Below are positions 1-64,000 of a DNA stretch of 64,000 nucleotides, in pieces. Every line of letters starts with the position of its first letter. Position 1 is the stretch's first letter. The stretch is from the NCBI GenBank assembly GCA_035301265.1, contig DATGUP010000013.1, positions 1,803 to 65,802 on the forward strand, read 5' to 3'. The translations under genes were made by a program, and so were the position numbers. Source of the DNA: Bacillota bacterium (GTDB taxonomy: Bacteria > Bacillota > Bacilli > Bacillales > Amphibacillaceae). The notes under the pieces were generated by a model that was not told the origin of the DNA, ran no database searches, and saw nothing but the letters and a program-made list of their open reading frames with translations.

Positions 1-271
1 AAAAACGGCGGTCCTCTGCGGCAAGTGTCGCTTTAATGAAGGTCGGATCGATCTCGCTAAGCTCGATTCGGTAACGACTCTCCATACCCCTTTCTTCGCC
101 GAGCACTTCGCCGTCACGGCTATAGTATAGAGTGTTTTCATCGTTTACAAGACTCGGCGGTCCTAGCAAAAAAGCGGCAGCATAAAGGCCGCCGATTGTC
201 GATAATCCTAGAGCTGTAAGACCGATGATCGTGATGATGATTTTTTTAGATACAGTGTCTAATTTTCTCAT
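1..271 (-). CDS. Class A penicillin-binding protein, N-terminal part (membrane anchor plus start of the GT51 transglycosylase domain); the gene runs off the window edge
   Basis: My own minus-strand translation from ATG 271..269 (SD AGGAG upstream) gives MRKLDTVSKKIIITIIGLTALGLSTIGGLYAAAFLLGPPSLVNDENTLYYSRDGEVLGEERGMESRYRIELSEIDPTFIKATLAAEDRRF. This is a TM anchor followed by the GT51 'EDxxF' motif. The ORF is absent from the track because it is truncated. Confidence 0.8.
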   Translation of the reverse strand, partial: MRKLDTVSKKIIITIIGLTALGLSTIGGLYAAAFLLGPPSLVNDENTLYYSRDGEVLGEERGMESRYRIELSEIDPTFIKATLAAEDRRF

Positions 272-376
272 TGGCAGAACTCCTGTTGTATATGTTGGCA
301 TGCTATTAACATTATGGGAAAAACATCGGGTTGTTAAACTTATAGACGACCGAACGTGAAAGATATTGCTTTTATG

Positions 377-406
377 TTGCTTCATCCCCTTGTTTACCGC
401 TATAAT
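377..406 (+). promoter_or_regulatory. Putative sigma-A promoter for ywiB-argS (TTGCTT-18 nt-TATAAT)
   Basis: -35 TTGCTT at 377..382 and -10 TATAAT at 401..406, read directly from the sequence. Confidence 0.45.
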
Positions 407-440
407 AGAAAATTATATTGCTCGAGGAGCGAAATATGTC

Positions 441-851
441 ATGAACGTCGACATTCAACTGAAAACGACGATCGATGACGATGGTCAAACGGAACAGCAT
501 ACGGTTAAAGAAACCGGACGTTTCCATCAAAAAGGTCATACAGGGATTCTCGTTTTCGATGAGATAACCGATGATGGTACGATTCACAATTTCATGACGA
601 TGCAGGATGGAAAAGTCAGCATTAAACGGACAGGTGCTGTCATGATGCATCAGCAGTTTCACTTGCAGCAGAAAACAGAAAATGTTTACCACCATCCCCA
701 TGGGACAATCCATATGGAAACTTATACATCAGATATCCGCTATCACCCTAATGCTGGGGAACTTACGATCGTTTACACCGTGAAATTGAACGGCGGACAT
801 GAGCGAAATCATCGATTAAATTTATTGTTTACAGAGGAGCGAGAGCAATGA
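441..851 (+). CDS. ywiB: DUF1934 family protein (YwiB-like)
   Basis: ATG at 441 is preceded by GAGGAG. The 136-aa beta-rich product lies immediately upstream of argS and overlaps it (ATGA overlap), as ywiB-argS does in B. subtilis. Confidence 0.75.
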
Positions 852-2518
852 ATGTTTTACAACGGATAGAAAAAACATTAATTGAGGAAATTGCTAAGGC
901 AGCTGTAAAGGCGGGACTCGTCGCTGAAGCGGAACTGCCGGAAGTCGTTTTGGAAAAACCGAAAGAGAAAGCGCATGGCGATTTTGCGACAAATTTGGCG
1001 ATGCGGTTAGCGCGTATTGCTAAAAAAGCACCAAAACAAATCGCCGCTGACATCGTCGCTCATTTTGATGCAGCTGCGGCGTCGGTCGATAAAGTGGAGA
1101 TTGCTGGACCGGGGTTTATTAACTTTTTCATGAAGCGCGATTATCTAAGCGATGTGTTGCCAGCGATATTAGAAGCTAAAAAAGATTATGGTAAAACAAA
1201 TATAGGGGAAGGTAAAAAAGTCCAAGTCGAGTTTGTCTCGGTTAATCCGACAGGTGATTTACACTTAGGACATGCTCGAGGTGCTGCTTTCGGCGATGTG
1301 TTATGCAATGTCTTGTCCGCTGCGGGTTATGAAGTGGAGCGGGAATATTATATTAACGATGCCGGTAGTCAAATCGATAATCTTGCGCTGTCTGTAGAAG
1401 CACGGTACATGCAAGCGCTCGGTGAAGAGGCGGAACTCCCTGAAGATGGCTATGTTGGCGAAGATATTGCCGCGATCGGCAATACGTTGGCTGCTGAATA
1501 CGGCGAGAAATGGCTCAATGCCCCAAGAGAGGAACGCCTACAATTTTTTAAAGATTACAGCCTGCGCGCTGTGCTCAATAATTTGAAAAAAGATTTGGCA
1601 GATTTTCGAGTCTATTTTGACAACTGGTTTTCGGAACAAAGCCTCTATGATGATCATAAAGTGACTGAGGTTTTGGAGTACTTAAGAGAAAGTGGCTATG
1701 TATACGATAAAGACGGGGCAACGTGGCTTCGCTCAACGGATTTTGGCGATGACAAGGATCGAGTGCTCATTAAACAGGACGGTTCATATACGTATTTAAC
1801 GCCGGATATCGCTTATCATAAAAATAAATACGACCGTGGCTATGACCAAATTATTAATGTTTGGGGTGCCGATCATCACGGCTATATTTCACGGATGAAA
1901 GCAGCTATTCAGGCGCTCGGGCTTCCGGTGGATAAGTTTGATGTAAAAATCATTCAGATTGTCAATTTGCTTGAAGAAGGCCAAACCGTCCGGATGAGTA
2001 AACGAGACGGCACAGCTGTATCATTGCGCGAATTGATGGACGAAGTCGGCGTTGATGCAGTGCGTTATTATTTCGTTATGCGTTCCAATGAATCCCAGCT
2101 TGATTTTGACCTTGATCTTGCCCGTTCCGAATCAAATGATAACCCGGTCTATTATGTTCAGTATGCTCATGCCCGAATTTGTACGATGCTTAAACAGGCT
2201 GAAGCAAAAGGATTCGCCATTGATCAAACGTTTGATCCAACGTTGCTTACAACAGAAAAAGAAATCGCCTTGTTAAAACAACTCGGTGATTTCCCGCAAG
2301 TTATTGCTGAAGCTGCTGAAAAGGCGGCACCGCAAAGAGTCACACATTATGTATTCGATCTGGCATCACACTTACACAGCTTCTATAATGCGGAAAAAGT
2401 GCTCGATGAAGACCATATCGAATTGACAAACGCCCGCATCGCGCTTGTGAAAGCCGTTCGCATAACAATTGCCAATGCGCTCCGTTTACTCGGTGTCACA
2501 GCACCAGAAAAAATGTAG
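848..2518 (+). CDS. argS: Arginine--tRNA ligase
   Basis: 556 aa with the class I 'HLGH' motif ([12 protein letters not shown]) and 'MSKR' (KMSKS-like), plus typical ArgS N- and C-terminal domains. Confidence 0.97.
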
Positions 2519-2690
2519 GAACGTTCCTTGAGCGCTATAAAACTGCATAACAGGCCGGTAACGCTTAAGATTCGAATTAAAATGGTCAAGGACGCCTTGA
2601 AGGGGAAAGCCATTATATTTTTCGGCTTTATTTAAACGTGCATAAGCTAAGGTTGTTTTTAAACAATAAGCGGATGGATATTTACGACTC

Positions 2691-3427
2691 TTATGAATAA
2701 TGAGAAGGATGCGCTTTCCGGCCTGTTACGATTTTCACAGGGGGAAATATGAGATAATACGGGCCTGACAATTGTACATCAATCGCTTTGATTGTTTTAA
2801 AGACTTGCTGGTATTCTTTGACATGCTGGAAATCGAGAATAGCAAACTGACCGCCGGGCTTTAACACTCGCAGGATTTCGCTTAATGCCTTTTGCCTTTC
2901 CTCTTCGTTATATATATATATTATGGATGGCAAGACTGGATACAACGACATCAAATGTATTGTTGGCAAACGGTATATGACGGGCATCACCGGTGATGAT
3001 TTCCACTTTTTCTGCAACCCCTTCTATTGCAGCATTTTTTCGTGTAGCATCAGGATGATTTCCGGACTGGTCGCGCTCATTCCAAAGGTCGATGCCCACT
3101 GCTTTTCCTGTCGTTAACCGCTGGGCTGCAGCGTTCAGTACCAATCCACGGCCACACCCGACATCAAGCACCTTTTCCTTGAAAATGAATGAGATCTAGC
3201 AATCTTTCCCGCAAACGTAACTTACCGACCTTGTTTCCCCCATACATATAGGCTGCTTCTAGCAAGCCAATGACAAATGTCACTCAAAATGCTGTCAAGC
3301 GTCCGGCCGAGCCATTGCCAATTCCCATGTAATAACCAAAAAGAACCAATACATAGGATAAACATAACAATTCCGAGAATGGATAAATGGCGTACCAATC
3401 AGGGTGATCATTCATTGATGGTGGCAT
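2691..3427 (-). pseudogene. Membrane-anchored class I SAM-dependent methyltransferase, disrupted by three lesions
   Basis: ATG at 3427 with SD AGGAGGT. Two TM helices are followed by an in-frame TGA at 3284..3286. The reading frame then continues (VTFVIGLLEAAYMYGGNKVGKLRLRERLLDLIHFQGK) until a frameshift in a homopolymer (T4 on the + strand, 3173..3176) just before the SAM motif VLDVGCGRG. A second frameshift lies in the (TA)6 run at 2909..2920, between SSLAIHNIY and NEEERQKALSEILRVLKPGG. Confidence 0.75.
2909..2920. repeat. (TA)6 dinucleotide repeat at a frameshift point of the methyltransferase pseudogene
   Basis: Read directly. Adding one TA unit or removing two would restore the frame locally. 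Confidence 0.9.
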
Positions 3428-3825
3428 ATTTGTAACCTCCTGGGCGTTTTTAAAGATATTTGGCTTCGTGTAGCTATACATTGGTTAAAGAAAGAAGAGG
3501 ATCTGAATTCAATTCGAATATTCTGTTCAGTTGGTTTTCATAACTTTTGCCGAAAGATCAAACGCTATCTCGAGATGGATCTGTTCAGTATTAGATTAGA
3601 TCGAGAAGCACCTGTACTTTTTATCGTAAAGTATTTTTTATTATATGAACAGTTCACAATGGAACATGTTCAGTCTTCGGAATCATATGTTTTAATTAAT
3701 ACAAGGCTAGAAAAAATATGCAATACCCTTTTATTTATGTTTAATACTTTGATCTGCGCCTTATCTTGAAACGTTTTCCCGGCTATTTTCTGATACCTTC
3801 AAATATCAAACCCGACAAATATATG

Positions 3826-3855
3826 TTGACTGAATGATCATTCATCATTTAAAGT
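3826..3855 (+). promoter_or_regulatory. fadF promoter (-35 TTGACT, -10 TAAAGT) with an overlapping perfect 14-bp palindrome TGAATGATCATTCA (operator-like)
   Basis: TTGACT at 3826..3831, palindrome at 3831..3844, -10-like TAAAGT at 3850..3855. The half-sites resemble my recollection of the B. subtilis FadR/YsiA box, but the spacing differs. Confidence 0.55.
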
Positions 3856-3935
3856 AATAGATAGATTAGCATTTTTCATGAAAATGCAACCGTTAACATA
3901 AATGGATGCTATTACATAAAGGGGGAGCATAACGA

Positions 3936-6041
3936 ATGAATACATTTTTGCTACTTAACGCGCTTGCTTTTGTGGCCATCGTCATCTATAGCATTTACTT
4001 ATTTGCCAAAGTGGTTGCCACACGTGTGGCTTACATCAGATTAGGGCAAAAATCTGAGTTTGATGGCGAAATCAAAGCGCGCTTAAAAAAAATTGGCCGC
4101 ATCGTTTTCGGACAGTCGAAGTTATTGAAGGATAAAAAGTCGGGCACGATCCATGTGATGATGTTTTATGGTTTTATACTCGTGCAGTTTGGTGCGATCG
4201 ACTTATTCATTAAAGGTTTGGCGCCGGAAAAACATTTGCCGTTTGGCTCTTTGTATCCCGGTTTTACTTTTTTTCAAGAGATTGTCACATTGATCGTTCT
4301 TGTCGCCGTTGCATGGGCTTTTTATCGCCGTTATATTGAAAAAATTGTCCGCCTAAAACGCGGGTTTAAGGCAGGTCTTGTGCTCATTTTTATCGGAACG
4401 CTCATGCTTTCGGTATTGTTTTCCAATGGGATGATGCAAATATGGCATGAAGAAACAGCAACGTGGACAGAACCGGTTGCTAGTTTAATCGCTTCGGCGT
4501 TTAGCTGGCTCACACCAACAGCTGCAATGGTTTTGTTTTATGTATTCTGGTGGATACATACACTGACAATACTAGTTTTCCTCATCTATATCCCTCAATC
4601 TAAACACGCTCATCTTATTGCGGCACCGATCAATGTGTTTTTGAGCAAGCGTGTGCCGGGGAAGTTGAAAAAAATAGATTTTGATATCGATGAAGATGCG
4701 GATGAAGAGGATATTTCTTTTGGTGTCGGGAAAGTAGAAGATTTTGAACAGTATCAGCTGCTCGATTTTTACGCGTGTGTGGAATGCGGGCGCTGTACTG
4801 ATGTCTGTCCAGCAGCGGGGACTGGTAAAATGTTGTCGCCGATGGATATTATGATCAAGCTGCGCGATCATTTAACCGAAAAAGGAGCGGCGATCACTGG
4901 TAAAACACCGTGGGTGCCCTCATATGTCTTCTCGAACACGACAGGCAACCTCGCTGCTTCCGGTGCAGGAGAAGCAGCTGCAACCGTCGAGAGTATCAAC
5001 ATGATTGGCGATGTCATTACTGAAGAGGAAATTTCCGCATGTACGACATGTCGTGCTTGTGAGGACGCATGCCCAGTGATGAATGAACATGTCGGAACGA
5101 TTATTGATATGCGCCGCTACCTCGTCATGACAGAAGGGCGGATGGATTCGGATATCCAGCGTGCAATTATGAACATTGAACGTCAGGGCAACCCGTGGGG
5201 CTTATCGAAAAAAGATCGCATCAAATGGCGAGAGGAAGACGAATCGGTTTATGCTCCGACTGTTAAAGAACTGAAAAAAGAAGGAAAAGAGTTTGAATAT
5301 TTGTTTTGGGTCAGTTCGATGGGTTCTTACGACAACCGCAGCCAGAAAATTGCTATCGCTTTTGCCAAATTGATGAATGAGGCAGGCGTCAGTTTTGCGA
5401 TTCTCGGTAATAAGGAACAAAATTCAGGCGATATGGCCCGGCGTATTGGCAATGAGTTTTTATTCCAAGAAATTGCTGAAAAAAATATTAAAGAATTTCG
5501 GAAACATAACGTTAAGAAAATCGTTACCATCGATCCGCATGCTTACAATATTTTCAAAAATGAATATCCTGATTTCGGGTTTGAAGCAGAAGTTTACCAC
5601 CATACACAACTGTTGTATGATCTCGTTGTCAGCGGCAAGCTGAAACCAAAACGGGCGATTAATCAACGTTTGACATACCACGACTCGTGTTATTTGGGCC
5701 GCTATAACGGGGTGTATGATCCACCAAGAGAGATTTTAAAAGCCATACCGGGTCTTGAGCTTGTCGAGATGGATCGCAACAGAGAAAATGGCATGTGCTG
5801 TGGTGCTGGCGGTGGCTTGATGTGGGCTGAGGAAACGACCGGTAACCGCATTAATGTGGCACGAACCGAGCAGGCACTTGCCGTTGATCCGCAGATGATC
5901 TCCAGCGCTTGTCCGTTCTGTTTGACAATGCTAAGCGACGGAACGAAAGCAAAAGAAGTCGAAGATGATATCAGCACGATGGATGTAGCGGAAATTCTTG
6001 CTCTGTCAGTGTTAGTGGATGACGAACAACAGACGGCGTAA
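3936..6041 (+). CDS. fadF: Membrane-bound (Fe-S)-binding oxidoreductase, FadF/YwjF-like (N-terminal TM domain, two 4Fe-4S ferredoxin motifs, C-terminal CCG domains)
   Basis: 701 aa, SD GGGGGAG. Motifs CVECGRCTDVCP and CTTCRACEDACP are present, plus the cysteine-rich 'MCCGAGGG' C-terminus. The position relative to acyl-CoA dehydrogenase and rpoE matches B. subtilis fadF-acdA-rpoE. Confidence 0.8.
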   Translation: MNTFLLLNALAFVAIVIYSIYLFAKVVATRVAYIRLGQKSEFDGEIKARLKKIGRIVFGQSKLLKDKKSGTIHVMMFYGFILVQFGAIDLFIKGLAPEKHLPFGSLYPGFTFFQEIVTLIVLVAVAWAFYRRYIEKIVRLKRGFKAGLVLIFIGTLMLSVLFSNGMMQIWHEETATWTEPVASLIASAFSWLTPTAAMVLFYVFWWIHTLTILVFLIYIPQSKHAHLIAAPINVFLSKRVPGKLKKIDFDIDEDADEEDISFGVGKVEDFEQYQLLDFYACVECGRCTDVCPAAGTGKMLSPMDIMIKLRDHLTEKGAAITGKTPWVPSYVFSNTTGNLAASGAGEAAATVESINMIGDVITEEEISACTTCRACEDACPVMNEHVGTIIDMRRYLVMTEGRMDSDIQRAIMNIERQGNPWGLSKKDRIKWREEDESVYAPTVKELKKEGKEFEYLFWVSSMGSYDNRSQKIAIAFAKLMNEAGVSFAILGNKEQNSGDMARRIGNEFLFQEIAEKNIKEFRKHNVKKIVTIDPHAYNIFKNEYPDFGFEAEVYHHTQLLYDLVVSGKLKPKRAINQRLTYHDSCYLGRYNGVYDPPREILKAIPGLELVEMDRNRENGMCCGAGGGLMWAEETTGNRINVARTEQALAVDPQMISSACPFCLTMLSDGTKAKEVEDDISTMDVAEILALSVLVDDEQQTA

Positions 6042-6149
6042 TGCACTTTCCTCATTAACGCGCACATTTTATTCCGGAATGAATAAAAATTTTTCCGAAG
6101 ATACTAGACGTTTATCGAACCATTCGTTACACTATAAGTAAGCAAACAT

Positions 6150-6176
6150 AGAGGGGTTTATGCCCCTCTTCTATTT
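6150..6176 (+). terminator. Hairpin after fadF (AGAGGGG-6 nt-CCCCTCT) with a weak T tract
   Basis: 7-bp GC-rich stem at 6150..6156 / 6163..6169, followed by tctattt. Confidence 0.4.
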
Positions 6177-6257
6177 GACGACGAATCTGAGCGAACGTTC
6201 AATCGACTTCCGTAAGCGCTAACATAGACAATTATTCTATGAAAGGAATGTGACTCT

Positions 6258-7445
6258 ATGCGACAAAGTGTGATTGTATCTGGGGCGCGAACGCCTTTTG
6301 GAAAATTTGGGGGAGCGTTAAAACCGCTGACGGCGCCACAGCTTGGTGGAAAAGCGATTCGAGCGGCTTTAGATCGCGCAGGAGTAGATGAAAAGATGAT
6401 AGACGAAGTGATTATGGGCACCGTTTTACAAGGTGGGCAAGGGCAAATCCCATCGCGTCAAGCCGCGCGCGAAGCAGGGATTCCATGGGGTGTGAAAACG
6501 GAGACGATCAACAAAGTGTGTGCCTCAGGCTTGCGCAGTGTGACGCTTGCCGATCAACTCATCCGTCTCGGGGACGAAGACGTGATCGTTGCCGGAGGTA
6601 TGGAAAGCATGTCAAATGCGCCATACCTTTTGCCGGATGCACGCTGGGGCAACCGGATGGGCGATAAGCGCGTTGTGGATATGATGGTGCATGATGGCTT
6701 AACGTGTGCCTTTGGGCATGTGCATATGGGTCATTACGGCAACGCGACTGCTGAAGAATACGGTTTGACGCGCAAGGCACAGGACGATTGGTCATACCGA
6801 AGTCACAAGCGGGCGTTGCAGGCGATTCAGGACGGAAAGTTTGCTGAGGAAATTGTACCCGTAGAAGTCCCACAGCGCAAAGGCGATCCCATTGTTGTGG
6901 ATACTGATGAAGGGCCGCGCAAGGATACGAGTCCAGAGAAATTGGCCAAATTGCCACCTGTATTTGACGCAGATGGCACGATTACGGCTGGAAATGCGCC
7001 AGGTGTGAACGACGGAGCGTGTGCATTTGTTGTCATGTCAGATAAGCAAGCAGCAGACATGGGTAAAACAGCGATGGCAACTATCCTCGGCCATGCGGAG
7101 ATTGCGGTCGAGGCAAAAGACTTTCCGAAAACACCAGGGCTTGTGATCAATCAGCTTTTGGAGAAAACCGGTTATAAGAAAGACGACATCGATTTGTTTG
7201 AAATCAATGAAGCATTCGCAGCAGTATCGCTCGCCAGTCATGAAATCGCTGAGATTGATCCGGAAAAAGTCAATGTCAACGGTGGAGCAGTTGCCCTCGG
7301 CCATCCGATTGGGGCTAGTGGTGCCCGCATTATTTTGACATTGATTTATGAGCTGAAGCGTCGTGGCGGTGGACTTGGCATCGCAGCTATTTGTAGCGGT
7401 GGTGGCCAGGGGGATGCTATTTTGATTGAGGTACCGCAAGCATAA
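6258..7445 (+). CDS. Acetyl-CoA C-acetyltransferase (thiolase II, MmgA-like)
   Basis: 395 aa with the thiolase active-site regions ([37 protein letters not shown]). Confidence 0.93.
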
Positions 7446-7451
7446 AGGGAG

Positions 7452-7625
7452 TTTTAATCGTTTTGCCAAAACAAAACGATCGCTGTTCTAACTTTCAGCT
7501 GAATTTGTGACTGAACGACTTAGACAGGGACTGCACATCGCACTATTTTTGGTCAGAACTGCATAGCTTTTATACCGACGCCGTCCAGAGATTTGCAGTT
7601 CGACCACACACCATTTTAATCGTTT
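7452..7625. repeat. 12-bp direct repeat TTTTAATCGTTT (7452..7463 and 7614..7625) flanking a roughly 150-bp structured non-coding insert in the thiolase-hbd spacer
   Basis: The direct repeats were read directly. The internal hairpins are ATCGTTTTG/CAAAACGAT (7457..7480) and GGTCaGAACTGCA/TGCAGTTCGACC (7551..7605). Confidence 0.6.
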
Positions 7626-7642
7626 CAGAGGAGGGACATACG

Positions 7643-8494
7643 ATGGAACTAGAGAAAGTCATGGTCGTTGGCGCTGGTCAGATGGGGACAGGCATTGCTC
7701 AAGTATTTGCACAGGCTGAATTTACCGTACTCATCAACGATATCAGTACAGGTGCGCTTGAAAAAGGGATGGCATCGATCGATAAGCGATTGGCCCGCGA
7801 TGTGGAAAAAGGGCGGATCGATGCAAAGGATAAATCGGCCGCGCTAAACCGCCTATCGACGAGTACGCAGTTAAAAGATGCGGAAACGTGCGATCTCGTC
7901 ATTGAAGCTGTCGTGGAGGATATCGATACTAAAACCGATGTGATGCAGACGCTCGATCAATATGCTCCTGAACACGCCATCTTAGCTTCAAATACATCAT
8001 CGTTACCGATAACGGAAATCGCAGCTGCTACCAGTCGCCCGGATCGCGTCATCGGCATGCATTTTATGAATCCGGTTCCAGTTATGCAACTGGTGGAAAT
8101 TATCCGCGGATTACAAACGAGCGACGATGCGTTTCGTGTCATTGAAACAACGGCAAAAGCATTAGGAAAAACGCCAGTGGAGGTCAATGATGCTCCGGGA
8201 TTTGTTTCCAACCGCGTGATTATGCCGATGATCAATGAGGCGATTTTTACGGTGCAAGAAGGAATTGCGACCCCAGAAGATGTCGATACAGTCATGAAAC
8301 TAGGTATGAACCATCCTATGGGTCCGCTCCGACTCGCTGATTTTATCGGACTGGATACATGTCTGTACATTTTAGAAGTGCTTTATGAAGGTTTCGGCGA
8401 TAGTAAATATCGCCCGTGCCCGTTGTTGAGAAAATATGTCAAAGCTGGTTGGCTTGGTAAAAAATCGGGTCGAGGTTTTTACCAATATGATTAA
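7643..8494 (+). CDS. 3-hydroxybutyryl-CoA dehydrogenase (Hbd/MmgB-like)
   Basis: 283 aa, N-terminal Rossmann GAGQMG motif, typical HCDH C-terminal domain, SD GAGGAGGG. Confidence 0.93.
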   Translation: MELEKVMVVGAGQMGTGIAQVFAQAEFTVLINDISTGALEKGMASIDKRLARDVEKGRIDAKDKSAALNRLSTSTQLKDAETCDLVIEAVVEDIDTKTDVMQTLDQYAPEHAILASNTSSLPITEIAAATSRPDRVIGMHFMNPVPVMQLVEIIRGLQTSDDAFRVIETTAKALGKTPVEVNDAPGFVSNRVIMPMINEAIFTVQEGIATPEDVDTVMKLGMNHPMGPLRLADFIGLDTCLYILEVLYEGFGDSKYRPCPLLRKYVKAGWLGKKSGRGFYQYD

Positions 8495-8593
8495 AGCATT
8501 CGCTGTCAACTCTTGCTTCAGATCGGCTTATATGCATTCGGCATAAAGCTGTTTAATCATTACCGAGAAGAAAGGGGCCGAGCGGTATTGAAC

Positions 8594-9724
8594 ATGCATT
8601 TCACCGAAGAGCAAAACATGATGCGCCAAATGGTACGCGACTTTGCTCAGAACGAGGTTGCACCCGCGGTTGAAAGCATGGAGACAGAGGATCGCTTCCC
8701 GAAAGAGCTGCTGCAAAAAATGGGTGAACTCGGGCTGATGGGTATTCCTGTTTCTGATACATACGGTGGCAGCGGGATGGACTTTACATCGTATATCATT
8801 GCCATCCATGAACTGTCCAAGGTTAGTGCAGCTTTAGGCGTCATGCTAAGCGTCCATACATCCGTCGGCACAAATCCTATCTATCACTTTGGCAGTGACA
8901 AACAGAAAAAATATTACGTGCCAAAACTTGCTAGAGGCGAGTACATAGGGGCGTTTGCTTTGACCGAACCAAGCGCAGGTTCAGATGCGGGCAATATTAA
9001 GATGAAAGCAGTAAAAGACGGCGATTCTTATGTGTTAAACGGCTCAAAAGTGTTCATCACAAATGGTGGTATCGCCGATATATATATTACATTTGCTCGC
9101 GCTTATAACAAATCGGGATCAGAGGGCATTCATGCTTTTATCGTTGAAAAAGATACACCTGGTCTTATCATCGGCAAACCAGAAAAGAAAATGGGTTTGC
9201 ATGGCTCGCAAACCGTATCACTCACATTTGATCAGTGCGTCGTTCCTAAAGAACAGCTGCTCGGTCAAGAAGGCGAAGGTTATAAAATTGCGATGGCGAA
9301 TTTAGATGTCGGCCGGATCGGTATTGCCGCTCAAGCTCTTGGAATTGCTGAGGCAGCTTTGGAATATGCGACCGATTATGCTAAAGAACGGAAACAGTTT
9401 GGAAAGCCGATCGTCGCCAATCAAGGCGTATCGTTCAAACTGGCCGACATGGCGACAAACGTTGAGGCAGCCAAGCTGTTGGTTTATCAAGCAGCGTCGC
9501 TCGTTGATCGCAATAAGCGATGCAGTAAAGAAGCATCCATGGCGAAGCTGTTTGCTTCTCAAACGGCACGTGATACGGCGATTGAAGCGGTCCAGATTTT
9601 CGGCGGCTACGGCTATACCGAGGATTACCCGGTTGAACGGCTCTTCCGCGATGCCAAAGTGACCGAAATTTATGAAGGAACGAACGAGATTCAGCGTATC
9701 GTTATCGGCAAACATCTATTATAA
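8594..9724 (+). CDS. Acyl-CoA dehydrogenase (short/branched-chain type)
   Basis: I prefer the start at ATG 8594 (MHFTEEQNMMRQMVRDFA...), giving 376 aa. ACAD signatures are present ([19 protein letters not shown]). Confidence 0.9.
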   Translation: MHFTEEQNMMRQMVRDFAQNEVAPAVESMETEDRFPKELLQKMGELGLMGIPVSDTYGGSGMDFTSYIIAIHELSKVSAALGVMLSVHTSVGTNPIYHFGSDKQKKYYVPKLARGEYIGAFALTEPSAGSDAGNIKMKAVKDGDSYVLNGSKVFITNGGIADIYITFARAYNKSGSEGIHAFIVEKDTPGLIIGKPEKKMGLHGSQTVSLTFDQCVVPKEQLLGQEGEGYKIAMANLDVGRIGIAAQALGIAEAALEYATDYAKERKQFGKPIVANQGVSFKLADMATNVEAAKLLVYQAASLVDRNKRCSKEASMAKLFASQTARDTAIEAVQIFGGYGYTEDYPVERLFRDAKVTEIYEGTNEIQRIVIGKHLL

Positions 9725-9764
9725 ATTGATCGACTATTCATAACTATTGAAAGGAGATGCAAGC

Positions 9765-10904
9765 ATGCACTTTCAATTAACAGAAGAACAAGACATGTTG
9801 CGCAAAATGGTCCGCGATTTTGCTAAAAACGACGTCGAACCGACAGCGGCAGAACGCGATGAAGAAGAGCGATTTGATCGCGATCTATTCACGAAAATGG
9901 CAGAACTCGGTTTAACCGGCATTCCTTGGCCTGAAGCATACGGTGGAATTGGCGCGGATTACGTGAGCTATGTGATCGCTGTTGAGGAATTGTCGCGAGT
10001 CTGCGCTTCAACCGGTGTGACACTTTCAGCTCATTTATCACTTGCGAGCTGGCCTATCTATCAATACGGAACCGAAGCGCAGAAAAAACATTTCCTGTAC
10101 CGTCTTTCGACCGGTGATGCGCTTGGTGCCTATGCTTTATCTGAACCCGGATCGGGAAGCGATGCGGCAGCGATGAAAACCGTCGCCCAAAAGGAGGGGG
10201 ATGCTTACATTTTAAATGGTAATAAAGTGTGGATTACTAATGGCGGTGTGGCTGATATTTACATCGTGTTTGCCAAAACTGATCCCGACGCCAACCATAA
10301 AGGGATCAGCGCCTTCATTGTAGAAAAAGGAACCCCCGGTTTTACATTCGGCAAAAAAGAAAAGAAGCTCGGCATCCGCTCGTCGCCAACAACTGAACTC
10401 ATTTTTGAAAACTGCCGCGTGCCACAGGAAAACTTGTTAGGTGAAGAAGGCGAAGGTTTTAAAATTGCCATGTCTACATTGGACGGTGGCAGAAACGGCA
10501 TTGCTGCCCAAGCGCTTGGCATTGCACAAGGTGCGCTGGATGCTGCAATTCATTACGCGAAAGAGCGCGAGCAATTTGGAAAACCAATTGCTCACAATCA
10601 AGGCATCTCCTTTAAGCTCGCTGACATGGCAACGGAAGTCGAAGCCGCGCGTTTATTAACCTACCAAGCGGCTTGGCTCGAATCCAATGGTGAGCCGTAT
10701 GGCAAGGCTTCGGCGATGTCAAAACTGTTCGCAAGCGATGTTGCAATGCGTGTTACTACCGAGGCTGTTCAAGTGTTCGGCGGTTACGGTTATACGAAAG
10801 ATTATCCCGTCGAGCGGTATATGCGCGATGCTAAAATTACGCAAATCTATGAAGGAACAAACGAGATCCAACGCCTTGTTATCGGGCGCATGCTGACAAA
10901 ATAG
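9765..10904 (+). CDS. Acyl-CoA dehydrogenase (second tandem paralogue, AcdA/MmgC-like)
   Basis: ATG 9765 after AAAGGAG, 379 aa, ACAD signatures ([19 protein letters not shown]). Confidence 0.9.
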
Positions 10905-10962
10905 GTGGCTTGATCATTCGCCCGACCAACTGAGGCATCTCGGATGCTAAAGGAGGATACCG

Positions 10963-11901
10963 ATGCACCCTCTCGCTGAACGGATTAAGCAAAAAGATAT
11001 ACGCGCGCTCGCCCAAGCGATTACTTTAGTGGAAAATGACGATCCGGATAAACTGGCGCTGATGAGCGATGTCTTTTCGTTCAAGAAGCAATCCCGTCTT
11101 GTCGGCATAACTGGCTCACCGGGTGCTGGTAAAAGCTCGCTCGTCAATCAGCTCATTACTCATATCCGGTCTAAAGGTCAAACCGTTGCCGTCATCGCTG
11201 TTGACCCGACAAGTCCGTTCAGCGGTGGGGCACTGCTTGGAGATCGCGTTCGTATGGATGAACATTTTACTGACGAAGGTGTTTTTATCCGCAGTATGGC
11301 AACGCGCGGCAGTCTCGGCGGCCTTGCACGAGCTACGAAAGATGCGCTCCGGCTCTGTGAAGCGTGCGGGTTTGATGTCGTGATTGTAGAAACCGTCGGC
11401 GTTGGCCAGTCTGAACTTGACATTATGAAAGTCGTCGATACAACCGTCGTTGTCATGACGCCAAATAGCGGAGATGTTTTGCAAATCTTTAAAGCGGGCA
11501 TCATGGAAATTGCTGATTTATTCGTTATCAATAAAGCTGATCTTCCCGGATTTGGTAAACTAAAGGCGCTTCTGAAAGAACTCGTCATGATCAGTGCAAC
11601 AGATGGTTACCAGACGGCCATTGTTAAAACAATCGCCACGGAAAATAAAGGGATTGACAAACTGTGGCAGGCGATAGAAGATCACCGTACTTACTTATAC
11701 TCCACCGCAGCCGGTCAAAGTCAACGTCAACAAAGAAAGCTACAAGAAGTGATGGAACTGATCCGAGAAGAAATTTGGTTTGACGTTAGAGCATTTATCA
11801 ATTCGCGCGATGATGTAATCATTGAAGCAACGAGCGATCCGTATCAGTTAGCCAAAGATTGGTTAGAAAAATGGCGAAGGGAAGGAGGCCCGCACAGATG
11901 A
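10963..11901 (+). CDS. meaB: MeaB/ArgK-type G3E GTPase (mutase metallochaperone)
   Basis: 312 aa with P-loop GSPGAGKSS and the NKAD motif. SD AAAGGAGG. Confidence 0.88.
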   Translation: MHPLAERIKQKDIRALAQAITLVENDDPDKLALMSDVFSFKKQSRLVGITGSPGAGKSSLVNQLITHIRSKGQTVAVIAVDPTSPFSGGALLGDRVRMDEHFTDEGVFIRSMATRGSLGGLARATKDALRLCEACGFDVVIVETVGVGQSELDIMKVVDTTVVVMTPNSGDVLQIFKAGIMEIADLFVINKADLPGFGKLKALLKELVMISATDGYQTAIVKTIATENKGIDKLWQAIEDHRTYLYSTAAGQSQRQQRKLQEVMELIREEIWFDVRAFINSRDDVIIEATSDPYQLAKDWLEKWRREGGPHR

Positions 11902-12518
11902 ATCAGGAGCAAATCGTATCGTCGGTTAAAGATATGGAACTCGTGCAAAAACGCCGCCAGCAAATGATTAAAGCAGCGATTCAGCTGTTTAAAGAAAAAG
12001 GTTTTCACCGGACAACGACGCGAGAAATAGCAAAGGAGGCGGGTTTTAGCATCGGTACCCTTTATGAATATATCCGCACTAAGGAAGACGTTCTGTTTTT
12101 AGTGTGTGAATCGATTTATGAACAGGTGTATAAACGGTTGGAAGCGACGATTGATTTGGAAAATCCATCCGTTGGCCATCTGCTTGACGTTGTTGAAGCG
12201 TATTTTCGACATATGGATGATATGCAAGAAGAAGTCGTCATTATGTACCAAGAAGTCAAATCGCTTAAAAATGATACAAAAGAACAAATCTTGCAAAAAG
12301 AACATGAGATGGTCGGCATGTTAGAGCGGGTGATTGTCGCTTGTCTTTCCGATACGATACCCCGTGTGGATGCGCAACTGATGGCAAATAACATTTTTGT
12401 GCAAGGTCAGATGTGGGGATTTCGGCGTTGGATGTTACAAAAACAGTTTTCATTAGATGATTATATTCATAGGCAAATTCAGTTTATCAAAAATGGGCTT
12501 GGTATAAAGAAAGATTAA
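11898..12518 (+). CDS. TetR/AcrR family transcriptional regulator
   Basis: I prefer ATG 11898, which overlaps the meaB stop (ATGA) and follows GGAAGGAGG. 206 aa with an N-terminal HTH ([24 protein letters not shown]). Confidence 0.85.
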
Positions 12519-12543
12519 TAATCATACAATGGGGGGTCTATCA

Positions 12544-15500
12544 ATGAAACAAGTAGAAATTTATCGTCCGACACATCCGGTTCGGTTTGTCAGTGCATCG
12601 AGTTTGTTTGATGGTCATGACGCATCGATCAACATTATGCGGCGCATTCTTCAATCCAGCGGAGCGGAAGTGATTCATCTCGGCCACAACCGCTCCGTTG
12701 AAGAAGTTGTTTACGCCGCCATTCAGGAAGATGCCCAAGGGATCGCTGTTTCTTCCTATCAAGGCGGCCATATTGAATATTTTAAATATATGATTGACCT
12801 TTTGCAAGAACTGGGTGCTGGTCATATCAAAGTCTTTGGTGGTGGCGGCGGGGTTATTATCCCGAGGGAAATAAAGGAACTGCACGATTACGGTGTCTCC
12901 CGTATATTTTCACCAGAGGACGGTCGCAACATGGGCTTGCAAGGTATGATCAATCTCATGCTTGAAGAATGCGACTATATGCCACCTAAACATTTAGAAC
13001 AAAATAAGCAAAAGTTAGCAACAGGTGATCGTCAGGCGATTGCGCGTCTGATTACCTATGTGGAAAACAGCGATGACTCAGAAGAGAAAGCAGATTTATT
13101 GCGATCATTACAGGCAGAGTCCAACCACGCACCGGTACTTGGTATTACCGGTACGGGCGGCTCTGGAAAAAGCTCGCTTACCGATGAATTAGTACGGCGT
13201 TTCATCAACGAGATTCCCGATAAAAAAATCGCCATCCTTTCGATTGATCCGACAAAAAGAAAAACAGGCGGCGCACTTCTTGGCGACCGGATTCGCATGA
13301 ACGCTATTTTTACCGACCGCGTTTACATGCGTTCACTCGCCACAAGGGATTCCCGCGATGAGTTATCTAAGGCCATCCGCGATGTGCTTGACATTGTGCG
13401 AGCAGCTGGATTTGATTTTATTATCGTGGAAACGAGCGGCATCGGCCAGGGGGATGCAGCGGTTACCGACGTGACCGATTTATCGATGTATGTGATGACG
13501 GCTGAATACGGGGCACCGACGCAGCTTGAGAAGATCGACATGATCGATTTTGCCGATTTTATCGTCATCAATAAATTTGAGCAAAAAGGGTCTGAAGATG
13601 CGTTAAACCAAGTACGTAAACAGTATGAACGCAGCCGCATGTTATTCGGGCAAGATAAAGAAACATTCCCTGTTTTTGGGACCATCGCTAGCCAGTTTAA
13701 TGATGCAGGGACGAATGCGCTCTTTGCTGCAATCATCGACACATTGAATGAGCGGTACGGGTGGGATGAGCAGGTCGATTTTAACCGACATGCCATATCT
13801 CAAAAACAAAACTTGATCATCCCAAACGAACGCCGTCATTATTTACGCGAAATCGCTCAACATGTACGCAATTACCATAAACAGACCGAGAAGCAGAGTG
13901 AAATCGCGCGTAAACTTTACCAATTAAAAGGGGCAAAAGCCGTTACTAAGGATGAAGCAGTCGCTGACGCACTGGAACAGATGATCGACGCATACGAACA
14001 AAAACTCGATCCACAAGCGAAAAAATTACTTCATTCCTGGGATGACATGCAGGAAAAATATGCTCAAGATAAAATGGTGTATAAAGTGCGCGATAAAGAC
14101 ATCGAAGTGGATGTCAAAACCGAAACGCTTGCTGGATTGAAAGTGCCTAAAGTGGCGTTTCCAACGTATATGGACTGGGGCGAGCGACTCCGCTGGCTTA
14201 TGAAAGAGAATGTGCCAGGCGCTTTTCCATTTACCGCTGGTGTCTATCCGTTTAAACGCGAAGGCGAAGAGCCGACACGTCAGTTTGCCGGCGAAGGCAC
14301 ACCGGAGCGGACGAATCGCCGTTTTCACTACTTATCAAAAGACTCTGAAGCTAAACGCCTCTCTACAGCATTTGATTCGGTCACATTGTATGGCGAAGAC
14401 CCGGATTATCGGCCGGATATTTATGGGAAAATTGGCGAAAGCGGCGTGAATGTATGCACCCTTGATGATATGAAAAAGTTGTATGACGGATTTGATTTGA
14501 CGAGTCCGAAAACATCGGTATCGATGACGATCAACGGTCCGGCGCCGATTATATTAGCGATGTTTTTAAATACAGCCATTGATCAACAAGTGGACCGTTT
14601 CAAAGAAGAACACGGGCGCGAGCCAAGCGATGATGAATATGCCAAGATTAAAGCGGAAACGCTCTCGGTTGTGCGCGGAACGGTGCAGGCGGATATTTTG
14701 AAAGAAGACCAGGGGCAAAACACGTGCATATTCTCAACTGAATTTGCCTTACGCATGATGGGGGATATCCAAGAGTATTTCATTGCCAATGACGTACGCA
14801 ATTATTATTCGGTATCCATTTCCGGTTACCATATCGCCGAAGCTGGCGCCAATCCGATAACGCAGCTTGCCTTTACGCTCGCCAATGGGTTTACGTATGT
14901 GGAATATTACTTAAGCCGAGGGATGGATATTAACGAATTTGCTCCTAATTTATCATTCTTTTTCTCCAATGGTCTCGATCCGGAGTATACGGTGATCGGT
15001 CGGGTGGCTCGGCGCATTTGGGCGATTGTCATGCGCGATAAATACGGAGCAAACGAACGGAGCCAAAAATTGAAATACCATATCCAGACGTCCGGTCGTT
15101 CACTGCACGCACAGGAAATTGACTTTAACGATATTCGCACGACGTTGCAGGCGCTGCTGGCGATTCAGGACAACTGCAATTCCTTGCATACAAACGCCTA
15201 CGACGAAGCGATTACGACCCCGACAGAAGAGTCGGTCCGCCGGGCAATGGCGATTCAAATGATCATCAACAAGGAATTCGGCTTGATGAAAAATGAAAAT
15301 GCTCTGCAAGGCTCGTTTATCGTAGAGGAATTAACCGATCTTGTCGAAGAAGCCGTCTTGCAGGAATTTGAGCGGATGAATGACCGCGGCGGTGTGCTCG
15401 GCGCCATGGAGCGTCAGTATCAGCGCAACAAGATACAAGAAGAGTCGCTCTACTACGAAGGCAAAAAGCATTCGGGCGAGCTGCCGATTATCGGTGTCAA

Positions 15501-15780
15501 TACGTATTTGAATCCGAACCCGCCGTCTGAGGAAGAAATTGATTCGATGGAGCTGGCCCGCGCAACTCGAGAAGAAAAAGAACATCAAATTAAAGAGCTA
15601 CGCAAATTCCAAGAAAGAAACAAGGCGCACGCTGACGAGGCATTGAAACGGCTCAAAGAAGTCGCTACATCAGGCGGCAACATTTTCGCGGAACTGATGG
15701 AAACCGTCAAAGTCGCAAGCCTCGGACAAATTACGAATGCGCTGTATGAAGTCGGCGGCCAGTACCGGAGAAATATGTAA
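12544..15780 (+). CDS. icmF: Fused isobutyryl-CoA mutase IcmF (B12-binding domain + MeaB-like GTPase + mutase catalytic domain)
   Basis: 1078 aa counted from ATG 12544. It has the N-terminal B12 motif DGHDAS (DxHxxG), the central P-loop GTGGSGKSS with NKFE, and a large C-terminal acyl-CoA mutase domain. This architecture matches the characterised Geobacillus IcmF. Confidence 0.9.
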
Positions 15781-15850
15781 GATGAAAGAAAAGATTTCAG
15801 GCGAGGTTGTGTTTGCGGGATGTGTGTTTATAAATTCATCTCATGCAAAA

Positions 15851-15881
15851 GGAAGTTTCGCTATTTCATACCGAAACTTCC
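15851..15881. terminator. Bidirectional hairpin between the convergent icmF and GNAT genes (GGAAGTTTCG-11 nt-CGAAACTTCC)
   Basis: Perfect 10-bp stem, with a T-run on the minus-strand side (ttttgc). Confidence 0.65.
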
Positions 15882-15898
15882 TTCTCGATTAAATCACA

Positions 15899-16387
15899 TC
15901 ATTTATAAAAATGATCATTCGTAATCGGTCGCCAATAACGCTTGCTTTGACTTTTCCGTCGGAAGCCGCGTGCTTCGTAAAAAGGGATGCCGAGTTTATT
16001 GCCTTCTTCCACAGATGCACATTGGTCAGTGGCGCCTCTTTCTAAATGATTTTTTGTCAGTGCATGTAAAAGTTTTGTGCCGATCCCTTTGTACCTGTAC
16101 TCATCATCAACATAAAAAACATAAATGTGACTAACACCTTGATTAGTCACGACGCCCCCAATCGTCCCCGCGATTATTTGATCTGCTATGGCGACGTAAG
16201 TATATATCCCTTTATCAATATCTTCTAAAACGCGCTTGTGGTTGTACCAATATTGTACATTTTGCGTTTGGTACGCCTCACTATATTTGCCTTGAACGGT
16301 TTGGCGCCAGCCTGTTGAACAAATTCGAGCAATATCTTTGGCATGTTCTGGCGCTGCTTGAATGATTGAAATATTCATGTGTCCCAT
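15899..16387 (-). CDS. GNAT family N-acetyltransferase
   Basis: 162 aa with a typical GNAT core (YVDDEYRYKGIGTKLLHAL...FYEARGF). Confidence 0.8.
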   Translation of the reverse strand: MGHMNISIIQAAPEHAKDIARICSTGWRQTVQGKYSEAYQTQNVQYWYNHKRVLEDIDKGIYTYVAIADQIIAGTIGGVVTNQGVSHIYVFYVDDEYRYKGIGTKLLHALTKNHLERGATDQCASVEEGNKLGIPFYEARGFRRKSQSKRYWRPITNDHFYK

Positions 16388-16413
16388 CCCCTTTGCCTAA
16401 AGCATCTTTGCAA

Positions 16414-16776
16414 CTAAGTGGGTTGCACGACCCAAATGCGGTAGCCATCTGGATCGGCAATCACGGCTTCGATCACACCCCACTCTCGTTTAACCGGTTC
16501 TTGGATGATCGTGCCATCTGCATGTTTAACGGCGGTGACACACGCTATCAGATCACCAACCATCAGCTCGATCACGATGCCTGTCTCAACCGGTTCCGGC
16601 TTATCAATTGTATGCAGCATAACGGACGTCTCATCACCGATGGTGAACCAAGCCATGCTGCCTTCGATATAGTCCAGAGATAAGCCGAGTACATTTTGGT
16701 AAAAGTCGATGGATCGTTCCATCTTTTTCACCGGAATAATAATAGTGTTTAATTTCTTAACCGTAAAATGCGTCAT
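16414..16776 (-). CDS. VOC/glyoxalase-bleomycin resistance family protein
   Basis: 120 aa with a glyoxalase-fold pattern (IIPVKKMERSIDFYQNVLGL..., DPDGYRIWVVQ). Confidence 0.8.
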   Translation of the reverse strand: MTHFTVKKLNTIIIPVKKMERSIDFYQNVLGLSLDYIEGSMAWFTIGDETSVMLHTIDKPEPVETGIVIELMVGDLIACVTAVKHADGTIIQEPVKREWGVIEAVIADPDGYRIWVVQPT

Positions 16777-16827
16777 CCATTATCACCTCCTCAATTGTCC
16801 ATATCGTCTTAGTCAGAAACATCCCCT

Positions 16828-17116
16828 CTATGTTAAAAAACCTTCCAACACCCCCAACATTTTTTTAATTTCATCTCGATTAATGGAAAAATATTTTGTA
16901 TTTCCCGCTTGGCAAATCGATACAAGTTTCGCCCGATGCAGCTGGTTCAGATGACGGGAAACGATGCTTTGCGTCATCGACTATTTGCCGGGCAAACATT
17001 TCCCCATAAATTGTTAGGAGATGGAGAATTTGTAAACACATGCGGTCGCCGAGTCCTTCAAATGCTGGGGAAATAAGCTCAAGGTTTTCCATCACAGTCT
17101 GTGCTGGCTTTTCCAT
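16828..17116 (-). pseudogene. ArsR/SmtB family regulator with a frameshift near 16975..16985
   Basis: The first frame gives MEKPAQ...AFEGLGDRMCLQILHLLTIYGEMFARQIVD. The rest of the wHTH (MTQSIVSRHLNQLHRAKLVSICQAGNTKYFSINRDEIKKMLGVLEGFLT*) continues in another frame and ends at 16828. The start codon is uncertain. Confidence 0.55.
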
Positions 17117-17440
17117 AGGTGCCACTTCATCAATTATGCAAATCTCGAATATGCCCATATTGAAAAATATAGATGCAAATTGTCTATAGGTCAATGTTTA
17201 TTTTATTTTTCAGAATACAATTGCCTTAACTGATATGCGAAGTCGTATCGCGATTTAAATGTTTTGGCTGAAGGATTCGTTATTAAAGCAAAAAGACCGA
17301 CGACATTTTTTAATTAATTTGCTGGCATACTTGTCTGCCGTTTGTTTATAATGAATGATACGGTTAAAGACGTATGTGCTATCGATACAATTAAGGCAAA
17401 AAGCGCCTGCATTATATGACAAAAAGGGAGTGCGTTTACC

Positions 17441-17887
17441 GTGAGCTTGGAAAATTACAGCTACGAAGAAATCAAGAAGATCTCCATGATCGATTTGGCT
17501 ATGATGATCATGGAAGAAAACAAGGAAGCGATGCATTTTAAAGATGTATTTGAGCGTCTGGCGGAGTTAAAAAGGTACTCAGAAGAACAAAAAAACGAGT
17601 ATTTAGACCAATTTTATACAGATTTAAATTTTGATGGCCGTTTTCTAACGATCGGCTCGAATATGTGGGGATTGAAACGTTGGTATCCAGTCGAACAAAT
17701 TGATGAAGTGGTGAGCAATGAAACGCGCAAGAAGAAAAAGAAAAAGGCAGCGCCGGAGATGGAAGAGACAACGTTTTCCGAAAATGATTTGGATTCCATT
17801 GATGATGAAATCGACCAATTGACCGATGATGACGATTACGCGGATTATTCCTTAGGTTATGGTGATGATCTTGAAGATGATGAATGA
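17441..17887 (+). CDS. rpoE: DNA-directed RNA polymerase delta subunit
   Basis: GTG start after AAGGGAG. The N-terminal HARE-HTH domain (SMIDLAMMIMEE..., FYTDLNFDGRFL) is followed by a long acidic C-terminal tail. Synteny with pyrG supports the call. Confidence 0.93.
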   Translation: MSLENYSYEEIKKISMIDLAMMIMEENKEAMHFKDVFERLAELKRYSEEQKNEYLDQFYTDLNFDGRFLTIGSNMWGLKRWYPVEQIDEVVSNETRKKKKKKAAPEMEETTFSENDLDSIDDEIDQLTDDDDYADYSLGYGDDLEDDE

Positions 17888-17893
17888 TCATTC

Positions 17894-17935
17894 TTGACTT
17901 TTGTCCATCATATGCGTAAAATCTTTACTGGGCTC
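17894..17935 (+). promoter_or_regulatory. pyrG sigma-A promoter (TTGACT-17-TAAAAT) and GGGCTC initially transcribed sequence
   Basis: -35 at 17894..17899, -10 at 17917..17922, GGGCTC at 17930..17935. The palindrome TGAATGATCATTC abuts the -35 at 17881..17893. Confidence 0.8.
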
Positions 17936-17955
17936 ATTAATACCGTAAGTGGACA

Positions 17956-17995
17956 GCGCTCCCTGTCATAAAAGGGGGCGCTTTTCTTGTTTTGT
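17956..17995 (+). terminator. pyrG leader attenuator (intrinsic terminator GCGCUCCCU / AGGGGGCGC plus U tract)
   Basis: Stem at 17956..17964 / 17973..17981 followed by ttttcttgtttt. The C/U-rich 5' arm is the target for the poly-G leader in the B. subtilis reiterative-transcription mechanism. Confidence 0.8.
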
Positions 17996-18081
17996 CGTGT
18001 AATCGTCTATGCGCTAGGTAACAATAAAAAGCATCAACCACATATTATGAAAAATCAACGATATAGAAGGTAGAGGGATGA

Positions 18082-19701
<1,620 letters not shown>

Positions 19702-19708
19702 CAAAATG

Positions 19709-19735
19709 CCCCCGAAAACGGTCGGGGGTTTTTTT
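19709..19735 (+). terminator. Intrinsic terminator after pyrG (CCCCCGA-6 nt-TCGGGGG + T7)
   Basis: Read directly. Confidence 0.9.
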
Positions 19736-19876
19736 GGGTAGCCATGCGGAATGCCATCGTTACGGAGATTGGTAGGAGAGGCGTGTTTGGAAAGATAATT
19801 TTCACCTGAGTCGGTACTATTTTCAATACAAATGCAATGTATCGCACATTTTGGAGAAAAATGTTCTCTAAAAAGA

Positions 19877-19927
19877 AGGATTTTTGTAAATTGGAGCGAA
19901 TAAAGATGGTATAATACAATTGACGAA
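19877..19927 (+). promoter_or_regulatory. spo0F control region: sigma-H-like promoter (AGGATTT-12-GCGAAT), extended -10 sigma-A element TGGTATAAT, and a 0A-box-like TGACGAA
   Basis: AGGATTT at 19877..19883, GCGAAT at 19896..19901, TGGTATAAT at 19907..19915, TGACGAA at 19921..19927 (matches TGNCGAA). Confidence 0.5.
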
Positions 19928-19944
19928 CGGGGATGATTTGTTAG

Positions 19945-20307
19945 ATGAATAAAGAAATATTAGTGGTGGATGACCAACCGGGGATACAGCTGTTGTTAAA
20001 AGACGTTTTAATAAATGAAGGCTATAATGTAACAACGGCTAAGACAGGACAAGAAGCGCTCGACCACCTTTATCGTCATCCGTTTGATCTGATCATTTTG
20101 GATTATAGACTGCCTGTTATTGATGGAGCACAAGTGTTAAAACAGTTGGAAATGGACGGTATCCATATCCCGTCGATATTAATGAGTGGATTAATCGAAG
20201 GTTTAGAAATCGACATGAAAAGTTATCGTTTCGTTAAGGAAGTCGTCGCTAAACCGTTTAATGTGCTTGAATTTTGCGAGATGGTCAAATCGATCCTAGA
20301 TTCATAA
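19945..20307 (+). CDS. spo0F: Single-domain response regulator, sporulation phosphorelay protein Spo0F
   Basis: 120-aa receiver-only protein (DD at 10-11, phospho-acceptor Asp in DLIILDY, KPF). It sits between pyrG and fbaA exactly as B. subtilis spo0F does. Confidence 0.75.
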   Translation: MNKEILVVDDQPGIQLLLKDVLINEGYNVTTAKTGQEALDHLYRHPFDLIILDYRLPVIDGAQVLKQLEMDGIHIPSILMSGLIEGLEIDMKSYRFVKEVVAKPFNVLEFCEMVKSILDS

Positions 20308-20453
20308 ATATTTTACTTTATACATATATTATTTTTTGCCCGTTATAAATGACACATTTTGTTGCGACTTTTGTTTCAAATTGGTATTCTTGTACTGTAA
20401 ATAGATGATAGGTAGACTTTTTTTGCGTCTACTGAAGGAGGAAGCAGGAAAGA

Positions 20454-21317
20454 ATGCCATTGGAATCAATGAAAGACATGCTTGAAAAAGCTAAAGCAAA
20501 TGGCTATGCGGTCGGCCAATTCAACATAAACAATCTGGAGTATGCCCAAGCCATTCTCGAGGCAGCCGAAGAGGAGAAATCCCCGGTTATACTCGGCGTC
20601 TCCGAAGGGGCCGGACGTTATATGGGTGGTTTTAAAGTTGTCGTAGCTATGGTTAAAGCGTTGATGGAAGAAAAAAATATAACCGTCCCCGTAGCGATCC
20701 ACCTTGATCACGGCTCCAGTTTCGAATCGTGTGCTCGAGCGATCCAAGCAGGCTTTACGTCGGTGATGATCGATGCCTCAGCTGAACCTTTAGAGGACAA
20801 TATTGCTTTAACCAAAAAGGTAGTTGAACTAGCCCATATCCACGGTGTTTCCGTTGAGGCAGAGCTCGGCCGAGTCGGCGGTCAAGAAGATGATTTAATC
20901 GTTGAGGATGCAGAGCAAGCATATGCCATTCCTGACGAATGTGAAAAACTTGTCAAAGAAACAAATGTCGATTGTTTTGCTCCGGCACTCGGCTCGGTTC
21001 ATGGGCCATACAAAGGCGAGCCGAATTTGGGCTTTGACCGAATGGAAGAAATCAAGACTTTGACAGGTGTTCCGCTCGTCCTACACGGGGGTACTGGGCT
21101 TCCGTCTGAAGATATTCAACGGGCGATTTCGCTAGGGACAGCCAAAATCAACGTTAATACAGAAAATCAAATGGCGCAGGCGAAAAAAGTTCGCGACGTG
21201 TTAAAGGAACAACCTGACTTGTATGACCCGCGCAAATACCTCGGTCCAGGCCGTGATGCGATTAAAGAAACAGTCATCAGTAAAATGCGGGAATTCGGTT
21301 CATCTAATAAAGCATAG
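20454..21317 (+). CDS. fbaA: Class II fructose-1,6-bisphosphate aldolase
   Basis: 287 aa with the conserved HLDHG and LVLHGG(T/S)G motifs. Confidence 0.96.
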
Positions 21318-21334
21318 GGATCAATCATCAGGGG

Positions 21335-21360
21335 GAAAACCGGATAGCCATCCGGTTTTC
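21335..21360 (+). terminator. Hairpin after fbaA (GAAAACCGGAT-4 nt-ATCCGGTTTTC)
   Basis: 11-bp perfect stem. The T tract is short, so it may be a partial terminator. Confidence 0.6.
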
Positions 21361-21405
21361 AACCTTCTTTATACCATTAAGGCAAAGGATGGAGGCGATG
21401 ACGCG

Positions 21406-22050
21406 ATGAAATTTTATATTGACACAGCCAATATCGACGAGATTCGCAAGGCAAATGCGCTTGGTATATTGGCCGGTGTCACGACAAACCCGAGTCTTGT
21501 CGCTAAGGAAGGCGTTTCGTTTCACGATCGGCTGCGGGAAATTACAGAAGAAGTGTCGGGGTCGGTTAGTGCAGAGGTTATTTCCGAAGATGCAGAAGGG
21601 ATGATTGCCGAGGGAAAACAGCTAAGTGCGATTGCGCCGAATATCACCGTTAAGATTCCCATGACGCTTGAAGGCCTTAAAGCGGTTAAAACGCTTAGCG
21701 ATTTGGCTATTAAAACGAATGTCACATTGATTTTTAATGCGAATCAAGCCCTTTTGGCAGCACGCGCAGGAGCGACATACGTATCGCCATTTTTAGGACG
21801 TTTGGATGATATTGGACATGACGGAATGGAGCTCATTGCCACTATAGCAGATATTTTCAACCGCCACGCGATCGATACAGAGATCATTGCTGCTTCTATT
21901 CGCCACCCGATGCATGTGATTGACGCAGCTCGAAACGGTGCCCATATTGCCACCCTTCCATACAGCGTGCTTATCAAGCTTGTAACCCATCCATTGACAG
22001 ATCAAGGTATTGAAAAGTTTCTTGCCGATTGGAACAAGCAAAACGAATAG
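21406..22050 (+). CDS. tal: Transaldolase / fructose-6-phosphate aldolase family (YwjH/Tal)
   Basis: I prefer ATG 21406 ([14 protein letters not shown]...GVTTNPSL), giving 214 aa. The upstream extension in the ORF track overlaps the fbaA 3' end and its terminator. Confidence 0.93.
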
Positions 22051-22114
22051 CATGAATGGCGTAAAAACGTGCAGAATAGGAATAGCATGTTTAATGAAAA
22101 GCGGGGGTTTCTAA

Positions 22115-23401
22115 ATGCAGAAAATTTTAATCGAAGGTGGGCACACACTGAACGGCCGGGTGCGGATTAGTGGGGCTAAAAACAGTGCCGTTGCACTTCT
22201 ACCTGCTGCGATTTTAGCTGATTCGAGCGTAACGATTGAGGGGCTTCCGGATATTTCCGATGTATACACACTTAGCCAATTGCTAGAGGAAATCGGCGGT
22301 CGTACATCGTGGAACGATCGTACCGTTCACATTGACCCGACAAATATGGTATCGATGCCGCTTCCGAATGGTAAAGTGAAAAAATTGCGTGCATCATACT
22401 ATTTCATGGGTGCTATGCTCGGTAAATTTAAACAAGCCGTTATTGGCCTTCCCGGCGGTTGTCATTTAGGGCCAAGGCCGATCGATCAGCACATTAAGGG
22501 TTTTGAAGCGCTCGGAGCTGAAGTCACAAATGAACAAGGCGCCATCTATCTTCGCGCCAAAGAATTAACAGGGGCCCGCATTTACCTCGATGTCGTCAGC
22601 GTCGGTGCCACGATCAACATTATGCTTGCAGCTGTAAAGGCGAAGGGGCAGACGATTATTGAAAATGCTGCTAAAGAGCCGGAGATCATTGATGTAGCGA
22701 CCCTTTTGACCAATATGGGTGCCAAAATTAAGGGGGTCGGTACCGATGTGATCCGCATTGAAGGGGTTGCATCATTAAGCGGTTGTCGGCATACGATTAT
22801 ACCAGATCGTATAGAAGCTGGGACATACGCCATTGCCGCCGCCGCCGCAGGTGAGGAAGTCATCATCGATAACGTCATCTCCGAGCATTTAGAGTCGCTC
22901 TTAGCTAAATTGCGGGAGATGGGTGTGACGATAGAAGAAGGCGATGAACAGCTTTATATTACATCGCCGCGTAAACTCAAAAGTGTAGATATTAAAACAT
23001 TGGTTTATCCCGGTTTTCCTACAGACTTACAGCAGCCATTTACCAGCTTGCTGACTCGGGCTCATGATACCGGTGTCATAACCGATACCATCTATTCTGC
23101 ACGGTTAAAACATATTGACGAATTGCGCCGCATGAATGGTATAATCAAAGTTGAAGGTGGCTCGATCATTGTTTCCGGCCCGGTTCAACTTGAAGGTGCG
23201 CGTGTCAAAGCAAGCGATTTACGCGCCGGTGCCTCGCTCGTTATTGCCGGACTAATGGCTAAAGGCATTACGGAAATCACCGGTTTGGAACATATCGACC
23301 GAGGCTATGAAAACATCACGGAAAAATTGACGAACCTCGGCGCGCATGTTTGGCGTGAAGAAATGACTGATGATGAAGTTGAGCAGTTCCAAAATTCGTA
23401 A
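22115..23401 (+). CDS. murAB: UDP-N-acetylglucosamine 1-carboxyvinyltransferase 2
   Basis: 428 aa MurA fold ([20 protein letters not shown]). It lies in the tal-murAB-glpX context. Confidence 0.95.
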
Positions 23402-23492
23402 GCGAGCTATTTCCAGGCGGTTGTCATCAAGCTCTCCGTTTTTCTGTATATCTTCTTGGGATGAGTGATGTTAGAAAAAGGAGAGATTCAGC

Positions 23493-24455
23493 ATGGAAAG
23501 AAGCTTAACAATGGAATTGGCACGCGTGACCGAGGCTGCGGCCCTTTCTTCATCGCGGTGGATGGGCCGGGGGAAGAAAGATGAAGCCGATGCCGCTGCA
23601 ACAACGGCGATGCGCCATGTGTTTGATACAGTTCCTATGCGAGGAACCGTCGTGATCGGCGAAGGGGAAATGGACGAAGCACCGATGCTTTATATCGGTG
23701 AAACATTAGGCACTGGTTCGGGCCCAAAGGTCGATGTGGCTGTTGACCCGTTGGAAGGCACAAACATCGTTGCTCAAGGGACGTGGAATGCTTTATCGGT
23801 CATTGCTATAGCCGATGAAAACACCCTTTTGCATGCGCCGGATATGTACATGAAAAAAATTGCTGTCGGCCCTGAAGCGGTCGGTCAAATCGATATCAAT
23901 GCACCGACGATCGATAATCTTAAAGCGGTTGCAGACGCTAAAAACAAAGCCGTCGAAGACCTCGTAGCCATCGTGCTCGATCGCCCGCGCCATCACGATT
24001 TGGTGGAAGAAATTCGCCAGGCCGGTGCGCGGATTAAGCTTATTCCGGATGGGGATGTGGCTGCAGCGATAAACACGGCGTTTGATGATACAGGTGTGGA
24101 TATTTTGCTCGGTATTGGTGGCGCACCTGAGGGAGTGCTCGCTGCGACGGCGCTTAAATGTCTCGGCGGTGAAATTCAAGGAAAGCTCATCCCGACAAAT
24201 GACAAGGAGCGCAAACGGTGCTTGCAAATGGGTATCGACTTGGATCAAGTGTTCGGCATGCATGATTTTTGCAGTGGGGACGATGCCATTTTCGCCGCAA
24301 CAGGTGTCACGGATGGCGAATTGTTAAAAGGTGTCCGTTTCAAAGGAACAAGGGCATCGACACAAACTGTCGTTCTCCGTGCCAAAAGCGGAACGGTTCG
24401 CTTTATCGATGGTGAGCATAGCCTCCGGAAAAAGCCAGATCTTGTCATGACCTAA
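23493..24455 (+). CDS. glpX: Class II fructose-1,6-bisphosphatase
   Basis: 320 aa beginning [18 protein letters not shown], with the DPLEGT motif. Confidence 0.95.
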
Positions 24456-24844
24456 TACGCATGCATATAAGGCGGGGCTCGTTGCCCCGTACTTCCTCCT
24501 CGATTTTGTCGTCAGGTCTATTCTCCGACATATAAAAAGGGATTGAATAATCAAGTGCAACGAGGTAACATGGTAGTTGTTTACTATATATTAAGATTGG
24601 TTATGATAGATCATAGGTTAAAAACTTCGATTCTAGCTTCCGAACCCTCTTCATTTCTGACAAATCATCTCCAGGCGGAACGATTCGCGACTCGTATGTC
24701 GTTTGCCAAGCTTGGTAACGATTAGGTTTCCACTATGTTCATCCGAAGAAAAAGGAAGAAGCATGATTGTACATATTTGAAAATTAATAAAAGTGTTTCA
24801 ACGACGATTTTGACAAACATTACAAGAATGGGCGTGGTGATTGA

Positions 24845-26134
24845 ATGAGTGCATTGACGATATCGCACTTGGAAACATTGACATTAAAGGACTTGTATGC
24901 TTTAGCAAAAGAATACAAAATCTCCTATTATGCCAAATTGACTAAGAAAGAACTAATTTTTTCTATTTTAAAAGCGCAGGCGGAAAGCGACGGTTTTTTA
25001 TTTATGGATGGGATATTGGAAATTATTCCTTCCGAAGGGTTCGGCTTTTTACGACCGATTAACTATTCCCCGAGTGCTGAAGACATTTATATTTCGGCCT
25101 CACAAATCCGTCGTTTTGATTTGCGAAATGGTGACAAAGTGTCCGGCAAGGTTCGTCCGCCTAAAGAAAATGAACGTTATTATGGGCTATTGCACGTCGA
25201 TGCTGTCAACGATGACGATCCGGAAACAGCTAAAGACCGTGTTCATTTTCCAGCATTAACACCGCTCTATCCCGATCGGTTTATGCGATTGGAAAGAGAA
25301 ACGAACAATCTATCAACCCGGATCATCGACCTCATGACGCCTGTCGGCTTTGGTCAGCGTGGCTTGATCGTTGCACCGCCAAAAGCGGGGAAGACGATGC
25401 TTTTAAAAGAAATAGCTAATAGCATTTCAGAGAACCATCCCGATGCTAAGCTGATAATTCTTCTTGTGGATGAGCGACCCGAGGAAGTGACCGATATCGA
25501 GCGTTCCGTGCATGCTGATGTCGATGTTGTCAGCTCGACGTTTGATGAAGTGCCTGAAAGCCATATTAAAGTATCCGAGCTCGTTTTAGAACGAGCCATG
25601 CGTCTTGTCGAACATAAACGTGATGTCATTGTGCTCATGGATAGCATTACCCGCCTGACACGTGCATACAATTTGGTCATTCCTCCGAGTGGTCGTACAC
25701 TCTCAGGTGGAATCGATCCGGCTGCATTTCATCGGCCTAAACGCTTTTTCGGCGCGGCGAGAAATATTGAAGAAGGCGGCAGTTTCACCATTTTGGCAAC
25801 AGCATTAATCGACACAGGCAGCCGTATGGATGATGTTATTTATGAAGAGTTCAAAGGGACGGGCAACATGGAACTGCATCTCGATCGTAATTTAGCCGAA
25901 AGACGCATTTTCCCAGCAATCGATATTTTACGCTCGGGAACGCGAAAAGAAGAGCTGCTTGTTCCTAAAAGCCATTTGGATAAAATGTGGGCGATTCGTA
26001 AAACGATGCAGGATTCCCACGATTTCTTCGATCGCTTCTTGAGACGATTGAAAGCGTCGAAAAATAACGCGGAGTTTTTTCAAATAATGGAAGATGAAAT
26101 GAAACGTCGCGGGACTCGGAGCGGTACGATATGA
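24845..26134 (+). CDS. rho: Transcription termination factor Rho
   Basis: 429 aa with the N-terminal SAP-like and CSD RNA-binding domains, Walker A PPKAGKT and the RecA-like domain. Confidence 0.97.
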
Positions 26135-26148
26135 GCAAACATTTCCTG

Positions 26149-26177
26149 TTGCAATCAAATCGGCACATTGATATAAT
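26149..26177 (+). promoter_or_regulatory. rpmE sigma-A promoter (TTGCAA-17-TATAAT)
   Basis: -35 at 26149..26154, -10 at 26172..26177. Confidence 0.7.
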
Positions 26178-26257
26178 CTTCTTATGTGAGTTTGACTAAA
26201 GTGTTTTATCTAGTAACGGCTCTTACGAAAGGATTCAGGCGAGAAGGAGTGAAAAGT

Positions 26258-26503
26258 ATGAAAAAGGGTATTCATCCGGAATATAGAAAAGTCGTATTCC
26301 TTGATACAAGCTCAAATTATAAATTTTTGAGCGGGTCAACAAAGGACTCGGACGAAACGATTGAATGGGAAGACGGCAACACTTACCCGTTGATCCGTGT
26401 AGAAATCAGCTCCGCCTCACACCCATTCTATACAGGTCAACAAAAAGCCGATAAAGTCGGTGGACGTATTGACCGGTTCAAGAAAAAATATAATTTGAAA
26501 TAA
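26258..26503 (+). CDS. rpmE: 50S ribosomal protein L31, type B (no CxxC zinc ribbon)
   Basis: ATG 26258 after GAAGGAG, 81 aa ([28 protein letters not shown]...HPFYTGQQK). The cysteine pairs of the Zn-binding type A form are absent. Confidence 0.9.
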
Positions 26504-26522
26504 GGCGGCGAGTTTGTGAAAG

Positions 26523-26560
26523 ACAGGCAAAAATGCTTTCTATATTTTGCCTGTTTTTTA
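26523..26560 (+). terminator. Intrinsic terminator after rpmE (ACAGGCAAAA...TTTTGCCTGT + T5)
   Basis: Read directly. Confidence 0.85.
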
Positions 26561-26624
26561 CTTCGATGCATTTGTATCAAATATAAAAGAAGACGCAGCT
26601 TATTAGGGAAAGGAAGATCCGCCG

Positions 26625-27224
26625 ATGAATGTCATGAAGCAGAGCGGTTGGGTGGAAGTTATTTGCGGCAGCATGTTTTCCGGAAAATCGGAGGAGCTTA
26701 TTCGTCGCGTCCGGCGTGCTACTTACGGGAATTTGTCCGTCCGCGTGTTTAAACCGGCATTGGATGATCGCTATGCGGATGATGCCATTGTTTCTCACAA
26801 TGGGACAACGATCATTGCCCACGCCGTCAAAAGCGCTACAGCGATTTTAGCCTATCGAAACAGCGATGTGGATATCATTGGAATCGATGAGGTACAATTT
26901 TTTGATGACGAGATTGTACAAGTTGCCGACATACTTGCCAATAGCGGCATCCGTGTTATCTTAGCTGGTTTGGATACTGATTTTCGCGGTGAACCATTCG
27001 GCCCTATGCCAAAACTGATGTCGCTAGCAGAAGCTGTCACTAAGCTTAATGCTATCTGTCCGATTTGCGGCTCTCCGGCAAGCCGTACACAGCGGCTGAT
27101 CAACGGAAAACCAGCTTCGTACAATGACCCGGTCATCCTTGTTGGTGCATCTGAATCGTATGAACCACGCTGTCGTCATCATCACGAGGTACCTCATAAA
27201 CCTGTGAAAAACTCATCGGTTTGA
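26625..27224 (+). CDS. tdk: Thymidine kinase
   Basis: 199 aa with [25 protein letters not shown] and C-terminal zinc cysteines (CPICG...CRHHH). Confidence 0.95.
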
Positions 27225-27292
27225 GCCGTGGTGCCCCTCGAAAGTGTGGGGTGTTTTTTTATGCCAAACGACTGTTTGGAAACGCTGCAGTT

Positions 27293-27321
27293 TTGACCCA
27301 ACGTTTTTAGTATACTATAAT
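27293..27321 (+). promoter_or_regulatory. prfA sigma-A promoter (TTGACC-17-TATAAT)
   Basis: -35 at 27293..27298, -10 at 27316..27321. Confidence 0.7.
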
Positions 27322-27352
27322 TAGACTGTTCAAGAAAAAGAGGTGAAACGTC

Positions 27353-28423
27353 ATGTTAGAGCGTTTACAGTCCTTGGAAGATCGCTATAACAAATTGAAT
27401 GAACTGTTGAGCGATCCTGAAGTCATCAGCGATACAGAAAAATTGCGCGAGTATTCAAAGGAACAGGCGGATTTAGAGGAAGTTGTCCAAAAGTATCGCG
27501 AATATAAAAAAGTTACGACAGAACTAAAAGATGCCCAAGCGATGCTGGCGGATGATTTAGATGAAGAAATGGAGGAAATGGTTAAAGAAGAAATTGGCGA
27601 ACTTAGCGAGCGAAAAGCTCAGCTCGAAGAGGAAATGAAGCTTTTGTTACTCCCGAAAGATCCGAATGATGAAAAGAACGTCATTATGGAAATTCGCGCA
27701 GCCGCTGGTGGAGACGAGGCAGGCTTGTTTGCTGGTGATTTATATCGGATGTACACGAAGTTTGCCGAAAATAACGGATGGAAAATCGAAGTGCTGGAAA
27801 CGCATACGACGGGTGTAGGTGGTTACAAAGAAATTATTTTTATGATCAATGGTAAAGGTGCCTACTCTCAGCTCAAATATGAAAATGGAGCACATCGTGT
27901 GCAGCGTGTTCCTGAAACTGAATCGGGCGGGCGAATTCATACATCGACCGCCACAGTCGCTGTGTTACCAGAGGCGGAAGATATCGAAGTCGATATTAAT
28001 GAAAAAGATATCCGCATGGATACGTTCGCCTCAAGCGGCCCAGGTGGACAAAGCGTGAACACGACGATGTCAGCTGTACGATTGACGCACGAACCAACTG
28101 GGATTGTCGTTTCAATCCAAGATGAAAAATCGCAAATTAAAAATAGGGAAAAAGCGATGAAAGTATTGCGGGCGCGAATTTATGATCTATATCAGCAAGA
28201 GGCACAGGCTGAGTACGATGAATCGCGAAAGTCCGCTATTGGAACAGGGGATCGCTCCGAACGAATCCGCACATATAACTTTCCGCAAAACCGTGTGACC
28301 GATCACCGCATCGGCTTAACCATTCAAAAGCTTGACCAAGTTTTAGATGGAAAGCTGGAAGAGTTCATCGAAGCCTTGCTTCTTGAAGAACAAACGAAGA
28401 AACTCGAACAGATAGGTGAATAA
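27353..28423 (+). CDS. prfA: Peptide chain release factor 1
   Basis: 356 aa with the PET tripeptide (RVQRVPETE), the RF1 anticodon-like variant of PxT, and GGQ ([11 protein letters not shown]). Confidence 0.97.
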
Positions 28424-28424
28424 C

Positions 28425-29303
28425 ATGACGACGCAGCCAAAGCAGCATGAGGTTCTGGCCAAGGCCGTTTCGTTTTTAAACAAACAGAATCGTGAGCCGC
28501 GTGTCGCTCACATTCTGCTCCAACATCATTTAAACGTATCGCGCGCGGCGTTTTATGCCATGATGCGCGATCCAGTCCCGGAACATGTGCTCGATGCTTT
28601 CATAAACGATATTAAAAAACATGCCGAAACAGGCGTTCCCGTCCAGCATCTCACAGGGCAGGCGACGTTCTACGGCCGCGACTTTACAGTAAATGAAGAC
28701 GTGTTGATCCCGCGCCCTGAAACAGAAGAAGTAGTCCAGCAGGCGATTACGATGACCCATGAGTGTGCGGAACAAAACCGTCCGTTTACGATCGTCGATG
28801 TCGGAACAGGAAGCGGTGTTATTGCTATTACACTAGCCCTTGAACTGCCAGAAACAACCGTTTATGCGACCGATATTTCCCAAGCCGCTTTAACCGTTGC
28901 TCAAAAAAATGCCCATCAGCTCCAAGCTCACGTAACGTTTCTTGAAGGCGATTTTCTACAACCAATTATAGATAATGATATTCTTCCCAACCTCGTTATC
29001 GCCAACCCTCCGTACATTCCTTCTACAAGTGTTGCAGCGCTTCCTGATACTGTTAAACATTTCGATCCCGCATGCGCTTTGTTTGCAGGGAAGGATGGAC
29101 TCGCCGCCTATCGGACGATTATGGCGCAGTCAAAAGACATACCTGCTCCGGAGGCGTTCATTTTTGAAATCGGCCATGATCAAGGTGAGGCTGTCCAATC
29201 CCTTGTACGACAAACATATCCGGCAAGTGATGTCACTGTTCATCGCGATTTGCATGGCAAGGAGCGGATCGTAACAGCTATTTTACATAAGTCAACAGAC
29301 TAG
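28425..29303 (+). CDS. prmC: Release factor glutamine N5-methyltransferase
   Basis: It has the NPPY motif (IANPPYIP) and the SAM motif VDVGTGSG. The start is ambiguous: ATG 28425 after AGGTGA, or GTG 28416. Confidence 0.9.
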   Translation: MTTQPKQHEVLAKAVSFLNKQNREPRVAHILLQHHLNVSRAAFYAMMRDPVPEHVLDAFINDIKKHAETGVPVQHLTGQATFYGRDFTVNEDVLIPRPETEEVVQQAITMTHECAEQNRPFTIVDVGTGSGVIAITLALELPETTVYATDISQAALTVAQKNAHQLQAHVTFLEGDFLQPIIDNDILPNLVIANPPYIPSTSVAALPDTVKHFDPACALFAGKDGLAAYRTIMAQSKDIPAPEAFIFEIGHDQGEAVQSLVRQTYPASDVTVHRDLHGKERIVTAILHKSTD

Positions 29304-29403
29304 AAGGCGTGTATCGATCGATGCCATTTAATAGATTACTAGTTTAAAACGCAGCGCTTCTGCCCATACTGTTGGTAAATTACGATAAAAGAGGGATGAA
29401 GCG

Positions 29404-30021
29404 ATGCGGAAAGCGATGTGTTTTGGTTTTATTCTCGTCCTATTGTTTTTTTCCTTACCTATAAAGGGGATTAGCGATACAGAAGAGAAAACAGAGTACC
29501 AAGTGATTCCCGATGAGGCGATCCGCTTGCGGATTCTTGCTCATAGCGATTCAGAGGACGATCAACGTATAAAGCATCAAGTGCGCGATGCGGTCAACGC
29601 GGAGATTTCCGAATGGGTTCAGGACATGACAGATATAGATGAGGCTCGTGAATTGATCGCTCAGCGAGTGCCAGACATTGAAAAAACCGTTGCCGACGTT
29701 TTAGATACGGCTGGTGAAAATAAGGAGTTTTCAGTTGAATACGATAGCCATGTGACATTTCCTGTGAAAGTATACGGTTCTTATTTATATCCAGCAGGCG
29801 AGTATGAAGCTGTGTTGATCACAATTGGCGCTGGTCAAGGCTCCAATTGGTGGTGTGTTTTATTCCCACCGCTATGTTTTCTTGATTTTTCTGCAGGAAC
29901 GAGCGTAGCCGAAGAAACCGATGAGGCCACAACGGATGAGTCCGAAAAAACGGCAGAAAAGGAAGACGATGACTCTGTTGAAGTTAAATTTTTTCTTTTC
30001 GAATGGCTCGGCTGGTCATAG
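29404..30021 (+). CDS. spoIIR: Stage II sporulation protein R
   Basis: 205 aa with a signal/anchor sequence, then IRLRILAHSDSEDDQRIKHQVRD and NWWCVLFPPLCF, which are typical of SpoIIR. It follows prmC as in B. subtilis. Confidence 0.88.
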   Translation: MRKAMCFGFILVLLFFSLPIKGISDTEEKTEYQVIPDEAIRLRILAHSDSEDDQRIKHQVRDAVNAEISEWVQDMTDIDEARELIAQRVPDIEKTVADVLDTAGENKEFSVEYDSHVTFPVKVYGSYLYPAGEYEAVLITIGAGQGSNWWCVLFPPLCFLDFSAGTSVAEETDEATTDESEKTAEKEDDDSVEVKFFLFEWLGWS

Positions 30022-30082
30022 TTCGTTCACGTTAGGCATAAGCTGGTAATAAGTACTATGGATCGGAAAAAGAGGTGGGATT

Positions 30083-30484
30083 ATGAAAATCATACCAGCT
30101 GCACACGCGCCGAAGATGCAGCTACGCTCGTTTCTAGATACAAACAATATGATTGACGAAGCGCGTTTATTAGCCGCCGGATACGTCGTAGAAATGAAGG
30201 GACGTCTTGAAGGATGCTTTGTGCTTGAAGCGATCGATTCGGATGTATATTGGCTCAAACAAATGTATATGACCAAAAATGCAGCATTATCGTTACCGGG
30301 GTTGCTAGAAGCTGTTTTAGCTTTAGCTAAACAAAAACAGGCGCAAACGGTTTATGTGTACAGTCATCAACTGTTTGTCGATATTATTTTAGAAGCTTTG
30401 CAATTTCATCCGCAAGAAAAGGGTATTGTTGTGGATAACGATGCGAATAAGCCGGGAAACTGGTGGGCTTACAATGTGTCATAG
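30083..30484 (+). CDS. Hypothetical protein (YwlB-like by position)
   Basis: 133 aa, SD AAGAGGTGG. I recognised no motifs; the call rests on position between spoIIR and ywlC. Confidence 0.55.
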   Translation: MKIIPAAHAPKMQLRSFLDTNNMIDEARLLAAGYVVEMKGRLEGCFVLEAIDSDVYWLKQMYMTKNAALSLPGLLEAVLALAKQKQAQTVYVYSHQLFVDIILEALQFHPQEKGIVVDNDANKPGNWWAYNVS

Positions 30485-30607
30485 TCACCCATACACACCA
30501 TCCACACGCTGTTGTGGATAACCTGTTAGGAATCTGTTGATAGTCTCGTTCGACTGTTGATAAAAAAATATCGAAACACACCATGCGTAACAAAAGCCTG
30601 TGGATAA
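30430..30607. promoter_or_regulatory. DnaA-box cluster: three perfect TGTGGATAA (= TTATCCACA) boxes plus degenerate boxes
   Basis: Perfect boxes at 30430..30438, 30513..30521 and 30599..30607, all in the same orientation. Degenerate boxes are TGTTGATAA at 30555..30563 (8/9), TGTTGATAG at 30535..30543 (7/9) and CCATCCACA at 30498..30506 (7/9, opposite orientation). Confidence 0.8.
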
Positions 30608-30626
30608 TCTGCCGCAGGCTTTTTTA
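30592..30626 (+). terminator. Intrinsic terminator after the ywlB-like gene (AAAAGCCTG...CAGGCTTTTTT) with a DnaA box straddling the 5' stem arm and loop
   Basis: 9-bp stem plus T tract, read directly. Confidence 0.7.
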
Positions 30627-30716
30627 AAGCAGTCATTCCATGTCTACTTTCGCCATAATATTTTGCGAAAATCATAGTGATCAACTAGAATGGACAGTAG
30701 AAAAGAGGTCACGACG

Positions 30717-31748
30717 ATGAAGCAGACAAAACGATGGAGACTTTCCAACGATGACACGTACAATCAAAAAGCGATCGCTGAAGCGGCGAACATGTTACGA
30801 GATGGTATGACCGTTGCCTTTCCAACCGAAACAGTATACGGCCTTGGCGCAGATGCCACGAATGACAGAGCGGTGCAGCGTATTTTTTTGGCAAAAGGTC
30901 GGCCGGCGGATAATCCGCTCATTGCTCATGTAGCAAGCAAAGAACAATTGCTTCGACTTGTTGCGACATTGCCGACTTATGCCGAAATGCTCATCGACAC
31001 CTTTACACCCGGTCCGATCACCTTTGTTCTTCCCCATAACAACACGTGTGCCCGTAGTACAACCGCGGGATTGGCAACCATTGGTGTCCGCATTCCGGAC
31101 CATCCGGTTGCAAGAGCTTTGCTCCAAGCATGTGACAGGCCGATTGCCGCCCCAAGTGCGAATACCTCGGGAAAACCGAGCCCGACGACAGCTGATCACG
31201 TTTGGAGTGATTTGCACGGCAAAATTTCGGGACTTCTTGATGCCGGGCCGGCTGGTGTTGGTGTAGAATCGACGGTTATCGATTGTACCGAGGCGATTCC
31301 GGTTATTTTACGGCCGGGAGGGATTACGAAAGAACAGCTTGAACAGGTAGCCGGAAGCGTGATGGTTGATCCGTCGTTGGCTGACAAGGCACAAACGCCG
31401 AAATCCCCTGGTATGAAATACAGGCATTATGCGCCGGATGTGCCCTTATGGTTGGTTAAAGCCTCCATGACCTCGATGCAACAGTTGATCGATCGGGAAC
31501 GGAGAAAAGAAAAGCGCGTCGGTGTCCTCGCTGGATCTACAACTGCCAACCAGCTTAAAGCTGACCGTGTCGTTTCGCTTGGCGATGATATTCGTTCCGT
31601 CGCCGCTCATTTATATGACGGCTTGCGATCGTTTAAGGAAGGCGATGTTGATCTTATTGTATGCGAAGCATTTCCGGAAACCGATATAGGTCAAGCTGTT
31701 ATGAATCGCTTGCAAAAGGCTGCTAGCTGCTTGATTGAAGAGTCGTGA
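30717..31748 (+). CDS. tsaC: L-threonylcarbamoyladenylate synthase (Sua5/YwlC type, t6A biosynthesis)
   Basis: ATG 30717 after AAGAGG, 343 aa. The YrdC domain (VAFPTETVYGLGADA, SANTSGKPSPT) is followed by a Sua5 C-terminal domain. Confidence 0.9.
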   Translation: MKQTKRWRLSNDDTYNQKAIAEAANMLRDGMTVAFPTETVYGLGADATNDRAVQRIFLAKGRPADNPLIAHVASKEQLLRLVATLPTYAEMLIDTFTPGPITFVLPHNNTCARSTTAGLATIGVRIPDHPVARALLQACDRPIAAPSANTSGKPSPTTADHVWSDLHGKISGLLDAGPAGVGVESTVIDCTEAIPVILRPGGITKEQLEQVAGSVMVDPSLADKAQTPKSPGMKYRHYAPDVPLWLVKASMTSMQQLIDRERRKEKRVGVLAGSTTANQLKADRVVSLGDDIRSVAAHLYDGLRSFKEGDVDLIVCEAFPETDIGQAVMNRLQKAASCLIEES

Positions 31749-31787
31749 GCATAATATTTTTGCTACACCATCTGCGCATCATATCCG

Positions 31788-31826
31788 CCCTTGGACATGC
31801 ATATAGTGAATTAGCACGTCCAAGGG
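31788..31826 (+). promoter_or_regulatory. Leader hairpin (CCCTTGGAC-21 nt-GTCCAAGGG) whose 3' arm contains the mntP Shine-Dalgarno sequence
   Basis: 9-bp perfect stem. The SD AAGGGG at 31822..31827 lies 10 nt before ATG 31837. Confidence 0.4.
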
Positions 31827-31836
31827 GTGGTGGCCG

Positions 31837-32391
31837 ATGGCAGAAGATTACACCGATGCGTTCATATCATTATGTTTTATTGCTGTTGCGTTAGGTGCAG
31901 ATGTTTTTTCCGTCAGTTTAGGTCTCGGTATGCAACGTCTGCGTCTCAAACGGGTGGCGTTAATCGGCGTGATATTCGGGCTGTTTCATGTGTTCATGCC
32001 GTTTTTAGGCATGGTGATCGGTCAGTATATTTCTAGCCGTATCGGCCATTTGGCCACTTTTGCCGGAGGATTTTTACTTGTTGGCATCGGTGCACAAATG
32101 ATCTTTTCGGCGTTTAGCCATCACTATGAACGTAAAGTCGAGCCGGTTGGCATCGGCCTTTTATTTTTAGGGTTCAGCGTCAGCATCGACAGTTTTTCCG
32201 TTGGTTTAAGTCTCGGCGTAACCGATGCAAAAACAGTGTTCGCTCTTTTGTTGTTCGGTATGACAAGCATGCTTTTTACATGGATCGGCATGCTGCTTGG
32301 CCGTCAAGTACACAGTGTGCTCGGTGTGTATAGTGAAGTGCTCGGCGGCAGCATTCTCTGCGGGTTAGGTTTGACGATTTTATTTGGCTAA
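31837..32391 (+). CDS. mntP: Manganese efflux pump MntP family (YwlD)
   Basis: 184 aa, six TM segments, duplicated DxFSVSLG / IDSFSVGLSLG motifs. Confidence 0.85.
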   Translation: MAEDYTDAFISLCFIAVALGADVFSVSLGLGMQRLRLKRVALIGVIFGLFHVFMPFLGMVIGQYISSRIGHLATFAGGFLLVGIGAQMIFSAFSHHYERKVEPVGIGLLFLGFSVSIDSFSVGLSLGVTDAKTVFALLLFGMTSMLFTWIGMLLGRQVHSVLGVYSEVLGGSILCGLGLTILFG

Positions 32392-32527
32392 TCCTTTTGT
32401 AATCGGCATCTTTTACCTTTTCACAACTTTCCTTTTTCTATCCGATTTGGCATTTCTATGATATATTTAAAGTGCGTAGGTTGATTGAATGATCCTTGAG
32501 CAGGTATGCCATAACGGAGGTTCGTCA

Positions 32528-33130
32528 ATGAGAGTGTTGTTTGTTTGTACGGGGAATACATGTCGCAGTCCCATGGCTGAAGCATGGCTTAAAAAGAGAT
32601 GTCCAAATGTTGAGGTACAATCAGCCGGTATTTTTGCGGCAAAAAATGTGAGAGCGAACGAATATGCGATCCAATCGCTAAAGGAACAAGCTATTTCTCT
32701 CGACCATCGTTCACAGCCTGTTACAAAACGGCTATTGCAATGGGCCGATATTGTCCTGACTATGACAACGCAGCACAAACAGTCGCTTATCATGCAATAT
32801 CCCGACTTTCAAGATAAGTTTTTTACACTAAAAGAATACGTCTCTGAAGCCGATAAAGCCGTATGGGACCGTTTGAAAAAACTGTATGCCGATTATGAAG
32901 AAAAACGGGTGTTATTCATCCGCGAAAACGAACATAAAATGGATCGTGCGGTCCTGGAAAAAAAGCTTCAAGACCATTTGCAAAACGAGTGGCAAGAAAT
33001 CGAGCGGTTGGAGAGTATGCTGACGAGCTATGATATTTCCGACCCATTTGGCGGCGATTTAGACGTTTATCGAGAAACATTGGAAGAAATTGGTAAATAT
33101 GTTGATTTATTAGTAGAAAAAATAACATAA
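32528..33130 (+). CDS. ywlE: Low-molecular-weight phosphatase, protein-arginine phosphatase YwlE-like, with a roughly 50-aa insertion
   Basis: ATG 32528 after GGAGG. It has the CX5R(S) P-loop VCTGNTCRSP and the DPFGG loop. An extra charged segment (SEADKAVWDRLKKLYADYEEKRVLF...ERLESMLTSY) lies between LKEYV and DISDPFGG. Confidence 0.8.
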   Translation: MRVLFVCTGNTCRSPMAEAWLKKRCPNVEVQSAGIFAAKNVRANEYAIQSLKEQAISLDHRSQPVTKRLLQWADIVLTMTTQHKQSLIMQYPDFQDKFFTLKEYVSEADKAVWDRLKKLYADYEEKRVLFIRENEHKMDRAVLEKKLQDHLQNEWQEIERLESMLTSYDISDPFGGDLDVYRETLEEIGKYVDLLVEKIT

Positions 33131-33156
33131 CCATCTAAAAAGTCAGGGGATGTAAA

Positions 33157-34449
33157 ATGAAGAAAACATATCGTTTCAGTCTGCGTATTAAACTCATGTT
33201 ATTTACAACCGTTCTGGCTTTCGTTACGTATTCAGTCAGTGCATTTTTTCTCTATATCGTCTATGATATCGTGTCGGCATATTGGGCCGTATCGATTGAA
33301 GTTTTTACTGTGCTAACACTCCTACTTGGCATCATTTGGTCTGGAATTCTCGCATTTTTAGCTGCTCGCTTTTTAACGAAACCATTGGAAAAATTGGAAC
33401 GTGTTGCATCGGATGCTGCCAGCGGGAATTTGCATCAGTCCATCGATATCCATACATCGGATGATGAAATTCGCTCTCTTGGTTTAGCTTTCGATGCGAT
33501 GCTAAAAAACTTGCGGAATATGGTGGCTAATATCGAAGCTCATTTTGCTCATACGAATCAAACCGTCATTGATATGCGCACGGCTTCGCATGATGTGGCG
33601 CAATATTCTGAAGCGATCGGCGTCTCCATTGCTGATATTTCCCGCGGTGCTGAAAACGCATCAGAAGCCATTCAACATACGGTAGAAGCTGTTGAGAAAG
33701 CGACGGAACTGGCCGAAAACGTTCAAGAAAAAGCATCCGGATCCCGAAAAAAGTCGCAGACGATGTTAGAAACATTACATTACGGGGAGAATGTCGTCAA
33801 TCAACTCGTTCAAGGGATTCAGCAATTAGCGAAAAATCAAGAAAGCTCGCTCGCTGATGTTAATCGATTAAACGACAATGCCAAACAAGTCGAATCGATT
33901 ACTACAATGGTCGGCGATATCGCTGAACAGACGAATTTACTTGCTCTGAATGCTTCCATCGAAGCAGCGAGAGCCGGCGAACATGGGAAGGGATTTGCTG
34001 TTGTAGCCGAAGAAGTTCGCAAGTTGGCCGATGAAAGTACCCAAGCTGTCCAACGCATTTCTGAATTAATCTCGTTGATTCAGGACGATGTCAAACAAGT
34101 TGTGACAAATATTAATGATAATGTCACAAAAGCCAATCAAGAGGCTGAAAGCGGATCTGAGGCAAATGTAGCCATTGAAGAGATGGCCCGCTCTGTGGAA
34201 GATGTTGCAGGCGAAATTGATGCGATTTCTAAACTCGTCGATGAACAGATGACATCCATCCGGTCAACGGCTTCGCAATCGCAAGAAGTCGCTGCTGTAG
34301 CTGAAGAAACATCGGCTGGGGCTGAGGAAGTCAATGCTTCGATTCAAGAGCAGGCGGGAACCGTAGAAAAAGTTGAACGTTTGGCACATGATTTGGAAAG
34401 ACAAGCGCACAATTTGAATAGACAGATTCAACAGTTCAAGCTGTCTTAA
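33157..34449 (+). CDS. Methyl-accepting chemotaxis protein (two TM segments with a minimal loop, HAMP, MA domain)
   Basis: 430 aa with a HAMP region ([17 protein letters not shown]) and the highly conserved signalling hairpin ([35 protein letters not shown]). Confidence 0.92.
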
Positions 34450-34477
34450 CAAAACGATGATGAAGAGGTGTATAGAC

Positions 34478-34918
34478 ATGAAAGTGATTTTAACCTCCGA
34501 CCATGCCGGCATGACGATTAGACGTGAAATCGGCCAGCTGCTCGAGGAGATGGGCATTGATTATGAGGATACCGGCTGTGATTGTCAAACATCGGTTGAT
34601 TATCCTGACTACGCGCTTCCAGCTGCCGAACGGGTGGCAAACGGGGAATTTGATCGGGGTATTTTCATCTGCGGCACTGGTATCGGCATGTCGATTACAG
34701 CGAATAAAGTAAAAGGCATCCGCTGCGCCCTCGTTCATGATGTTTACAGTGCTCGCTTAACGCGTTTGCATAACGATTCAAATGTTTTGGCAATGGGTGA
34801 GCGCGTTATCGGACCGGGATTGGCGCGAGAAATTGCCAAGGAGTGGCTGACGACCGATTTTGATGGTGGGCGGCACGCCAATCGGGTTAACAAAATCGCA
34901 TCGTACGAAGGTCAATAG
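34478..34918 (+). CDS. rpiB: Ribose-5-phosphate isomerase B
   Basis: ATG 34478 after AAGAGGTG, 146 aa. The RpiB/LacAB motif (GIFICGTGIGMSITANK) is present. Confidence 0.92.
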   Translation: MKVILTSDHAGMTIRREIGQLLEEMGIDYEDTGCDCQTSVDYPDYALPAAERVANGEFDRGIFICGTGIGMSITANKVKGIRCALVHDVYSARLTRLHNDSNVLAMGERVIGPGLAREIAKEWLTTDFDGGRHANRVNKIASYEGQ

Positions 34919-34975
34919 CCTATTACAGCATGTTTAAATCGTCCTTTACAAAAGCAAGATGCATATAAGTAGTCG

Positions 34976-34984
34976 TGCTAAAAT
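34976..34984 (+). promoter_or_regulatory. Extended -10 element TGCTAAAAT upstream of glyA
   Basis: Matches TGnTAAAAT. No clear -35 is present. Confidence 0.35.
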
Positions 34985-35050
34985 GGCCACGCCATATGGC
35001 TGCAAGCAATCTTTATCCATCAACATATGTAGTCGCGAAGGAGGATTTAT

Positions 35051-36286
35051 ATGGAACATGTCCAACAGGCCGATCCAGCTTTATATGAAGCCATTACGAA
35101 TGAAAAGAAGCGCCAGCGGGAAAAAATCGAATTGATTGCTTCGGAAAATTTTGTCTCAGAAGCCGTTATGGAAGCGATGGGCTCAGTCCTTACGAATAAA
35201 TATGCTGAAGGCTATCCGGGCAAACGTTATTATGGTGGTTGCGAGCATGTTGATGTCGTTGAAAACCTTGCCCGCGATCGCGCAAAGGCATTGTTCGGGG
35301 CTGATCACGCCAATGTTCAGCCGCATTCGGGTGCTCAGGCGAATATGGCTGTCTATTTCTCCATTCTCGAATCCGGTGATACAGTGCTCGGGATGAATTT
35401 AAACCATGGCGGCCATTTAACCCACGGCAGCCCGGTCAATTTCAGCGGTAAGCTTTACCATTTTGAAGAATATGGAGTCGATAAAGAAACCGAGCAGCTC
35501 GATTATACCGCTGTTTTAAAAAAAGCAAAAGCCGTTAAACCTAAGCTCATTGTAGCAGGTACGAGCGCTTATTCGCGCACGATCGATTTTTCTAAGTTCC
35601 GCGAAATCGCCGATCATGTTGGGGCTTATTTAATGGTTGATATGGCGCATATCGCTGGGCTGGTCGCAGCGGGGTTGCATCCGAATCCAGTACCCTATGC
35701 CGATTTTGTGACGACAACGACCCATAAAACGTTGCGTGGGCCGCGTGGCGGTATGATTTTATGCAAGGAGAAATTTGCCAAACAAATCGACAAAAGCGTC
35801 TTTCCCGGATTGCAAGGCGGCCCGCTCATGCACGTGATTGCCGCCAAGGCTATGTGCTTTAAAGAAGCGCTCTCTGATGAGTTCAAAGCTTATTCCGAAC
35901 AGATTATCGCTAATGCCAAAGCATTGGCCGAAGCACTTCGTAAAGAAGGCATCCGCATCGTTTCCGGTGGAACGGATAATCATTTAATATTGCTCGATGT
36001 GACACCACTTGGATTGACGGGGAAAGATGCGGAAAAAGTCCTCGATGATATCGGCGTGACAACGAATAAAAACACGATTCCGTTTGATACAGAAAGCCCT
36101 TTTGTGACAAGTGGTATACGCGTCGGGACAGCAGCGGTCACAACACGTGGCTTTAAAGAAAAAGAGATGCAGGAGATCGCTGAGATAATATCAACGACGC
36201 TCAAAAATCATGAGGATGAAACGGTTCTGCAAAAGGTAGCGGAACGTGTCACGGCTTTGACCGAAAAATTTCCATTATATACATGA
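35051..36286 (+). CDS. glyA: Serine hydroxymethyltransferase
   Basis: 411 aa with the PLP-lysine region [14 protein letters not shown]. Confidence 0.97.
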
Positions 36287-36292
36287 TGAAAC

Positions 36293-36321
36293 GAGCTCCT
36301 TTTTAAACGGGAGCTCTTTTT
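36293..36321 (+). terminator. Intrinsic terminator after glyA (GAGCTCC...GGAGCTC + T5)
   Basis: Read directly. Confidence 0.8.
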
Positions 36322-36375
36322 AGTACGATTTGGCAAAGCGGGTAGGCCAATACAACTCAAACCACATTTTTCAAC

Positions 36376-36404
36376 TTGAATCTGAGTTAGTTTTTCTGTA
36401 CAAT
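36376..36404 (+). promoter_or_regulatory. upp sigma-A promoter (TTGAAT-17-TACAAT)
   Basis: -35 at 36376..36381, -10 at 36399..36404. Confidence 0.6.
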
Positions 36405-36441
36405 TTACAGGATGCAATCAATAGATAGGAGTGAACAGGAA

Positions 36442-37071
36442 ATGGGACAGGTCCATGTTCTCGATCATCCGCTCATTCAACATAAATTGACATACATACG
36501 GGACAAGCGAACGGGTACAAAGGAATTTCGCGAACTTGTTGATGAAGTAGCTATGCTCATGGCTTTTGAAATTACACGAAACTTACCGCTTCAAGAAAAA
36601 ATGATTGAAACCCCCGTTATGGAAGCAAAAGCAAACGTACTCGCTGGAAAGAAGATCGGCCTGATTCCTATATTGCGCGCTGGGCTCGGTATGGTTGATG
36701 GCATGCTGAAGCTCATCCCCGCTGCTCGCGTTGGACACGTCGGTTTGTACCGCGATCCGGAAACATTACAACCGGTTGAATATTACATAAAATTACCGTC
36801 TGATATTCACGAACGCGAACTGATCGTCATTGATCCGATGCTTGCGACCGGTGGTTCAGCTAACGATGCCATCCATTCGCTGAAAAACCGCGGTGCCAAA
36901 CAAATTCGTCTCATGTGTCTTGTCGGGGCTCCTGAAGGCGTTGAAATGATTCATAACGAGCATCCGGATGTCGATATTTATTTAGCAGCGCTCGATGATA
37001 AACTTGATGAGAAAGGATACATTATTCCGGGACTCGGTGATGCTGGTGACCGATTGTTCGGAACAAAATAG
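36442..37071 (+). CDS. upp: Uracil phosphoribosyltransferase
   Basis: ATG 36442 after TAGGAGTG, 209 aa. It begins [17 protein letters not shown] and has the PRPP motif [11 protein letters not shown]. Confidence 0.96.
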
Positions 37072-37110
37072 ACGGCTATGACAATGCTTAAAGGATGTGA
37101 ACACAAGCAG

Positions 37111-38232
37111 ATGACCAAACGCATTAAAGTCATGACTGTTTTTGGGACACGGCCGGAAGCGATCAAAATGGCACCGCTCGTTCTCGAATTGAAAAAACGC
37201 ACCGATCAGTTTTTGCCGATTGTTGTCATAACAGCCCAGCATAGAGAAATGCTCGATCAAGTGCTTGATATTTTTGGAATCACGCCGGATATTGACTTAA
37301 ATATTATGCGACAAAAACAAACAATCGCCCAAATTACAACACGAGTTTTGACGGGTCTTGACGATGTGCTCAAAACGAAAAAGCCCGATATCGTTCTTGT
37401 TCATGGCGATACGACGACAACTTTTGCCGCTTCACTCGCCGCCTTCTACAACCAGATCCCTATCGGTCATGTTGAGGCTGGTTTACGAACAGGGAATAAA
37501 TATTCACCGTATCCGGAAGAGATGAATCGGCAGCTGACCGGTGTCATGGCTGATTTACATTTTTCTCCAACGGAAACGGCTAAACAGAACTTGCTTGCAG
37601 AAAATAAACCAATCGAACGCATTGTGGTAACGGGTAATACAGCGATCGATGCCTTAAAAACGACGGTTGATACCCATTACTCACACCCTGTTTTAGAAAC
37701 TATCGGCAATAAGCGACTTGTGCTTGTGACGGCTCACCGTCGGGAAAACCTTGGCTCCCACATGGAGCAGATGTTTCGCGCTATCAAACGGCTTGTCGAA
37801 ACACACGATGATATCTGTGTCGTCTACCCTGTCCATTTAAACCCGCTCGTCCGCCAAACCGCAAGCGTAATTTTAGGTGGCAATGATCGCATTCAATTGA
37901 TCGAGCCGCTCGATGTTGTCGATTTCCATAACTTCGCCGCTAGATCGCATCTTATTCTAACTGACTCAGGCGGTGTTCAAGAGGAGGCCCCATCGCTTGG
38001 TGTACCGGTTTTGGTCCTTCGCGATACAACAGAGCGTCCTGAAGGGATCGAAGCGGGAACGTTGAAACTGGCAGGGACGGATGAGGAGACGATTTTTCAT
38101 CTAGCGGATGAACTGTTGTCGAATCCAATCGCGCATGAACAAATGGCGCGAGCTGTCAATCCGTATGGTGACGGTGAAGCCTCGCGCCGCATTGCCGATT
38201 CGATCGTTCATTATTTTAAAAATAAAGGATAG
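37111..38232 (+). CDS. mnaA: UDP-N-acetylglucosamine 2-epimerase (non-hydrolysing)
   Basis: WecB/MnaA family (VMTVFGTRPEAIKMAP, HVEAGLRT, LTDSGGVQEEAPSLG). The start is uncertain: 37078, 37111 or 37132. Confidence 0.9.
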   Translation: MTKRIKVMTVFGTRPEAIKMAPLVLELKKRTDQFLPIVVITAQHREMLDQVLDIFGITPDIDLNIMRQKQTIAQITTRVLTGLDDVLKTKKPDIVLVHGDTTTTFAASLAAFYNQIPIGHVEAGLRTGNKYSPYPEEMNRQLTGVMADLHFSPTETAKQNLLAENKPIERIVVTGNTAIDALKTTVDTHYSHPVLETIGNKRLVLVTAHRRENLGSHMEQMFRAIKRLVETHDDICVVYPVHLNPLVRQTASVILGGNDRIQLIEPLDVVDFHNFAARSHLILTDSGGVQEEAPSLGVPVLVLRDTTERPEGIEAGTLKLAGTDEETIFHLADELLSNPIAHEQMARAVNPYGDGEASRRIADSIVHYFKNKG

Positions 38233-38268
38233 ACGGGATTCAGCTTGGCTGAGTCCCGTTTTGATTTG
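38233..38268 (+). terminator. Intrinsic terminator after mnaA (ACGGGATTCAG...CTGAGTCCCGT + TTTGATTT)
   Basis: 11-bp stem with one G.U pair. Confidence 0.8.
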
Positions 38269-38363
38269 GCCTCCTTTGCTATGTTTTGCCTGCCTTCTGC
38301 ATCTTTTTCCATGGTCCACACATACTACTAAAAGATATGCAAAATTAAAGGAGTCCCGCTTGT

Positions 38364-40571
38364 ATGCGTTTCATATATTGTCTTATTCTCATTAGTCTAT
38401 TGATAATGTGGAGTCACCCGACATTTGGTCATGCACAATCACAATCAGCTGATACCGAGGCGATCATTATTGAGGTGGAAGGTGATCCTAATAAACATCA
38501 ATCTTACATACAGAAGCACCATCCATTTGTCGAAGTTGTTCAGACGTTCAATATGCTATTCAACGGCCTTGCTCTAAAAGGTGAGCCGGAAAAACTCGCT
38601 AAACTCACTTCATTGGATTTTATCAAAGCGATCCATCCCGTTCGAACGTATAAAGCGTTAGCACATGATGAGTCGATTGATTTATCATCTTTTGTATCAG
38701 AACCTGATGTAGCTCCGTTGACACTGCCTGCGATGCTGAATAAAACGCCTTATACAGGTAAAGGCGTTAAAGTAGGTGTTATTGATACAGGCATCGACTA
38801 CAACCATCCGGACTTAGTGGCTAACTATCGAGGAGGTTATGACCTCGTCGACCTCGATGATGATCCAATGGAAACCGATGCGACACAAGGAATGCCGACA
38901 ATTCACGGAACACATGTTTCTGGCATTATCGCTGCGAATGGAGAAATGAAAGGCATCGCTCCGGATGCGGACATCTATGCGTATCGAGCGCTTGGTCCGG
39001 GGGGATCGGGTTCGTCGGTACAAGTGATCGCTGCGCTTGAACGTGCGGTACAGGATGACGTTGATATCATAAATTTATCTTTAGGAAACGCGGTTAATGG
39101 GCCGGATTATCCAACAAGCATCGCGGTGAACCGTGCGATTGATAGGGGCGTTGCCGTTGTTATAGCCAATGGAAACGATGGGCCAGATGATTGGAGCGTC
39201 GGCTCACCAGCAACGTCTCCTAAAGCATTTGCCGTCGGAGCGACACAGATGCCGCAAAGAATTCCGTATCTTTATGCACCAAAGCATGATAGACAAATTA
39301 GCCTCACTCCCATGCTTGGTGCCGAGCCGTGGGATTTAGAAAAAGATTATCCTATCGCAGAGTGTACGGGCGAAGAAGAAGCGGTGGTAGGAAAGATTGC
39401 TTTGCTGCAACGTGGAGATACCCCATTTCATACATTAGCTAAGCAAGCGGAAAACAATGGGGCTGTTGCCGCACTGATCGTCAACAACGAAGATGAGTCC
39501 TTTCAAGGTTCCGTCGAGCATGAATCCGATCCCGTCACCATTCCGGTTGCATCGATTTCCAAGGCAGATGGAAAATGGCTTTTAGAAAACATGGCAGATG
39601 AGCCAACCATTTTAGAAACAGCTTATCATACAAAAGACACAACCATTGCCGAGTTTAGCTCACGCGGTCCCGTGACGATGAATTGGGATATCAAACCGGA
39701 TATCACCGCTCCGGGATCCGATATCGTCAGCACCGTTCCAGGAGGTTATCAAGCCTTGCAGGGAACGAGCATGGCTGCTCCGCATGTCGCAGGTGCCATT
39801 GCTCTTTTAAAAGAAGCTCGGCCCGATTGGACTAATGAACAAATCGTCGGCGCTCTTAAAACAACTGCTCAGCTTTTAAAAAATGAAGAAGGCGATCTTC
39901 TAGAGCCGATAACACAAGGGATGGGAACGATTCGTCCGGCGAAAGCTGTGCATACAAATACGATTATTCATAATCCATTATTATCCTACGGTAAAATCGA
40001 TTCGTATCGGCAAACGAAGACCATCGACATAACGATTGAAAATACGACAAATACGCCGCAAACATATACGTTTGATGTTCCTAAAAAAACACCGGGTTTA
40101 AGCTGGCACCTTCCTCAATCGTTTACATTAAAAGCAAAGGAACGAAAAACGGTACCACTTGCGCTCGCCATCACAACCCAACCGCTCGATAAAGGAATCC
40201 ATCAAGGATGGTTGACACTCCGTGATGATCGCAATACGTACCGTTTACCTTATCTGTTTATCAATAAAGCAGCGGATTATCCGAAAGCTATGGGACTGGA
40301 ATTCAGTTTAAAACCATTAGCAGACGATACGTATGTTTATCAGTTTTATTTAACCGAATCAGTCAAACGCATCGATGTGCATTTATATGATGCGGATACG
40401 CTCATCTATGATCGCTCGCTTCTGCATTTTAAAGATGTCGCTTCAGGAATGCATGAAGGAGAGCTCCCGAAAGCGGATATCGGCGAGCCCGGCATATATA
40501 AAGCATTGATCACCTTGGAACTCGACGATGGCACATATGCGAGTGAAGAAAGCATCATTCATATTGAGTGA
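38364..40571 (+). CDS. Secreted S8 (subtilisin-family) serine peptidase with I9 propeptide and PA-domain insert, Vpr-like
   Basis: 735 aa with a signal peptide. Catalytic residues are Asp (VGVIDTGIDYNHPDL), His (HGTHVSGIIAANG) and Ser (GTSMAAPHVAGAIALL). A PA-like insert lies between His and Ser. Confidence 0.9.
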   Translation: MRFIYCLILISLLIMWSHPTFGHAQSQSADTEAIIIEVEGDPNKHQSYIQKHHPFVEVVQTFNMLFNGLALKGEPEKLAKLTSLDFIKAIHPVRTYKALAHDESIDLSSFVSEPDVAPLTLPAMLNKTPYTGKGVKVGVIDTGIDYNHPDLVANYRGGYDLVDLDDDPMETDATQGMPTIHGTHVSGIIAANGEMKGIAPDADIYAYRALGPGGSGSSVQVIAALERAVQDDVDIINLSLGNAVNGPDYPTSIAVNRAIDRGVAVVIANGNDGPDDWSVGSPATSPKAFAVGATQMPQRIPYLYAPKHDRQISLTPMLGAEPWDLEKDYPIAECTGEEEAVVGKIALLQRGDTPFHTLAKQAENNGAVAALIVNNEDESFQGSVEHESDPVTIPVASISKADGKWLLENMADEPTILETAYHTKDTTIAEFSSRGPVTMNWDIKPDITAPGSDIVSTVPGGYQALQGTSMAAPHVAGAIALLKEARPDWTNEQIVGALKTTAQLLKNEEGDLLEPITQGMGTIRPAKAVHTNTIIHNPLLSYGKIDSYRQTKTIDITIENTTNTPQTYTFDVPKKTPGLSWHLPQSFTLKAKERKTVPLALAITTQPLDKGIHQGWLTLRDDRNTYRLPYLFINKAADYPKAMGLEFSLKPLADDTYVYQFYLTESVKRIDVHLYDADTLIYDRSLLHFKDVASGMHEGELPKADIGEPGIYKALITLELDDGTYASEESIIHIE

Positions 40572-40749
40572 GCGCTTTGATGGCGGCTGCTAATGTCGTT
40601 TTCTGTCGAAAATTCATAAAAATGTCACTATCACTATGGGAAATAAATCTTTTATAATGGTCTGTAGGTTGATATAGAAAAGTAGCTACCGTTCCCTATT
40701 CAATGCTATAATCGTAGTATCATACGTTTATGGGGGAACATTAAACCGA

Positions 40750-40779
40750 TTGACAATATAGTCAGCCTATTGGTAAACT
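40750..40779 (+). promoter_or_regulatory. Candidate atp operon promoter (TTGACA-18-TAAACT)
   Basis: -35 at 40750..40755, -10 at 40774..40779. A further extended -10 element, TGCTATAAT, lies at 40704..40712. Confidence 0.4.
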
Positions 40780-40977
40780 GATTGAGTGTGGAATGATAAG
40801 GTTTTCATAGTTGTTTTTCTACATATGCTCCATGACTTCAGCCGCCGTTTTGTGATAAACATTGAGGAGTTATAAATGTTGGTGGACGAGCAAGATGGTT
40901 TATACAAAGCTAGACGGTTGTTTAATCCAAGAACTTCGCATAAACTTATTGTATAATAGAGTTTAGGGAGACAGAGC

Positions 40978-42092
<1,115 letters not shown>

Positions 42093-42132
42093 TACAAATA
42101 CAAAATTATATATGGGATTTCATATTAGATAA

Positions 42133-42360
<228 letters not shown>

Positions 42361-42492
42361 AGCGATTGAAAGTGGCGGAGTTCACGTATGCGAATCTTCG
42401 CCATTGCTTTATGCTGTTTTTTACCAATGCGTTTTACGATGTGCTAAATCCCAAGCCCTTGTAATGCTGTCGGAGTGGAAGGAGTGAATACT

Positions 42493-43002
42493 TTGTTTGC
42501 ATACATTGCCTTTATAGGCGGTTTAAGAGTAGGGGACATGCTCGTTCAGCTGTTTTTCTTCCTGTTATTGTTATTCTTGCTTAAGAAATACGCTTGGGGA
42601 CCTCTTATTAACATGATGCAAAAACGAGAAGAATATGTAGCGAATGAAATCGAAGCGGCGGAAAAAAGCCGCGCTGAAGCCGAAAAAGCATCGCAAGAAG
42701 CAGCTGAGCGGTTGAAGCAAACAAAACAAGAAGCCCAACAAATTATCGAAGATGCTAAAAGCGCCGGTGCTAAACAAGAACGCGCTATTATTGAGGCGGC
42801 TTACAAAGAAGCTGAGCGCATTAAGCAGTCAGCACAGGAAGAAATCGAACGTGAAAAAGAAAAAGCAATCAATGCCTTGCAGGATAAAGTTGCCTCATTA
42901 TCGGTTTTGATTGCCTCAAAAGTGATTGAAAAAGAGATCAGCGAACAAGATCAGGAAAAATTGATTCACGACTATATTAAAGAGGTAGGAGAAGAGCAAT
43001 GA
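42493..43002 (+). CDS. atpF: F0F1 ATP synthase subunit b
   Basis: I prefer the TTG start at 42493 after GGAAGGAG, giving 169 aa. It has one TM helix followed by a long charged helix. GTG 42475 and 42484 are alternative starts. Confidence 0.85.
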   Translation: MFAYIAFIGGLRVGDMLVQLFFFLLLLFLLKKYAWGPLINMMQKREEYVANEIEAAEKSRAEAEKASQEAAERLKQTKQEAQQIIEDAKSAGAKQERAIIEAAYKEAERIKQSAQEEIEREKEKAINALQDKVASLSVLIASKVIEKEISEQDQEKLIHDYIKEVGEEQ

Positions 43003-43541
43003 GTGGACAAATTGTAGCAAGGCGTTACGCAGATGCTCTTTTCCAGCTCGGCGACGAAAAAGGATCGCTCGATCAGCTTGTTGATGAGTTCCGTCTCATC
43101 AAAGATGTCTTTCAAGAAAACGAGCTGCAAGCCTTCCTGGCACATCCACGCGTTGCACTCGATAAAAAGTATGCGTTTTTAGATCGTGTATTTGCTGGGT
43201 TTTCCCGCGAATGTGTCAATACGATCAAACTGCTTGTCAAACGGCACCGCATTCATATCGTTCCATCTGTTGTCGATCACTTCATTCAGTTGGTCAACGA
43301 CGCACAAGGCATTGCCGAAGCAACGGTATATTCGGTTCGCCCGTTAAGCGATGAAGAGTTAAAACAGCTCGAAAAACCGATTGCCGACCGGTTTAATAAA
43401 CGTCGAATCGTATTTGAAAACATTGTTGACCCGTCGGTGCTCGGCGGTGTTAAAATTCGGATCGGCAATACGATTATGGATGGCAGTCTCGGCGGTAAAT
43501 TAAAACGTATCGAGCGACGGATTGTAACGGCGAACTATTGA
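42999..43541 (+). CDS. atpH: F0F1 ATP synthase subunit delta
   Basis: 180 aa with an ATGA overlap with atpF. OSCP family by position and pattern. Confidence 0.92.
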   Translation: MSGQIVARRYADALFQLGDEKGSLDQLVDEFRLIKDVFQENELQAFLAHPRVALDKKYAFLDRVFAGFSRECVNTIKLLVKRHRIHIVPSVVDHFIQLVNDAQGIAEATVYSVRPLSDEELKQLEKPIADRFNKRRIVFENIVDPSVLGGVKIRIGNTIMDGSLGGKLKRIERRIVTANY

Positions 43542-43553
43542 TGATAGGGGTGA

Positions 43554-45074
<1,521 letters not shown>

Positions 45075-45097
45075 TTCGTCAAGAAAACAGAGGGTGA

Positions 45098-46009
<912 letters not shown>

Positions 46010-46026
46010 TTGCTGAAAGTCAGTGA

Positions 46027-47460
<1,434 letters not shown>

Positions 47461-47472
47461 AAAAGGCTGTAG

Positions 47473-47946
<474 letters not shown>

Positions 47947-47951
47947 AACCA

Positions 47952-47988
47952 AAAAGTCCCTTGCAGCTTAGCTGTAAGGGACTTTTTT
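47952..47988. terminator. Bidirectional intrinsic terminator between atpC and the convergent YibE/F genes
   Basis: AAAAAGTCCCTTGCAGC-tta-GCTGTAAGGGACTTTTTT, with A/T runs on both sides. Confidence 0.9.
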
Positions 47989-47991
47989 GAA

Positions 47992-48765
47992 TCACGACTT
48001 AGGCGACTTGCTATGTATATGAACTAAATAATACGCGTTAATCCAAGCGGCGATAGGGATGATGAGAGCTATCCCAATCCCAGCACAACAGATCATGATC
48101 ATTTCCGCACTGAATATTTTGGAATTCACAATATCACCAAACGAATAGGATAAGTCTTTAAACCATAAAAGCAAGGCCATATAACCGCCAATGAAAGCGA
48201 AAAATAACGTGTTTGTATTGGAACCTAAAATGTCTTTACCAATCGTTAACCCTGATGCAAATAATGCTTGACGGCTGATCGTTGGATTGTGATTAAAAAT
48301 TTCGCGCATAGGCGATGTAATGGAAATCGCCACATCCGTAATTGCGCCGATCGTGCTCATAATGATCACCGCAGCCGCGATCTTGACGAAGTCGACGCCA
48401 ATGTATAGTGAAAAAATACTCAGTTCCTCGATCTCTTCTTCACCAAAACCATGAATCATTGCTTTTTTAGTGACGACGTATATAAACATAAACATGAATG
48501 CAATCGTGATGATGGTTGAGATAAAAGCTGTGACAGTCTTGCTGTTAACTTTATTGATGTAAAAGAGATTGATGGCACTGACTGCCGTACACGCGATCAT
48601 CGTCAAAAGGATAGGATTGGCATGGGGATCGATCATGATGAATACAGTAAGCAGCACGATGGTAAAATTGAAAAATAACGACATGAAAGACCGTGCTCCT
48701 TTTTTACCGCCTATGGCAACCATTAACAATAACAAAATGAGCGCTAGCAACACTAAAACATTCAT
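47992..48765 (-). CDS. YibE/F family integral membrane protein (small paralogue)
   Basis: 257 aa, polytopic, with the motif GLTIGKDILGSNTNTLFFAFIGGY shared with the upstream paralogue. The size pairing (about 257/387 aa) is typical of YibE/YibF pairs. I recognised the family from memory only. Confidence 0.6.
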   Translation of the reverse strand: MNVLVLLALILLLLMVAIGGKKGARSFMSLFFNFTIVLLTVFIMIDPHANPILLTMIACTAVSAINLFYINKVNSKTVTAFISTIITIAFMFMFIYVVTKKAMIHGFGEEEIEELSIFSLYIGVDFVKIAAAVIIMSTIGAITDVAISITSPMREIFNHNPTISRQALFASGLTIGKDILGSNTNTLFFAFIGGYMALLLWFKDLSYSFGDIVNSKIFSAEMIMICCAGIGIALIIPIAAWINAYYLVHIHSKSPKS

Positions 48766-49925
48766 GATTTTACCCTCTTTCGTTTAATGAAAAAGATGGA
48801 TGCATACAAGCCGATCGGGATGGTGATGACAATTCCAATACCGCCAGCAAGCGCCCGAGCCAATTCCAATGAAAGATTGATGGAAAGAGTGAATCCAAGC
48901 GGCGAGTAATTTTTGAAATATAGAATCAGCATGGGAATCGAACCGCTGATGTAGGCGAAAAATAATATATTCGCCATCGTTCCCATAATATCTTTACCAA
49001 TATCGAATCCGGCTGTCTTAAGCGCTTGAATCGATATGTTATGATCTTTTTGATAAAGCTCAAACAAAGCAGCGGAAATCGAAATGGCAACATCCATGAC
49101 GGCACCTAATGAGCCGATGAACAGCCCTGCCAAAAATACGAGTTTATACGGCCGGGTTAAAAATTGCATTTCTTCATAGTGCAGGCCGTTTTCTGATGTG
49201 ATCCACATGACAAGATAGGTGATGAACAATGATGCAAATGTGCCTAACAAAGTGGCGATAATCGCCGCATACGTTTTTTCATTACAGCCGTTAACGAGTA
49301 ACAAGGAAAGGACTGTGAATAAAACGACCGCTAGGCCACATATCCATAATAAATTTATATTCGTATTGACGTATATGTCCAAGGCAAATGACAAGAGAAT
49401 AATATTTATTGCTAAACTCAAACCGGCCAATAAACCTTGTTTTTTACCGACGAAAAGAAGTGTTACCATAAATATCCAGGTAACGATAACGATATATTTA
49501 TCGCGTTTAACGCCTGTTATATCTCCCGTTAACACCGTGTTTTCTCGTTCATCTTGATCAATGGAAACAAATACTTTATGTCCGGCTTGATACGGTTGAT
49601 CGTAAGCACCTGATGCTGAATATTCATTCACTAAATGGATCCGTTCTCCTTTTAACACACCGTTTGTTATTTCCGCTGTTATATGTTGTGTAAACAATTG
49701 ATCTTCATTATGGTAAGCATCCGTTATATCGGTTACATCTTCCAGTTCAGTGTCGATCACTTGAGCAATAGTCCGTTCGTACAACGCATCATTATGATCG
49801 ACAAATATAATGGAAGCGATAGCAACGCATGCTATGACGATATAAAATGAAAGGCGTTTATAAAGCGAACGTTTAAATAGGTAAATGATCCGCTCACCTC
49901 TATCATTTAGTTTTAAAGATGACAT
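48762..49925 (-). CDS. YibE/F family integral membrane protein (large paralogue with an N-terminal extracytoplasmic domain)
   Basis: 387 aa with one N-terminal TM helix, a roughly 110-aa loop and then a polytopic region containing AGFDIGKDIMGTMANILFFAYISGS. It has an ATGA overlap with the downstream gene. Confidence 0.6.
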   Translation of the reverse strand: MSSLKLNDRGERIIYLFKRSLYKRLSFYIVIACVAIASIIFVDHNDALYERTIAQVIDTELEDVTDITDAYHNEDQLFTQHITAEITNGVLKGERIHLVNEYSASGAYDQPYQAGHKVFVSIDQDERENTVLTGDITGVKRDKYIVIVTWIFMVTLLFVGKKQGLLAGLSLAINIILLSFALDIYVNTNINLLWICGLAVVLFTVLSLLLVNGCNEKTYAAIIATLLGTFASLFITYLVMWITSENGLHYEEMQFLTRPYKLVFLAGLFIGSLGAVMDVAISISAALFELYQKDHNISIQALKTAGFDIGKDIMGTMANILFFAYISGSIPMLILYFKNYSPLGFTLSINLSLELARALAGGIGIVITIPIGLYASIFFIKRKRVKS

Positions 49926-50114
49926 TAATGGTGGACATTAGGATAGCAAGGAATGGGACAAGGGTCAAGAAAAGGTTAAAAGTACTAATCAAATGGATAG
50001 CAAATCGTAAACTGTCGATATTACCCGGGAAATGAATGGATTTTTGTCACATGTTTTGTTGACATTTCCCTTTTTCCGTGGCAAAGTAGCAAGTAGTCAT
50101 AACGAGCACAAGGT

Positions 50115-50354
50115 GTGGTTAAGTTGTTTTCGATTGGACAGACGGCGCTTGTCAGTATTACTTCACATATTATTTTTATCCTCATCACTTGGCGCGTTCT
50201 TCAAGCGCTCAATGTCGACCCTCTTATACGTAAAGGCCGGGTCGTTGAAGCGCGGATATTGCTATTGTTTATTACTATTGTCGTTGGCAGTGGTGTCAGC
50301 CGGTTTTTCCTTGAGTTTCTCCAATGGTCACAAGAACTGATTTATTTATTTTAA
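50115..50354 (+). CDS. ywzB: DUF1146 family small membrane protein (YwzB-like)
   Basis: About 76-79 aa with two TM helices (GQTALVSITSHIIFILITWRVLQ...). It precedes ywmB-murAA as in B. subtilis. The start is either GTG 50115 or TTG 50124. Confidence 0.7.
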   Translation: MVKLFSIGQTALVSITSHIIFILITWRVLQALNVDPLIRKGRVVEARILLLFITIVVGSGVSRFFLEFLQWSQELIYLF

Positions 50355-50443
50355 ACACCGATAAAATCTACTATTCTATGATTCAAGTATAAGTCAAGGC
50401 CTCCTTGTTCATACTTATGCTAGATGAACGAGGAGGGTTTTTA

Positions 50444-51160
50444 ATGCGAAAGATTACTTTTGCCATATGTATATTGTTATTGATTATACCCGGGCGAACA
50501 GGCGCTGACCAACCAGCGAGCGATGCGCACGTTGCGTTAGCTCAATTTACGCAGGCGCATATCGGCGAGATTGACGATTGGAACGTTACGATAAAAGAAA
50601 ACATGGACCACGAAACAATAAACCAATGGATTGATGTGTTACGTGATAAAGACGGGGTGTCGGTTAAAGATGTCGAAAATGCGATTGAATACGTGTGGAC
50701 AAGCGGACAGCGAACAAACCATATATCCGAACATTATAAGATAATTTTACCAAAAAATACGAAACTTAAAGCCTCTTTTATTGTGACAATTACCGGGATG
50801 CAGTGGGATGAACGCGTACGGCAAGCTTACTTGCAGCGCAAACGAATGATACACGAACGTTTTTTTACCGATAATGCCCGTTTATTTGCTTGTTTATCAA
50901 CTGAGATCCATGATATAATCGAAAGTGTGTTTATAAAAAATAAGTTACGCGATGAACTGAAACTCGTTGATATATCTGTACAACATGACAATGTGAATGA
51001 CACGGTTCATAATACGTATGTATACGGGTATACCCCGTTATGGCATGAATACATGACTGTACTGGATAAGCCTGTCAATTTTCATATGGCCATAAACGAT
51101 AAGCAAAATGGCCCGGTAACATATACGATAGGCACACCGATCTTAATCAATGAATATTAA
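50444..51160 (+). CDS. ywmB: YwmB family protein (DUF1779, TATA-box-binding-like fold)
   Basis: ATG 50444 after GAGGAGGG, 238 aa with a signal peptide. It lies immediately upstream of murAA. Confidence 0.65.
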
Positions 51161-51194
51161 TATAGTGATATCGGATCTGAAGGGGATTAGAAAT

Positions 51195-52523
51195 ATGGAT
51201 AAAATCATCGTACGAGGTGGGAGGCGGTTAAATGGAACCGTCAGAGTTGAAGGTGCAAAAAATGCCGTATTACCTGTCATAGCAGCAAGTATTCTTGCAA
51301 ATGAAGGAAAAACGATTGTTAAAGATGTTCCAGTCCTGGCTGATGTGTTTACGATTAATGAAGTGTTAAGAAATATGAATGTAAAAGTGCAATTTACAAA
51401 CAATACGATTACGATCGATGCAACAGAACCGTTGACAACAGAAGCACCGTTTGAATACGTTCGCAAAATGCGGGCATCTGTTTTAGTCCTCGGTCCGCTT
51501 CTGGCTCGCTACGGTCATGCCAAAGTGGCGATGCCGGGCGGTTGTGCCATCGGTTCTCGGCCGATTGACTTGCATTTAAAAGGATTTGAAGCAATGGGGG
51601 CGGAAGTCCATGTAGGCAATGGTTTTGTCGAGGCAAAGACGCCGAATGGACTTAATGGGGCAAAAATCTATCTCGATATGCCGAGCGTCGGTGCCACTGA
51701 AAATATTATGATGGCTGCGACTCTAGCTAAAGGGAAAACGGTTATCGAAAACTGTGCCAAAGAACCGGAAATCGTCGATCTGGCTAATTATTTGAATAAA
51801 ATGGGTGCAAAAATTGTCGGCGCTGGGACAGAGACGATTCGCATCGAAGGGGTGGAAAAATTGCATGGTGCTACCCATGCGATCATCCCGGATCGCATCG
51901 AGGCAGGAACCTTTATGGTCGCTGCGGCGATCACAGGTGGGAATATTTTCATCGAAAATGTAGAAAGCGAACATTTGCGTTCAGTCATATCCAAATTAGA
52001 AGAGATGAATGTTACAGTCAAAAAAGAAGGCAGTGGCATTCGGGTCATCGGTCCTGACAAACTGCAACCCACTGATATAAAAACATTGCCGCACCCGGGT
52101 TTTCCGACCGATATGCAGCCGCAGATGATGGCGCTTATGCTTAGTGCTCAAGGCACGAGTGTGATTACCGAAACGGTTTTTGAAAACCGCTTCATGCATG
52201 TTGAAGAGTTTCGACGTATGAACGCTCAGATGAAAATCGAAGGCCGCAGTGTCATCATTGAAGGATCAGATGCATTGCAAGGGGCTGAAGTGGCTGCAAC
52301 CGATTTGCGCGCTGCCTCTGCACTTATCTTGGCAGGTCTTAGGGCAGACGGTATCACACGTGTTACAGAATTACAGCATCTTGATCGTGGTTATGTCGAT
52401 TTTGCTGGCAAGCTGAAAGCCCTCGGTGCGAATATCGAGCGCATCGATGCATCAGGCCGTGTCGTTGAGCCATTTGCACAAACGGATCAAACAGGGAGCA
52501 ATATTGTTGCCGAATTACCTTAA
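51195..52523 (+). CDS. murAA: UDP-N-acetylglucosamine 1-carboxyvinyltransferase 1
   Basis: ATG 51195, 442 aa ([40 protein letters not shown]). Confidence 0.96.
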
Positions 52524-52531
52524 GCTTCAAG

Positions 52532-52568
52532 GCAGATCCCCGTGTACCCAACGGGGATCTGCTTTTTT
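52532..52568 (+). terminator. Intrinsic terminator after murAA (GCAGATCCCCG...CGGGGATCTGC + T6)
   Basis: 11-bp perfect stem. Confidence 0.92.
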
Positions 52569-52670
52569 ATGCTTAACTGCAAATGAATCATTGAATTTTG
52601 GAAAAAGTGTGTTAGAATGAATGAAACAAGCAGTCATGCGAATAGACTGAAAATAGTTGGGGACATAGCA

Positions 52671-52712
52671 TTGACTGATATAACTTTTTTAATAATATTG
52701 TAATCGCTTACA
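52671..52712 (+). promoter_or_regulatory. Peptide-transporter operon promoter (TTGACT-16-TAATAT) with an adjacent consensus cre site TGTAATCGCTTACA
   Basis: -35 at 52671..52676, -10 at 52693..52698. The cre at 52699..52712 matches TGWAANCGNTNWCA at every constrained position. Confidence 0.65.
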
Positions 52713-52783
52713 AATCGACAACTTTTTTAGATTTTTACCCAGAACGCCTTTTTTAGCCATAAACGGCATGGGGGGTGGGCAGC

Positions 52784-53722
52784 GTGCTACGCTATATATT
52801 CAAGCGCTTGTTTATCATGGTGATTACGATTTGGATCATCGTTACTTTGACGTTCATCCTGATGGTCAGTGTGCCTGGCTCGCCTTTTAACAACCCGGAT
52901 CAAAACATGAACGAGACCGTGCGAGAAAATCTCGAAAAACAATATAATCTCGACCAACCTTATGCGATTCGATATATACTTTATTTAAAGTCAGTCGTTA
53001 CACTTGATTTCGGCCCGTCGATCAAAAAGCCAAACGATACAGTGAACGATTTGCTCGGACGCGGGTTTCCGATTTCGTTTGAACTCGGTATGGTAACCAT
53101 CCTCGTTGCGGTTATCTCAGGGATTATTCTCGGCGTCATGGCTGCGCTTTGGCATAACGGCTTGATTGACTATATGGCGATGACGATTGCTGTGCTAGGC
53201 ATTTCTATTCCGAACTTTGTGTTAGCTGTGTTGCTCATACAAACCCTCGCGGTCAACGGGATTTTCCCGACAGCGCGCTGGGAAAGCCCTGTCCATATGG
53301 TCCTTCCTGTCATCGCTCTCGCCACAGGGCCGATGGCGATTATCGCTAGGCTTACGCGTTCAACAATGCTCGAAGTGCTCACGCAAGATTATATTAAAAT
53401 GGCCCGGGCGAAAGGGCTTTCGCCGTGGAAAATCGTCATTAAACATGCGTTGAAAAATGCTCTGATGCCGGTTGTAACAATTATGGGAACGCTGTTAGCT
53501 AGTATTTTGACCGGCACGTTTGTCATCGAAAAAATATTTGCGATCCCCGGCATGGGTAAATACTTTGTGGAAAGCATCAACCAACGTGACTATCCCGTCA
53601 TCATGGGAACGACCGTCTTTTATAGCGCTTTTTTAATCATCATGCTTTTTCTTGTCGATCTCGCATATGGCATTCTTGACCCGCGCATTCAAATACATAA
53701 GAAGGGCGGCGATCAAAAATGA
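52784..53722 (+). CDS. Oligopeptide/dipeptide ABC transporter permease (OppB/DppB type)
   Basis: I prefer the GTG start at 52784 (MLRYIFKRL...). The EAA-type motif region (KMARAKGLSPWKIVIKHALKNAL) is present. Confidence 0.92.
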   Translation: MLRYIFKRLFIMVITIWIIVTLTFILMVSVPGSPFNNPDQNMNETVRENLEKQYNLDQPYAIRYILYLKSVVTLDFGPSIKKPNDTVNDLLGRGFPISFELGMVTILVAVISGIILGVMAALWHNGLIDYMAMTIAVLGISIPNFVLAVLLIQTLAVNGIFPTARWESPVHMVLPVIALATGPMAIIARLTRSTMLEVLTQDYIKMARAKGLSPWKIVIKHALKNALMPVVTIMGTLLASILTGTFVIEKIFAIPGMGKYFVESINQRDYPVIMGTTVFYSAFLIIMLFLVDLAYGILDPRIQIHKKGGDQK

Positions 53723-54645
53723 AGCCGACACGTGTACCTGATGAATGGTTTAAATGGAAAGAAAAAAATCTCGAAATCGCCGAGACCGTCTCCCGTCCCT
53801 CTCTCTCGTATTGGCAAGATGCGTGGCGGCGACTTGTTAACAATAAATTGGCAATGACAGGATTAGTTTTCCTCATTCTGTTAGCTGGTATGGCTTTGTT
53901 TGGGCCGAAATTAACACCGTATTCAGTCAACATTCAAGATTTGCCCAATCAGTATCAACCCCCATCAACCAAGCATTGGTTTGGCACGGATAATTTAGGA
54001 CGCGATGTGTTTACGCGAACGTGGTACGGCGCGCGCATATCGCTTTTTGTCGGTTTGATGGCCGCCTTGATCGACTTTTTTGTCGGAGTCATCTACGGTG
54101 GAATCGCTGGTTACAAAGGTGGGCGGACCGATGAAGTGATGATGCGGATCATCGAGATTTTATACGGTTTGCCGTATTTGCTTGTAGTCATTCTGTTGCT
54201 TGTCGTATTAGGCCCGAGTTTGCTTACGATTATCATCGCTCTTTCGGTGACCGGTTGGGTTGGTATGGCGCGGATTGTTCGAGGTCAAGTATTACAGTTA
54301 AAAAATGAAGAATTCGTTCTCGCTTCGCAGTCGTTTGGAGCAACGACATGGCGGATTATTCGCAAAAACTTGCTCCCGAATACGATGGGCCCGATTATTG
54401 TACAAATGACACTGACGGTTCCGACTGCTATATTTGCCGAAGCCTTCTTAAGTTTTATCGGGCTCGGTATCCAGTCACCGTACGCGAGTTGGGGAGTGAT
54501 GGCGGATGATGCCCTTGGGGCGATTCTTTCCGGTCATTGGTGGACATTGTTTTTCCCGGCGTTTTTTATCTCGTTCACGATGTTTGCATTTAATGTGCTC
54601 GGTGATGGGCTACAGGATGCGCTCGATCCGAAATTGCGGAAGTAG
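53719..54645 (+). CDS. Oligopeptide/dipeptide ABC transporter permease (OppC/DppC type)
   Basis: 308 aa with an ATGA overlap with the upstream permease and a typical OppC N-terminal region. Confidence 0.92.
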   Translation: MKPTRVPDEWFKWKEKNLEIAETVSRPSLSYWQDAWRRLVNNKLAMTGLVFLILLAGMALFGPKLTPYSVNIQDLPNQYQPPSTKHWFGTDNLGRDVFTRTWYGARISLFVGLMAALIDFFVGVIYGGIAGYKGGRTDEVMMRIIEILYGLPYLLVVILLLVVLGPSLLTIIIALSVTGWVGMARIVRGQVLQLKNEEFVLASQSFGATTWRIIRKNLLPNTMGPIIVQMTLTVPTAIFAEAFLSFIGLGIQSPYASWGVMADDALGAILSGHWWTLFFPAFFISFTMFAFNVLGDGLQDALDPKLRK

Positions 54646-55659
54646 GTGGAACCATTGGAAAACGTGCTTGATATAAATGACTTACACGTAACATTTTCGA
54701 CGTATGGCGGAACGATTAAAGCCGTAAGAGGTGTCAGTTTTCGCATTCATAAAGGTGAAACATTGGCGCTTGTCGGGGAATCCGGGTGCGGAAAAAGCGT
54801 TACAGCCAATGCCATCATGCGTCTGATTCCGGATCCGCCGGGCAAGATTGCTCGCGGAAAAATCATGTTCAATGGGATGGATTTGGCGAGGCGAACCGAG
54901 CGAGAGATGCGCCGTATCCGTGGGGTCGATATTTCGATGATCTTCCAAGATCCGATGACGGCTTTGAACCCGACGCTTTCGATTGGAACACAACTACTGG
55001 AAGGTATTAAACACCATCGCAATCTGTCGACAAAGCAGGCGAAGCAAAAGGCGTTGGAGATGATGCATCTCGTCGGCATTCCTAATCCAGACGAACGTTT
55101 AAAGCACTACCCACATCAATTTAGCGGTGGCATGCGTCAGCGCATCGTGATCGCCATGGCGCTCATCTGTGAGCCACAGCTTCTGATTGCTGATGAGCCG
55201 ACAACCGCTCTCGATGTCACGATCCAAGCGCAAATTCTTGATTTATTTGCGCACATCCAGAAAGAAACAGGTGTAGCCATTATTCTCATCACCCACGATT
55301 TAGGCGTTGTTGCTCAAATTGCTGATCGGATCGCCGTTATGTATGCCGGTAAAATCATTGAAACAGGAACAAAACGAGACATTTTCTACAGGGCTGAACA
55401 TCCGTATACAAAAGGTTTATTACATTCGGTGCCGCGCCTTGATCGCAAAGAGGAGCAACTCATCCCGATTGACGGGACACCACCTGATTTATTCGCACCT
55501 CCACAAGGTTGTCCCTTTACAGCACGCTGTCCTTTTGCCATGGAGGTGTGTGATAAATTATATCCCGTTCATACAAGGCTATCGGCGACCCACCGAGTGG
55601 ACTGCTGGTTGCAGGATGAACGGGCGAAACAACTTCTGGCGCAAACAGCCGGAAAATAA
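54646..55659 (+). CDS. Oligopeptide ABC transporter ATP-binding protein (OppD type)
   Basis: Walker A GESGCGKS, signature FSGGMRQR, Walker [13 protein letters not shown], and the C-terminal oligopeptide/dipeptide domain with Cys motifs. Confidence 0.94.
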
Positions 55660-55671
55660 GGGGGAGAAACA

Positions 55672-57330
55672 ATGATGAAAAAGTGGTTTGGGATTGTGTT
55701 CGTCGTTTTGGCTGTTTCCTTTTTGGCGGCATGTACAGCCAATGAAAGTGCTGGTGAGGATGATGATGCAAATAACGAGGAAAGCGAGGACAATGCCGAG
55801 GTACAAGAAGAATCCGATGATATGGAAAAGGTCCTGTACATGAACAACGGAGAAGAGCCGTCATCATTCAACCCGCCTGTCGGTTTCGATTCGGTATCGT
55901 GGAATGCATTGAACAATTTGATGGAAGGGTTGACACGGCTCGGTGATGATCATACACCAGAGCCAGCGATGGCCGAGGATTGGGATATTTCCGATGACGG
56001 GATAACATACACCTTCTACATTCGCGATGATGCCAACTGGTCGAATGAAGATCCAGTAACCGCTGATGATTTCGTCTATGCTTGGACGAAATTATTGGAT
56101 CCAGAAACCGAATCACCTGCTTCATTTTTAGCTTTTTTAATTGAAAACGGCGAGGAATTTTATAATGGTGATGCATCTGCAGATGATCTTGGGTTGAAAG
56201 CTGTGGATGAAAAAACATTTGAAGTCGAGCTTAATGCGCCAGCGGGCTATTTCTTGCATGTCGTCACAAACCCTGCCTTTTTTCCCGTCAACAAAGCCGT
56301 CGCCGAAGATAACCCCGATTGGCATGCGGAAGCCGATTCATTTATCGGCAATGGGCCATTTGAGCTGGAATCCTGGGAGCATGATGACGAGTTTGTCATG
56401 GTGAAAAATGATGCGTATTGGGATGCCGAGTCTGTTCATCTGGACAAAATTCATTGGGCTATGGTGAATGAAACAACGACTGAATACCAGATGTTTGAAA
56501 ATGGTGAGCTCGATATGTCGAGTATTCCAGCGGAAATGTCAGATGAATTGATCGATGATGCAAACACCGTGATTGAAGATCAAGGTGGGCTTGAGTTTTA
56601 CCGGTTTAACGTCATGGAAGAACCGTTTACAAACGAAAAGATCCGAAGGGCGCTTGCCTTTGCAGTTGATCGGGAGGAAATGGCGGAATACGTTGTCAAA
56701 AACGGCGTTGAACCGGCGTTTGGCTTTGTGTCTCCCGGATTTCTCAACCCGTCGGATGAAGATTTTCGCGATGTGAATGGCGACTTGGTAACCTTTGATC
56801 CCGAGGCGGCAAAACAGTTGTTAGAAGAAGGAATGGAAGAAGAAGGTTATGAGGAGCTGCCGGAAATCACGCTTTCGTACAATACAAGTGAAGACAACAA
56901 AGCCGTTGCTGAAGCGTTGCAAGGCATGTTTGCAGAAAATCTCGATGTTGAAGTATCGTTGGAGAATAAGGAATGGAACGTATTCTCCGAGGAGCAAATG
57001 GACTTGGAGCTGCAATTTTCCCGCAGTTCGTTCCTGTTTGATTACGCCGACCCGATCAATTTCTTGGAAAGTTTTATTACCGATTCGTCGATGAATCGAA
57101 CCGGCTGGGATAATGAAGAATATAACGATTTGATCGCCAAGGCTAAGACGGAAAGCGACGAGAACGCGCGCTGGGAATACATGTACGAAGCGGAAAAACT
57201 GCTGGCAGAAGAAATGCCCATCCTTCCGATTCGTTATTACAATCAGGTAGTTATTCAAAACCCGGATATCTCTGGCATTGTGCGTCACCCAGTTGGCTAT
57301 ATTGAATTGAAACATGCCGATAAAAACTGA
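55672..57330 (+). CDS. Peptide ABC transporter substrate-binding lipoprotein (family 5 SBP, OppA/MppA-like)
   Basis: 552 aa with the lipobox LAAC, an acidic linker and an SBP_bac_5 pattern. Confidence 0.9.
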   Translation: MMKKWFGIVFVVLAVSFLAACTANESAGEDDDANNEESEDNAEVQEESDDMEKVLYMNNGEEPSSFNPPVGFDSVSWNALNNLMEGLTRLGDDHTPEPAMAEDWDISDDGITYTFYIRDDANWSNEDPVTADDFVYAWTKLLDPETESPASFLAFLIENGEEFYNGDASADDLGLKAVDEKTFEVELNAPAGYFLHVVTNPAFFPVNKAVAEDNPDWHAEADSFIGNGPFELESWEHDDEFVMVKNDAYWDAESVHLDKIHWAMVNETTTEYQMFENGELDMSSIPAEMSDELIDDANTVIEDQGGLEFYRFNVMEEPFTNEKIRRALAFAVDREEMAEYVVKNGVEPAFGFVSPGFLNPSDEDFRDVNGDLVTFDPEAAKQLLEEGMEEEGYEELPEITLSYNTSEDNKAVAEALQGMFAENLDVEVSLENKEWNVFSEEQMDLELQFSRSSFLFDYADPINFLESFITDSSMNRTGWDNEEYNDLIAKAKTESDENARWEYMYEAEKLLAEEMPILPIRYYNQVVIQNPDISGIVRHPVGYIELKHADKN

Positions 57331-57342
57331 CGAGTAGACGAG

Positions 57343-57383
57343 GGCCCATTTACATGTAGGCGTATTTGGGCCGTTCTTTTTTA
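57343..57383 (+). terminator. Hairpin plus T tract after the SBP gene (GGCCCA-17 nt-TGGGCC, then gttctttttt)
   Basis: 6-bp GC stem with a long loop; probably a partial terminator. Confidence 0.45.
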
Positions 57384-57474
57384 TCAAAAATGCAGAATTC
57401 TTATGATGGCTCCTTCGTTTTCTTATACGTTGTTGTGCGTATAACAATTGATGTTAAATAAAGGGATGAGCTCA

Positions 57475-58392
57475 ATGATATATCCAAAGCGATTGAAGCG
57501 TGGGGATACTATCGGCCTCATTGCACCGGCCGGACCGGTGGATGTGGACCGTTTAAATCAAGCAGTCGCTTTTTATGAAACCCTCGGGTTATGCGTCAAG
57601 CTCGGCCAGAATATTGATCGCGTTTACGGTTATTTGGCCGGAAGAGATACTGAGCGACTAGGCGATTTGCATGCGATGGTAGCCGACCCGACGGTCAAAG
57701 CGATTATGTTTGCCCGCGGCGGTTACGGCACAGGACGACTTGTATCCGATATCGATGAGGGATTGATACGCACCCATCCTAAAATTTTTTGGGGCTATAG
57801 CGATATCACTTATTTACATATAGCGATTCAAAAACGAACGGAATTGATCACTTTTCATGGGCCGATGGCTGTATCGGATGTTGCCAAAGCCACCTTTGAT
57901 CCGCTGTCGGCACGATTGTTTTCCCAACTGTTTGCACCAAGTACACTCATCTATGGTGAACAGATTGCTCCACTTCATGTCTATGCTCATGGTGAGGCTA
58001 AAGGGCGGCTTGCCGGTGGGAATTTATCGCTTATTATCAGCACGCTCGGCACGCCGGATGAAATAGATACAGATGGAAAGCTCCTTCTTTTAGAAGATAT
58101 TGGAGAAGAGCCCTACAAGATAGACGGCATGTTGAATCAACTCCAACGTTCTGGGAAATTAGCTGGGGCAGCTGGTATCGTGCTTGGTCATTTTACGCGC
58201 GCGCAACCGCACGTTAAGCCGTCGCTATTATTAAAGGAAGTGTTTAATGACTATTTCGCTCATCTTAACATCCCAGTCATCGGCGGTTTTGAAATCGGGC
58301 ATTCGCTGCCGAATCTTGCTGTTCCGCTTGGTGCTCGAGCTTATTTGTCCACAGATTCCAAACGGCTTGTCGTTGAACCTGGTGTCACTTAA
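57475..58392 (+). CDS. LD-carboxypeptidase (peptidase S66, LdcA/YkfA-like muramoyltetrapeptide carboxypeptidase)
   Basis: ATG 57475 after AAGGGA, 305 aa. The S66 pattern is present (GDTIGLIAPAGP, GYSDITYLH nucleophile Ser, and a C-terminal E..GH region, FEIGHSLPN). Confidence 0.85.
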   Translation: MIYPKRLKRGDTIGLIAPAGPVDVDRLNQAVAFYETLGLCVKLGQNIDRVYGYLAGRDTERLGDLHAMVADPTVKAIMFARGGYGTGRLVSDIDEGLIRTHPKIFWGYSDITYLHIAIQKRTELITFHGPMAVSDVAKATFDPLSARLFSQLFAPSTLIYGEQIAPLHVYAHGEAKGRLAGGNLSLIISTLGTPDEIDTDGKLLLLEDIGEEPYKIDGMLNQLQRSGKLAGAAGIVLGHFTRAQPHVKPSLLLKEVFNDYFAHLNIPVIGGFEIGHSLPNLAVPLGARAYLSTDSKRLVVEPGVT

Positions 58393-58462
58393 CGTCCATT
58401 GGCCGACTGTGCACTTTCATTCGTTATCTGTTAGTAATTGATGTCTTGAGAGGAGGAGGACT

Positions 58463-59467
58463 ATGAATGAAAACATATTACAAGTAAAGGCGTTGACGAA
58501 GCATTTTGATATCGGGCGTGGGCAAAGATTGCAGGCGGTCAATCATGTAACATTCGATGTCCGTGTTGGAGAGACATTCGGACTTGTCGGTGAATCTGGC
58601 TGCGGTAAGTCAACGATCGGTCGCACGGTCATGGGCCTTTATGACAAAACTGATGGCGATGTATTTTACAATGGGCAAAATGTCCATGACATGAGTGCTG
58701 AGGAAACATTTCAGTTCCGTCGCACGATGCAGATGATTTTTCAAGATCCGTATGCCTCACTCAATCCTCGTTCGACAGTAAAAGAAATCATCGCCGAACC
58801 GATGGAAGTTCATCGGATGTATACCGATAAAAAGGCACAGCTCAATCGTGTTTATCAGCTGCTTGAAGAAGTCGGTTTAAACCGTGATCATGCCAATCGC
58901 TATCCCCATGAATTTAGTGGTGGCCAAAGGCAGCGGATCGGCATTGCTCGGGCCTTGGCGCTTGATCCTGAATTTATTATTGCCGATGAGCCCATTTCCG
59001 CACTTGACGTTTCCGTCCAAGCCCAAGTAGTGAATTTATTGAAACGTCTACAACAGGACAAAGGATTAACGTTTTTGTTTATCGCTCATGATTTGTCGAT
59101 GGTGAAACATATTTCCGATCGGATAGGTGTCATGTATTTAGGAAATCTCGTTGAACTAACAAGCAGCGCACAGCTATACGATAATCCGCTCCATCCATAT
59201 ACACAAGCGTTGTTGTCAGCCATCCCTATCCCCGATCCGGATGTTGAGGAAAAACGTGAGCGGATCATTCTCCAAGGCGATTTGCCGAGCCCGATCAATC
59301 CGCCAAGCGGTTGCGTCTTTCGCACGCGTTGCCCGTTAGCTATGGAAGTTTGTGCTCAAGAAAAACCGGCTTGGCAAGAAATCGAGCGACACCATTATGT
59401 CGCCTGCCATCTTTACAATAAGAAAACAATAAAAACAGAGCAGATGTTGAACATACATATAAGATAA
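58463..59467 (+). CDS. Oligopeptide ABC transporter ATP-binding protein (OppF type)
   Basis: Walker [10 protein letters not shown], signature FSGGQRQR, Walker [13 protein letters not shown]. Confidence 0.94.
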
Positions 59468-59576
59468 TGTCCTACATTTTTTCAGTTCTATTTTTTCCTC
59501 CCACTGTATAAAAGTAATAGTAGGGATGCTAGAATACAGCGAAAACTGTAGCAAATTTGATACAGGGAGGTAGTTT

Positions 59577-60719
59577 ATGTTTGGAAAAAAGTTTAACCAA
59601 CGCTACAACACGATTCCCAAGATTCGGAAACAGAAAAAGAAAAATCGGTTCTATGTTTCGAAAAGTAAAATCGGCCAAAAACGCATCTTGCACTCGAATA
59701 AACGCCCACCATGGCAATGGCCTGCCTTTTTGTTTGTTGCCATATTCGTCGCTGTTATTCTTGTCATCCCCGCGTTAATCGTTGTTCCGTTTATTCAAGA
59801 TGATTCCGCAGAAAGCGTCACTGCTGAAACCGATCCGGTCTCTGTGGAATTGCAGGAAGGAGATTCTCCGTTTTCTGTTGCGGTCTTGCGGTCGCAAACA
59901 GACAAAATCGAGGATGTGCCGCTGGAAGAATATGTCTCAGGCGTGGTCGCGGCGGAGATGCCTGCTGATTTTGAAATCGAAGCGTTGAAGGCGCAAGCTC
60001 TCGCTGCCCGGACCTATATTGTGAATCATCTTCTTTATCAAGACGAATCAGGAGAAGATGATGTGACAGATACTGTTAGGCACCAAGTGTACAAAAATGA
60101 AGAAGAATTGCGCAAGCAGTGGGGGAGTGACTACACTTGGAAAATGCGCCGGATTAACGAAGCAGTCGCAGCCACCAAAGGGGAGATTCTCACTTATGAC
60201 GATACGACGATTACACCGGCTTTTTTCTCAACGAGTAATGGCTATACCGAAAATGCCGCTGATTACTGGGAGAATGACTTACCGTATTTAAAAAGCGTTG
60301 AAAGCCCGTGGGATGAATCCTCGCCGAAATTTCTCGATCAGCAAGTTGTCACATTAGAAGAGGTCGAGCAAGCTTTAGGCATTTCTCTGCCTCGGGACGA
60401 ATCGATCTCAGCTGATATAACTCGAACCGACAGCGACCGAGTGAAACAATTACAGCTGGCCGGTGAGACATTTTCCGGTCGGGATGTTAGGGAAAGCCTT
60501 GATCTACCATCGACCGATTTTACTATTGAACAAAAAGACCATCATTTGATTTTTACGACGAAAGGTTTTGGCCATGGTATCGGCATGAGCCAGTACGGGG
60601 CAAACGGCATGGCTAAAGAAGGAAAAACATATCAGGAGATTGTCACGCATTATTATCAAGGAGTGGAAATTAGCGAGGTTGCTGATACCGCACCAACCCT
60701 TGTCGCACAGGAGGGCTAA
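59577..60719 (+). CDS. spoIID: Stage II sporulation protein D (lytic transglycosylase)
   Basis: 380 aa with a basic N-terminus and TM anchor, then the SpoIID domain (LEEYVSGVVAAEMPADFEIEALKAQALAARTY, FFSTSNGYTENA, GHGIGMSQYGA). Confidence 0.9.
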   Translation: MFGKKFNQRYNTIPKIRKQKKKNRFYVSKSKIGQKRILHSNKRPPWQWPAFLFVAIFVAVILVIPALIVVPFIQDDSAESVTAETDPVSVELQEGDSPFSVAVLRSQTDKIEDVPLEEYVSGVVAAEMPADFEIEALKAQALAARTYIVNHLLYQDESGEDDVTDTVRHQVYKNEEELRKQWGSDYTWKMRRINEAVAATKGEILTYDDTTITPAFFSTSNGYTENAADYWENDLPYLKSVESPWDESSPKFLDQQVVTLEEVEQALGISLPRDESISADITRTDSDRVKQLQLAGETFSGRDVRESLDLPSTDFTIEQKDHHLIFTTKGFGHGIGMSQYGANGMAKEGKTYQEIVTHYYQGVEISEVADTAPTLVAQEG

Positions 60720-60895
60720 AGCAGATATGTATGCACCCGGGGTGTTCGCATCCCGGGATTTTTAGTTCTACACTTAGCGCAGGCTACTTAGCTTGCCCAG
60801 ATTTTTGTTAAAAAATGCACAAAATCGTGAAAAATGCACCTCATCATGTATAGATCTTATTTTTTCTGATCAGACTGGTTGATGAGGTGATAATA

Positions 60896-61732
60896 ATGAA
60901 AGAAGAACAAAACGGGACTCCGAAAAATAAATGGAGTCGCTTATTCCGCAAAAAGTGGTTTTTTCCGGCGGTATATTTAGTTGTCGCTACCCTTTTGCTG
61001 GTCGGGGTTGTATGGTATCAAAACTTGGATCATCAGATGCCCGATATGGCGGATGACCATGACGAGTTGACCGATACCTACACGCCAAACCCGTTTGATG
61101 AGGAAGCCGAACCTGTTGTTGATCAGGATGAAGTCGTCAAAATGCCTGTCGAAGATCAGGAGCAAACAGAAATCGTAACTAAATTTTATGATTACAACGC
61201 AGATGAAGAAGACCAAAAAGACGCATTGGTCTTTCATAACAATCGCTACCATCAAAGTACAGGTATTGACATTGCAGCTGAAGACGGCGAACCTTTTGAT
61301 GTCACAGCCAGCTTAAGTGGAACGGTCGAAGAGGTAAAAGAGGATCCGTTGCTTGGAAATGTTGTTACATTATCACATGGCAACGACGTGTTGACGTACT
61401 ACGCAAGCCTCGATGACATTGCTGTAGAAACAGGCCAGGAAGTTGAACAAGGCGATACTCTTGGAAGTGCAGGCAAAAATCTTTTCGGCAAGGATAATGG
61501 CAATCACGTCCACTTTGAAATCCGAAAAGAAGGGAAAGAATACAACCCGGAAACATTTTTCAACAAGCCGGTAAGCGACATCGGTGCAGAATCGGACGAA
61601 GAGGCAACAGAAGAATCTGATGGTGGTGCTGATGATGAACAAGAAGAAGAGATGCCCGAAAATGATAGGTTAGAAGATGAAGATACCGACACGCCAGATG
61701 ATGTTGAAGATGGTGAAACTGACGAAGATTAA
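60896..61732 (+). CDS. spoIIQ: Stage II sporulation protein Q (degenerate LytM/M23 domain, acidic C-terminal tail)
   Basis: ATG 60896 after GAGGTG. It has a TM anchor and an M23-like domain in which Ser replaces the first His (QSTGIDIA), as I recall for B. subtilis SpoIIQ. NHVHFEIRKEG is retained. Confidence 0.85.
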   Translation: MKEEQNGTPKNKWSRLFRKKWFFPAVYLVVATLLLVGVVWYQNLDHQMPDMADDHDELTDTYTPNPFDEEAEPVVDQDEVVKMPVEDQEQTEIVTKFYDYNADEEDQKDALVFHNNRYHQSTGIDIAAEDGEPFDVTASLSGTVEEVKEDPLLGNVVTLSHGNDVLTYYASLDDIAVETGQEVEQGDTLGSAGKNLFGKDNGNHVHFEIRKEGKEYNPETFFNKPVSDIGAESDEEATEESDGGADDEQEEEMPENDRLEDEDTDTPDDVEDGETDED

Positions 61733-61757
61733 GCAAGAAGATAAATGTGAAATAGCT

Positions 61758-61789
61758 ACTCCAGTACATGTTGCTGGAGTTATTTTTTT
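61758..61789 (+). terminator. Intrinsic terminator after spoIIQ (ACTCCAG-9 nt-CTGGAGT + T-rich run)
   Basis: Read directly. Confidence 0.8.
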
Positions 61790-61940
61790 GTGCGATCGTT
61801 GTGCAAAAAGTGTCGAACGAAAAGGGGCTGATTTCTATTAAATCTATGTTATGATGTACTACGTAAAAGCCTTTTTCAGAAAATAAACAAACGAGTGAAA
61901 GCGATTATTTGATATAAAAATTTGAAAGGAGACGTCTGTC

Positions 61941-62963
61941 ATGGATTTTTCGAGACCCCATATAGGAACCCGTTCCATGCCTATTAAAAGTGGCATGTCT
62001 TTAGAGCATTTGTTGCGAATGCTTTCACAACAACATTCCGATGCATCGACGCGGGAGTTAATCCGAAAGTATTGCCTAGAGACAACCTCAGATGAGATGC
62101 AGAAAAAAGGGATGGAATTTCTATATATACACGGTTTTCTTTCCGATCTCGAGCAGCTGATTGAAAAAAATCGCACATCCGCTGATACGTCGAAGCAACA
62201 ATGGGCAGTGGCTTACCGGCTTGTGATAGATTCCAGAAAGGAAAACATCCCGCCTATAGACATTTTAAGGCGCGCCCGTAATATCAAAACGCATGAACCA
62301 GAGCTGAAGTGTGTCGTCGAGTTCGTCAAAAATACCGCTTACTTTCGACTCAATGATTACGGCAGTATGGGCAATTTTTTACATAGATTGCAACAATTAT
62401 TCGATCAGATTGATGACCGGCTGATCGTATCCTACTTTAAAATCCGGTTGTATCAAAATTTGTTTATCTATTATTGGATGCGAAATGAATTGATCATCGC
62501 CAGAAAATACGCTTTCCGCGCTTTGAACAAGACGCCGAATCCGATGACGAAAGTGAATATTCATATTAATCTCGGTTTGACATACACGTTTGATACGTTT
62601 CATCAAGGGATGTATCACATGTCGGAAGCACTTAAATTGTCTCAAACCCACCGTTATGATGATCAGATTTATCGGATAAAGCATCGGAACATTCCTTTTT
62701 TAGCGGCCGTGTTCAAGCAAACTGAGAACATGACAACCGATGATAAAAGCGAACAAGCTCATTTAGCCATTGCACGAGGGGATTTGCCAAGAGCACGCGC
62801 CCTATTAGATGAGATTCCGATTGATTCACCGTTTCGTCTTTACTATTTAGGTTTAGCTCAACAAAACAGGGATATTCTTACCCAAGCTTATAACCAGTTT
62901 ATTGAAAAAAGAAGCGACTTTTTTTTCAGCCGTTTACCATTAAAAGCTTTAAGCAAACTGTAG
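61941..62963 (+). CDS. AimR-family (arbitrium-type) TPR peptide receptor homologue with a short N-terminus
   Basis: 340 aa, SD AAAGGAG, with an in-frame TGA just upstream. By eye it is collinear with my recollection of SPbeta/phi3T AimR: ELIRKYCLE vs ELMKDYCLN, NIKTHE vs NIKTPE, SEQAH vs QEQAH, LYYLGLAQQN vs HYYLKGRLEQN, and C-terminal SDFFFSRLPLKALSKL vs NDKFLIRLPLLELQKM. Confidence 0.55.
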   Translation: MDFSRPHIGTRSMPIKSGMSLEHLLRMLSQQHSDASTRELIRKYCLETTSDEMQKKGMEFLYIHGFLSDLEQLIEKNRTSADTSKQQWAVAYRLVIDSRKENIPPIDILRRARNIKTHEPELKCVVEFVKNTAYFRLNDYGSMGNFLHRLQQLFDQIDDRLIVSYFKIRLYQNLFIYYWMRNELIIARKYAFRALNKTPNPMTKVNIHINLGLTYTFDTFHQGMYHMSEALKLSQTHRYDDQIYRIKHRNIPFLAAVFKQTENMTTDDKSEQAHLAIARGDLPRARALLDEIPIDSPFRLYYLGLAQQNRDILTQAYNQFIEKRSDFFFSRLPLKALSKL

Positions 62964-63015
62964 GAGCTGCAGCTACCTGAGCAGTCGTTTAACGTTTTTG
63001 AAAGGGGGGAGAATC

Positions 63016-63093
63016 ATGAGTCACTTCTTATTCAAACTTTTCTTCAGCTTTCCACAAGCTCAATTGGATCCAGAGCTCGGCGATATCGATTAA
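63016..63093 (+). CDS. 25-aa peptide ORF directly downstream of the AimR-like gene (candidate signalling pro-peptide)
   Basis: ATG 63016 lies 6 nt after the strong SD AAAGGGGGGAG. The product is MSHFLFKLFFSFPQAQLDPELGDID: a hydrophobic N-half, a PQA-Q junction and an acidic C-half. A terminator follows immediately. Confidence 0.5.
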   Translation: MSHFLFKLFFSFPQAQLDPELGDID

Positions 63094-63102
63094 CGAGCGA
63101 TG

Positions 63103-63137
63103 AAAGAAGGCTGCTCGGTTATGGGCAGTCTTCTTTT
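63103..63137 (+). terminator. Intrinsic terminator after the peptide ORF (AAAGAAGGCTGC-10 nt-GCAGTCTTCTTT)
   Basis: 12-bp stem with one G.U pair and a T-rich 3' side. Confidence 0.7.
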
Positions 63138-63366
63138 GTGCACATTCAAAACACGGCAAGAGCTCCCCTTCAGCCGCTGCTTTCGCGGTGTTACATATAT
63201 CCATTAACCTCTCGCATTTGCATCGACCGTTGTTTTATTCACGATGTGTCCCTTCAATTAAATATAACCCGTCCTTATTCGCAAAAGTCTAAATTTAAGC
63301 ATATTCCCCTGCCCCTAATAATAAAATGTTACAAACCAAGCAATCAGACATCTGAGGTGAGCACTT

Positions 63367-63444
63367 ATGTGGCTTTTTATCAAGGCAGGTCAACCGAATA
63401 TCATTTCCGAACATAAGAAAGCTTTTGTACATAACGGTTATTAA
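63367..63444 (+). other. Second 25-aa ORF with a strong SD in the ORF-poor region (MWLFIKAGQPNIISEHKKAFVHNGY)
   Basis: GAGGTGA lies 6 nt before ATG 63367. I recognised no homology. Confidence 0.3.
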
Positions 63445-63664
63445 AACTTTCAACTGTTAGTAACAACACCATGACTTTATTGAAACATAACTACTGCAAT
63501 GCATGCCTATGATGGGGCATACGTTTAAACCTACATCATGAAAATAAATGAACATCTTCCCAATTCCTCACGATACCATCCGAATAATCGCAAGCCGCAT
63601 GGTACATGTATCACCTTGTCTCGATTCACACCTTAAAATATTCCAGCTTAGGGAGGCGAATGGT

Positions 63665-63946
63665 GTGCACGATTACATCAAAGAAAGGACAATCAGGATC
63701 GGGAAACATGTCGTGGAGACGAGGAAAACCGTCCGTACGATCGCGAAAGAATTCGGCGTTTCCAAAAGTACCGTCCACAAAGATTTAACCGAGCGCTTGC
63801 CGGAAATCAACCCGGAGCTGTATCAAGAAGTAAAGAAGGTCCTCGAATACCACAAATCGATCCGCCATCTTCGCGGAGGAGAAGCAACGCGTAAAAAATA
63901 CCGCTTGAAAACGGTCAAAGCCAAGTCGGCTAAACCAGTCGGATAA
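63665..63946 (+). CDS. spoIIID: Stage III sporulation protein D (mother-cell transcription factor)
   Basis: GTG start at 63665 after AGGGAGG. The 93-aa product (VHDYIKERTIRIGKHVVETRKTVRTIAKEFGVSKSTVHKDLTERLPEINPELYQEVKKVLEYHKSIRHLRGGEATRKKY) is nearly identical in pattern and length to B. subtilis SpoIIID. Confidence 0.93.
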   Translation: MHDYIKERTIRIGKHVVETRKTVRTIAKEFGVSKSTVHKDLTERLPEINPELYQEVKKVLEYHKSIRHLRGGEATRKKYRLKTVKAKSAKPVG

Positions 63947-64000
63947 GGATGCTATCAAAAGCCTAATGATTCAGTATACAATGAGGTGATGGATGAAACA

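What the first reader, a model, noticed from the sequence alone, without database searches (positions are those of the whole stretch)
63016..63093. Atypical 25-aa candidate signalling peptide downstream of the AimR-like gene
The ORF starts 52 nt after the receptor stop, has a very strong SD (AAAGGGGGGAG, 6-nt spacer) and is followed at once by a 12-bp-stem terminator. This is the aimR-aimP / rap-phr gene arrangement. The peptide MSHFLFKLFFSFPQAQLDPELGDID is unusual. It is roughly half the length of AimP or Phr pro-peptides. It has no basic n-region for Sec. Its C-terminus is acidic (ELGDID) rather than the xxxxG(G/A) arbitrium signature. It looks more like a short hydrophobic peptide of the Rgg/SHP class than a Sec-exported AimP.
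Basis: partly seen in the sequence, partly recalled or inferred. Interest (0 to 1): 0.7.

Follow-up and report, generated by a model that had tools for sequence, protein, structure and literature searches.

The report
Short-leader AimP-like peptide, HTH-less receptor
The 25-codon ORF is a real, conserved signalling-peptide gene: its C-terminus (DPELGDID) carries the signature of a chromosomal family related to phage arbitrium systems, whose receptor has lost its DNA-binding domain, lies among core sporulation genes and sits behind a conserved Spo0A-box promoter. This species' peptide has an abnormally short export leader.

Summary
In detail: ORF 63016-63093, 52 nt after the receptor stop, strong SD, strong terminator (z -5.2).

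The acidic C-terminus is the family signature, not an oddity. 64 of 80 species loci carry a propeptide ORF downstream of the orthologous receptor. In the 61 analysed, D1, P2 and G5 of a DPxxGxxD unit are invariant while every synonymous codon is used. 50 of 61 stop exactly after residue 8. Tandem copies (up to 9) repeat exactly this octamer.

The leader is what is atypical. It has 17 residues (next shortest 25, median 30), no basic N-terminus, and the weakest hydrophobic core of the 61.

The system differs from arbitrium:
- The receptor has an AimR fold (TM 0.75-0.82) but lacks the HTH domain.
- It lies between spoIIQ and spoIIID in 78 of 80 species and is not phage-borne.
- A perfect Spo0A box (TGTCGAA) with an extended -10 precedes it in 77 of 81 loci.

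A 2025 supplementary table already lists relatives as cereus-type AimR. It labels them as HTH-bearing and does not discuss them. I found no paper linking AimR to spoIIID.

Verdict: new variant of a known kind. The SHP/Rgg reading is not supported.

The parts
61758..61790 (+). Terminator of the upstream spoIIQ gene. It marks the 5' boundary of the receptor-peptide transcription unit.
   Evidence: 9-bp stem, 5-nt loop and a T-run. SpoIIQ is identified by NCBIfam NF053738 (318 bits, cut-off 250).
61802..61817 (+). Predicted Spo0A binding site. A perfect 0A box TGTCGAA (61811-61817) is preceded by an imperfect box whose CGAA-type core lies 10 bp upstream, leaving a 3-bp spacer.
   Evidence: exact TGTCGAA is present upstream of the receptor in 77 of 81 loci, and 2 more have one mismatch. 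The consensus is tGCgAAAwtTGTCGAACGAtt. The 8-mer occurs in 64 of 79 loci against about 1 of 79 in shuffles. The 0A-box consensus and the paired-box geometry come from PMC2731898.
61847..61855 (+). Extended -10 element (TGtTATGAT) of the predicted promoter. No good -35 is present. The 0A box is centred near -48.
   Evidence: Read directly from the sequence. The positional matrix shows a TG-n-TAtnAT element about 32 nt downstream of the box across loci. The start-site position is inferred.
61941..62963 (+). AimR-family peptide receptor of 340 aa. [quoted passage not shown]
   Evidence: HMMs; PDB profile alignment starts at SPbeta AimR residue 47; AF2 model, pLDDT 92.7, residues 1-20 disordered, then 18 helices; Foldseek TM 0.75-0.82 to AimR structures; alignment with phage AimRs.
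63000..63011 (+). Shine-Dalgarno sequence of the peptide gene (GAAAGGGGGGAG).
   Evidence: Orthologous peptide ORFs carry GGAGG-type SDs at the same distance.
63016..63093 (+). AimP-like propeptide gene, 25 codons plus stop. Leader: MSHFLFKLFFSFPQAQL.
   Evidence: The ORF is identical in 11 metagenome contigs of the same species.
63067..63090 (+). Codons for the predicted mature signal DPELGDID (an octapeptide, or a 6-7-residue sub-fragment of it).
   Evidence: D1, P2 and G5 are invariant in 61 of 61 loci with all synonymous codons in use, and 50 of 61 ORFs end exactly 8 residues after D1; tandem repeats reiterate exactly this unit.
63097..63141 (+). Intrinsic terminator that closes the bicistronic operon.
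   Evidence: (-26.9 kcal/mol, z -5.24).

Best explanation
The ORF encodes this species' version of the pro-peptide of a vertically inherited, chromosomal AimR/AimP-type signalling pair. Receptor and peptide form one operon (promoter with Spo0A box, receptor, 52 nt, peptide, terminator). The operon is probably switched on by Spo0A~P at the transition to sporulation. The signal is the C-terminal acidic octapeptide DPELGDID, or a 6-7-residue fragment released at the Asp-Pro. In relatives it is released from a Sec-type pre-pro-peptide. By analogy with other RRNPPA systems it would be re-imported and bind the TPR groove of the receptor. The receptor has no HTH, so its output must be a protein-protein interaction or peptide sequestration, as with Rap, and not the operator binding that phage AimR uses. 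In this species the leader has shrunk to 17 residues without a basic n-region, so export, if it happens, is inefficient or uses a non-canonical route. Shown here: the ORF is real, homologous and under protein-level selection; the receptor has the AimR fold and lacks the HTH; the synteny holds; the 0A box is conserved. Inferred: Spo0A control, secretion, re-import, binding, and the nature of the output.
For: Receptor family and fold. Missing HTH, from four independent lines: (1) the NCBIfam match starts at profile position 33, while the HTH of SpoIIID hits positions 6-33 of the same profile; (2) the PDB profile alignment starts at SPbeta AimR residue 47, and the DNA-binding domain is residues 1-49, helices a1-a3 (PMC9232636); (3) in the AF2 model residues 1-20 are disordered and unconserved; (4) phage AimRs from Waukesha92 and LY4 carry an XRE-type HTH segment that this family lacks. 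Peptide conservation: 64 of 80 loci have the ORF. Codon-level test: P2 uses 4 codons, G5 4 codons and D1 2 codons, with no amino-acid change in 61 loci. 50 of 61 stop right after residue 8. Multi-copy propeptides (L011 x5, L014 x5, L032 x4, L045 x9) repeat the octamer with variable spacers. There are 47 distinct octapeptides in 61 loci, the pattern expected of diversifying pherotypes. Chromosomal inheritance: SpoIIID lies downstream in 78 of 80 loci and SpoIIQ upstream in 77 of 80. No relatives were found in IMG/VR. Phage and plasmid AimRs are only 21-26% identical. Promoter. Operon structure.
Against: The leader is the most deviant of 61. It has 17 aa (next 25, median 30). Net charge over the first 6 residues is 0, against +1 or more in 59 of 61. 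The longest uncharged run is 10 (next 15). The maximum 12-residue hydropathy is 1.23 against a median of 2.79. So secretion is doubtful in this species. No relatives closer than 58% identity exist, apart from same-species contigs at over 99.6%, so the truncation cannot be dated and selection within this lineage cannot be measured. No peptide binding, export or Spo0A dependence has been measured. 16 of 80 loci keep the receptor without any peptide gene, so the receptor can function, or at least persist, without a cognate signal. A published table labels relatives 'HTH_9TPRs' (PMC12700828), which conflicts with my result. That label may have been assigned at subfamily level.
Confidence: 0.6

Rival explanations
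1. Decaying signal gene. The leader has been truncated, the pro-peptide is no longer exported, and the receptor in this species works as an orphan or 'eavesdropper'. This would be an intermediate step towards the complete peptide loss seen in other lineages.
For: The leader is the extreme outlier on every simple signal-peptide criterion. Peptide loss is common in this family: 16 of 80 loci, mostly Oceanobacillus. Orphan chromosomal AimRs are reported as frequent (PMC9765709).
Against: The SD is strong, the mature motif is perfect, the stop codon is in the canonical place and the terminator is intact. A gene free of selection would be expected to lose these as readily as its leader. The ORF is intact in all 11 same-species contigs that cover it, although they are too similar to be informative.
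Confidence: 0.22
2. Cell-autonomous regulator. The 25-mer, or a cytoplasmically processed fragment, is never exported. It binds the co-expressed receptor inside the producing cell and so turns a quorum sensor into an internal timer or buffer under Spo0A control.
For: There is no credible Sec leader. Peptide and receptor are co-transcribed from one promoter.
Against: There is no precedent in RRNPPA systems. All 60 orthologous peptides analysed keep long hydrophobic leaders, which implies the ancestral mode is extracellular. A cytoplasmic route would still need a way to cut the peptide from its leader.
Confidence: 0.08
3. One reading: a short hydrophobic peptide of the Rgg/SHP class, exported by a PptAB/EcsAB-type ABC transporter and cut by an Eep/RasP-type membrane protease instead of by Sec and signal peptidase.
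For: At 25 aa with a hydrophobic N-terminal half and no Sec n-region, it resembles SHP, ComS and PrgQ-type precursors (my own knowledge of those families; length and composition).
Against: The receptor has the 9-TPR AimR fold, not an Rgg fold. The peptide is homologous to Sec-type AimP-like propeptides. In SHP-type peptides the hydrophobic C-terminus is the signal, whereas here the conserved C-terminus is acidic. Class membership is therefore excluded. Only an analogous export route remains possible.
Confidence: 0.08
4. Not a gene. It is a chance ORF overlapping a conserved DNA or RNA element, or the real gene is the 58-aa antisense ORF 63028-63204 that automatic gene callers pick.
For: Gene callers on 12 metagenome contigs annotate the antisense ORF and not the 25-aa ORF. 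Short ORFs are abundant by chance.
Against: Invariant amino acids are encoded by every synonymous codon across 61 loci. That is incompatible with a nucleotide-level constraint. SD position and stop placement are conserved. There is no Rfam match. Terminators after the peptide are not conserved in sequence.
Confidence: 0.02

Closest known systems
B. cereus-group arbitrium systems (AimR/AimP of phages such as Waukesha92; 'subfam_04_AimR_cereus' in PMC12700828 Supplementary Table 1)
   Same: Same receptor family and 9-TPR fold. The peptide gene sits immediately downstream on the same strand. The mature peptide is at the extreme C-terminus and contains Asp-Pro...Gly (the 'DPG' motif). That table already lists chromosomal relatives from Virgibacillus, Amphibacillus and Radiobacillus (332-345 aa) with ...DPGYGDID...DPDFGDVD and DPEHGEIF x4.
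   Different: There is no HTH DNA-binding domain. The system is not on a phage or plasmid; it lies at a fixed chromosomal site between spoIIQ and spoIIID. Identity to phage AimRs is only 21-26%. The peptide is an acidic octamer DPxxGDxD, not DPGGGG-type. No conserved aimX-like element lies downstream. A Spo0A-box promoter is present. In this window the leader is truncated.
SPbeta/phi3T arbitrium (AimR-AimP-AimX)
   Same: Operon logic of receptor followed by a short secreted peptide. Solved AimR structures are the best structural matches (TM 0.75-0.82).
   Different: SPbeta AimR binds an operator through helices a1-a3, residues 1-49 (PMC9232636), which are absent here. The xxxxG(G/A) hexapeptide signature is absent. 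There is no lysis-lysogeny context.
Rap-Phr
   Same: An HTH-less TPR receptor paired with a downstream secreted pro-peptide that carries a C-terminal signal. Chromosomal and linked to sporulation control. The most likely output is protein-protein interaction.
   Different: It is not a Rap. Foldseek matches to Rap are weak (E about 1e-3, TM 0.4-0.6). There is no N-terminal three-helix bundle: only about 20 disordered residues precede the first TPR-type helices.
Rgg-SHP / ComR-ComS
   Same: A short precursor (17-35 aa) without a classical Sec signal.
   Different: The receptor fold differs. In SHP the signal is the hydrophobic C-terminus, whereas here it is acidic. There is no homology.

Membership tests
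AimR (arbitrium receptor) family | Sequence match to the curated family HMMs above threshold | tested here: met
   Pfam PF22871 E 4.6e-76, 256 bits (cut-off 26.7). NCBIfam NF038310 181.5 bits (cut-off 70)..
AimR (arbitrium receptor) family | C-terminal regulatory domain of about 9 degenerate TPRs, as in solved AimR structures | tested here: met
   AF2 model with pLDDT 92.7 and 18 helices from residue 21. The top 16 Foldseek hits are all AimR, TM 0.73-0.82.
AimR (arbitrium receptor) family | N-terminal three-helix HTH DNA-binding domain (SPbeta residues 1-49, recognition helix a3; PMC9232636) | tested here: not met
   The profile match begins at NF038310 position 33 and at SPbeta residue 47. 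Residues 1-20 are disordered and unconserved. The alignment with Waukesha92 and LY4 AimR shows the XRE HTH segment is missing. No upstream in-frame start exists.
AimR (arbitrium receptor) family | Encoded by a temperate phage, prophage or other mobile element next to lysogeny genes | tested here: not met
   The order spoIID-spoIIQ-receptor-peptide-spoIIID-mbl is conserved in 78 of 80 species. There are no IMG/VR relatives. Paralogues also lie in an ordinary chromosomal context.
AimR (arbitrium receptor) family | Downstream aimX and an operator of two 6-bp palindromic half-sites separated by 25 bp (PMC9232636) | tested here: inconclusive
   No conserved block lies between the peptide gene and the usd/spoIIID leader. 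One AT-rich inverted repeat with 23-nt spacing is present (63258-63298), but its conservation was not checked, and it is moot if there is no HTH.
AimP-type propeptide | Short ORF immediately downstream of the receptor, on the same strand, with its own SD | tested here: met
   52-nt gap and a strong SD. The same arrangement holds in 64 of 80 loci.
AimP-type propeptide | N-terminal Sec signal peptide (basic n-region plus a hydrophobic core of about 15-20 residues) | tested here: not met
   By simple criteria only, since no SignalP was available. Leader 17 aa, net charge 0, longest uncharged run 10, hydropathy 1.23 against a median of 2.79. It is the lowest of 61 on each measure. Orthologues do meet this feature.
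AimP-type propeptide | Mature signal at the extreme C-terminus, conserved within the clade | tested here: met
   DPELGDID-stop. Unit boundaries are defined by stop placement (50 of 61) and by tandem repeats.
AimP-type propeptide | B. subtilis-type xxxxG(G/A) hexapeptide signature | tested here: not met
   The C-terminus is ...LGDID.
Rgg/SHP class | Rgg-type receptor (HTH plus a TPR-like repeat domain with five repeats) | tested here: not met
   The fold and the HMMs are AimR. No Rgg structure appears among the listed Foldseek matches.
Rgg/SHP class | Hydrophobic C-terminal mature peptide | tested here: not met
   The conserved C-terminus is acidic, with net charge about -4.
Rap-Phr | Rap fold with an N-terminal three-helix bundle that binds response regulators | tested here: not met
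   Rap structures match only at E of about 2.5e-3 or weaker, TM 0.36-0.62. There is no folded N-terminal domain.
Spo0A regulon (predicted) | Consensus 0A box(es) 5'-TGTCGAA-3' in the promoter region | tested here: met
   Exact box at 61811-61817. It is conserved in 77 of 81 loci at a fixed distance from an extended -10. Consensus from PMC2731898. Actual Spo0A binding and regulation cannot be tested with these tools.

The most novel reading that the evidence does not exclude
A whole clade of halophilic spore-formers (Virgibacillus, Lentibacillus, Oceanobacillus, Ornithinibacillus and relatives) carries an arbitrium-type receptor that has lost its HTH, whether domesticated from a phage or ancestral to the phage systems. 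It is wired to Spo0A and to the spoIIQ-spoIIID neighbourhood, and it uses acidic DPxxGDxD octapeptides. This would be a second, independent Rap-like solution for peptide control of sporulation. In this particular species the pro-peptide has also lost its Sec leader, so the signal either leaves the cell by a non-Sec route or acts inside the producer.
Probability: 0.3. Interest if true: 0.8.

Novelty: new variant of a known kind. Interest (0 to 1): 0.6.

Why it matters
Published surveys state that Rap is the only RRNPPA receptor type without an HTH (PMC9765709). They also report that chromosomal AimR homologues mostly lack peptides and may be eavesdropping on phages. These loci argue otherwise for one large clade. 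The receptor is HTH-less and inherited vertically at a fixed site among core sporulation genes. It is preceded by a conserved Spo0A box. In 80% of species it is paired with a peptide gene that annotation pipelines usually miss.

That gives a concrete, testable candidate for a host-owned, sporulation-linked peptide signalling system related to phage arbitrium. It bears on which came first, the phage system or the host system. The tandem-repeat propeptides define the signal unit without any biochemistry. The window's short-leader variant is a natural test of whether export is required for function.

Tried and rejected
1. Searched for close relatives of this species' locus, to measure synonymous against non-synonymous change and to date the leader truncation.
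- GTDB species genomes give at most 58% receptor identity.
- 12 Logan contigs are over 99.6% identical and uninformative.
- A JGI metagenome scan with the single protein found nothing.

2. IMG/VR scan for phage-borne relatives found none.

3. Rfam search on 61700-64000 at E up to 1 gave no match.

4. Literature.
- No paper holds both AimR and spoIIID.
- No paper holds arbitrium, DPG and AimP together.
- Stokar-Avihail 2019 is not held, so its clade definitions could not be checked.

5. The alternative TTG start at 62998 (31 aa, MKGGR...) was rejected. It has no SD, and the same 'MKGG' in L004, L049 and L057 is the translated SD ahead of the real ATG.

6. The antisense 58-aa ORF picked by gene callers was rejected on the codon evidence.

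7. I considered the neighbouring Opp/Dpp-type importer as part of the system. It is conserved in synteny, but its LD-carboxypeptidase suggests murein-peptide recycling, so I left it as a note.

8. The AT-rich inverted repeat 63258-63298 has AimR-operator-like spacing. I did not pursue it, because the receptor has no HTH and the repeat is low-complexity.

9. I did not map peptide-contact residues onto the receptor, because I could not verify the contact list from a held source.

Full report
OBSERVATION. It starts 52 nt after the stop of a 340-aa ORF (61941-62963). It is preceded by GAAAGGGGGGAG, which ends 4 nt before the ATG. It is followed by a hairpin whose 12-nt arms (63103-63114 and 63125-63136) are 92% complementary. 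The extended stem 63097-63141 folds at -26.9 kcal/mol, z = -5.24, and none of 200 shuffles folds as well. A 25-codon ORF is not remarkable in itself, since there are 99 ORFs of at least 20 aa in 6 kb. The case therefore rests on comparative evidence.

THE RECEPTOR AND ITS CONTEXT. The 340-aa protein matches Pfam AimR (E 4.6e-76) and NCBIfam lysogeny_AimR (181 bits, cut-off 70). Its neighbours are SpoIID (59577-60719), SpoIIQ (60887-61732; NF053738, 318 bits) and SpoIIID (63665-63946; TIGR02844). About 158 homologues exist, nearly all from Virgibacillus, Lentibacillus, Oceanobacillus and Ornithinibacillus, and all 330-350 aa long. In a scan of one genome per GTDB species, SpoIIID lies downstream in 78 of 80 loci and SpoIIQ upstream in 77 of 80. 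The two exceptions (L049, L057) are second copies in V. necropolis and V. flavescens, in an ordinary chromosomal context. No relative was found in IMG/VR. The nearest phage or plasmid AimRs, all from the B. cereus group, are 21-26% identical. This is a vertically inherited chromosomal gene, not a prophage gene. The window's own species appears only as a MAG protein (HLR09265.1) and short Logan contigs. Its closest receptor relative is 58% identical.

THE PEPTIDE IS CONSERVED AND TRANSLATED. Downstream of the receptor, 60 loci have an SD-preceded ORF of 33-178 aa by strict criteria. Four more (L012, L017, L019, L060) qualify by relaxed criteria. Sixteen have none. The typical form is MKK, then a long hydrophobic stretch, then a variable linker, then DP[EGD][LY]G[DE][ILMV]D and a stop. 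Across the 61 analysed ORFs, window included, D1, P2 and G5 are invariant although Pro uses four codons, Gly four and Asp two. That is selection on the amino acids, not on DNA or RNA. 50 of 61 ORFs stop exactly after residue 8.

Eleven species have several copies in one propeptide. Examples are DPGYGDIF x5 in L011, DPVMGDLD x5 in L014, DPE[LR]GQVD x4 in L032 and DPWLGELD x9 in a 178-aa propeptide in L045. The reiterated unit is exactly the octamer, with variable spacers. The mature signal is therefore the octamer, or a fragment cut at the Asp-Pro. There are 47 different octamers among 61 loci, and DPELGDID is unique to the window. This is the diversity expected of pherotypes. The window's acidic C-terminus is thus the family signature and not an anomaly.

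WHAT IS REALLY ATYPICAL: THE LEADER. The window's leader is 17 aa; the next shortest is 25 and the median is 30. Net charge over its first six residues is 0, while 59 of 61 have +1 or more. Its longest uncharged run is 10 residues (next 15). Its best 12-residue hydropathy window is 1.23 against a median of 2.79, the lowest of all. The upstream TTG (62998) would add MKGGRI but has no SD. In L004, L049 and L057 the same 'MKGG' is just the translated SD. Eleven same-species metagenome contigs carry the identical ORF. They differ from the window by at most 5 substitutions in 1.76 kb, so they say nothing about selection. Whether this leader still supports export cannot be decided here.

THE RECEPTOR HAS NO HTH. 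Four lines agree.
- The NCBIfam alignment starts at profile position 33. The HTH of SpoIIID weakly hits positions 6-33 of that same profile, which locates the profile's HTH there.
- A family profile aligns to solved AimR structures only from SPbeta residue 47. The AimR DNA-binding domain is helices a1-a3, residues 1-49 (PMC9232636).
- The AF2 model (pLDDT 92.7) has residues 1-20 disordered, followed by 18 helices. Those first 20 residues vary in length and sequence across the family. One same-species contig shifts the start by an indel to give a 328-aa product.
- Aligned with phage Waukesha92 and LY4 AimR (395 aa), the family lacks the XRE-type HTH segment.
The rest of the model superposes on AimR crystal structures with TM 0.75-0.82. 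Published overviews say Rap is the only RRNPPA type without an HTH (PMC9765709). They label the Virgibacillus relatives 'HTH_9TPRs' (PMC12700828).

A CONSERVED SPO0A-BOX PROMOTER. An unbiased 8-mer count on the 220 nt upstream of the receptor found TGTCGAA-containing words in about 64 of 79 loci, against about 1 in shuffles. An exact TGTCGAA lies upstream in 77 of 81 loci, and two more have one mismatch. The consensus is tGCgAAAwtTGTCGAACGAtt, so a second CGAA core lies 10 bp upstream. An extended -10 follows about 32 nt downstream; in the window these are TGTCGAA 61811-61817 and TGtTATGAT 61847-61855. No good -35 is present. TGTCGAA is the consensus 0A box, and paired boxes separated by 3 bp are a known Spo0A site geometry (PMC2731898). 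With the spoIIQ terminator upstream and the strong terminator after the peptide, this defines a two-gene operon. Spo0A~P control is predicted. Activation is inferred from the box position near -48 and the missing -35.

MECHANISM. My best reading is as follows. At the onset of sporulation Spo0A~P turns on the operon. In most species the pre-pro-peptide is exported by Sec, trimmed to the acidic octamer, re-imported and bound in the TPR groove. The receptor lacks an HTH, so it would act through a protein partner or by sequestration, as Rap does, and not through an operator. In this species the export step is in doubt. The rivals are a decaying peptide gene with an orphan receptor (0.22), a cell-autonomous peptide (0.08) and an SHP-like non-Sec export route (0.08). 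The chance-ORF reading is excluded by the codon evidence.

COMPARISON AND NOVELTY. The closest known kind is the B. cereus-type arbitrium pair. Its peptides carry a 'DPG' motif, as in Waukesha92 ...SEPGGGGW and LY4 ...TDPGGGGW (PMC12700828). Supplementary Table 1 of that paper already lists chromosomal receptors of 332-345 aa from Virgibacillus, Amphibacillus, Radiobacillus and Halobacillus. Their peptides include ...DPGYGDID...DPDFGDVD and DPEHGEIF x4. The peptide family as such is therefore catalogued, and multi-copy AimR propeptides have been noted before (PMC9765709). Four things are, as far as the held literature shows, not described: the missing HTH, the fixed position between spoIIQ and spoIIID (no paper mentions both AimR and spoIIID), the conserved 0A box, and this species' truncated leader. 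I rate it a new variant of a known kind.

LIMITS. Everything on function is inference from sequence. No SignalP-type predictor was available. The peptide-less loci and the published 'HTH' label remain unexplained.

Noticed in passing
window 52775-59467: An Opp/Dpp-type ABC importer (two permeases, two oligo_HPY ATPases, an SBP_bac_5 binding protein) plus an LD-carboxypeptidase (Peptidase_S66) sits directly upstream of spoIID. Its last ATPase is also found upstream of spoIID in at least 51 related loci. It could import the peptide, but it looks more like a murein-peptide (dpp/ykf-type) system.
   Followed up: partly
window 63325-63372 and 63610-63665; ORF 63367-63444: Two blocks upstream of spoIIID are strongly conserved across about 77 loci (...GTCTGAGGTGAGnGCTTgTG... 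and CACCTTGTCTC...TAGGGAGGCGAAcGGTGTG). With the 25-aa ORF MWLFIKAGQ... they probably form the usd-type leader on which spoIIID translation depends in B. subtilis. That link is from my own knowledge and was not tested.
   Followed up: partly
L045:4146-4680 (Virgibacillus sp. YIM 98842); also L011, L014, L032, L033: Highly reiterated propeptides. L045 has a 178-aa ORF with 9 copies of DPWLGELD alternating with DPEAGAMG-type spacers. L011, L014, L032 and L033 have 4-5 tandem copies. How the internal copies are released is unknown.
   Followed up: partly
L006, L031, L041, L058, L059, L061, L064, L065, L067, L068, L071, L072, L075-L078: Sixteen species, mostly Oceanobacillus, keep an intact receptor and the 0A box. 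They have no recognisable peptide ORF between the receptor and spoIIID, and the intergenic gap is shorter (350-710 nt). These are orphan receptors.
   Followed up: partly
L049 and L057 (V. necropolis, V. flavescens second copies): These are paralogous receptor-peptide pairs (DPGYGDLD, DPGYGDIG) outside the sporulation locus. They still carry 0A boxes. In L049 the pair lies near ada/ogt, ctaG and a thermolysin-type M4 protease.
   Followed up: partly
window 63028-63204 (- strand): Gene callers on all related metagenome contigs annotate a 58-aa antisense ORF overlapping the peptide gene and terminator, and do not call the 25-aa ORF. This is probably why the peptide goes unannotated.
   Followed up: no
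L092:2964-3000 (same species, sample ERR10899991): A one-base indel near the 5' end of the receptor gene moves the called start, giving a 328-aa product. This fits the view that the first 12 or so residues are dispensable.
   Followed up: no
window 63258-63266 / 63290-63298: An AT-rich inverted repeat (TTAAATATA ... TAAATTTAA) with 23 nt between the arms. The geometry recalls the AimR operator (6-bp half-sites 25 bp apart), but the repeat is low-complexity, its conservation was not checked, and the receptor has no HTH.
   Followed up: no
L017:4933-7333 (Virgibacillus sp. CBA3643): There are 2.4 kb between the receptor and spoIIID, and the peptide ORF (…DPSLGDID) lies 1.77 kb downstream of the receptor. 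Something has inserted between the receptor and its peptide gene.
   Followed up: no
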